DNA of 32,000 nucleotides from an uncultured archaeon (lineage in GTDB: Archaea; Asgardarchaeota; Thorarchaeia; Thorarchaeales; Thorarchaeaceae). Positions within the stretch are counted from its first letter, which is position 1. Each line of letters opens with the position of its first letter. The notes beneath the pieces are model-generated. The model was not told the DNA's origin, searched no databases, and was given only the letters and a program-made list of their open reading frames with translations. The DNA is taken from NCBI GenBank assembly GCA_964354495.1, contig CAYHAA010000004.1:150001-182000 (forward strand). Reading direction: 5' to 3'. Both the position numbers and the translations under genes were made by a program. Below are positions 1 through 32,000 of the stretch, in pieces.

Positions 1-627
1 AAAGGCAAGTTTGTGGATGCAGCCCGGCGAGCACAAGAGGCTGGATTCGACGGGGTGGAGATCCATGGCGCCCACTTCTATCTTCTAAGCGCATTTCTTT
101 CCTCATACACGAACCGTAGGGTTGATGACTTTGGGGGAGCAATTGAGAAGAGAGCAAAATTCGCGGTCGATGTCATCAAAGCTATTCGCAGAAATCTTGG
201 CAGATACCCCATAATCTTTCGCATGAATGGAATTGAAAATGCCGTGAACGGAATCACAATAGTTGAAGCAGTGAAGATTGCACGAATCATCGAACATGCG
301 GGAGTTGATGCGTTGCATATCTCGTGTGTCGTTGACGCCACATACAATCCCGGGATTCCTTCAGTCTTCAGCGAGAAGACTATACCGGCATTCTTGCGTG
401 GTTTTCCCTATGACTCCTGTATTCCATGCGCTTCGAATATCAAGCAGGGGGTGAAAATTCCAGTCATAGGCGTGGGTATGGTAAGAGACGCAGAGTTCGC
501 AAGGAGAATCATCAAGAGGAATCTATGTGATCTTGTCGGAATAGGCAGGGCACTGCTTGCAGATGCAGAGTTTGTCCAAAAGACTCTAGACAACCGAGAT
601 GACGAGATAGTCCCTTGGAAGGACTAG
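1..627 (+). CDS. NADH:flavin oxidoreductase / Old Yellow Enzyme family, 5' end outside window
   Basis: Frame is open from base 1 (KGKFVDAARRA...). Motifs AGFDGVEIHGAHFYLL, RRVDDFGG..EKRAKF and C-terminal DLVGIGRALLAD are typical of the OYE TIM barrel. Confidence 0.9.
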   Translation, partial: KGKFVDAARRAQEAGFDGVEIHGAHFYLLSAFLSSYTNRRVDDFGGAIEKRAKFAVDVIKAIRRNLGRYPIIFRMNGIENAVNGITIVEAVKIARIIEHAGVDALHISCVVDATYNPGIPSVFSEKTIPAFLRGFPYDSCIPCASNIKQGVKIPVIGVGMVRDAEFARRIIKRNLCDLVGIGRALLADAEFVQKTLDNRDDEIVPWKD

Positions 628-804
628 TGAGTCGGACAAAGAGAGTGAGAGCCTCGGTAACGCAGCCTCATTCGCCCGGCTGCAGATTGAACGAGGCTAG
701 CTGCTTCATGTCGTGGTCCCTACAGTAGTCGCTCAGTGCCATACGAGTTTTTCATATGAGAGCATCTCAACCGATATCGCCGATTTGGGATGAGTCCCTT
801 GAGC

Positions 805-3800
805 TCAATGAGCCCGTTTCCGTCCGGAAACCACACATAGGATGGCAAGGACAATCACAAGGCCGAGCACTGCCAGGAGCAGAAAGTTGCCTGGTATCGA
901 AGTTGTGGTCGTTGTGCCTGTCGTCGGGGTTGTTGTCGTGGTAGTCCCTGATTGTATGGCGTAGCTGTATGTCGAGGTCACTGCCCAGTTGCCAAGTGTA
1001 TCGACTGCATAGATGCGATAATCGACTTCTGTCTCTGCAGGGAGGGCCGGTATTACGGCTTGATACTCGCCACCTAACAGACTCATCGTGACATTGAACC
1101 AATATGTGCCATTGAAGTAGGATAGGATTACGGTGTCCACCGCGGTGTCATCTGTGACATTCACCCGTACGAGTACAGTTTCCGTCGAATTGGGGCTCAA
1201 CGGGTCTTGCACAGGCACGTCGATGTTCGGCGGATTCTCTTCTGCAGCAACTGTAGTGTACGATATCTCACTGGTCATGTTCAGATTCCCAGCGGTGTCA
1301 TTCGCGTAGAAGATGTACCTGATTGTCGTACTGACAGTGAAGCCGGGTATCACGCCTGAGTAGGTGCCCCCGGACTTGGACAACAGGACTACTGTGAATG
1401 TGCCCCAGTCGTCCGAGCTATAGTTCAGATATACAGAGTCGATACCGGAGGCTGAGGGGGGCTCAGTGGCATCGACTGATACCAGTACCGCATGACCGGC
1501 TCCAGGGGTCGTTGCGTTCCGGTAGGCATTGCCAATCCATGGCTCGACTGAGTCGCTCACTGTGAAATTCGAAACAGTTGTTTCCGCATCACGCGATGAG
1601 GTGTCATTGGCGTATACACTGTAATAGACATCGGAGGAGAATGCAAATGGACCTATCTGCACACTGTAGTTGCCAGACGGTTGCAGGGACATGCCAACGT
1701 AGGTGGGACTTGTCCATCCTCCAACTTCATACTTCAGGAAGACAGAATCAAGAAACATGTCGGAGACGTTCGCCTCGAACACGGTCTGCTGGTAATACTC
1801 AACCTGAATCGGTGACCGCTTAAGGCCGTGGATTACCGGACTCTCAAGATCGAATGTCGAAATAGCCGCGAATGTATCCAGTTTACCGTATCCCCAGATC
1901 TTGTTGGGTACTACACCCGTGAAACCGTCGCTCGCAGCACTCGACTCGATAATCGACGCGACATCCGATCCGGCTGATGCATTCACCTGTAGCAACAACG
2001 CGGCACAGCCCGCTACGTGAGGACCTGATGCGGAAGTGCCGCTGAAGAGACGATAGCTGGCATACCTTGCAGAGAACTGCAAAACACCAAAAGCATTGTA
2101 CCAGTTTGACCAGCCTGAGGCTGAAGTATAGTCTGATATAATATCAAACCCGCCTGGTGCTGCAATACCCTGCTTCAGCACCTCGTCTATTCTCGGTCCT
2201 CGGGATGAGAAACTGGCAATATTACCGACCACCTCGGCGCTCACTAGGTTGCGTGTTCGATAGCTTGCAACACTGAGGGCGGAGTCAGCAGTAGAAGGCC
2301 AGCAGATTAGATAGTCATTGCTGACGTCGCTCTTCCATACGGCACCCCCGGTCCAAGATGTCTTGTCATCCGATATGTAAGCGTGGAAAGTAGTAACTTG
2401 GGGTGCGGTCACATTGAACTGATGCCACGGGGCTGCGTTTGTAGTGGGAAGCCCAGTTCCAGAGATCCATATCCCCAACATGCTGGTCGAGCGGCTAGAA
2501 ACCGATATGAAGGACTTGACGGTGAGAGAACCCCACGGCGACATCAGCACATCGCCAGGGCCTGCGAAGTTCATGTAGCCCGCATTCGGGTGCAGATAGA
2601 GAGTCCATACTGGAGGGCCGCCCCAGGAATTGAGGTTGAATACTAGACTGAAATTGCAGGACCAGAAGTTTGTCACATTCCTTGAGAGCACCGTTATGTA
2701 CACGTTGTTGATATCTGTGAAGAACACTTCACCATCAGGTTGAGGAATAGAGAAGTCAATAGCTCTAGCCGTGTTGGCTTGAGCTGTGAAGAGCGCATGC
2801 TTGGTCTTGCCGCCCAAGTTGCCGCTCGGTGACAAGACTGGAACACCCGACGCTACAATCGTGTCAATGGCGGTTTCTGCGCCTGAGCTGCCGTCCAGAT
2901 ACTGATAGGTCCATGAGCCTATCTCTGTCAGAATGACGTCTGCGCCGTGATTGAAGGCCCAAGCCAAGGCGGCCTCCATCGTGAGCCATGAGTTGTCACT
3001 GGCAATGACTCTTATCATCATCAGCTCAGCCGAGGGTGCAACGCCTACGTATTGGCGGTACCCAATCTGACCGCCAAGCAGAATGCCTGAAACTGCAGTC
3101 CCATGACCATCATAGTCAACATGAGTGCTCGATGTCAGGTTGCTAGAATCCCACGAAACAATCTCACGTGTTCCGACATCCTTCTGCACTATGTACTTAG
3201 TCTTTGGCGTCGTAAGCATGACGAGTTTCTCGCCAAGCTCCAGTAAGCCACTATCGTCAGGGTCGCTCGACACGAAGAACGGCTCCCCAATCTGGGGGAC
3301 TCCGTCTTGACTGACATTATCTACCCAGAGCCAGTCAGTCTTAACATCGTACGCGCCGTTCCCGTCCAGATCGATGATGCGCATAGTTTCGTTAGCAGTA
3401 CCTATAGAGTCGTTGTTCAGATCTACATAGTCACTTCCATTTGTTGGCACAGCATCCGGCAGTAGGTCGATCCAGCTATACTCAACCGTTCCCGGGAACC
3501 ATAGGTCAGGATGCCTCCAATCCACCCCTGAGTCAAGGTCCGCTATCAGAATTCCTTCTCCTGTCACGTTGCGGTCCAGAGAATCGACGGTCTTCCAAAC
3601 ATCATCTGCACTGATCTCTGGAATCGATACATCTCTGGTGGTGTAGATATGACGCGCAGATGTCTGCGACTTCATATCCTCAATCAAGCCCCGATTCCTG
3701 AGCTCTGCGAGCGCTTCAGGAGCACCCTCGATCAGATAGAAGGCACCAATCCTGCTGTCCTCTGGAGAGCCAAGCGTGAACCTGATTCCGAGGGCATTCA

Positions 3801-4008
3801 TCTCTTCAAGCACCTCAGCCCGAGGCGGGGCTCTGAGCTGCGCCATAACGAGCGCCAATCCGCCAAATTCCCGAGCTATGGCGTGAAGGTCAAGCGTGCA
3901 AGACTCAGCCTCGTATTGCTTAGTCGGAACCATATTCAAGGGCACAAGTGGAATCGGGAATACGAACACAATCAGAACAAGAACAGTGGCAGCGATGTGG
4001 GTCTTCAT
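805..4008 (-). CDS. Secreted, C-terminally membrane-anchored subtilisin-like S8 serine protease (1067 aa) with three Ig-like repeats
   Basis: N-terminal hydrophobic signal; triad motifs DLDSG (Asp), DGHGTAVSG (His), GTSASGPHVAG (Ser); oxyanion SGN; FSSRGP; three repeats ending Y-x-x-YA-x-DT; Thr-rich linker, TM helix and basic tail. Confidence 0.92.
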   Translation of the reverse strand: MKTHIAATVLVLIVFVFPIPLVPLNMVPTKQYEAESCTLDLHAIAREFGGLALVMAQLRAPPRAEVLEEMNALGIRFTLGSPEDSRIGAFYLIEGAPEALAELRNRGLIEDMKSQTSARHIYTTRDVSIPEISADDVWKTVDSLDRNVTGEGILIADLDSGVDWRHPDLWFPGTVEYSWIDLLPDAVPTNGSDYVDLNNDSIGTANETMRIIDLDGNGAYDVKTDWLWVDNVSQDGVPQIGEPFFVSSDPDDSGLLELGEKLVMLTTPKTKYIVQKDVGTREIVSWDSSNLTSSTHVDYDGHGTAVSGILLGGQIGYRQYVGVAPSAELMMIRVIASDNSWLTMEAALAWAFNHGADVILTEIGSWTYQYLDGSSGAETAIDTIVASGVPVLSPSGNLGGKTKHALFTAQANTARAIDFSIPQPDGEVFFTDINNVYITVLSRNVTNFWSCNFSLVFNLNSWGGPPVWTLYLHPNAGYMNFAGPGDVLMSPWGSLTVKSFISVSSRSTSMLGIWISGTGLPTTNAAPWHQFNVTAPQVTTFHAYISDDKTSWTGGAVWKSDVSNDYLICWPSTADSALSVASYRTRNLVSAEVVGNIASFSSRGPRIDEVLKQGIAAPGGFDIISDYTSASGWSNWYNAFGVLQFSARYASYRLFSGTSASGPHVAGCAALLLQVNASAGSDVASIIESSAASDGFTGVVPNKIWGYGKLDTFAAISTFDLESPVIHGLKRSPIQVEYYQQTVFEANVSDMFLDSVFLKYEVGGWTSPTYVGMSLQPSGNYSVQIGPFAFSSDVYYSVYANDTSSRDAETTVSNFTVSDSVEPWIGNAYRNATTPGAGHAVLVSVDATEPPSASGIDSVYLNYSSDDWGTFTVVLLSKSGGTYSGVIPGFTVSTTIRYIFYANDTAGNLNMTSEISYTTVAAEENPPNIDVPVQDPLSPNSTETVLVRVNVTDDTAVDTVILSYFNGTYWFNVTMSLLGGEYQAVIPALPAETEVDYRIYAVDTLGNWAVTSTYSYAIQSGTTTTTTPTTGTTTTTSIPGNFLLLAVLGLVIVLAILCVVSGRKRAH

Positions 4009-4359
4009 TCTCTTCGATCCTCCCTAGATGTAGATGGTATGCACAAATGAGCGTACGCGAATCCTCACTTTGCTAGTCCGGTGCTCAACGTACTTTTTAA
4101 GGTATTTTGGCACCAACTCGCAAGACTCTGCTGAAGAGGCCGTTCTATCTCCTACTACTCAGACGCAGCATCTTTTGACCAAATCAGGAACATACCTGGC
4201 TCAACCAGTCCAGAAGTCTACTAGGTACACACAGTTGGACGAGGAATAGAATGAGAAGACACCAGACAAGAAGAGCCTGGCATTGGAGCTACGGCCGGTA
4301 TGAGAGTTGTCTTGGGTATGGTAGTCAGCAATAGTCAGCAGTCAGGTACGACCTAGAAC

Positions 4360-4365
4360 TTAATA
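4360..4365 (+). promoter_or_regulatory. Putative TATA box (TTAATA) for the gene starting at 4390
   Basis: TTAATA lies about 25 nt upstream of ATG 4390, the spacing expected for a leaderless archaeal transcript. Confidence 0.45.
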
Positions 4366-4389
4366 CGATTGATTACTCTTGGAATCATT

Positions 4390-5385
4390 ATGTCTTGGAA
4401 GAAATACGCCAGTCAGGATGTGCTTGACTGGCTTCTTGAACCCAAAGACCCTAGTGTCCGGTATTGGACTCTTCAGCATCTGATGGACAAATCTGTAAGG
4501 AGCTCTGAGGTGAAAGAAGCCCAAGAAGCCGTTATAGCTGCGCCCTGCGTGAAGTCAATTCTCAAAGCTCAGAAGAATGAGGGGTACTGGGATAGTCCCG
4601 ACGATATGTACCGACCAAAATACACTGCGAGTACGCACACGTTACTCATACTGGCGGAGCTCGGGATGAAGAGAACTCCCCAGATTGAGAGGGCAATTGA
4701 CTACATCTTCAATTTCCAGAGGGACTCAGGTCACTTTCTTATCGTTTTGCCAAAGTCCGAGAAGGGCAGAGAGAGTATAGTGAACGATGGGTGTTGTATC
4801 GATGGTAATATTCTGTACTACCTTGTGTATTTTGGCTATCTCAACGACCCCCGAACAAAGAGACTGATAGACTTTCAAATTGAATATCACTCTGATGATG
4901 TCGGAGGCTGGAAGTGCCGCTCATATCCCATTGACAAGAGCAGGGTCTTTCCAACGAACTGTTATATGGGAGGAGTGAAGGTCCTCAAAGCACTAGCACG
5001 TATTCCAAGAGAGAGCAGGTCATCAGATCTGAACCGGATTATCAATCAGGAGGCCGAGATTCTTCTTGAAAACCAGATTTACAGATACCTGCGCAATCCT
5101 GATGGAAGTAGGAAGGAGAAAGCTGGATGGAAGAAGTTTGGATTTCCTCTTTTCTATCAGTCAGATATATTAGAAGTGCTGGATGTGTTGACCGAGCTTG
5201 GGACTCGTGATAAGAGAATGCAGGAATCTGTTGACTTGATAATAGGCAGCAGGAATGCTTCAGGAACATGGGACCTGAAGAACACGTACAACGGAAAGAT
5301 GCGCTGCGATATCGAGAAGAAGAATGCACCTTCAAAATGGATTACATTGAGAGCCCTGAGAATTCTACGTCGGTACTACACCTAG
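4390..5385 (+). CDS. Prenyltransferase/squalene-cyclase-like alpha/alpha-barrel (QW-repeat) protein, function unknown
   Basis: QW-like repeats ILKAQKNEGYW, IFNFQRDSGHF, EYHSDDVGGW and IIGSRNASGTW; N-terminal WLLEPKDPSVRY and C-terminal PSKWITLRALRIL. ATG 4390 preferred over the ORF-track start 4369. Confidence 0.7.
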   Translation: MSWKKYASQDVLDWLLEPKDPSVRYWTLQHLMDKSVRSSEVKEAQEAVIAAPCVKSILKAQKNEGYWDSPDDMYRPKYTASTHTLLILAELGMKRTPQIERAIDYIFNFQRDSGHFLIVLPKSEKGRESIVNDGCCIDGNILYYLVYFGYLNDPRTKRLIDFQIEYHSDDVGGWKCRSYPIDKSRVFPTNCYMGGVKVLKALARIPRESRSSDLNRIINQEAEILLENQIYRYLRNPDGSRKEKAGWKKFGFPLFYQSDILEVLDVLTELGTRDKRMQESVDLIIGSRNASGTWDLKNTYNGKMRCDIEKKNAPSKWITLRALRILRRYYT

Positions 5386-5410
5386 TCACCGTGAGCGCGT
5401 GAATGGGCCT

Positions 5411-6316
5411 TCATCTTGTCGAGAACTGAGACAACTCAGCCTTGAAGTCTTGGCCCTTCGTGAAGATCTCCTTCGGATCGATTACCACGAATGCAAATCG
5501 ATAGGTAATGGTTGTGGCGGCACTGCTCCAGAAAAAGAACTCTGGGGGCAGGATAAATGACTCTTCCCATTTCTGACAGACCTTGGTGAAGTATGCCTTG
5601 GCTTCTGATTGCGAACATGTTTTCTCTAGTTCGATATCGAATGTGTATCTGTGCACCTCGTCTCCCTTCAGAAGAGACTTCAGCTTGCGTACTGCGTCAC
5701 GAAACCTCGTGTCCTCCTCGCCATCTAGGTCAAAAACATCATGATTGAGTTCCATTCCTCGCTCCTCAAAGTAGTCATCAACACGCACCCGGAAATTTGT
5801 GAGCCGTTGGTCAATAGTTGTTGAGTTGGGGATAATCTGGCGAGTATGATCAGGTCTGAGAAGCCGTGTATAGTTCAGCGTGATTTCTACTACGATACCT
5901 TCCGAGTCGCCCATCCGGACATAGTCACCGACTCGAAACGGTCTCGCCACCAGTACGTAGAAACCACTGACGATGTTCTGAAGAGCTTTTGAGAAAGCCA
6001 GACCAATGAATGCTCCTATGAGGGCTCCACCTGCGACAATATACGCTGAAACGACATTACCTGCATAAGCAAGCAGGAATAGGAGAGAAAATGCGAAGAA
6101 GAAGAGTCTCACGACGAAGATTATCCCACTTGATGCTTCCCTTGGCATCCCAACTCTCCTAAATGTGAGCATGACAGAACGGATCACGATGAGGTAGAAC
6201 ACGTAGATTAGCACAAAGACTGGAAGCGAGGCTATCAGTCCAGCATAGTCGTCAAATGCATCTGGGAGAAGATACTTGATGAAATCAACGAAAACTGTGA
6301 AGATATCTACCTGCAT
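5411..6316 (-). CDS. mscS: Small-conductance mechanosensitive channel, MscS family
   Basis: Three N-terminal TM helices followed by ALQNIVSGFYVLVARPFRVGDYV, G.VVEITLNYTRL and IIPNS, the MscS beta-domain signature. Confidence 0.9.
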   Translation of the reverse strand: MQVDIFTVFVDFIKYLLPDAFDDYAGLIASLPVFVLIYVFYLIVIRSVMLTFRRVGMPREASSGIIFVVRLFFFAFSLLFLLAYAGNVVSAYIVAGGALIGAFIGLAFSKALQNIVSGFYVLVARPFRVGDYVRMGDSEGIVVEITLNYTRLLRPDHTRQIIPNSTTIDQRLTNFRVRVDDYFEERGMELNHDVFDLDGEEDTRFRDAVRKLKSLLKGDEVHRYTFDIELEKTCSQSEAKAYFTKVCQKWEESFILPPEFFFWSSAATTITYRFAFVVIDPKEIFTKGQDFKAELSQFSTR

Positions 6317-6543
6317 TTCTGGGCACAGCCTCCTGCCGAATATTCGATGCTGAGAACTTGTGGGATTAATTCTTATGGGTCAGCGGGCATTTACGGGAAT
6401 CGGTATTCCAGTCAAAGACTACTCAGTACTGACTGGGAATCACCATCTCGGGGGACTGTCCATGTATCTGCTAGATAGAATGTACACTGTAAGTGAGGAG
6501 AATTCCATCACGCAAAATCTGCCCTTCGCTATGCTGCCATTCT

Positions 6544-8121
6544 CTATTTGTTCAGGCGATGATACATCGCCTTGTTGGTCTTGTAGATATTGATGAACTC
6601 ACTGTAGAGTCTGCCATAGATCTTGCAGTTCTCAGGATTTGGATGAAAGATATTCGAATACTGCACAAGACTTGGGATATCATCAGACTTGCAGAGACCC
6701 AGTCCTACGGTGGCAATGAATGCAGCTCCTCTTGCATTTGCCATGATAGGATCTTTCACCTGTCTGACAGTTCTATTCAGGACATCAGCATAGATTTGGC
6801 ACCAGACGTTTGACTGCGCACCCCCGCCAATCATGTTGATTGGGTCCATCTTGCGTTTGATGAATCTCTCGACGAGGTCAAACAGCCACTTGGAGTTGTA
6901 GGCGACACCCTCAAACACAGCACGGATGATTTCATTTCGCTTCGAGGATAGAGAGATGTTATGGAGCCCGCCTCGAATTGTATGGTCCTCAACTGGAGTT
7001 CGTTCACCGAATAGCCAGGGGGTAAAGATGAGCCCATTACTACCTGGAGGTACTTGCTCCACTATCTTGTCGAACTCCCGGAAGACCTCCGGATTATTGA
7101 GTCGGGTTGGATCATCACCAAAGAAGACATTGTCTCGGAGAAACCTCAGGCACGCGCCAGCGGTTTCCTGCTCATTCGCTAGAAAGTACTTCCCAGGGAC
7201 AGAAGATGGTACAGAAGCCATGTTGTGGGAGATGTCAGTCTTCTTGAATGGCACATGGCAAGTTATCCAGCTGCTTGTGCCAATATAGATGTGGCCTTCA
7301 AAGTCACGTACTGCACCCGATCCCATGACTGCAGATTGCAGATCAGGAGAGCCAACGACTACTTTCGTGTCAGCAGGAATTCCAAGCTCTCGAGCGACCT
7401 CGGGCTTCACGATGCCCAAGATGTCTACGGAACTCACTAGTCTTGGCAGCTTATCCTTAGCGACACCCATCTTCCGAATCAAGCCGTTGTTGTAGTGCAC
7501 ATTGTTGATATCGCGAATATCGGTGACCCAATGAAGCATGATGGAGTCATAGGAGGCTGCAAACTCCCCGGTTAGTCTGAGATTCAGGTAGTCTTTCGGT
7601 TCTAGAAACTTGAAAGTAGAATCATAGATCTCCGGCCGTTCATTCTTCAGAAAGAGAATATGAGCAATTGAGTCCTTTCCACTCTTCGCAGGGAGCCCAC
7701 CAGTGGAACGCAACCACCGTGCAATATTCAGGATTCCGTAGCCCTGTACATTGATGATTCCTTGATTCTTCTTCCTGATGTAGGGCTCCCCCCTGGTGTC
7801 CATCCAGATAATCGCATTCATCAGGTGACGACCGCTTGAGTCAACAGCTACCGTTCCAGACCACTGGCTTGAAACGCAGATACCCACTATATCTTCTCTT
7901 GCTTTAGGATTCTTGTCTAGAAGGCGCCGTGTGGCTTTGACAAAGGCGGCCCACCACTCATCAGGATCTTGCTCAGCACCACCACCAGGTGAGAGATAGA
8001 GTGGTGTATCCTCAGACTCGAAGGCCAGAACCTCTCCGCAAGTGTCAGTGAGGGCAACCTTCATTGCAGAAGTCCCATGGTCCACTGCAATTATGCGCTT
8101 CTTACTTTTCTCCACAGTCAT
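6544..8121 (-). CDS. FGGY-family carbohydrate kinase (xylulokinase-like)
   Basis: IAVDHGTSAMK, AIIWMDTRG, YIGTSSW, FTPWLFGERTP, RAVFEGVAY and GGGAQSNVWCQIYADVL motifs. The sugar substrate cannot be fixed from sequence. Confidence 0.9.
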   Translation of the reverse strand: MTVEKSKKRIIAVDHGTSAMKVALTDTCGEVLAFESEDTPLYLSPGGGAEQDPDEWWAAFVKATRRLLDKNPKAREDIVGICVSSQWSGTVAVDSSGRHLMNAIIWMDTRGEPYIRKKNQGIINVQGYGILNIARWLRSTGGLPAKSGKDSIAHILFLKNERPEIYDSTFKFLEPKDYLNLRLTGEFAASYDSIMLHWVTDIRDINNVHYNNGLIRKMGVAKDKLPRLVSSVDILGIVKPEVARELGIPADTKVVVGSPDLQSAVMGSGAVRDFEGHIYIGTSSWITCHVPFKKTDISHNMASVPSSVPGKYFLANEQETAGACLRFLRDNVFFGDDPTRLNNPEVFREFDKIVEQVPPGSNGLIFTPWLFGERTPVEDHTIRGGLHNISLSSKRNEIIRAVFEGVAYNSKWLFDLVERFIKRKMDPINMIGGGAQSNVWCQIYADVLNRTVRQVKDPIMANARGAAFIATVGLGLCKSDDIPSLVQYSNIFHPNPENCKIYGRLYSEFINIYKTNKAMYHRLNK

Positions 8122-8155
8122 GTCCTAAACCAGAATCCAATTGGTCAAACCACCA

Positions 8156-8161
8156 TATATA
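8156..8161 (-). promoter_or_regulatory. Putative TATA box (TATATA) for the FGGY kinase
   Basis: Minus strand CTGTATATATGG about 35 nt upstream of ATG 8121. Confidence 0.4.
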
Positions 8162-8185
8162 CAGTGGCTCTCAGTGTTAGCGTCT

Positions 8186-8728
8186 TCATTTGAGGACAAA
8201 CTCAGGCTGCACCCTTCCACGAGAGTCAAATCGAACTCCTTCCATCTCTAGAATCCTGCGCTTCATAGCAAGGCCTCCTTGGAAACCTCCTAGAGTCCTG
8301 TCAGTCCTTATCGCCCGATGACATGGAATAACTATGGGGAATGGATTCCGGGCAAGAGCATTTCCAACTGCTCTGAAGGCATTAGAGCCCACCTGTTTAG
8401 CCACCCAGCTGTAAGATGCTACGTGTCCAAACGGTATCGACCATTCTGCCATGATGACCTTGAGCTGGAAGGGATAGCAGATTGAGGTGTCCAGTGGTTC
8501 TACAGGGAATGTAACTTGAGTACCGTCAAAATACCTCACCAACATAGTGATGAGAGACTCTATCGAGTCAGAGGCACCAGCTTCAGCCCCCGGAAACCTC
8601 GTGTTGATTTCGGCGAGAACTTCCTTGCGAGACCGCGGAAGTAGAATGCGGACTACTCCAGGTCGGCGCGGGTCTCTGTGTACAATACCCACATGACCGA
8701 AGCTTGTTTCAGCAAGTGCATAGTACAT
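8186..8728 (-). CDS. ogt: Methylated-DNA--protein-cysteine methyltransferase
   Basis: IPFGHVASYSWVA, RAVGNALARNPFPIVIPCHRAI (active-site PCHR) and GGFQGGLAMKRRILEMEG. Confidence 0.95.
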   Translation of the reverse strand: MYYALAETSFGHVGIVHRDPRRPGVVRILLPRSRKEVLAEINTRFPGAEAGASDSIESLITMLVRYFDGTQVTFPVEPLDTSICYPFQLKVIMAEWSIPFGHVASYSWVAKQVGSNAFRAVGNALARNPFPIVIPCHRAIRTDRTLGGFQGGLAMKRRILEMEGVRFDSRGRVQPEFVLK

Positions 8729-8823
8729 CGCAGCCGCTCCGTTTCTAGTACGGACTCATATTTGAATTAAAGATTGACCTCGAGCCTTCGATGCTCCCCG
8801 ATGGTTGACTTTTGACTCTGTCA

Positions 8824-9555
8824 TTATTCAATCGATATTGTTTCTCCAATTGCCACTGACAAATGATCGATCGCCCTCTGGTTCTGTGAAGCAATCTCGT
8901 ATGTTCCATAACTTCCAACAATCAGAAAAAGTCCAGTAGCAGGACCCTCAGCGTAGGTCTCGACAACTGGTAATCTGAGCTGGTTTGAACTGCAAGTCAC
9001 CCTCAGACTTTCAGAGTCCTTGGGGGGTATGTTAGTCACAATATTTCCGAATCCGTCAATACGAACCACTTCACCAGTTCTTCCCTTCAAGTGGAATGAC
9101 AGGGGAACATCTAGCCCGTTCTTGGTAGACCCAATGTCATTCGCAGCAATTCCTGAGTGATATTGGCCTGCTGCCACCGCGAAGACATCTCGACCATGGA
9201 ATGTTCTCGAAACAGCGGAACCGAGTCTGATGCTGTAGACCTGTTTTACTGATTCCTCTCTTATTGTAGGAGAGAATAGACCGTTGTCTGGGCCAATGAG
9301 TACATACTCTGCAGTTTCTATTAGAACAGCATCCCGTCCGGTTCCTACGCCGGGATCCACAACACACACGAAGATTGATCGCTTGGGGAAGTACTTGTAG
9401 GACTTGAGCAGGACCCAGGCAGCTTCACGTACAGACTGTGGAGAGATTGAGTGTGTAAGATCAACTATGTGTGCATCAATGTCGATGCTGAGAATGACAC
9501 CCTTCATCAAACCCACATACTCAGACTCACCAAAATCAGTAAGTAAGACAATCAT
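8824..9555 (-). CDS. SAM hydroxide adenosyltransferase (DUF62; chlorinase/fluorinase superfamily)
   Basis: LLTDFG, VVDPGVGTGR, GPDNG, TFHGRDVFA and IDGFGNIVTN. The Asp/His/Arg residues of the hydrolase subgroup are present. Confidence 0.9.
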   Translation of the reverse strand: MIVLLTDFGESEYVGLMKGVILSIDIDAHIVDLTHSISPQSVREAAWVLLKSYKYFPKRSIFVCVVDPGVGTGRDAVLIETAEYVLIGPDNGLFSPTIREESVKQVYSIRLGSAVSRTFHGRDVFAVAAGQYHSGIAANDIGSTKNGLDVPLSFHLKGRTGEVVRIDGFGNIVTNIPPKDSESLRVTCSSNQLRLPVVETYAEGPATGLFLIVGSYGTYEIASQNQRAIDHLSVAIGETISIE

Positions 9556-9566
9556 CCAGTCATCCC

Positions 9567-10697
9567 CTATTCCACGCGAACTAGTCGTACCTCATTGTAG
9601 TCTGTAATCACTCTGATGTATCCTCTCAGCACTTCATCTACCAGTGAGTCTCCAGTGTCCACCTTGAGAGTCTCACTCTCAATTCCTTTGAGCTTTGAGA
9701 GTGTTGAGATCACAATGATATGCTCACGACCAACACGTTCGATGATGCCAGGGCTGATCTGCTGATTACCACGACCAAAAAGCATTCCCTGATGCCCAAT
9801 GGGAGATACAATGATCCACGTCTTACTGAAGTCATCGACCAACTCGATAATCTGGGTCTCGCTCACATCATGGTGCATGATTCCTCTTTGATAGACATCA
9901 ACTCCAAGGATTGTCTTCTTGACACCCAAGAAATCAGTCACTGTCTTCACTGTAGTGCCGGGTCCCAGGATATAGGTTCCTTGAGGAACCATCTGGTCAA
10001 TGATATAGTTGGCAATGGCCTCCTGTGCCTCGTGCTCATCGATGGTCTCAGGACTGGCTTGTTTGGCTCCCTGGAATCTTGCTGGAACTGATGGTCCCTT
10101 CATGTAGCCATAGAGGCGGATGACGAAACGGTCCTCACGATATGCCTCCTCATCAGCGTCCATAATCTCAAAATCTGCGGTGCCTGCCCCTCCGTCAAGA
10201 ACAAGCTTAACGACCTCTGCTGCATCCGCAGGGTTCACAACGAAGATACCGCTGTACATCTTCACTCCAGATGGGACACCTAGAACGAGAAGATCATCGA
10301 GGCCTTCCGCCATAATTGCATCTAGGATGTCGCGTGCTGTTCCGTCGCCTCCAACAAAGACCAAGAGACGAACTCCCGCCTTGTAGAGCGCAAGAGTGCA
10401 CTGACGCGTGTCCTCGGAGCTGGTCATATCACTTATCTCAAGATCAACCACTTTATGCTCTAGGCCCACCTCTTGGCTCATATCCTCTCCCATCTGGAGA
10501 GGGCAGACAATCAGATCCAGTCTTGGATTACCTTGGACAAGGGGAGCCAGAGCCTGTAAGAATTCCATTGCTCGAGCTGGTGCCACAGGAGTCGCTCCAC
10601 GGCTAATTGCCTCTTCAACAACACCATCAGTCCCTTTGAGGCCGACACGACCACCCATCCCCGCAATCGGATTGACAAGAAGACCAAGGTACAACAC
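9567..10697 (-). CDS. ATP-NAD kinase / AcoX-like family protein
   Basis: NPIAGMGGRVGLKGTDG, FVGGDGTARD, GVPSGVKMYSG, GPGTT and GRGNQQIS motifs. Confidence 0.85.
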   Translation of the reverse strand: MLYLGLLVNPIAGMGGRVGLKGTDGVVEEAISRGATPVAPARAMEFLQALAPLVQGNPRLDLIVCPLQMGEDMSQEVGLEHKVVDLEISDMTSSEDTRQCTLALYKAGVRLLVFVGGDGTARDILDAIMAEGLDDLLVLGVPSGVKMYSGIFVVNPADAAEVVKLVLDGGAGTADFEIMDADEEAYREDRFVIRLYGYMKGPSVPARFQGAKQASPETIDEHEAQEAIANYIIDQMVPQGTYILGPGTTVKTVTDFLGVKKTILGVDVYQRGIMHHDVSETQIIELVDDFSKTWIIVSPIGHQGMLFGRGNQQISPGIIERVGREHIIVISTLSKLKGIESETLKVDTGDSLVDEVLRGYIRVITDYNEVRLVRVE

Positions 10698-10718
10698 AGC
10701 TGCAAGACTCCTGCATCA

Positions 10719-10726
10719 TTAATAAG
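10719..10726 (-). promoter_or_regulatory. Putative TATA box (TTATTAAT) for the NAD-kinase-like gene
   Basis: Minus strand CTTATTAATG about 22-29 nt upstream of start 10697. Confidence 0.4.
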
Positions 10727-10752
10727 ACAACCCACCTCTAAAGTAGTTGTGT

Positions 10753-11337
10753 TCAGTCCTTGAGAGCGTTGACTTGGGCTGCAGATTGTATCCAGAAAGA
10801 CACCCGAACGAGAACCTCTTCGAGAAATCTATCCCTGTTGTCGGGTGTTGCGTCTTCGGGCCACTTGTTCTTGCGATATTCATCGAACTTCTTGAACGAG
10901 CGACCATACTTAGTCGTCAGTGGTAACTCAATCCGTCTGTCGCACATTGTATTCAGAGCACGGATGAGAGTGACAAAGTCGAACTTCAACCGAATCAACC
11001 ACTTTCGCACAGCGATGAAGAAGGCACGGTCATTTGCTTGGTCCCATGACAGACCTTTCAGAGCCTCTCTGTTTCCCCCGTCGATTCTCTCAGAGTTGAA
11101 GCTGCAGCCCTTATCATAATTGCACCGAGCTCTCACATAGAGATTCTTCTTTGACATCCAGAGGATATTCTCATGCTCTCCCTTTTTTCTCATGACTTCC
11201 TTGTGATTGCCAGCAGGAAACACAAGCTCGACCACACCGCCTTCCTTGAAAGCGCCTCCAGCCTTGAAGTACAGGTCCAGTGCCCAGGCGAGTGCGGGGA
11301 TGGTGTTTACGGGATAGTATTCATCAGGGTCCGTCAT
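10753..11337 (-). CDS. Hypothetical soluble protein (194 aa)
   Basis: ATG start, non-overlapping position between two co-oriented genes, natural composition. No family recognised. Confidence 0.75.
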   Translation of the reverse strand: MTDPDEYYPVNTIPALAWALDLYFKAGGAFKEGGVVELVFPAGNHKEVMRKKGEHENILWMSKKNLYVRARCNYDKGCSFNSERIDGGNREALKGLSWDQANDRAFFIAVRKWLIRLKFDFVTLIRALNTMCDRRIELPLTTKYGRSFKKFDEYRKNKWPEDATPDNRDRFLEEVLVRVSFWIQSAAQVNALKD

Positions 11338-11424
11338 TGTTGCACGTCACGTCAATCATTCCTACTGATATGAATTAGCTCTCCGGTAAAAGTGAAGACA
11401 CGCCCCAAGTCAGAGATGGCGGAG

Positions 11425-11973
11425 CTACGTTTCCTTCTGCTCACGATTGGCGACGAGGACCCTTGCAAGCTGCTCAAAGATATCGATGATTCCCTCTCCA
11501 GTCTTCGCACTCGACTCGACGTATGGCATGTTGCGGCTGTCTGCGAATTCGCGCCCTTCAGATGGTTCAACCACGCGGTCGGGAAGATCGGTCTTGTTCG
11601 CTACTAGAATCAGCGGTATGTCCTTTCCAAGCGCCTTGTGAAGTTCCTCTAGCCATTCTTGAAGCACGATGAAGGTCCTTCGTCTCGTCACATCATAGAC
11701 AAGTACACCACCGCTCGAACCCCTATAGTACATGGGCCTCAGAATCTGAAACCGAGACTGTCCAGCAACATCCCAGATCTGCAGTTTCACAGTCACCTTT
11801 TCGCGCTCCGACTTTATGATTTCAACATTCTTGACAGCAAACTGGGAGCCAATGGTAGTCTTGTAATCAGTCCTGAAGAATCCGTGAGAAAAGCGGGTGA
11901 CTATAGCTGTCTTGCCCACTGCGCCTTCTCCTAGAACCACGATTTTGAACAAGAAGTCATAGGTGCTACTCAT
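11425..11973 (-). CDS. Rab-like small GTPase (Ras superfamily)
   Basis: G1 GEGAVGKT, G2 YKTTIG, G3 WDVAGQ, G4 NKTD, G5 SSAK. ATG 11973 (MSSTYDFLFKIVVLG) has a GGAGG-like RBS and is preferred over 12012. Confidence 0.95.
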   Translation of the reverse strand: MSSTYDFLFKIVVLGEGAVGKTAIVTRFSHGFFRTDYKTTIGSQFAVKNVEIIKSEREKVTVKLQIWDVAGQSRFQILRPMYYRGSSGGVLVYDVTRRRTFIVLQEWLEELHKALGKDIPLILVANKTDLPDRVVEPSEGREFADSRNMPYVESSAKTGEGIIDIFEQLARVLVANREQKET

Positions 11974-12364
11974 ACGGCAGTCCTCCAGCTGTGTAACCGA
12001 GGTGGAATGCATACGTGGCTACGATATCGACATATGAACAGTCTTCGTGTGTATTCATGAAAGATCCCCATGCAGTCCATCGGCCTAAACAGTGGTTGCG
12101 CATTCGAAGCCTAAGTTACTGATGGCACTAATAAGGTTTCGCGATGTATTGCACCAAGGGACCTAGATAGGATAATCAACACGACATGATTCTATTCAAT
12201 AACGCGGAGTTTCCTCTATCTGCATTCACGAAAAAAGCTTACCAATCGTATTCTCAACTTCCTCAACATCAAACACTGCAGTCATGCAAGCCATGGCGAA
12301 TGCGAAGATTCTGTCGTGCCAATTTCAAAAGAATCTAATATGACTCGTCAGGGACATAAGAGGA

Positions 12365-12404
12365 TAAAACAGAGAAAAAACCTACACAGGGCCGAGTGGC
12401 CCTG
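12365..12404 (-). terminator. Hairpin plus T-rich tract downstream of the fasciclin gene
   Basis: 7-bp GC-rich stem CAGGGCC/GGCCCTG with a 4-nt loop (12387-12404), followed on the minus strand by TTTTTTCTCTGTTTT; begins 23 nt after the stop codon. Confidence 0.6.
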
Positions 12405-12426
12405 GTTGGGTGTTCGAGCTGCGAAA

Positions 12427-12837
12427 CTACTTCGGCAGAATCACAGCATCGATGATGTGGATGACGCCATTGCTGGCCTCGATATCGGCCTTAACAACCT
12501 TCGCGTTATCGACTTTAACTCCAGCCTTAGTGTCAATCCTGATTTCCTGTCCTTGGACTGTCTTGGCCGTTTTCAACTTCATAACATCCTTGGACATGAC
12601 CTTGCCTGGCACCACGTGGTAGGTCAGGATTGCTGTCAACTTGGCTTTGTCCTTTAGAAGGGACTCTACTGTGCCCTTTGGGAGCTTGGCAAATGCTTCA
12701 TCAGTCGGTGCAAAGACTGTGAACGGACCCTTGCTCTTCAGAGTATCTACAAGACCTGCTGCCTCGGCGGCCTTCAAGAGAGTCTTGAAGCTACCAGCAG
12801 CCATAGCTGTTTCTACGATGTTCTTCACGATTATCAC
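12427..12837 (-). CDS. Single-domain fasciclin (FAS1) protein without signal peptide
   Basis: [32 protein letters not shown] and [18 protein letters not shown] (H1/H2 motifs). The start could be GTG 12837 or GTG 12828. Confidence 0.93.
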
Positions 12838-12872
12838 CTTAAAATGATGTATATTAACAATAGTGAATTACT

Positions 12873-12886
12873 TTATAAGCTTTCCG
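12873..12886 (-). promoter_or_regulatory. BRE-TATA promoter for the fasciclin gene
   Basis: Minus strand GAAAGC-TTATAAAG: a purine-rich BRE followed by a consensus TATA, about 36 nt upstream of the start. Confidence 0.55.
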
Positions 12887-12944
12887 ATGCGGACTATCTG
12901 TGGGCAGTCTTGCACTGCATCCCAACTGACAAAATCAGGTACGG

Positions 12945-13738
12945 CTAGTGCTTGCCTTCAATCCAAGCGATGAATTTGCGCAGCAGTCTATTGAACTCTT
13001 CAGGCGGCTCAATCATTGGCTCGTGATGAGCCTCGCGGGCAATGGCGATATCAGCCTGCGGGAGTTCGTTCTTAAGCGCCTCAGCGACGACAGGTGGTGT
13101 GATGTTATCATGCTCGCCTACAAGAACAAGCGTGGGAATCCTTATGTCTTTGACCCTGTCTGCGATATTGAACCTGTTACAGACACTAAGGTCATGTTGG
13201 AGCACGCCTGGGTTTGCCCTGCGTATCCGATTCTCAAGTTCCTTTAGTCCGTGGCTTTCAGTGTAGTCCTCATAGGACTGGTTTTTGAACAGAGATAATC
13301 CATCCTCAATTGCTTCCCTTGCGAAACCCGGCGCCAGCTTCGAGAGCTCAAGAACAGGAGAGGTGTCAACAGGTACAGGTGCCTTGGGAAGGATTGATTG
13401 AGCATCTGGGCAGTAGCACATTGCAGCACCGCCTCCCATGGAGTGGCCAACAAGGATGAAGTCAGTCAACCTGAGATGCTCAATAAGAGCGGCGATCTCT
13501 GAGGAATAGCCACGGTCTATAGACATATCCCCATTTAGATTATCAGGCTTTCCATGCCCCGAGAGGTCGATTGCTTCGTCCTGTTTGTGCAGGAGAATTC
13601 TCTTAGCTGCAGAGCCCAAGATATGTGAGATGATTCTGCACCATGGACGAAGACGAGAGGGATGCCTCATGATGGATTTTGCCGCCTATCAACATCAATA
13701 TAGTGCAGCTGCAACTCTCCGTGACGGAAGTACGGCAT
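12945..13738 (-). pseudogene. Disrupted alpha/beta hydrolase
   Basis: From ATG 13738 the frame reads MPYFRHGELQLHYIDVDRRQNPS*GIPLVFVHGAESSHISWALQLREF, with an in-frame TGA at 13669-13667. A frameshift near 13575-13580 then joins AIDLSGHG...GHSMGG...GEHD...AHH. The ORF-track N-terminus (13670) is out of frame. Confidence 0.8.
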
Positions 13739-13843
13739 GGGCGAGAATGAGTGATATCCACATGAAAACCCAATTTCGTTGCACAGTATATTGTTCAGGT
13801 ATCTTTTTCTCCAGAGTATACAGACATGGCGACTGTGAGTTCA

Positions 13844-15220
13844 ATGGCGGACAGACTCTTCGGAACAACGGGCGTGCGAAAGGTCTATGGAAAAGAGTTC
13901 GACCTTGAAATGGCTTTGAACTTAGGAAAGGCACTCGGAACCCTGCTTGGAGGAGGAACAGTCCTCCTAGCAAGAGACACGAGAACTACGGGACTCATGG
14001 TCGCAGATGCATTCTCTGCGGGTCTGCTCTCTACAGGAGTGAACGTAGTTCGAACAGGCATCATCCCAACACCCACGCTGGCATTCACAGCGATGAACAG
14101 AGAACTCGATGCAGGCGTCATGGTGACTGCATCGCACAACCCACCAGAGTATACGGGGGTAAAATTCTGGTCTAAGAGCAGTATGGGCTTCACACCCGAG
14201 GAGGAAGAGAAGATTGAGCAGATCTACGTATCGAAGAAATTCAAGGTCGCACCTTGGGATCAACTGGGAAAGGAACTCAGAACAGAGACCGCTGTTGAAG
14301 AGCACATCGAGGCAATCCTAGCAAGATGTGATGCAGGCCTGATAAGGTCGAAGGCATTCACAATAGTAGTCGACCCAGGTAACGGCGCAGCATGTGTTCT
14401 CACGCCATATCTCATGCAGAAACTTGCTGGCAAGGTCGTCACAATTAACAGTCAGCCCGACGGACACTTTCCAGGACGAATCTCTGAACCAGATGAGAGC
14501 TCCCTTGGTGACCTCATTCAGATGGTGAAAGACATTCGTGCAGACCTTGGCATTGCTCACGATGGTGACGCTGATAGAGTGGTGTTTGTGACTGAGAAGG
14601 GCGAGGTAGTCAGAGGAGATAGAACGATTGCGCTTCTCGCTCAAGACTATCTTGGAACTACGAAGGGGGGAACCTTGGTCACCACTGTGGATAGCTCACT
14701 GGTACTTGACGAGACCGTCAAGAGAAGAGGCGGCAAGACAGTTCGAACACCTGTGGGGGACATCCAAGTTGCAATCAAAGTAAGGGAGACTGATGCAGTC
14801 ATGGGGGGCGAAGCCTGTGGGGTGTTCATTCTCCCAGAGTTGCACCTTGCCCCGGAGCCTTTTCTTGCAGCCTGCAAGATTCTTGAAAAAATGGCAAGAA
14901 CAGGAAAGAGTTTTGGAGAGCTCATTTCAGGTATTCCAGCATATCCTCTGATGAAGGCCAAACTGAACTGTCCAAATGAGAAAAAGGCACAAGTAATGGA
15001 TGCTCTTGCAAACATGCTCCCGAAGGCACTAGAGAATGTCGTGCAGGTCCTAACTGTGGACGGCATTGGGATCACTCTAAAAGAGGGATGGGTCCTAGTA
15101 CGACCGTCAGGTACAGAACCGGTGATAAGAATCACCTGTGAGGGCCCCACAGAGGCGCTGGTCAAGAAAGTATTGAGCGTAGTGAAGCGTGCTGTTGAGA
15201 AGACAGTCAAATCGATATGA
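13844..15220 (+). CDS. glmM: Alpha-D-phosphohexomutase (phosphoglucosamine mutase / PMM-PGM)
   Basis: LFGTTGVR, TASHNP (phospho-Ser), DGDADR (metal loop), GGEACG and VRPSGTEP. ATG 13844 (MADRLFGT) preferred. GlmM versus PMM/PGM specificity is uncertain. Confidence 0.85.
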   Translation: MADRLFGTTGVRKVYGKEFDLEMALNLGKALGTLLGGGTVLLARDTRTTGLMVADAFSAGLLSTGVNVVRTGIIPTPTLAFTAMNRELDAGVMVTASHNPPEYTGVKFWSKSSMGFTPEEEEKIEQIYVSKKFKVAPWDQLGKELRTETAVEEHIEAILARCDAGLIRSKAFTIVVDPGNGAACVLTPYLMQKLAGKVVTINSQPDGHFPGRISEPDESSLGDLIQMVKDIRADLGIAHDGDADRVVFVTEKGEVVRGDRTIALLAQDYLGTTKGGTLVTTVDSSLVLDETVKRRGGKTVRTPVGDIQVAIKVRETDAVMGGEACGVFILPELHLAPEPFLAACKILEKMARTGKSFGELISGIPAYPLMKAKLNCPNEKKAQVMDALANMLPKALENVVQVLTVDGIGITLKEGWVLVRPSGTEPVIRITCEGPTEALVKKVLSVVKRAVEKTVKSI

Positions 15221-15249
15221 CAAGATTCACATCAATAATGCAGACAAGA

Positions 15250-15255
15250 TTTATA
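15250..15255 (+). promoter_or_regulatory. Putative TATA box (TTTATA) for the 128-aa gene
   Basis: TTTATA about 44 nt upstream of ATG 15299, in the intergenic gap after the mutase stop. Confidence 0.45.
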
Positions 15256-15298
15256 GCGGATTCCGCGACCTCTTCAGACAGTTGATGGAGCTAGACCA

Positions 15299-15685
15299 AT
15301 GAGCAAAGAAAAAAAGGAACTTGAAGATGCCGTGATGGGGGAGTTCGAGTGGGCACTTCAGGATCCAAATACACAGAAGATTCGCCAGCTCGGGGAAGTT
15401 GTTAGTATCATCACCACCAAGCTAACTGAAGCCATCAGTAGTCTACAAGCAACGACAACTCAGCTCCAATCGCAGGTCAGTGCCCTGGAATCAAGGATTG
15501 ATTCTCTCTCGAACCGCGTTTCTGGTGGCGCAACCATATCAGCAGGACCCTCAGCAGCCGGAGGACAACCAATTGCTGGCATGGCAAGAGCCCCAACAGC
15601 TCCACCGCCCTCACCAGGAGGGGGCATGAGCATGATGGGAGAACTCAAACAACTTCTAGCCGCCAGAAAGAGAAAGGCAGACTAA
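15299..15685 (+). CDS. 128-aa protein: coiled coil, Gly/Ala/Pro linker with PPP, and C-terminal WH2/central-like basic amphipathic helix
   Basis: Clean ATG ORF filling the gap between glmM and bshB, with its own TATA candidate. Heptads over residues 28-74; APTAPPPSPGGG; MSMMGELKQLLAARKRKAD. The ORF is well supported; the function is inferred. Confidence 0.8.
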   Translation: MSKEKKELEDAVMGEFEWALQDPNTQKIRQLGEVVSIITTKLTEAISSLQATTTQLQSQVSALESRIDSLSNRVSGGATISAGPSAAGGQPIAGMARAPTAPPPSPGGGMSMMGELKQLLAARKRKAD

Positions 15686-15703
15686 CCATAACGGCCAGCT
15701 GCA

Positions 15704-16357
15704 TCACATGAGGCTTTCAACGCTGTTTTCTCTGTAGAAAGGTCCAGCATGTTCAGGCAGGGTGATTGAAAAGGCCTCAGCGCGTTCGCATTTCGACTGG
15801 ACTCCACGAAGGCGTGTTCTCGCATCGTAGAGCTTTTCATAAAAGAGATCGGCTTTCTCAATCTGTGACTTGTGTTCTTTGATTGCGTTGAAAGCATAGT
15901 CATATGAATTTGAAATATCAACATACACATGAGGTCGGGAGATCAGAGTGTTGATCTCCATGTTGTAGATTCGTTCAACGCGGTGTGCATCGTCAAAGAG
16001 TGTTGTGTGGGATGCCCATTCAACAGCATCGAAGACTATCTGTGCACAATGTTGATGATTCACATTGTAGTCTCCAGAGAAATGAGTAATCACTATCTTC
16101 GGACGCGATTTGAGAATGGCTCCGACGACCTCATTTCGAAGGCTCATGTCAATGGCAAAGTCATCGCGCTCGCTTAGATAGAGGTTCCGCACACCAAGCT
16201 GGGCACATGCAGACTTCATTTCGGCGTTCCTTATTTCGTTGCCCGTCATACAGTGCACGTCAACAGGAGTCCCCATGTCAGCATGTTTTCGTATCGTACC
16301 GCCGGCACCCAGACTCTCGTCATCCGGGTGTGCAACCACAACAAGGACAGAGCTCAT
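15704..16357 (-). CDS. bshB: PIG-L/LmbE family deacetylase, BshB-like
   Basis: VVAHPDDE motif, R-x-x-E (RNAEM), VDIS, SQ and RG...AEAF; divergently adjacent to bshA. The family is certain; the BshB assignment rests on context. Confidence 0.8.
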   Translation of the reverse strand: MSSVLVVVAHPDDESLGAGGTIRKHADMGTPVDVHCMTGNEIRNAEMKSACAQLGVRNLYLSERDDFAIDMSLRNEVVGAILKSRPKIVITHFSGDYNVNHQHCAQIVFDAVEWASHTTLFDDAHRVERIYNMEINTLISRPHVYVDISNSYDYAFNAIKEHKSQIEKADLFYEKLYDARTRLRGVQSKCERAEAFSITLPEHAGPFYRENSVESLM

Positions 16358-16454
16358 ATGTGCGTGTTCTTTCAGTATCTAATCAAGGTTTGGCATGTTC
16401 GATTGTGCAGACCAAGTGCCTTAAAGGGCAACAGGAATAGACCAGTCAGAAGGT

Positions 16455-17621
16455 ATGGCTATGCGAATTGGTGTGAATCTCTACCCTTCATTTGGTGGTA
16501 GCGGTCATGTTGCAACCCGACTTGGCCAACACCTGGCGAACAAAGGGCACATAATCCACTTCATCACCTATCAGAGACCCTTCTCATTGATGTGGCAGCA
16601 GACAGAGGGTGTCCACGTCGACCTTGTGGACAGCTTTGATTATCCTCTGTTTGACACGATTGGACCACCCTATACTATGGCGCTCACATCAAAAATCGTC
16701 AAGGTTGCTAAGGATGCGGAGTTGGACCTCATCCATGCGCACTATGCGATTCCTCATGCGATGGCGGCATATATGGCACGTGAAATCAATGGGATTCCCT
16801 ATGTGGTCACACTTCATGGCTCCGATGTGCATACACTGGGTCAGGATCCTGCATACAAGCCAGTTGTCCAGCACACTGTGGAGAAGGCTGATGCTGTGAC
16901 TGCTGTCTCCCAATTCCTAGCAGACAAAGCGCACAAAGGGCTTGGAATCAAGAGGGATATTCATGTCATCCCGAACTTTATTGATACAACGCAGTTCTCC
17001 AAGGTCCTGGGAATCAGGCTTGTTGTAGAGAGAGGGTGCGTATCGGTTCGGAAGGAGGAGGATGCCTTTGAGATAGAACCAGAGGACAAAATACTGCTGC
17101 ATGCCTCTAATTTTCGAAAGGTCAAACGTGTCGTTGAACTTGTCGAGATCATGCGCACTGTCGTAGACCATAATCCAAATGCAAGACTCGTAATCGCAGG
17201 TGATGGACCCACACGTATTGATGTCGAGCGACGAATAGAGGACTTGAAACTATGTGACAATGTACATCTCTTGGGTGTGAAAAGCAACATGCAGGAAATC
17301 ATGTGTTCCTCTGACATCTTCTTGCTCAATTCGACACTTGAGGGAATGCCTCTCACGCTCTTGGAGGCCATGGCATGCAGCCTTCCTGTAATCACAACAC
17401 CTGCAGGCGGAATTCCTGAGCTCGTTCGTGCAGACAAAGATGGAATTGTCACGAAGGGCTTCGAGCAGGAGGAGTTTGCACAGGCAATTCTTCACCTCCT
17501 TGAGAATGAGGGCGAAAGAAAGAGACTGGCAAAGGCAGGTCGACAACGTGTCAATACTTTTGACTCCAACAAGATTGTTCCTATGTACGAGAATGTGTTC
17601 AACGAAGTCGTCAAACGTTGA
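16455..17621 (+). CDS. bshA: N-acetyl-alpha-D-glucosaminyl L-malate synthase (GT4), BshA
   Basis: YPSFGGSGHVAT, DLIHAHYAIPHA, VTLHGSDV, HASNFRKVKRV and EGMPLTLLEAMA match the BshA-specific pattern, not only generic GT4. Confidence 0.9.
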   Translation: MAMRIGVNLYPSFGGSGHVATRLGQHLANKGHIIHFITYQRPFSLMWQQTEGVHVDLVDSFDYPLFDTIGPPYTMALTSKIVKVAKDAELDLIHAHYAIPHAMAAYMAREINGIPYVVTLHGSDVHTLGQDPAYKPVVQHTVEKADAVTAVSQFLADKAHKGLGIKRDIHVIPNFIDTTQFSKVLGIRLVVERGCVSVRKEEDAFEIEPEDKILLHASNFRKVKRVVELVEIMRTVVDHNPNARLVIAGDGPTRIDVERRIEDLKLCDNVHLLGVKSNMQEIMCSSDIFLLNSTLEGMPLTLLEAMACSLPVITTPAGGIPELVRADKDGIVTKGFEQEEFAQAILHLLENEGERKRLAKAGRQRVNTFDSNKIVPMYENVFNEVVKR

Positions 17622-17635
17622 GGAGGACGTATATC

Positions 17636-19351
17636 GTGAAGCCGAGCGTCTATGATGTGTATCACGACTTCATCTGGAAAGGGAAAGACACTAAGCTCGC
17701 TCAGATACTGTATGATAGTCCGCCGCTCACAATGAATGGGATATGTAATCGAGTGCCAGAGCTCATGAAGAAGTATGAGAAGACTCTCTGGCATATTGAC
17801 GAACGAATGAAGCTTCTTGAGAGAACTCTCATCTCCTCAAATCGGGACCTTGGATGCCTCACAGAAGACACCAGGTCCAGTATCAGGTCTCTGAAGAACG
17901 GAGCCATTGAGTCAGCACACCAGACTGTGGTTCTGGGGGGTCCTGTGTATGTCCTGAACAAGGCAGCAACAGCAAAACGACTTGCCAGTCTATGCGCTGA
18001 GAGAGGACTTGACCTTGCACCCTTCTTCTGTCTTGCGGACTATGACGTTGTTCAGCCAGAACTCACGAATATCCGTCTACCTGTACTGGGTTCAGAGTGC
18101 ACACTCGTGAGCATCCCAGTGCCTCAGGGCTATGAGAACTCACCAGTGAGTGTGCTTCCCCTACCAGCGAGAGACTGGTACAATCAGGTTGAGGACGATA
18201 TCAGAACAACTTACAGGCCGATGTTCAAAGCACTAGAGGGACCTTCTAGAACGCTTCTAGATGAGCGGCTTGAGCAGGCCTTGTCGATTCTTCGTTGGAG
18301 TTACACCAACTCCACAACTCTGGCAGAATGGGCAGCACGAACACTGGGCAGGCTGTTCAATATAGAAGGCGATTTGGGCATCCCACTGCTCTTAGCATCT
18401 TCTGAGGGTATCAGAGACCTTCTTGTCGAGGGCCTGGAGTTCCTTCTGGCTCGTGAGAACCGGGAGAGATTCTTGGCCACGTTCAATGAAGTGACCACAC
18501 TGATCGAGGAGAAAGGATACAACCCTGGAATTGGTTTCAGAGGAACTGATTACGTGCCATTCTTCTATGATTGTCCCGGAGAAACCTGCAATAAAGCAAG
18601 GACAGAACTTCACTATGAGGACAGAGGGACAACTGCGCTTCTCACTGGAACCTGCCCGTCCTGCTCTGAGAAGATTGAGATTGAAACATCCGCAGATACA
18701 CCATATCTCGGTGATATTGCTCGGAGTATCTCGCTACGCGTGGACTCTAGACAACTTGCAATCGACTCAATAATACCGACCGTCACCCACGTCGGTGGTC
18801 CTGGTGAAACAGCATACTATGCACAGGTGATACCCAGTGCGCGAGCGATTTCGGCTCCGTTCCCAATGTTCGTCAAGTATCCCAGAGTCTACTTCAATAC
18901 GCCCTGGAATGAGCAATTGGCAAAGTCACTCGAAGAGAGAGAGATGCCAGTCCTTCAGAGAAGGGACTTGTTCAATATCATGGGGAAAGTCTCGAAATAC
19001 AGAAAGAAGAACCAAGTTGATGAGATGAATCAGGAACTTGAGAACCTCGAGAGTCTGATACTGGAGAGTCACGCCGAACTCAATAACAGACTCAGAGGAA
19101 TAGAGCCAATAGTTGCTGACAATTCAAGAGAAGAAGCAGCCACTCATCTTGGCCTCAAGATGGATCTAGAACGATATCTTAGTTGGGCCTTTGGCCAGTT
19201 CGCCGAGGGCAAACTAGGACAAGAGTCTTCATGGTCATGGATCGAGTGGGCCATCAATTCAGGCTTCAGTGATCTCTTTGGCCCTTATAGCCGTGCATAC
19301 CTTGGTCAGATGAAGATTGGCGGCACCATCTTCATCAATTTCTCATTATGA
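17636..19351 (+). CDS. bshC: Bacillithiol cysteine-adding enzyme BshC-like protein
   Basis: SAHQTVVLGGPVYVLNKA (cf. TGQQ..GPLY..K), FFCLADYD and PTVTHVGGPGETAYYAQ (cf. GGPGE.AY). GTG 17636 has an AGGAGG RBS at 17621-17626; TTG 17618 is the alternative start. Coupled to bshA. Confidence 0.8.
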   Translation: MKPSVYDVYHDFIWKGKDTKLAQILYDSPPLTMNGICNRVPELMKKYEKTLWHIDERMKLLERTLISSNRDLGCLTEDTRSSIRSLKNGAIESAHQTVVLGGPVYVLNKAATAKRLASLCAERGLDLAPFFCLADYDVVQPELTNIRLPVLGSECTLVSIPVPQGYENSPVSVLPLPARDWYNQVEDDIRTTYRPMFKALEGPSRTLLDERLEQALSILRWSYTNSTTLAEWAARTLGRLFNIEGDLGIPLLLASSEGIRDLLVEGLEFLLARENRERFLATFNEVTTLIEEKGYNPGIGFRGTDYVPFFYDCPGETCNKARTELHYEDRGTTALLTGTCPSCSEKIEIETSADTPYLGDIARSISLRVDSRQLAIDSIIPTVTHVGGPGETAYYAQVIPSARAISAPFPMFVKYPRVYFNTPWNEQLAKSLEEREMPVLQRRDLFNIMGKVSKYRKKNQVDEMNQELENLESLILESHAELNNRLRGIEPIVADNSREEAATHLGLKMDLERYLSWAFGQFAEGKLGQESSWSWIEWAINSGFSDLFGPYSRAYLGQMKIGGTIFINFSL

Positions 19352-19383
19352 TTGGGCACAAACACAGGAGTTCCAGTACGGGT

Positions 19384-20655
19384 CTAACCAAGCTCTTTCG
19401 ACAATAGATGCCCAAGTCGCGTAATTCCTTCAGATATGATATCAGGAGGAGCATAGCAGAAGCCAAGTCGCATAGTATTGCCTTCTGGCACACTTGACTC
19501 CAGGTCATTACCATCAGCTGTGAGCTTATGTCCAGTGATAGGATAGAAGGGGCCTCCAGGTACATAGAGCACTTCATTGGGCATTGCTACATCTTGCATG
19601 AACTCACTTGAGTTGAAGTCAGGATTCTCGCTCTGCCACCAGATGAAGAAACCTCCGGTCGGGTCGCTGCGCGTCCCGGCTGGAAATGAGTCGTCTATTG
19701 CCTTTGCCATTGCCGCACACCTCTTTCTATACAATGGAATGGCAACTCTCATGGCATCGTCGATATGTTTGTTGTAGTACTCATCAAGGATACGTTGGGC
19801 AAACGTCGCAGTACACAGGTCAAGGTAACCCTTGTCTTTGAGAACCTGCTCTCTGACATTATCTGGCAATACTGAATACCCAACTCTCAAGACAGCTGCC
19901 TCCTTACTACTTGTCCCAAGGTAAGCAATTCGAGAGTTGTCCTTGTCGAGGGTCTTGATGGCCTTGGGATTGTCTTTGAACTGAATCTCAGCATAAGCAG
20001 CGTCTTCAATAACGAGGATGTTATGGTTCTCACAGATATCGAATAGAGCTCTACGTCTATTCATAGGCAGAGTTGTTCCCTTCGGATTGTCGCTGTCAGG
20101 AACAACATAGAGCAAGTCAGGATTCTTACCAAATTTGATCTTCGAGAGGTGAATAGCTCGTTCAACAAACTCCGGGATGATTCCTTTGTTGTCGGTGGGC
20201 ACAGTAATCACTCTTGCACCAAGCTTCACAGCAGGAACAAGAAATCCGAGGTATGCGGGAGCCGGTGTGATAATGACATCGCCGGGATCTATCATTGTGT
20301 CCAACAGGGCATAGAGCGCCTGCTGCGACCCATTGGTAATGGATACTTGTTCCCATTGGGTTTCGCAATCAATAGGTATCTTGCGGACCTTGCACAGTCG
20401 ACGGGCTAGCGTCTTGAGGAACCATGGTTGGCCACCCGTTGGACCGTAGTTCAGATCATCCAGAGCCATCTGTGGGTCTTTTTTATACATGACACTCAAT
20501 TCAGCCATGATGTCAGCGAAGATGTCAGTAGGGATGATCCCGGGCTTTCCGCCAGCAAAATAGTACTTGACCTTGTATTTGAGAAGCGCACGTATTTGAG
20601 ATTCCTCAACAAAAGAAGTCCAGGTTGCAAAACCGTAGCAGTTATCTTTTGCCAT
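19384..20655 (-). CDS. PLP-dependent class I/II aminotransferase (LysN/Aro8-like)
   Basis: FAGGKP, ITNGSQQAL, PAYLG, DNPKGTT, IEDAAY and GTSSK...LRVGY (PLP lysine). Confidence 0.92.
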   Translation of the reverse strand: MAKDNCYGFATWTSFVEESQIRALLKYKVKYYFAGGKPGIIPTDIFADIMAELSVMYKKDPQMALDDLNYGPTGGQPWFLKTLARRLCKVRKIPIDCETQWEQVSITNGSQQALYALLDTMIDPGDVIITPAPAYLGFLVPAVKLGARVITVPTDNKGIIPEFVERAIHLSKIKFGKNPDLLYVVPDSDNPKGTTLPMNRRRALFDICENHNILVIEDAAYAEIQFKDNPKAIKTLDKDNSRIAYLGTSSKEAAVLRVGYSVLPDNVREQVLKDKGYLDLCTATFAQRILDEYYNKHIDDAMRVAIPLYRKRCAAMAKAIDDSFPAGTRSDPTGGFFIWWQSENPDFNSSEFMQDVAMPNEVLYVPGGPFYPITGHKLTADGNDLESSVPEGNTMRLGFCYAPPDIISEGITRLGHLLSKELG

Positions 20656-20843
20656 AGGCTCTCACCAAGAGAATTGATCACGATACTGCGGAGAAGCATG
20701 AACACTTCTGTACATGAATAGAGAGCGTCATCCTTTAATCGTTTCTAACGAAGTAGTCTTCCAGACGCTCTCTTTCGAGCCATGATGTACGGAAGTGGTC
20801 GTCCAATCAACACATGTACACTACACCTGAATCATGAAACGAA

Positions 20844-21644
20844 CTAACGAGTTTCGGCGGCTAGAGCAGCGGCAGCAGCTGCCGGGTCAGGAGCCTCGAC
20901 GATGGATCGTGCTGCAATGATGAAGTTCGCACCCGCTTCAATTGCATCACGGGCACTGCCGCCCTGAGCACCGACGCCCGGGCACATGATGGGTATCTCA
21001 TCTCCGAGTACTGCCTTGACTTCCCGAATTTTCTCAGGATAGGTGGCACCCACAATGACACCGTCTACGTCCCAGAGCCGGGCTTGACGTGCAAAGCGCA
21101 GATAGAGCGGTTCAGGTTTTCGTGACCTCTCATCAGCAGCCACGGTCAGGCCATAACCATCCTTCGCACCAGCATGCGACATGTAGCAGAGAGTGATGAC
21201 GCCTCGTTTTCGATTGGTCGCCGCTTCAAACACACTGTCGAGACCGCCTTCCATCCCAATGAAAGGACTGACAATGATTGCATCGAAACCAGCATCAAAA
21301 TAGTATTTCGTAATCACCCTGTTTGTGTTCTCGACATCGTTCAATTTGCAGTCAATGATTGCTGTCAGACCCTCAGCATGGATCTTATCGACCAATCGTG
21401 GAATGGCATCATAGACTCCAAGAGGTAGGACGAGGTGTCGGTTTATCTTGAACGCAACTGCATGTTCTGCAGTCTGTGAGATAAGACGCAGTGCCTCCTT
21501 CTCTAATCGGTCCTTCTCAGCCTTTATGCCAGCAGCATCTTTGCCGGTCATATTCGCGACCAGATCCAGACCGACAATCAATTTGCTCTTCTTCACGAAA
21601 CTTGTGGCTGTGAGCTTTCGCTTGTACACGTGGTTCACTCCCAT
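20844..21644 (-). CDS. pyrF: Orotidine-5'-phosphate decarboxylase
   Basis: IVGLD, AFK, IDCKLNDVENT (DxKxxD), VGAT, PGVGAQGG and AARSI. Confidence 0.93.
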   Translation of the reverse strand: MGVNHVYKRKLTATSFVKKSKLIVGLDLVANMTGKDAAGIKAEKDRLEKEALRLISQTAEHAVAFKINRHLVLPLGVYDAIPRLVDKIHAEGLTAIIDCKLNDVENTNRVITKYYFDAGFDAIIVSPFIGMEGGLDSVFEAATNRKRGVITLCYMSHAGAKDGYGLTVAADERSRKPEPLYLRFARQARLWDVDGVIVGATYPEKIREVKAVLGDEIPIMCPGVGAQGGSARDAIEAGANFIIAARSIVEAPDPAAAAAALAAETR

Positions 21645-21787
21645 ATTCCAATGAATGCTCAGTACTTCAGAGTGTTACCAATTCCTATGAGGCGCTTCCA
21701 AATAAATTCTCGTTCGCTGGATTCTGCACGTACCGGCGACGCAAACTTATATCAGACTCCGCCATTTGAAAGAACGGAGAAGCAAGA

Positions 21788-22828
21788 TTGAGTCCAGATT
21801 GGTTGATGTCAAGGCTGACTGTTGTATTGATTGCCATAGCCGGTCCTATCTATTTCTTCTTGCTGATGCTATTCATCCCGCAGATGATGCCCTTTGCTGA
21901 TTCGTTCTTTAATCTGCTTTTTCACTATCTTGCAGCACCTATCGTCTTCTCTTTGCCCTGGGTGGGCACAATCTATTACCAGCGGTACAGGCTAGCAAAT
22001 ACTGCCCATATCATGGATGAAACCATCACCGCAGTTCCTCTCAGATGGAGAATGTTCTATGGAGCAAATGCTCTCTTTGTCCTGATGTTGTTCGTACTGC
22101 CCATGGCCACACCTGTTATCGCGATTATAGAAGGACTCGTTGTTGCTGTGCATGTGTTTCGTCTCATTGGCCTTGGTAAGCTGGGAGGTGGCAAGCCAGC
22201 TGCTTTCCTTGGCATCATCGTGGCACTGGCGCTCATCATACTTCCAGCACTCGTGATGTTTGTGTTCATTCCTGGCTATATGGTCGTATGGAACACGATT
22301 CTCCAGACATGGACTGATTTCTGGCTGGATGTCACATATGGTGTTGCGCAGTGTCTCGTGAATGCCCTCAGCTTTGGTGCCCCTGTCTATTTCATCTACT
22401 ATGGTGCTCAGGAGTATGATAGAGGGCTCTATGGGGAAGTGTACACAAAGACGCCGACAATTTGGATAAGACTGGGAGAACTCATCATCTTCTCCATATT
22501 CCTGGTGATTTACCTACCGCCAATACCAACACCTCTTGGAGTCGTCCCTTTTCTGGGGCTCTCATTCCTCTTTCAGGACTACATCAACTGGATTTCTCTT
22601 GTAATAGTATCCATCATGGTCCTAGTTAAGATAGTTCTCAGGGTCAAGAGAGACAGCACAATGGGCGGAGCGACTAACATCATTGTTATCGGACTGTTTC
22701 TCGTAGTTGAGCTCTTCAATAGGACTGACTTCTTCCTGAAGACCTCGGTAATCCTGTTGGCATTCATTGTCTATGCGGCGCTCGCAATCGCAAGCTATCT
22801 CAGAGCCTCTCCAAGAGAGCTTTACTAA
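21788..22828 (+). CDS. Hypothetical polytopic membrane protein (about 9-10 TM helices)
   Basis: Long ORF dominated by hydrophobic segments; TATA-like CTTATAT about 40 nt upstream. The start may be TTG 21788 or ATG 21806. Confidence 0.8.
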   Translation: MSPDWLMSRLTVVLIAIAGPIYFFLLMLFIPQMMPFADSFFNLLFHYLAAPIVFSLPWVGTIYYQRYRLANTAHIMDETITAVPLRWRMFYGANALFVLMLFVLPMATPVIAIIEGLVVAVHVFRLIGLGKLGGGKPAAFLGIIVALALIILPALVMFVFIPGYMVVWNTILQTWTDFWLDVTYGVAQCLVNALSFGAPVYFIYYGAQEYDRGLYGEVYTKTPTIWIRLGELIIFSIFLVIYLPPIPTPLGVVPFLGLSFLFQDYINWISLVIVSIMVLVKIVLRVKRDSTMGGATNIIVIGLFLVVELFNRTDFFLKTSVILLAFIVYAALAIASYLRASPRELY

Positions 22829-22866
22829 GATTATAGAGTGGCTGTACTGAAGTGCCTCAATACTGA

Positions 22867-23226
22867 CTACATATTAATTATATCGAATTTCTTGGTGAGC
22901 CGAATGATGGGGAGAAAGACCGTCATCGGTTCGGACTCCGCAAACGTGTCAACAAACTCGATAGTCTCTTTTGGTCTGCCCTTATACGCAATGAAGTTGC
23001 CCTTCGGGGGTCCGTCACCCTCTGCATGAACCCAGAGAGGCAATCCATACATCTCATAGTATCCATGATTGGAGATCAGGGTCCCATAGATATGCTTCCC
23101 CTTGTGTTCGAAATATAGCATACTCGCAGGTCGTTCTCTCTGCGACCAAGAGACAAGCATTCTTACCAGATCAATCATAGAAGCTATCTTCATGTTCACA
23201 GGGGGTCGAATACTATCACTGCTCAT
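22867..23226 (-). CDS. Small conserved archaeal hypothetical protein (119 aa)
   Basis: ATG ORF co-oriented with the HerA-like gene. The pattern SMIDLVR...HIYG...YYEMYGLP...LPII resembles a small archaeal family I recall as the cren protein. Unverified. Confidence 0.7.
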   Translation of the reverse strand: MSSDSIRPPVNMKIASMIDLVRMLVSWSQRERPASMLYFEHKGKHIYGTLISNHGYYEMYGLPLWVHAEGDGPPKGNFIAYKGRPKETIEFVDTFAESEPMTVFLPIIRLTKKFDIINM

Positions 23227-23300
23227 TTCTCTCGCGCACCGATTCGTATTTCGTTCCTATCCTTATAAGAACAAGCATTATGATAAACTGCATTGCTCAT

Positions 23301-25604
23301 TCAGCCAGAGGCATGAAGGGCAGCTCGTATCTTGTCAGCAATGGAGATGACTGACTTTCGGCTGGCACCAACAATGACAATTGGCAAGCTCAATAGCGAC
23401 TGGCTAGTGGCAATCGAAAACACTATGCGAACACCCTCTCTTCGATAGCAGACAAAAGTGAAACCATCTTCATGAATCATCTGCTCAATCTCTACCCCGG
23501 TAGAGCCTATTGCACCTGCAGCGAAACTGATGAGACGTGACGCATCACCATCTTCGCGGTTCACAACAATGGTATCTCGAATGTCATGCTCTGAAGAGAA
23601 GAGAAAACCATGGGATGCCGAACTATACAGAACCTTCCTTGTTATTGCCTTCGAGAGAAGGTCCTTCGAAACCGGGCCAAATGCCTTCACGAGTACCTTT
23701 GAAGAGTCAAAGTCAGAGATTCTGATTGCTTCAATCTCAACTTCGGAAGGTATGACCTCATCTGTGATGACAGGTTCCTCAAGGCGAGGCGATGGTTCAT
23801 CGGTGATGGAGAAGCCCTGCTTCTGGTGATCAAAGAGGGTCTTGACGTAGTCTCGCATCCACTCATCGAGAAGCAGCCAGTCCTCTTTGCTCAACTTCAG
23901 GGGAGGTCGAGGCACCTCTGGCAACTCCTCAGCAAAGGCCTCTTCCGAGCCCTCGTACTGCTCCTCTGATTCCTCAGTCGGCTCAGCCACCTTGTCCTCT
24001 TCGGACGGCGTTGTTTCCGCGGGAGTCTCCTCTGGCATTAGGAGATTGACAGCTTCAAAGAGACCCGATAGTCGATCTGTGCCACCATGTTGTGAGAGCC
24101 GCGGACGGACTTGTATGATGAAACCGCGCCTGTTCTCAGTGGCCTGATCGAAGACTAGGGCAACGCCTTGCGGAAGACCGCTGATGAACGCCTTGTCACG
24201 GAACTGCTCTGGCATCACAGCTGGAGCTCGATGTTGTAGAGCTCTAATGTCATCATCATGGGACAGTGAGTGTGAGATGATGATATCTGCCTGTGAGATT
24301 GCTTCATCTGAGACTGCTGACGGTTGCTGTGTGCACAGGACAAGACTACAGCCAAACCTTCGTCCAAGCTTTGCATAGCCTACAATCGCATCCTTGGCAG
24401 GGGTGGCTCCTGACCGTGGCACAAGTGTGTGTGCCTCATCAATGATTAGCCACGTGGGAGGCAGTTCTTCCCGTGCACTGGTACCTTCATCAGTCCAGGC
24501 CATTCGATAGGTCAGGACTTGACGGCATAACATGTTTGTCAGAATCGCGAGCACGGCTTCAGCATCTGAACCAAGAGGTGCAACATCAATGACTGTGATT
24601 TGCCCTGCAACAGATAGATCCTGAGCGCTTGTGCCGCCAGGATTGAAGACTCCTAGTCTATCTGCACGCCTTAGCCTCTGGATAATAGCAGTTCTTGAGG
24701 CAGGCTTGTAGAACTCAACAATGGTTGGATTGGACTCGACACAGCTGATCATATCTGTGATGCTGAAATCCCGCTTGAGCTGCACATGCTCTCCAGACTC
24801 GAGAGTGTATCCCTTTCGCACAGCGTCCAAGGTCTCAGCTATCAGGTTCTCCATGGCAGTACTGAGTGTGCCGCCTTTCTCCAGCACATATCCCCAATCT
24901 GAAACGGAGAGCTCTCGGGGTCCAATGGACAATGGAAAGAGACGAGCTTTTTTCTTCACCTCATCAGGGAGTCCAACGTATGTCCTCCGAGGGATGTAGA
25001 CATTCACTGGGAATCCCTTTGCCTCATAGCCCCACTTCTTGAGAATATCTGCCTGCTCGTCATTTGGATCGACCATCTGTCGAAAGACATCTACTGTGTC
25101 CACAATGACTGCAGCAACCTCAATCTCTCGACGCTCCATGGCTAGGGCAAGTTCTTCAGCAATGATTCCCAGCGTATAGCTCTTACCTGATCCCCTCTTT
25201 CCTGCAACAAACATGACATGAGGTTTCATGAGGTCAAGCTTCACTGGCATCCCCATGAGGGAGGTCAGAACATCATCGGAGGTCTCTGTGATACCTCCTA
25301 TCATACCCAGACCGACAGAGTGGTATTTTCGATGGAATGACTCGGAACGGCCAAGGACTACTCCAACGCTGAGGTCGATGTGCAGGTCGAGAAGGTCACC
25401 TACGCGTGGATGGTATGGTAATACGGACTTTGGAAGTAGGTCAATTGGTCTATCTGAATCTCGCCGACTCTCGGGATCTTCTTCTTCTGGCGTGTCTGGA
25501 TTTCCCGGTTCGTTCAACTGTGCACCTCCTGACGACTCTGTCTTGACCTCGGATAAAGCTTGGCTTGATAGTGTCTTGACGCGCGATTCGTACCCAGAAT
25601 CCAA
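23301..25604 (-). CDS. HerA/FtsK-like P-loop ATPase (DUF87 type) with acidic linkers and an extra C-terminal domain
   Basis: LDLMKPHVMFVAGKRGSGKS (Walker A), LIIDEAH (Walker B), GRRFG (Arg finger region) and TQQPS. The exact start is uncertain. Confidence 0.88.
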   Translation of the reverse strand: MDSGYESRVKTLSSQALSEVKTESSGGAQLNEPGNPDTPEEEDPESRRDSDRPIDLLPKSVLPYHPRVGDLLDLHIDLSVGVVLGRSESFHRKYHSVGLGMIGGITETSDDVLTSLMGMPVKLDLMKPHVMFVAGKRGSGKSYTLGIIAEELALAMERREIEVAAVIVDTVDVFRQMVDPNDEQADILKKWGYEAKGFPVNVYIPRRTYVGLPDEVKKKARLFPLSIGPRELSVSDWGYVLEKGGTLSTAMENLIAETLDAVRKGYTLESGEHVQLKRDFSITDMISCVESNPTIVEFYKPASRTAIIQRLRRADRLGVFNPGGTSAQDLSVAGQITVIDVAPLGSDAEAVLAILTNMLCRQVLTYRMAWTDEGTSAREELPPTWLIIDEAHTLVPRSGATPAKDAIVGYAKLGRRFGCSLVLCTQQPSAVSDEAISQADIIISHSLSHDDDIRALQHRAPAVMPEQFRDKAFISGLPQGVALVFDQATENRRGFIIQVRPRLSQHGGTDRLSGLFEAVNLLMPEETPAETTPSEEDKVAEPTEESEEQYEGSEEAFAEELPEVPRPPLKLSKEDWLLLDEWMRDYVKTLFDHQKQGFSITDEPSPRLEEPVITDEVIPSEVEIEAIRISDFDSSKVLVKAFGPVSKDLLSKAITRKVLYSSASHGFLFSSEHDIRDTIVVNREDGDASRLISFAAGAIGSTGVEIEQMIHEDGFTFVCYRREGVRIVFSIATSQSLLSLPIVIVGASRKSVISIADKIRAALHASG

Positions 25605-25800
25605 GAATGTGGATTCCTATGAGAATGTGTCCGCAGTAACATACCCGTTCCTACAATTATCTAGTAAAATCATTCGCCTTTCAAGTCCTACTCGTGAATG
25701 ACAATCTCGATTCAGACTGGTAACTATTAATGTTACAGTCTTCCAATGGAAATGGTAGTTTCAGCAAGACTCAAAACGCAATCCGATTAGAGAGCCAGTC

Positions 25801-26625
25801 ATGCAAGACCTGATTCAGGACGGAAGTTTTGTCTACATATTTCTTGATGCAAAGCGAAATTGGATTCGCAAAGTCCAGGCTGGAGAGAGCTTCCACTCAA
25901 ATAAGGGACTCATCAAGTACGACGACATCATTGGCAAGCCCTACGGTATCAGGACTGTGAGCCACTCGGGTGTTGTCTTCCAGGTGCACAGACCAAGCCC
26001 AACTGATATTCAGATATCTATGGGCCGAAACACGCAGATCATCTACCCAAAAGACGCGGGCACAATCCTTGTTGAGGCAGGTATTGGTGCAGGTTCACGC
26101 GTTGTCGAGGCCGGTACAGGCTCAGCTGCACTCACCGGTATGCTGGCACGAGCTGTGGGTCCGACAGGCCATGTCTACACCTATGAGATTCGAGAAGACA
26201 TGTTCCAGGGAGCAAGGAAGAATCTGGAGAAATTCGGACTGACTGAGAATGTCACCCAATACAACCAAGATATTCTTCAGGGCATCAAGGAAGAGGATAT
26301 CGATGCCGTCGTGCTGGACTTGGCAACACCATGGGAAGTCGTCGATGAGGCGCATAGAGTGCTTAAACCGAGTCATCACCTAGCAAGCTACAGTCCTACG
26401 ATTGAACAGGTCATGAAGACATGCACTGCCTTGGCTCGTGATGGAAAGTGGGGCATGATTAAGACGCTAGAAATCTTTGAGCGGGAGATCATGGTCAGAG
26501 AGAACAAGACCCGACCAACCACGTGGATGGTCGGACATACAGGGTATATGACATTTGCACGTAGTATGATAGAGCAAGAGGAGTACAAATCTTCAGAGTC
26601 AGTTCGACAGGAAACAAAGCCTTAA
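25801..26625 (+). CDS. trmI: tRNA (adenine-N1)-methyltransferase
   Basis: FHSNKG, TQIIYPKDAG, VVEAGTGSAALT, VLDLATPW, YSPTIEQV and GHTGY motifs. Confidence 0.95.
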   Translation: MQDLIQDGSFVYIFLDAKRNWIRKVQAGESFHSNKGLIKYDDIIGKPYGIRTVSHSGVVFQVHRPSPTDIQISMGRNTQIIYPKDAGTILVEAGIGAGSRVVEAGTGSAALTGMLARAVGPTGHVYTYEIREDMFQGARKNLEKFGLTENVTQYNQDILQGIKEEDIDAVVLDLATPWEVVDEAHRVLKPSHHLASYSPTIEQVMKTCTALARDGKWGMIKTLEIFEREIMVRENKTRPTTWMVGHTGYMTFARSMIEQEEYKSSESVRQETKP

Positions 26626-26668
26626 GTGCGCCCATTCCGTCTAGCTTGTTGTCGATTATTGTCGACGG

Positions 26669-27013
26669 TTGTTGATATTGATGACTTATCGGCACAAGCG
26701 GGACCCGTGTATGAAGAACGCCAAGGAAATCATTGAAGACATCCTTCGGGCGAAAGATGCTGATTACGATCTGACAGTTTCATCGCACAAGGGTTACTCT
26801 CTAAAGCGAAGGGATATGGTTCATAACGAGAATGGATCGAATGTTTTAGAGAGCGATGGTGCTAGAGAATGTACAGACCTCGATGAGATGGGGAACTACC
26901 GACCATGTCAGGAGATTGACTTTGAGGTCATGGAAGTCAAAGAGATCTTCGAGAAGAAGAAGAAGCGGAGAAACTACATCGAGTTTAGAGAGGACCATGT
27001 GAAAGCCAGATAA
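26669..27013 (+). CDS. Hypothetical charged protein (100-114 aa)
   Basis: ORF fills the gap between trmI and the wHTH gene, 12 nt before the next start. The start may be ATG 26711 (MKNAKE). Confidence 0.6.
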   Translation: MLILMTYRHKRDPCMKNAKEIIEDILRAKDADYDLTVSSHKGYSLKRRDMVHNENGSNVLESDGARECTDLDEMGNYRPCQEIDFEVMEVKEIFEKKKKRRNYIEFREDHVKAR

Positions 27014-27025
27014 GGAGAGGATGGA

Positions 27026-27400
27026 GTGTCCAACAACCACGATTTTGAAACGCTTGAGAAAGAGGTTCGAGAACTCAAGAAGACTGTCTACAGTCTCAAG
27101 AATACAGTCATTGAGCTCACAAACCAGCTGGAGTTGAGTGGCGGAGCCTCACCATATGAAGGCGGGCAGTACAGCATATTCACCAACAAATCCAACACGC
27201 TTGAGGGTGACGTGAGCTGGAACAGACTTCTCACTCTACTGAACAATGCTGAGCAAGGTCTCACTACGACAGAACTTGCAAAAAGATGGGGAAAGTCGAG
27301 GACGCGCACAAGTGAGGTACTGAATAAGCTGGCTGATGATGGCCAGATTGTCAAGTATAGAGATGGTCGGTTGATTCGATTCCGACCAGCTGAAGACTAA
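27026..27400 (+). CDS. Coiled-coil plus C-terminal winged helix-turn-helix protein, putative DNA-binding regulator
   Basis: N-terminal heptads LEKEVRELKKTVYSLKNTVIEL; C-terminal LTTTELAKRWGKSRTRTSEVLNKLADDGQIVKYRDGR fits a wHTH. Purine-rich RBS upstream. Confidence 0.8.
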   Translation: MSNNHDFETLEKEVRELKKTVYSLKNTVIELTNQLELSGGASPYEGGQYSIFTNKSNTLEGDVSWNRLLTLLNNAEQGLTTTELAKRWGKSRTRTSEVLNKLADDGQIVKYRDGRLIRFRPAED

Positions 27401-27595
27401 TCTATGACTGTCGTTTCAGGACTGCTTCAGGGTAAGAGTTTTCCCTCTCAAAAGAGGAGAGCGTGCTATTGCTCATGGTAAGTCATCAGATATGACTCAG
27501 AAGACAGTAGGCGCTACTTTCGTTTGGCGTAAGTACTCTTAAGTAAGTGCTAAGCTATTCACGCATGGGCAAGACTCATCTAGGAGGACCCATGA

Positions 27596-29920
27596 TTGGC
27601 CAATGCTCTACCCGGCTCCGAGAAGACAGATAGCACGCCTATCGAAGACGCTACAGTCTACACAAGTACGTTGTTTGAACTGAACCTAAAGGCGCAGGAT
27701 GCTGTGAGGGACTTTGCTCTTCATGATATTGATGATGAGGAAGGCCTTGAGAAAGATCGTATTGCCATGCACGATGCATTCACGGAACTATATGATAGTG
27801 TAGCAGCATTCGGTGAGCAGGTCATGATGGGAGACTTCGACATGGCCTACCTGAGGAACCGGATAGCAGAATCTGAGGGGGAAGTGAAGCAACAGCTCGA
27901 GACTGCAGTCGAGGAGCTCACTGCAGAGAACCAAAAAAATCTGGGAGATGTATGGATGGCAAAGGTCCTGGCATGGCTGCATCAGGCAGCTGCTGCAAGT
28001 GGACCATTCGTAGAGAACGAACATGATGACAAGCATCGTAGTGCGTCAAAGTACCTTGCGCGAGTGTACACAATGCTTGAGAAACCCTTCTCAGCAATTC
28101 CACAGAAGGTGGACGGAACACAGAAACTTCGGAGGGTCGCCCTTGGCTCTCAGGCGTACAATCTCTTGAAAGAATCATATGAAGAGAACGACGCGGAGTT
28201 CACATCAATTCTTGGAAATAACAAGAGCGCTGAGGCTGAATTCTATGACGAGTTCCTAAACGAATTGATTGGTCAAGAGAGCACATTTCGACAGGCCTTC
28301 AATCCGTTTGATGAATTAATCTGGAGAGACATTCTCAGCTCCTTCATCTTTGAACAGGCCACCGATCTGTACAATGAGGCCATACCACTCTTCTCAAAGA
28401 TCCGGGAATACAGAGAAAAAGTTTCAACAATGAAGTCGTGGAAGAGCAATACAGCAGGTCTGAGTGAGGTCTATCTTGCAATGACCTATACCGACATTGC
28501 AGATGCGCAAATGAGAGCCGGTAACCTGGAGGATGCAGCCAAGCTCTATTTGGTCGCCTCAGAGGCCTTTGGGAGAGCTGAGAAATGTTTCAGAGAGGTC
28601 ATCGCACTTCATCCAAATGCTGAACAATCCAAATTCGACAAAGAACAAAAGAAGGCGCTGAGCTTATTCTGCAGTGCGGAGGCATTGGTGCAGAGTCTCA
28701 CCGAGCTCATCAGATACAACAACAAGACAGCATCGAAGGACGCACTGAAGGAGATCTTCAAGAATCTCAACAAAGCCGAAAAACTGGAAAAGACAAGAGA
28801 GCTAGAAGGTGCAATCAAGGAGGAGCTCAAGACATTCACTTTTGTTGAGGGCCTCCTGAAGAAGAAAGGTGATGACATCAGTGGAATCATCGATCAAATC
28901 GACTTTGCCAAGGACTTGCGAAAGACAGGCCTGATTCAAGATATCAGCAAGGCCCTGGACGAGGCTGGGGGTCTAATGAGTAAGAAACCTGCAGACTCAT
29001 TGGATTCCATCAGAGAGGCTCTCAATACTTTGGGAATTCTCCTCAGCCTAGAACCCGAAGATGAGGAAGTCGGCAAGTTGAGGAACAAGACGCTGGCTCT
29101 TCTGAACAATATCAAGTACATGATACAGTTCCAGCTCAGCTCTCAATTGCAGCATGGTGTCAAGTTTATTCTCTCTCGGATTCTGGAGAATCTCCATGCA
29201 GAAGAGGCGGCGTCCTACTACAAGGTGATTGGGGAAGACCAGAACTGTGAAGAGCTGAAGGACCTTGGCAAACTGGCACTCGCCACAGCATTTGCCTCAG
29301 AGGCGCAGGTCTATTCGCGTCAATCTGACCAATGGGCATTCCGAGCACAGATTGAACGTGTGAATGCCTTTGAGAAGCTAAAAGACGAACTTGCTATTCT
29401 TGAAGAAGAGGATCCCGTTGAAGGCGCCATGGAAACGCATGATGACACTATCAACAAGATCAAGCAGACTGTCGCATCCTTTGAGGCGGCAGCAAATGAA
29501 CTGAATAGTGTCAAGGGTGCTGAGATTCGAAACAAGAACAATGTTGAGACTCAGGTGAAACAGCTTCAGGGAGTAGTCATGAAGTTCAGAGGAGACCTCT
29601 CGAGACTAGAGGGAGCAAAGAGCGACTTCATGGCAGAGTACATGTTTCGGAAGGGAGAGAAGTCCAAGGCCAAAATCCACTATACCGAAGCCAATGACCA
29701 GCTGAGAGAAGCAGTAGGTAATTACACTGTTGCGGCACAGGTATTCCAGCAGGTCGGCGATGCTCAGTCAGCACAGACTGTGGATGGGAAGGCAAAGACC
29801 ACGGACTTGCTAGCACGCAGCATCTGGGATAATAGACAACGGATGGACCAGGACCAAGAACCCACCCAGAAAGGGAATTCTGAGCTTGCAGCTCTGTACC
29901 TTGCGACGAGTAGTCAGTAG
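27596..29920 (+). CDS. Large acidic all-alpha TPR/SNAP-like solenoid protein (774 aa)
   Basis: AGGAGG RBS 7 nt before TTG 27596. TPR-like units such as GNLEDAAKLYLVASEAF and GEKSKAKIHYTEA..LREAVGNYTVAAQVF. No TM segments. Confidence 0.8.
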   Translation: MANALPGSEKTDSTPIEDATVYTSTLFELNLKAQDAVRDFALHDIDDEEGLEKDRIAMHDAFTELYDSVAAFGEQVMMGDFDMAYLRNRIAESEGEVKQQLETAVEELTAENQKNLGDVWMAKVLAWLHQAAAASGPFVENEHDDKHRSASKYLARVYTMLEKPFSAIPQKVDGTQKLRRVALGSQAYNLLKESYEENDAEFTSILGNNKSAEAEFYDEFLNELIGQESTFRQAFNPFDELIWRDILSSFIFEQATDLYNEAIPLFSKIREYREKVSTMKSWKSNTAGLSEVYLAMTYTDIADAQMRAGNLEDAAKLYLVASEAFGRAEKCFREVIALHPNAEQSKFDKEQKKALSLFCSAEALVQSLTELIRYNNKTASKDALKEIFKNLNKAEKLEKTRELEGAIKEELKTFTFVEGLLKKKGDDISGIIDQIDFAKDLRKTGLIQDISKALDEAGGLMSKKPADSLDSIREALNTLGILLSLEPEDEEVGKLRNKTLALLNNIKYMIQFQLSSQLQHGVKFILSRILENLHAEEAASYYKVIGEDQNCEELKDLGKLALATAFASEAQVYSRQSDQWAFRAQIERVNAFEKLKDELAILEEEDPVEGAMETHDDTINKIKQTVASFEAAANELNSVKGAEIRNKNNVETQVKQLQGVVMKFRGDLSRLEGAKSDFMAEYMFRKGEKSKAKIHYTEANDQLREAVGNYTVAAQVFQQVGDAQSAQTVDGKAKTTDLLARSIWDNRQRMDQDQEPTQKGNSELAALYLATSSQ

Positions 29921-29927
29921 ATGACTG

Positions 29928-32000
29928 CTATTGATAGGCGTAGACGGGTTGTGCTGACTCGATTTTCATTTGGATCGTATGGATACGTCTTGCCCGGAAG
30001 GGCATGAACTCGACACCGCCTGCATGGTAGAACTTACTGAACCATTCAACATAGTGGAGCCTCAGAGTGTGCATGAACCCTAGCAGACCCTCCAGAAGCC
30101 CCACAATGAATGTGCCCATGATGGCACCCAGCAATGGGAGGCTGGCAGGCACATGCTCCCCTTCAACAATGAACTCATGAGGAATAATCTCCACCCCAAA
30201 CAACTCCAAGGCAGGGAATGTGATTATGACCACCGCAGGCAACATCTCGATGAATACGGAGCTCAGAATGACATGGACCGTGTTCAGGGCGAAGATACGA
30301 GCATAGCTGACAGTGTGACTGATCATGCCAATTGCATGTTCTAGGAAAGCTACCATACCTTCCATTCCAGTCAACATAGAAGCAACAGCCATGATGGCAA
30401 AAGGAATGATGAAGAATGCTATTGAGAAGACCATGGGAGAGAGCGGCAAGGCAGGATATACTCCATTATTGCCTGTTCCATATCCTATACCTGCAATCGG
30501 TATCCAGAGATACACATTGTCTGTTGTACTGAACCACTTACCAACACTGTTGTAACTCACTCCAAATAGCAGGTTGACAAAGCCAATGTAGAGAATAAGA
30601 TATGAGGCAGCAGCGATAGCTTCTTTGTAGCTCTTGTGCTTCAACTTGTTATAGAGATTGAGAACGATTCCCAGAGAGAGATGAATCGCGCCAACCTCGA
30701 TTGAGAGCTTCAACATGTGTGAGTCTCTGTAGGGATTCTTCACACCATCAATTGTATGAGCAAACGTCTGCCAGAGTGGTTCGATGACGGTCTCAGCGCC
30801 GAAGAAGCTGCCGAATAAGAACCCGCCAATCGTTGCAGCGATTCCCATCATAATCAGCCCCTCAGCTCCATTCTGGACATATCCCATAATTGCACCCCAG
30901 CTCTGACCCTTCCTCTTGGCCCGCAAAGCGATCAGTCCAATGAGTATTATTAGAGGACCCTGACCTGCATCAGCAAAGACAAGACCAAAGATGATTGGAA
31001 ATGTTAGCCACATGATTTTGGTTGGGTCAAGATCGTGCCGGGAGGGAACACCAAATGACTTCACAACATCCTCGGTGGGTGCCATGAAGGAGGGGTTCGA
31101 AAGACAGGTCGGTGCTTCATGATCTGCGAATTCGGGCTTGTCAAAGGTCACTTCCAGAGCTGCACCCACGCTGGCGCGAAGAATCGGTTCCAACTGGGAC
31201 TCCCTGCTCTCTGGAATCCAGCCCCACATCTTGATGGACTGGTCTGTGTACACAATATATCTTTTGACCTCAATCCGTCTTCTCTCAACATCAAGAGCTT
31301 CCCATCCACCAAGAATTCTGCGGCCCCACTCACGAGCAATAGTCTTCTTTCTCTGAGTCAGGTTCTCAATCTCTTCCTCCAGCTGCTGCACTCGCTGGTC
31401 TGCATCTTCAACAATCTGCTCAGGTCTGCCACTCTCACCCTCCGGAATTGTGAATGCCTCGAACTCCAGAGCAGTGAGGATTCTCTCTACAGCATCTTTG
31501 AGCTCGACCGGGACTGTAATGACGCAGGCATAGGCACCGCTTTTCAAGGAGTATGTACTGAGAGTGAAGGCGCCTTCGGTCACCTCTTTGAGGCTCCACT
31601 CGAGTTCATCTTGCCTCCCTGATGGGACCAGTCCTGCAGTCGTGAACGTGAATTCTGTGGTACGAATGAGGCTCGGGTCGATTCCAAGAGGTTTCAGAGA
31701 GGTGGCAACAGCCTTGATTCCATTCTGACGTTCTGACTCAGTTCGAGCAACAATGAGCCCAGTGTCAAGCTCAAGGGCCTCGCTCTCAACCGCATCGATC
31801 ACTTCGGATGCAATCTTGAGGGAGTTCTGAATTGTCGAGTCATCGATCTCCAGGACTTTGCCTGAACGTCCCTCTTGAGAGAGCTCGAGCGTACTGACAA
31901 TCTTCTGCAGTCGATCCAGCAAGCTGAACGCGGTCTCCTCTTCTTGAGTCCTCTTTGCTTCAGCAAGACCGGCTTGGCGTCGTACGTCAATGAACTCGAA
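29928..32000 (-). CDS. atpI: A/V-type ATP synthase subunit I (a), 5' end outside window
   Basis: Frame is open to base 32000. DPTKIM..FPIIFGLVFADAGQG, SHTVSYARIFAL (essential Arg) and HTLRLHYVEWFSKFY..GG. Confidence 0.95.
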   Translation of the reverse strand, partial: FEFIDVRRQAGLAEAKRTQEEETAFSLLDRLQKIVSTLELSQEGRSGKVLEIDDSTIQNSLKIASEVIDAVESEALELDTGLIVARTESERQNGIKAVATSLKPLGIDPSLIRTTEFTFTTAGLVPSGRQDELEWSLKEVTEGAFTLSTYSLKSGAYACVITVPVELKDAVERILTALEFEAFTIPEGESGRPEQIVEDADQRVQQLEEEIENLTQRKKTIAREWGRRILGGWEALDVERRRIEVKRYIVYTDQSIKMWGWIPESRESQLEPILRASVGAALEVTFDKPEFADHEAPTCLSNPSFMAPTEDVVKSFGVPSRHDLDPTKIMWLTFPIIFGLVFADAGQGPLIILIGLIALRAKRKGQSWGAIMGYVQNGAEGLIMMGIAATIGGFLFGSFFGAETVIEPLWQTFAHTIDGVKNPYRDSHMLKLSIEVGAIHLSLGIVLNLYNKLKHKSYKEAIAAASYLILYIGFVNLLFGVSYNSVGKWFSTTDNVYLWIPIAGIGYGTGNNGVYPALPLSPMVFSIAFFIIPFAIMAVASMLTGMEGMVAFLEHAIGMISHTVSYARIFALNTVHVILSSVFIEMLPAVVIITFPALELFGVEIIPHEFIVEGEHVPASLPLLGAIMGTFIVGLLEGLLGFMHTLRLHYVEWFSKFYHAGGVEFMPFRARRIHTIQMKIESAQPVYAYQ

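What the first reader, a model, noticed from the sequence alone, without database searches (positions are those of the whole stretch)
15299..15685. Candidate minimal WASH/WAVE/VASP-like actin regulator in an Asgard archaeon
Seen: a stand-alone 128-aa gene with its own TATA candidate, built as coiled coil, flexible Gly/Ala linker, APTAPPPSP, then terminal GGGMSMMGELKQLLAARKRKAD. Known: WASP-family and Ena/VASP proteins place a profilin-binding polyproline tract before WH2-superfamily helices, and Asgard archaea encode actin and profilins. The terminal helix matches eukaryotic segments as I recall them, unverified: VASP F-actin-binding [19 protein letters not shown], WASH central GGGGDLMSDLFNKLVMRRKG and N-WASP central GIVGALMEVMQKRSKA. 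All share hydrophobic-hydrophobic-x-acidic/small-L-xx-hydrophobic-L-xx-R-basic. Inference: an oligomeric actin-binding or elongation factor that could be a precursor of nucleation-promoting factors. It has no acidic Trp tail, so it is not a full VCA. I cannot confirm that it is undescribed.
Basis: partly seen in the sequence, partly recalled or inferred. Interest (0 to 1): 0.9.

Follow-up and report, generated by a model that had tools for sequence, protein, structure and literature searches.

The report
Asgard coiled-coil protein, VASP-like tail
This small gene is the Thorarchaeota member of an unnamed protein family found across Asgard archaea; its conserved end helix closely resembles the filament-binding motif of animal VASP, which makes it a good untested candidate for a missing archaeal actin-binding factor.

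Summary
The 128-aa ORF at 15299-15685 (+) is real and has its own conserved TATA box. It is strongly conserved: about 280 Thor-type and 220 Loki-type relatives, every one with a source name called 'hypothetical' or clearly mis-named. A family profile matched 192 of 301 Asgard genomes, the weakest matches being doubtful. The build holds: a short N-terminal helix, a roughly 55-residue helix, a disordered Gly/Ala/Pro arm and an 18-residue basic C-terminal helix whose core (G/S/D)-E-L-K-x-L-(L/F) is kept phylum-wide.

Human VASP's F-actin-binding motif, checked in a paper, scores 23-27 bits against an ungapped family profile. That beats every other window of this genome and all shuffles. N-WASP C does not score significantly, and WASH C could be only half verified.

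It is not a WH2, Ena/VASP or WASP member by any profile test. The 'polyproline' is weak in Thor (no run of five or more in 121 relatives), whereas 85% of Loki-type relatives have PPPPP. Loki-type genes sit beside a BAR-fold gene in at least 53 genomes.

This scan has already flagged the same family on other genomes.

Verdict: an undescribed Asgard family, most likely an oligomeric actin- or membrane-cortex adaptor. Descent from or into eukaryotic NPFs is unproven.

The parts
15248..15256 (+). TATA box TTTATAGCG of the gene's own promoter
   Evidence: Invariant in 9 Thorarchaeota genomes while the flanks diverge. It lies 43-51 nt upstream of the ATG.
15287..15290 (+). GGAG, a Shine-Dalgarno-like site
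   Evidence: Lies 9-12 nt upstream of the ATG and is kept in most of the 9 aligned upstream regions.
15299..15685 (+). Coding sequence of the 128-aa family member, stop codon included
   Evidence: 279 homologues.
15305..15529 (+). N-terminal head helix (res 3-20) and long stalk helix (res 23-77), a presumed coiled coil
   Evidence: AF2 helices 3-20 and 23-77. The block EFEWAL.DPN..KIRQLGEV.SIITTKL.EAI is invariant in Thor. Only sub-threshold coiled-coil Pfam hits.
15530..15625 (+). Disordered Gly/Ala/Pro arm (res 78-109), with the Thor-specific G.EPI motif and APTAPPPSP
   Evidence: pLDDT below 50. Length and sequence vary, but E90 and P91 are invariant in Thor. The longest Pro run is 3.
15626..15679 (+). 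C-terminal amphipathic basic helix MSMMGELKQLLAARKRKA (res 110-127), the VASP-FAB-like tail
   Evidence: AF2 helix 110-127. G107-G109, S111-K117, L119-R123 and K126 are invariant in Thor, and the ELK core is kept phylum-wide. PSSM tests.

Best explanation
The gene encodes the Thorarchaeota member of an Asgard-restricted family of small adaptor proteins. Shown: the protein has a conserved N-terminal helix and a long helix, a flexible arm, and a near-invariant basic amphipathic C-terminal helix. Inferred: the long helix forms a parallel coiled coil, so that two to four arms are presented together. Each terminal helix would then dock on actin as the F-actin-binding (FAB) motif of Ena/VASP does, with the hydrophobic face on the actin surface and the RRRK cluster on acidic actin residues. 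The oligomer would thereby tether, bundle or cap-track filaments. In Loki-type relatives the arm carries GPPPPP tracts and the gene is linked to a BAR-fold gene, which suggests action at curved membranes such as protrusions. In Thorarchaeota the proline tract has decayed, so this copy is more likely a filament tether or bundler than a profilin-fed polymerase. The resemblance to VASP is treated as functional analogy, not as shown homology.
For: 1. Family conservation: 279 Thor-type and 222 Loki-type proteins, none with a meaningful annotation.
2. Distribution: 192 of 301 Asgard genomes match the family profile (the weakest matches may be coiled-coil noise), and the N-terminal profile alone matches 83 of 121 genomes, including probable Odin-like small genomes.
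3. Tail core (G/S/D)ELKxL(L/F) followed by basic residues: present in 120 of 121 Thor-type and 118 of 120 Loki-type proteins. It is also present in every extra lineage fetched.
4. VASP FAB, with the sequence taken from PMC10340426, scores 24.9 bits ungapped against the family PSSM. The best other window in the six-frame genome scores 20.3, and 0 of 20,000 composition-preserving shuffles reach it.
5. Split PSSMs: VASP FAB scores 27.5 bits with the Thor-only PSSM, within the 16.7-28.1 range of true non-Thor members. It scores 17.2 bits with the non-Thor PSSM, which 1 of about 1.0 million background windows reaches.
6. A motif this invariant across classes needs a partner present and conserved in all of them. 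Actin fits: it is present in all 13 genomes tested, and Asgard actins are 72-98% identical. The BAR-fold neighbour does not fit, being found in 0 of 76 genomes of the Thor family.
7. Loki-type arms have five or more consecutive prolines in 102 of 120 proteins.
8. The Loki-type gene lies directly beside a BAR-fold gene in at least 53 genomes of at least 8 genera. One further genus has the opposite gene order. The neighbour's AF2 model has pLDDT 90; VIA gives Z 13.3 to arfaptin BAR; the Pfam FCH hit has E 2e-4.
9. BAR-domain proteins were detected, not significantly, in a Lokiactin co-IP (PMC13716822).
10. The all-life representative search found no relatives beyond about 11 same-architecture proteins.
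Against: No binding evidence of any kind exists. There is no profile-level similarity to WH2, EVH2, VASP_tetra or any PDB chain. The VASP match is an 18-residue motif chosen after the fact, and a whole eukaryotic proteome was not scanned. The order of modules is reversed relative to VASP, where the coiled coil is C-terminal. The Thor arm lacks a real polyproline tract. Loki and Odin profilins were reported not to bind VASP polyproline (PMC8410842). Gene neighbourhoods are otherwise unrelated to the cytoskeleton: PGM/PMM in Thor; molybdopterin oxidoreductase, LarA-like, Elf1-like and others elsewhere. Several Asgard families that have actin gave no match, or only weak ones. A basic amphipathic C-terminal helix is also what a membrane anchor looks like.
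Confidence: 0.4

Rival explanations
1. Generic docking adaptor. The invariant tail helix is a short linear motif for a conserved non-actin partner, such as a small GTPase, an ESCRT/Vps4 component, a chaperone or another cytoskeletal protein. The coiled coil only multimerises it.
For: No actin-specific signature passes a profile test. Neighbourhoods vary and are mostly non-cytoskeletal. Paralogues with the same head, a Pro-rich arm and different C-terminal modules exist in this genome and in families f7 and f19, which suggests a modular 'stalk plus cargo' design. A Ras/Rab-like GTPase lies 3 kb away here and near the gene in a second Thor family.
Against: The only known motif that scores like a family member is an actin-binding one. 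By direct reading, the MIM1 consensus (D/E)xxLxxRLxxL(K/R), quoted from my own knowledge, is not satisfied by MMGELKQLLAARKRK. No candidate partner is co-localised across lineages.
Confidence: 0.3
2. Membrane-targeting helix. The C-terminal basic amphipathic helix inserts into anionic membranes, as the MinD and FtsA tails do. The protein would then be a membrane-tethered coiled-coil scaffold working with BAR-fold proteins, with no direct actin contact.
For: The helix is terminal, amphipathic and carries a net charge of +3 to +4. In Loki-type genomes the gene is tightly linked to a BAR-fold gene.
Against: Membrane-targeting helices are usually poorly conserved in sequence (own knowledge), whereas here G-E-L-K is near-invariant across classes, including an acidic residue. 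The hydrophobic moment over 17-18 residues is low, 0.10-0.38, similar to VASP FAB at 0.15. Thor keeps the helix but lacks the BAR-fold gene.
Confidence: 0.15
3. True homologue or ancestor of a eukaryotic nucleation-promoting or elongation factor (WASH, WAVE, VASP). The tail and stalk would share descent with the EVH2 FAB or the WASP-family C helix, and with the WHD or CCDC53 coiled coils.
For: VASP FAB scores 23-27 bits. The WASH C string as recalled scores 11.7 bits. The Pfam model for CCDC53, a WASH-complex subunit, scores 23.7 bits against a cut-off of 24.6 in one f7 member and gives E 0.014 in one f15 member. Members of family f24 add a poly-Asp tail after the helix.
Against: The CCDC53 match covers coiled coil plus low-complexity linker and is not reproduced in that member's close relatives. 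There is no WH2, EVH1 or VASP_tetra hit. No member has an acidic tail with Trp. The all-life representative search found no eukaryotic relatives. Ena/VASP is, to my knowledge, restricted to part of the eukaryotes, which makes vertical descent from Asgard unlikely. The family gave no match, or only weak ones, in several Asgard families.
Confidence: 0.07

Closest known systems
Ena/VASP EVH2 module (Pro-rich region, GAB, FAB 259[20 protein letters not shown]278 in human VASP, tetramerising coiled coil)
   Same: Both combine an oligomerising coiled coil, a flexible Gly/Pro-rich arm and a Gly-preceded amphipathic helix ending in RRRK. The FAB scores like a family member against the family PSSM. Loki-type relatives also carry GPPPPP tracts.
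   Different: There is no EVH1 domain, no WH2-like GAB with its KLRK motif, and no VASP_tetra match. The coiled coil is N-terminal rather than C-terminal. The protein is 128 aa against about 380. The Thor copy has no polyproline tract. No profile-level homology was found.
WH2 domain (PF02205) and the WASP-family C (central) helix
   Same: Both are short amphipathic helices following a proline-rich region. The Loki-type 'RGAIMGELK' reads like the 'RGALLDQIR' start of a WASP WH2, a comparison made from my own memory and not tested.
   Different: There is no LKKV/LKKT motif and no Pfam WH2 hit at E<=10. The verified N-WASP C peptide scores only 4-6.5 bits. No member has an acidic Trp tail.
CCDC53/WASHC3 and BRK1-type small coiled-coil subunits of the WASH and WAVE complexes
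   Same: These too are small proteins made of an N-terminal coiled coil followed by a low-complexity linker. The CCDC53 model comes within 1 bit of its threshold in one member.
   Different: The match is unstable across close relatives, covers low-complexity sequence and does not appear for the window's protein.
C-terminal membrane-targeting amphipathic helices (MinD, FtsA)
   Same: Both are terminal, basic, amphipathic helices on a flexible linker.
   Different: The sequence here is near-invariant across classes and includes an invariant Glu, and the overall hydrophobic moment is low.

Membership tests
WH2 domain (PF02205) | Match to the WH2 profile | tested here: not met
   hmmscan at E<=10 lists no WH2 hit for P0001 or for any of 29 diverse members.
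WH2 domain (PF02205) | LKK(V/T)-type motif a few residues after the amphipathic helix | tested here: not met
   By direct reading of alignments A1, A3 and A5, the helix runs straight into AAR(R/K)RK or xKRxx, with no LKKV.
Ena/VASP | N-terminal EVH1 (WH1) domain | tested here: not met
   No WH1/EVH1 Pfam hit. The N-terminus is an alpha-helical hairpin and stalk.
Ena/VASP | FAB motif (Gly run, amphipathic helix, RRRK) | tested here: met
   The verified human FAB scores 24.9 bits (all members), 27.5 bits (Thor-only PSSM) and 17.2 bits (non-Thor PSSM); no shuffle reaches these scores. This is motif-level similarity only.
Ena/VASP | C-terminal tetramerisation coiled coil (PF08776) | tested here: not met
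   No VASP_tetra hit for the family, and the coiled coil is N-terminal. The oligomeric state itself was not testable here.
Ena/VASP | Profilin-binding polyproline tracts | tested here: not met
   The window protein's longest proline run is 3, and 0 of 121 Thor-type relatives have a run of 5 or more. This feature is met in 102 of 120 Loki-type relatives.
WASP-family VCA | Acidic tail with a conserved Trp after the C helix | tested here: not met
   The protein ends ...RKRKAD. There is no Trp in the last 15 residues of any of the 241 proteins checked. Some f24 members end in poly-Asp without Trp.
WASP-family VCA | C helix similarity | tested here: inconclusive
   N-WASP C scores 4-6.5 bits, reached by 18-213 of 5000 shuffles. 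WASH C scores 11.7 bits, but only with an unverified recalled tail.
CCDC53/WASHC3 (PF10152) | Score above the Pfam gathering threshold | tested here: not met
   Best score is 23.7 bits against a cut-off of 24.6, in one f7 member. There is no hit for P0001.
Actin-binding protein (functional class) | Direct contact with G- or F-actin | not testable with these tools
   The complex-prediction job for Thor actin plus residues 88-128 was not folded by the tool. No biochemical data exist.

The most novel reading that the evidence does not exclude
A pan-Asgard, prokaryote-invented actin tethering or elongation factor. A coiled-coil oligomer would present FAB-like actin-binding helices on proline-rich arms and, in Lokiarchaeia, work with a BAR-fold membrane-curvature protein to build protrusions. 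That would be a VASP/IRSp53-like module existing before eukaryotes, whether by convergence or as the source of the eukaryotic motif.
Probability: 0.3. Interest if true: 0.9.

Novelty: new variant of a known kind. Interest (0 to 1): 0.72.

Why it matters
To date, Asgard archaea are described as regulating actin mainly through profilins and gelsolins. [quoted passage not shown] A conserved, phylum-wide small protein that multimerises an actin-binding helix on proline-rich arms would fill that gap. It would give a concrete, easily expressed reagent for testing how Lokiactin filaments are elongated, bundled or tied to membranes. It would also bear on whether the 'polyPro plus amphipathic helix plus oligomeriser' logic of eukaryotic actin assembly factors predates eukaryotes. 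If the tail instead binds membranes or another partner, the family is still an undescribed, highly conserved Asgard-specific adaptor.

Tried and rejected
- Complex prediction with Thor actin (alignment A4), residues 88-128, ATP and Mg was not folded. The tool does not pair a eukaryote-like chain with a microbial one.
- The profile of the tail (A5) against PDB sequences found only a designed coil at E 4.6.
- A Foldseek search of the P0001 model against AFDB/Swiss-Prot found nothing below E 1, as expected for a helix plus disorder.
- The ESM Atlas search found only unnamed archaeal clusters, and no named cluster.
- The Pfam profilin model found nothing in the own genome, but the control rang nowhere either, so this is uninformative.
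- The BshC-like protein here and the 578-aa Loki-type neighbour are unrelated. The 194-aa ORF at 10753-11337 is unrelated to the BAR-fold neighbour.
- Own-genome 'paralogues' C1:565088, C7:51125 and C1:397331 share only coiled-coil or linker character. BLASTP E is 0.02 for the 'IRQLGE' stretch. No gelsolin, profilin or GTPase fusion was found in this genome or in the larger frames fetched. Earlier scan notes claiming such fusions were therefore not reproduced here, though they were tested only lightly.
- No RNA holder was listed for the locus.
- The supplement of PMC13716822 with the Lokiactin co-IP list is not held.
- The MIM1 consensus was rejected by direct reading.

Full report
**Observation.** It lies 78 bp after a PGM/PMM-type mutase gene (13826-15220). 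It is followed on the other strand by a PIG-L deacetylase gene, then by GT4 and BshC-like genes. A TTTATAGCG box 43-51 nt upstream of the ATG is invariant in nine Thorarchaeota genomes whose flanks have diverged, and a GGAG lies 9-12 nt upstream in most of them. The gene therefore has its own promoter. AlphaFold2 with a 29-sequence alignment predicts helices at 3-20 and 23-77 (pLDDT above 90 for 31-70), a disordered arm at 78-109, and a helix at 110-127. Pfam gives only sub-threshold coiled-coil matches.

**The family.** The gene is real and under strong constraint.
- A word-indexed search found 279 homologues. All those carrying a source label are 'hypothetical' or obviously mis-named, and nearly all labels are Thorarchaeota.
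- In a 22-sequence Thor alignment the block EFEWAL.DPN..KIRQLGEV.SIITTKL.EAI and the tail GGG.SMMGELK.LLAAR..K are invariant, while the arm varies.
- An exhaustive search of 1.84 billion representatives from all life found only about 11 true relatives, all with the same build.
- A family profile matched 192 of 301 Asgard-phylum genomes, the weakest matches (E about 1e-4) possibly being coiled-coil noise. By family this was 73/76 in the own family, 61/68 in f9, 7/7 in f24, 5/5 in f7, 5/6 in f19 and part of f12.
- An N-terminal-only profile added f3 (4/4; genomes of 1.3-1.4 Mb, probably Odin-like), f21, f15 and most of f12.
- Members fetched from all these lineages keep the same order of parts and the same tail core: R-x-(A/S)-(I/L/M)-x-(G/S/D/T)-E-L-K-x-L-(F/L)-x-(K/R)-(R/K).
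- A second profile search listed 222 Loki-type proteins, again all 'hypothetical'.
- Several other Asgard families that possess actin gave no match or only weak ones.
- Two labels fall outside Asgard. P0351 is labelled 'Deferrimicrobium', the same label as an Asgard-type actin hit (P0236), so that label looks like a mis-binned assembly. P0034 carries a Bathyarchaeota label on a 4-kb contig, which I also take to be mis-binning, though I did not check it.

**The proline tract.** Among 121 Thor-type proteins the longest proline run is 1-2 in 56, 3 in 59 and 4 in 6; none reaches 5. Among 120 Loki-type proteins, 102 have five or more consecutive prolines, typically as GPPPPPG or GPPGGPP repeats. 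The Thor arm instead carries an invariant G.EPI motif of unknown meaning. The literature shows that a Thor profilin binds VASP polyproline weakly (Kd 250-500 uM). It also reports that Loki and Odin profilins did not bind it (PMC8410842). Profilin recruitment is therefore not a safe inference in either clade.

**The tail.**
For WASH1 only ATSQGGDLMSDLFNK could be verified (PMC10924726).
- An 18-column weighted PSSM built from 23 diverse family tails scores VASP FAB at 24.9 bits without gaps. The best non-self window in every six-frame ORF of this genome scores 20.3. Of about 1.0 million windows in ORFs of 150 aa or more, one reaches 20, and 0 of 20,000 shuffles of the FAB reach its score (maximum 19.2).
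- With a Thor-only PSSM the FAB scores 27.5 bits, inside the range of genuine non-Thor family members (16.7-28.1). With a non-Thor PSSM it scores 17.2 bits, which one background window in about a million reaches.
- N-WASP C scores 4-6.5 bits and is matched by 18-213 of 5000 shuffles. The verified WASH fragment alone is not significant; the full recalled string scores 11.7 bits.
- So the VASP-FAB resemblance is real at motif level and the WASP-family resemblance is not established.
- No member hits Pfam WH2, WH1 or VASP_tetra at E<=10, and the tail profile finds nothing in PDB sequences. There is no LKKV and no acidic Trp tail.
- The Pfam model of the WASH subunit CCDC53 comes within a bit of its threshold in one f7 member and scores weakly in one f15 member. 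It aligns coiled coil plus low-complexity linker and is not reproduced in close relatives. I treat it as unproven.

**Genomic context.**
- Within Thorarchaeota, the adjacency of the PGM/PMM gene to the family gene is kept across genera, and in a second family of the order. This may be inherited synteny.
- In Loki-type family f9 the gene is preceded on the same strand, at about 130-200 bp, by a 206-aa all-helical gene in at least 53 genomes of at least 8 genera. In genus g55 of f24 the two genes are adjacent in the opposite order. In other f24 genera they are apart. The neighbour was found in 0 of 76 genomes of the Thor family.
- That neighbour folds as three long helices (pLDDT 90). Its structural matches are almost all BAR, F-BAR or I-BAR domains: Foldseek E 3e-3 to 7e-2, with TM up to 0.64 to arfaptin; VIA Z 13.3 over 186 residues at rmsd 4.9. 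It also has a weak Pfam FCH hit at E 2e-4. A Z near 13 is at the limit of what helical bundles reach by chance, so 'BAR-fold' is probable, not proven.
- BAR-domain proteins were detected, not significantly, in a Lokiactin co-IP (PMC13716822).
- Other lineages have unrelated neighbours.

**Interpretation.** The invariance of G-E-L-K-x-L-(L/F) across classes argues for a specific protein interface with a partner that is itself present and highly conserved in all these lineages. Actin fits: it was present in all 13 genomes tested, and Asgard actins are 72-98% identical. The BAR-fold neighbour does not fit. The only known motif that scores like a family member is an F-actin-binding one.

My best explanation, at confidence 0.4, is therefore an oligomeric tether that presents FAB-like helices to actin. 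The Loki-type versions would add polyproline arms and a BAR-fold partner, while the Thor version has lost the polyproline.

The main rivals are a docking helix for another conserved partner (0.3) and a membrane-targeting helix (0.15). Supporting the latter are the helix's position, its charge and the BAR linkage; weakening it are the sequence invariance and a low hydrophobic moment. True common descent with WASH, WAVE or VASP is unlikely (about 0.07).

This genome's own actin gene is split over two contig ends, so a 98%-identical same-genus actin was prepared for that test.

**Prior knowledge.** I found no paper describing the family. Recent Asgard cytoskeleton papers list profilins and gelsolins, including gelsolins with an internal LKDV 'WH2' motif, as the regulators. 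This scan has flagged and followed up the same family on at least eight other genomes, with similar conclusions. Those are unchecked AI notes. Here I independently reproduced the phylum-wide distribution, the BAR-fold linkage and the failure of the WH2 test. I did not reproduce the reported fusions to gelsolin, profilin or GTPase domains, but I looked only lightly.

Noticed in passing
window 15704-19351: A PIG-L deacetylase (BshB-like, minus strand), a GT4 glycosyltransferase (BshA-like) and a BshC-like protein whose TTG start overlaps the GT4 stop. Together they form a bacillithiol-type gene trio in a Thorarchaeon.
   Followed up: no
window 11425-12012 (-): A Ras/Rab-like small GTPase (Pfam Ras, E 5e-49). 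A 67%-identical copy also lies about 2 kb from the family gene in a genome of a second Thor family (L056 7367-7903).
   Followed up: partly
G000 C12:94148-95206 and C37:3-98: The genome's actin gene is split across two contig ends that share a 17-residue overlap. The reconstructed protein would be about 98% identical to the same-genus actin P0138.
   Followed up: yes
L041 7248-7865; also L043, L045, L053, L054, L055, L049: A 206-aa three-helix BAR-fold protein family restricted to two Loki-type families (f9 65/68, f24 6/7). It sits directly beside the family gene in at least 55 genomes.
   Followed up: yes
L067 136-1047, L068, L069, L070, L071, L072: Genomes of f7 and f19 carry 250-338-aa paralogues. 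These have a similar N-terminal coiled coil, a long Pro-rich arm, an internal helix 'LRLQISSVLESMR' resembling the family tail, and a conserved C-end 'VPDNWLP..SRAKYYNPK.L.KG.LKDMEKKTK.IF'. They have no Pfam match.
   Followed up: partly
L039 74-547, L038 62-469, L029 95-496: Members of family f24 end in an acidic run after the helix, up to 11 Asp and without Trp. This gives a 'C helix plus acidic tail' look.
   Followed up: no
L034 85-447 and 599-973: One genome (G299) has two tandem copies of the family gene.
   Followed up: no
G000 C1:565088-565795 (L057): A 234-aa protein with an N-terminal 'ESIRQLGE' stretch like the family head, a Pro/Ala linker and an unknown C-terminal domain of about 90 aa. 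Similarity to the family is weak: HMM E 6e-5, BLASTP E 0.02.
   Followed up: partly
window 15560-15574 (res 88-92): A G.EPI motif in the disordered arm is invariant in Thor-type proteins and absent from Loki-type ones. It may be a second short linear motif with an unknown partner.
   Followed up: no

Follow-up and report, generated by a model that had tools for sequence, protein, structure and literature searches.

Gene content and organization of the locus

The stretch of DNA analysed here (hereafter the window; 32,000 nucleotides) carries a cluster of three open reading frames within positions 15704–19351, all of them present at the coordinates listed in Table 1. These encode a PIG-L deacetylase (P0001), a GT4 glycosyltransferase (P0002), and a BshC-like protein (P0003). 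Family-match E-values of the cluster proteins span 1e-14 to 1e-115, and chance matches are therefore ruled out. The host is an Asgard archaeon, and the closest homologues carry the names Candidatus Thorarchaeota or Promethearchaeota.

An earlier note on this DNA described the deacetylase gene as divergent from the glycosyltransferase gene, and the two frames bear this out; the 97-bp region between them is the presumed site of both promoters. The ribosome-binding site of the bshC-like gene does overlap the bshA stop, as the note also held, with TGA at 17619–17621 and GAGGAGG at 17620–17626. Judged from this arrangement, translation of the bshC-like gene is coupled to that of bshA. The note's length of 577 aa for its product holds for the longest frame only—i.e. 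from TTG 17618 (P0003 as numbered here; 17618–19351, plus strand), a start with no ribosome-binding site 5' of it. The most likely start is GTG 17636, because it lies 9 nt after GGAGG and most homologues have the resulting length of 571 aa.

An archaeal GlmM gene is located 0.5 kb upstream of the cluster. The window also encodes V-ATPase subunit I, HerA, and a Ras-family GTPase, and no tRNA or Rfam families were found within it.

Table 1. Features of the cluster, in coordinates of the window
Feature	Position	Strand	Remarks
bshB-like PIG-L/LmbE deacetylase gene (P0001), archaeal-type branch	15704..16357	-	217 aa
AHPDDE motif of bshB-like protein, residues 9–14	16316..16333	-	zinc ligands and general base
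DYNVNH of bshB-like protein, residues 96–101	16055..16072	-	from alignment to 2ixd
bshB-like/bshA divergent intergenic region	16358..16454	.	97 bp, sequence read directly
bshA, gene of predicted GT4 N-acetylglucosaminyl-malate synthase (P0002)	16455..17621	+	388 aa; TIGR03999
Shine-Dalgarno GAGGAGG of bshC-like gene	17620..17626	+	9 nt before GTG 17636
bshC-like gene (P0003), archaeal-type branch of PF10079	17636..19351	+	571 aa from GTG
Cys4 element CPGETC-(21)-CPSC of P0003	18572..18664	+	C319, C324, C346, C349

The glycosyltransferase is a BshA

P0002 has the full-length two-domain architecture of GT4 enzymes (PF13439 and PF00534). The profile search confirms, at equivalog grade, the previous naming of this protein as BshA: it scores 386.3 bits against NCBIfam TIGR03999 (BshA; cut-off 273.7), compared with 135.5 bits for the next best NCBIfam family. 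It also matches the BshA structures 2jjm, 3mbo, and 5d00 in the PDB over residues 1–387 (E about 1e-74), and is ~40–43% identical to BshA of Ignavibacteria, Bacteroidota, and Rhodothermota. Among the columns invariant in 23 sampled bacterial BshA, P0002 keeps 69 of 82. The 13 changed positions count against the pathway proposed below; 7 of these precede residue 130 (22, 44, 56, 118, 123, 125, and 126), and the replacements in the N-terminal half include E22R, R44S, H56D, and T126H.

In the BshA tree, the archaeal-type Asgard families form one clade (SH-aLRT 93), which argues for a long vertical co-inheritance, while BshA from another Asgard family (f13) branches apart from the clade with P0002. 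The bacterial side of this tree consists of the 80 loci with the highest similarity to the query (Bacteroidota, Ignavibacteriota, Rhodothermota, Balneolota, and Acidobacteriota, with no Bacillota or Deinococcota), and given this limited sampling and the quick search used, it says nothing firm about a donor or the direction of transfer.

The deacetylase keeps its zinc ligands and departs from BshB

P0001 is a member of the PIG-L family (Pfam PF02585, 73.1 bits, GA 28.2), and its homologues in Thorarchaeota, 70–95% identical, are named in the database only as "PIG-L family deacetylase". Its best NCBIfam match is TIGR04001 BshB1, with 80.6 bits against a cut-off of 182.5, and TIGR04000 BshB2 follows with 66.3 bits, also below its cut-off (195.25). 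The best PDB match is BcZBP (2ixd, E 3e-12). In PIG-L enzymes, the AHPDDE motif supplies the general base along with two of the zinc ligands; here it falls on the zinc-site motif in an alignment to 2ixd and is invariant in 121 Thorarchaeota homologues. The same alignment shows that zinc ligands H10, D13, and H101 are kept, and these too are invariant in the 121 homologues.

The HxDH site is different: N98 and N100 replace the first His and the Asp, with the His that serves as third zinc ligand retained, and the Arg preceding HPDH in BcZBP is a Tyr. The resulting DYNxNH is invariant across the Thorarchaeota branch of P0001-type PIG-L proteins, where the family norm is D-R-H-P-D-H. Deacetylases of sister Asgard families carry DYHPDH, DYHQEH, or DYHHEH, and that of the canonical operon in f13 has DRHPDH. 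The PIG-L domain, the zinc ligands, and the linkage to bshA fit a reading of this gene as BshB; the scores below both BshB cut-offs and the loss of the HxDH His and Asp do not. The low BshB1 score and this loss in Thorarchaeota likewise weigh against the pathway.

The BshC-like protein has a BshC fold and a Cys4 element

P0003 matches Pfam PF10079 (Rossmann-like_BshC) with 54.2 bits (GA 27) over residues 51–419. The HMM check does not place it at equivalog grade for BshC, with 64.9 bits against TIGR03998 where the cut-off is 265.8; together with an identity of 17–22% to canonical BshC, this counts against the pathway. By phmmer, its match to 4wbd has an E-value of only 0.004. The archaeal-type BshC proteins form a cluster of their own, followed by a gap, and canonical BshC appears only at E about 1e-13.

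The BshC/HUP fold, on which the earlier note had staked its interpretation beforehand, is present in the AF2 model of P0003 (pLDDT 96). Specifically, the model superposes on Bacillus subtilis BshC (4WBD) with Z 38.3 and an rmsd of 2.9 Å over 469 residues (model range 8–575), C-terminal helical domain included, and Foldseek returns the BshC fold at E 1.7e-19. As modeled, P0003 therefore has the BshC fold, with its Rossmann core, connective peptides, and C-terminal helical domain. Across 70 archaeal-type and canonical BshC sequences, four residues show no variation (Q102, K115, D143, and G394) and three more almost none (G396, E397, and Y400).

In the AF2 model, the Cys4 element sits on beta-hairpins 328–358, and it is probably a zinc ribbon inside the connective-peptide region. 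Among archaeal-type representatives, C319 and C346 are each found in 28 of 28 and C349 in 27 of 28; by contrast, the C346 and C349 columns have no Cys in 68 of 70 canonical BshC.

The second-best structural match of P0003 is the class I lysyl-tRNA synthetase (LysRS-I) of Pyrococcus horikoshii (1IRX; Z 23.6, rmsd 3.2 Å, 302 residues), with all other class I synthetases and MshC at Z 10–13. The genome's own LysRS-I carries CPEC-(29)-CKSC in its catalytic domain, a pattern like the Cys4 of P0003. In sequence, the two show no such likeness: hhalign of the 70-sequence alignment against this LysRS-I gives a probability of 1.9%, and BLASTP with P0003 residues 295–420 finds no detectable similarity (E above 3). 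The link between BshC and LysRS-I is one of modeled structure and a common Cys pattern only.

We considered whether this likeness is special to the archaeal branch and rejected the idea. The model of a canonical Asgard BshC, which has no Cys4, is effectively tied with that of P0003 in its match to 1IRX (Z 22.5 over 287 residues), so the kinship is that of the whole BshC family. Class I lysyl-tRNA synthetase is an enzyme typical of archaea, and one could imagine that, within the BshC family, the archaeal type with its Cys4 came first—i.e. that BshC arose from the catalytic domain of a class I LysRS and bacterial BshC later lost the zinc ribbon. We regard this as improbable; if true, bacillithiol-type thiols would have begun in archaea.

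Distribution and linkage across Asgard archaea

A scan of 400 Asgard genomes puts the three genes in the same families, with BshA in 146 genomes, P0001-type PIG-L in 145, and PF10079 in 157. The 90 high-quality genomes give 33, 33, and 32 for bshA, PIG-L, and bshC-like genes, respectively. For example, the counts in the same order are 76, 80, and 73 of 85 genomes in family f1, 30, 31, and 30 of 31 in f8, 12, 12, and 11 of 12 in f10, and 16, 17, and 17 of 19 in f14. The phyletic pattern of P0001-type PIG-L is that of BshA, and the bshC-like gene likewise co-occurs with bshA in the same families. The cluster genes usually adjoin one another, as in f1, f9, f10, and f14, where PIG-L is the divergent neighbor of bshA.

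Family f13 (loci L011 and L024) has a canonical, adjacent bshA-bshB1-bshC operon whose products all score above the NCBIfam cut-offs (BshB1, 228 vs 182.5; BshC, 380 vs 265.8; BshA, about 410). The fully canonical operon thus belongs to one Asgard family, and the archaeal-type set is found in at least five others.

Redox partners and other thiol routes

Searches of the host genome, which is 97.7% complete, found no bacilliredoxin (PF06491 and TIGR04019) and no YtxJ, and the best match to YpdA reaches 81.5 bits against a cut-off of 339.9. Five further bsh-positive Asgard genomes likewise lack YpdA and PF06491. These missing partners are weak counter-evidence, because Thermus and Deinococcus controls are also without the bacilliredoxin family.

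With regard to other thiols, glutamate-cysteine ligase is represented in the genome only by a 24-bit GCS2 fragment, and a CoA-disulfide-reductase-like oxidoreductase reaches 324.6 bits where the cut-off is 578.8. The genome also encodes six DinB_2 proteins, members of the fold family to which bacillithiol S-transferases belong. This family is enriched in bsh-positive Asgard families, yet nearly every genome of the bsh-negative f11 has it too (21 of 22), and so we discarded it as a weak marker of bacillithiol use.

A candidate pathway and its alternatives

We lean, with limited assurance, toward the view that the three genes encode an archaeal-type bacillithiol (Cys-GlcN-malate) pathway. In such a pathway, the first step would be the BshA reaction, in which L-malate receives GlcNAc from UDP-GlcNAc; the product of the divergent PIG-L gene would then deacetylate this intermediate to GlcN-malate, and the BshC-like enzyme would add cysteine. 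The archaeal GlmM upstream, which feeds UDP-GlcNAc synthesis, is counted in favor, as are the lack of a glutamate-cysteine ligase other than the 24-bit fragment and, weakly, the six DinB_2 proteins. Malate and cysteine are the presumptive substrates, and the product would serve as the cell's low-molecular-weight thiol; from the sequences, this product is most likely bacillithiol or a close variant. The earlier proposal that this archaeon makes bacillithiol, or else a variant of it, is supported as a prediction by the equivalog-grade BshA, the BshC fold, and three genes that occur together and lie linked across Asgard families.

A bacillithiol-like compound of different chemistry, with a hydroxy acid other than malate as aglycone or an addition other than cysteine, is possible though doubtful. 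Two of the three enzymes fall in separate, deeply divergent archaeal branches, and further features would fit such a compound: the gap at E about 1e-13 that sets the archaeal-type BshC apart, its clade-specific Cys4 element, the DYNxNH pocket of the Thorarchaeota deacetylase with Tyr for the BcZBP Arg before HPDH, and E22R, R44S, H56D, and T126H in the N-terminal half of BshA. The usual bacillithiol-dependent redox proteins not being found in the host genome is also in its favor. However, BshA lies well over its equivalog cut-off and agrees with the bacterial proteins at 69 of the 82 columns invariant there, the core invariant BshC residues are retained, and the sequences point to no specific alternative substrate.

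A role in glycoconjugate or cell-envelope synthesis, making a GlcN-containing lipid or glycan and no soluble thiol, with another function for the BshC-like protein, is very improbable. In its favor, glycoconjugate pathways often pair a GT4 enzyme with a PIG-L enzyme, the genome has a second such pair (L023) unrelated to BshA, and the BshC reaction is unproven biochemically in any organism (PMC5790435). Against it, the glycosyltransferase is specifically of BshA grade (386 vs 135 bits for the next family), and the bshC-like gene is found in the same Asgard families as bshA and is coupled to it in translation.

For Thorarchaeota and for several further Asgard families, the cluster points to a concrete thiol candidate that can be tested. 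Bacillithiol is a sugar-cysteine antioxidant for which measurements exist from bacteria alone, and Asgard archaea are the closest known relatives of eukaryotes; to our knowledge, no one has measured their low-molecular-weight thiol. Bacillithiol has a mass of 398 Da (PMC6178380), and no detection of it in archaea is on record (PMC7278568). The suspicion that archaeal bsh homologues had already appeared in surveys proved correct: a 2020 review noted BshA and BshC matches in Asgard (PMC7278568), and NCBI already names archaeal-type proteins BshC. A 2025 RefSeq survey reported the complete pathway in no archaeon (PMC12719100), and since our Asgard genome scan does find it, that negative reflects which genomes were surveyed. 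Novelty is therefore modest, the idea being in print and in database names; the BshC-like protein and the deacetylase, both putative pathway enzymes, belong to divergent archaeal branches.

Even with the bacterial enzyme, BshC activity has yet to be reconstituted in vitro (PMC5790435), and the archaeal-type BshC with its Cys4 element offers a new protein for this last step. On the improbable reading that the archaeal type came first, its enzyme could also work with another amino acid or another activated donor, and this might be why bacterial BshC has resisted reconstitution.

Comparison with known systems

The bacterial BshA-BshB1/B2-BshC pathway of Bacillus subtilis, B. anthracis, and Staphylococcus aureus uses the same three enzyme families as the cluster, and its BshC shares the fold and core residues with P0003. 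The pathway also occurs in Bacteroidota, Chlorobiota, and Deinococcota. The B. subtilis operon has bshA and bshB as neighbors, as here (PMC5790435). The cluster differs in its archaeal host, in BshB-like and BshC-like proteins far under the curated cut-offs, in the Cys4 of the latter and the DYNxNH in place of HPDH of the former, and in a genome where Brx, YtxJ, and YpdA were not found. The canonical operon of f13 shares phylum, pathway, and gene adjacency with the cluster, and differs in a BshC with no P0003-like Cys4 pattern and a deacetylase with DRHPDH.

Compared with mycothiol synthesis (MshA-MshB-MshC), the cluster scores low in sequence (MshA, 57 bits vs a cut-off of 462; MshB, 31 vs 224), and MshC is a distant structural match of the P0003 model (Z 10.4). 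The logic of the two is the same: a GT4 transferase, a PIG-L deacetylase, and then a cysteine ligase of class I synthetase fold.

Gene structure and host of the cluster

The source assembly (3.3 Mb, 51 contigs, rated 97.7% complete) belongs to an Asgard archaeon, in agreement with the earlier note. The nearest homologues of all three bsh proteins carry the names Candidatus Thorarchaeota or Promethearchaeota, and neighbours in the window include V-ATPase subunit I, HerA, a Ras-family GTPase, and an archaeal GlmM. The Ras/Rab-like GTPase is a eukaryote-like protein typical of Asgard archaea.

The three ORFs previously read at 15704-19351 are all present, as is the ribosome-binding site described over the bshA stop—i.e. 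GAGGAGG at 17620-17626 overlaps the TGA at 17619-17621. The 577-aa bshC-like frame exists as the longest ORF, but the start is most likely the GTG at 17636 rather than the TTG of that ORF, because this GTG is spaced 9 nt from GGAGG and 571 aa is the length of most homologues. Against curated equivalog models, the earlier assignment to BshA, BshB, and BshC is upheld for BshA, which also matches the solved structures 2jjm, 3mbo, and 5d00 over its full length (E ~1e-74); its partners score below the curated cut-offs: the top NCBIfam match of the deacetylase is BshB1 at 80.6 bits (cut-off 182.5), and the BshC-like protein scores 64.9 bits on the BshC model (cut-off 265.8).

GlmM lies a short way upstream of the cluster, in synteny held across Thorarchaeota genera, and would supply UDP-GlcNAc, the donor for BshA; family-level synteny is the basis for a possible functional link. 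The 128-aa ORF has no match in Pfam and NCBIfam searches and occupies the same position in other Thorarchaeota (47-59% identity). The aminotransferase is likewise syntenic throughout the family (67-75% identity), with none of the specific NCBIfam assignments above cut-off.

Coordinates of the cluster, its neighbours, and related loci (GA, Pfam gathering threshold; G000, source genome)
Feature	Position	Strand	Remarks
Ras/Rab-like small GTPase	11425-12012	-	Pfam Ras 166.5 bits
Archaeal phosphoglucosamine mutase GlmM	13826-15220	+	TIGR03990 513.8 bits, cut-off 439
128-aa ORF	15299-15685	+	Between GlmM and deacetylase genes
PIG-L/LmbE deacetylase (bshB-like)	15704-16357	-	217 aa; Pfam 73.1 bits, GA 28.2
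bshA	16455-17621	+	388 aa; TIGR03999 BshA equivalog model 386.3 bits, cut-off 273.7
bshC-like gene	17618-19351	+	Longest ORF 577 aa; PF10079 (Rossmann-like BshC) 54.2 bits, GA 27
Class I/II aminotransferase	19384-20655	-	Convergent on bshC-like gene
Second PIG-L/GT4 locus	L023:1471-3263 (G000:C8)		PIG-L gene overlaps start of GT4 gene
CoA-disulfide-reductase-like flavoprotein (pyridine-nucleotide disulfide oxidoreductase)	G000:C13:41073-42380	-	324.6 bits, cut-off 578.8
Canonical f13 operon (L011 / L024)	G082:C41:342500-348600		bshA-bshB1-bshC

Two types of bsh set in Asgard archaea

In one set of 400 Asgard genomes, searched for all three genes, BshA exceeds its cut-off in 146, a PIG-L protein of the window's type occurs in 145, and PF10079 in 157; these co-occurrence counts are descriptive rather than a test, as related genomes are non-independent. 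In the 90 genomes with completeness of 90% or more and contamination of 5% or less, the numbers are 33, 33, and 32, respectively. The PF10079 matches in f22, the largest family, are weak (E ~1e-8, e.g. G205:C1:98123-99187).

Genomes with each gene, and deacetylase motif, by Asgard family
Family	bshA	PIG-L	bshC-like	Genomes	Deacetylase motif
f1 (Thorarchaeota, own family)	76	80	73	85	DYNxNH, also DYNRGH
f8	30	31	30	31	
f9	3	2	3	3	DYHQEH
f10	12	12	11	12	DYHHEH
f14	16	17	17	19	DYHPDH, DYHDDH
f22	0	0	4	135	
f13 (canonical operon)					DRHPDH

Throughout the Thorarchaeota family, bshB stays divergent from bshA-bshC, within a syntenic block that runs GlmM, 128-aa ORF, bshB, bshA, bshC, and aminotransferase. 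The same divergence of bshB and bshA is found in f9, f10, and f14, where bshC is tail-to-tail with bshA, while in f8 bshA adjoins bshC, with the PIG-L gene at a distance of 12-24 kb.

A canonical bshA-bshB1-bshC operon is present in 11 of 12 f13 genomes. Ten full-length BshA score ~405-424 bits and the remaining one, a fragment at 238 bits, misses the cut-off; BshB1 reaches 228 (cut-off 182.5) and BshC 380 (cut-off 265.8). This operon contradicts a 2025 RefSeq search, which states that no archaea have the complete pathway (PMC12719100).

A quick maximum-likelihood tree built from 38 BshA sequences places those of f1, f8, f9, f10, f14, and f32 together in a single clade (SH-aLRT 93), outside which the f13 pair and bacterial BshA fall. 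BshA of other Asgard families is 34-44% identical to the window's, and bacterial BshA is about equally close; the closest (40-43%; Ignavibacteria, Bacteroidota, and Rhodothermota) come from a biased sample, made up of the 80 best among at least 598 loci, and the tree lacks resolution at its deep forks. It speaks for an archaeal-type set inherited vertically over a long time, but not for any particular source of that set.

Deacetylase active site

The bshB-like protein retains AHPDDE and the final His of HxDH, the zinc-ligand set of BcZBP/BshB, and carries Asn in place of both the first His and the Asp of HxDH (DYNVNH). All of 121 Thorarchaeota homologues, at 70-95% identity, share DYNxNH, so the deacetylase is under selection. 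Among the Asgard families compared, the change is specific to the Thorarchaeota family. The source genome has one further PIG-L gene, with no match to any BshB model; the GT4 gene at its locus, L023, is not BshA (41 bits on TIGR03999), and this pair probably serves a separate GlcN-glycoconjugate pathway.

The BshC-like protein

Among 1.84 billion cluster representatives searched, the BshC-like protein has a compact set of near relatives, 47 clusters with E no higher than 1e-30; past a gap come ordinary bacterial BshC of ~535-550 aa at E ~1e-13 and weaker. Those near relatives that are named belong to Thorarchaeota, Hodarchaeales, Ranarchaeia, 'Odinarchaeota', Promethearchaeota, and 'Bathyarchaeota', and NCBI already calls all of them 'bacillithiol biosynthesis BshC'. 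When both sets are aligned (70 sequences), archaeal-type and canonical BshC are 17-22% identical; Q102, K115, D143, and G394 never vary, and G396, E397, and Y400 hardly do. The earlier note would have been undone by the lack of a BshC/HUP fold; the AlphaFold model (pLDDT 96, pTM 0.94) predicts the BshC fold, aligning to B. subtilis BshC (4WBD) with Z 38.3 and rmsd 2.9 A over 469 residues (model span 8-575; Foldseek E 1.7e-19).

The archaeal branch bears a Cys4 element, CPGETC-(21)-CPSC. Among archaeal-type representatives C319 and C346 are found in 28/28 and C349 in 27/28, with variable spacing of the second Cys, while 68/70 canonical BshC have no Cys at the C346/C349 columns. The element is modelled on beta-hairpins (residues 328-358), like a zinc ribbon, and would bind zinc. 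One BshC representative of otherwise canonical length, P0194, has a Cys-rich pattern at this position and may be an intermediate form.

Product and thiol use

The earlier proposal of bacillithiol or a variant in an archaeon holds, and the cluster is real. We lean slightly towards bacillithiol itself as the product. A chemically different relative is a less probable product; it is favoured by how far two of the enzymes have diverged, by the changed active site of the deacetylase, and by N-terminal substitutions in BshA. A function unrelated to thiols is very unlikely.

Searches of the source genome return no bacilliredoxin (PF06491), no YtxJ, and no YpdA-grade reductase (top match thioredoxin-reductase-like, 81.5 bits against 339.9); five further bsh-positive Asgard genomes, three of them with the canonical operon, yield neither YpdA nor bacilliredoxin. 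These absences are weak evidence against the bacillithiol reading, because Thermus and Deinococcus controls likewise lack PF06491. A search for glutamate-cysteine ligase in the source genome returns none. The CoA-disulfide-reductase-like flavoprotein is a possible candidate reductase for the cell's thiol disulfide. Six DinB_2 proteins are encoded in the source genome; Asgard families with bsh genes commonly have such proteins, but so does the bsh-negative f11.

Relation to known systems

Class I lysyl-tRNA synthetase (1IRX) ranks second among the structural matches of the BshC-like model, with Z 23.6 and rmsd 3.2 A over 302 residues, far above other class I synthetases and MshC (Z 10-13). The source genome's own class I lysyl-tRNA synthetase has a CPEC-(29)-CKSC element within its catalytic domain; the archaeal BshC branch looks as if it retained the metal-binding insert. 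A canonical Asgard BshC model without Cys4 matches 1IRX almost equally (Z 22.5 over 287 residues), so kinship with this synthetase is, on these models, a trait of the entire BshC family. Sequence methods detect no such relationship, and we found no paper connecting the two in a literature search that did not cover the BshC structure paper.

Archaeal bsh homologues, which the earlier note suspected might already be on record, are in NCBI annotation and in print: Rawat and Maupin-Furlow (2020, section 13; PMC7278568) list archaeal InterPro hits, 39 for BshA and 39 for BshC, mostly Asgard, and BshB goes unmentioned there. Apart from this review, our search turned up no publication that treats bacillithiol in a named Asgard lineage. 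Reconstitution of the BshC-catalysed step is lacking (PMC5790435). The main interest of the Thorarchaeota cluster is an experiment ready to run. The cluster represents a known pathway in variant form, in a host where it was not expected; it had been flagged before, and some new anatomical detail is added here.
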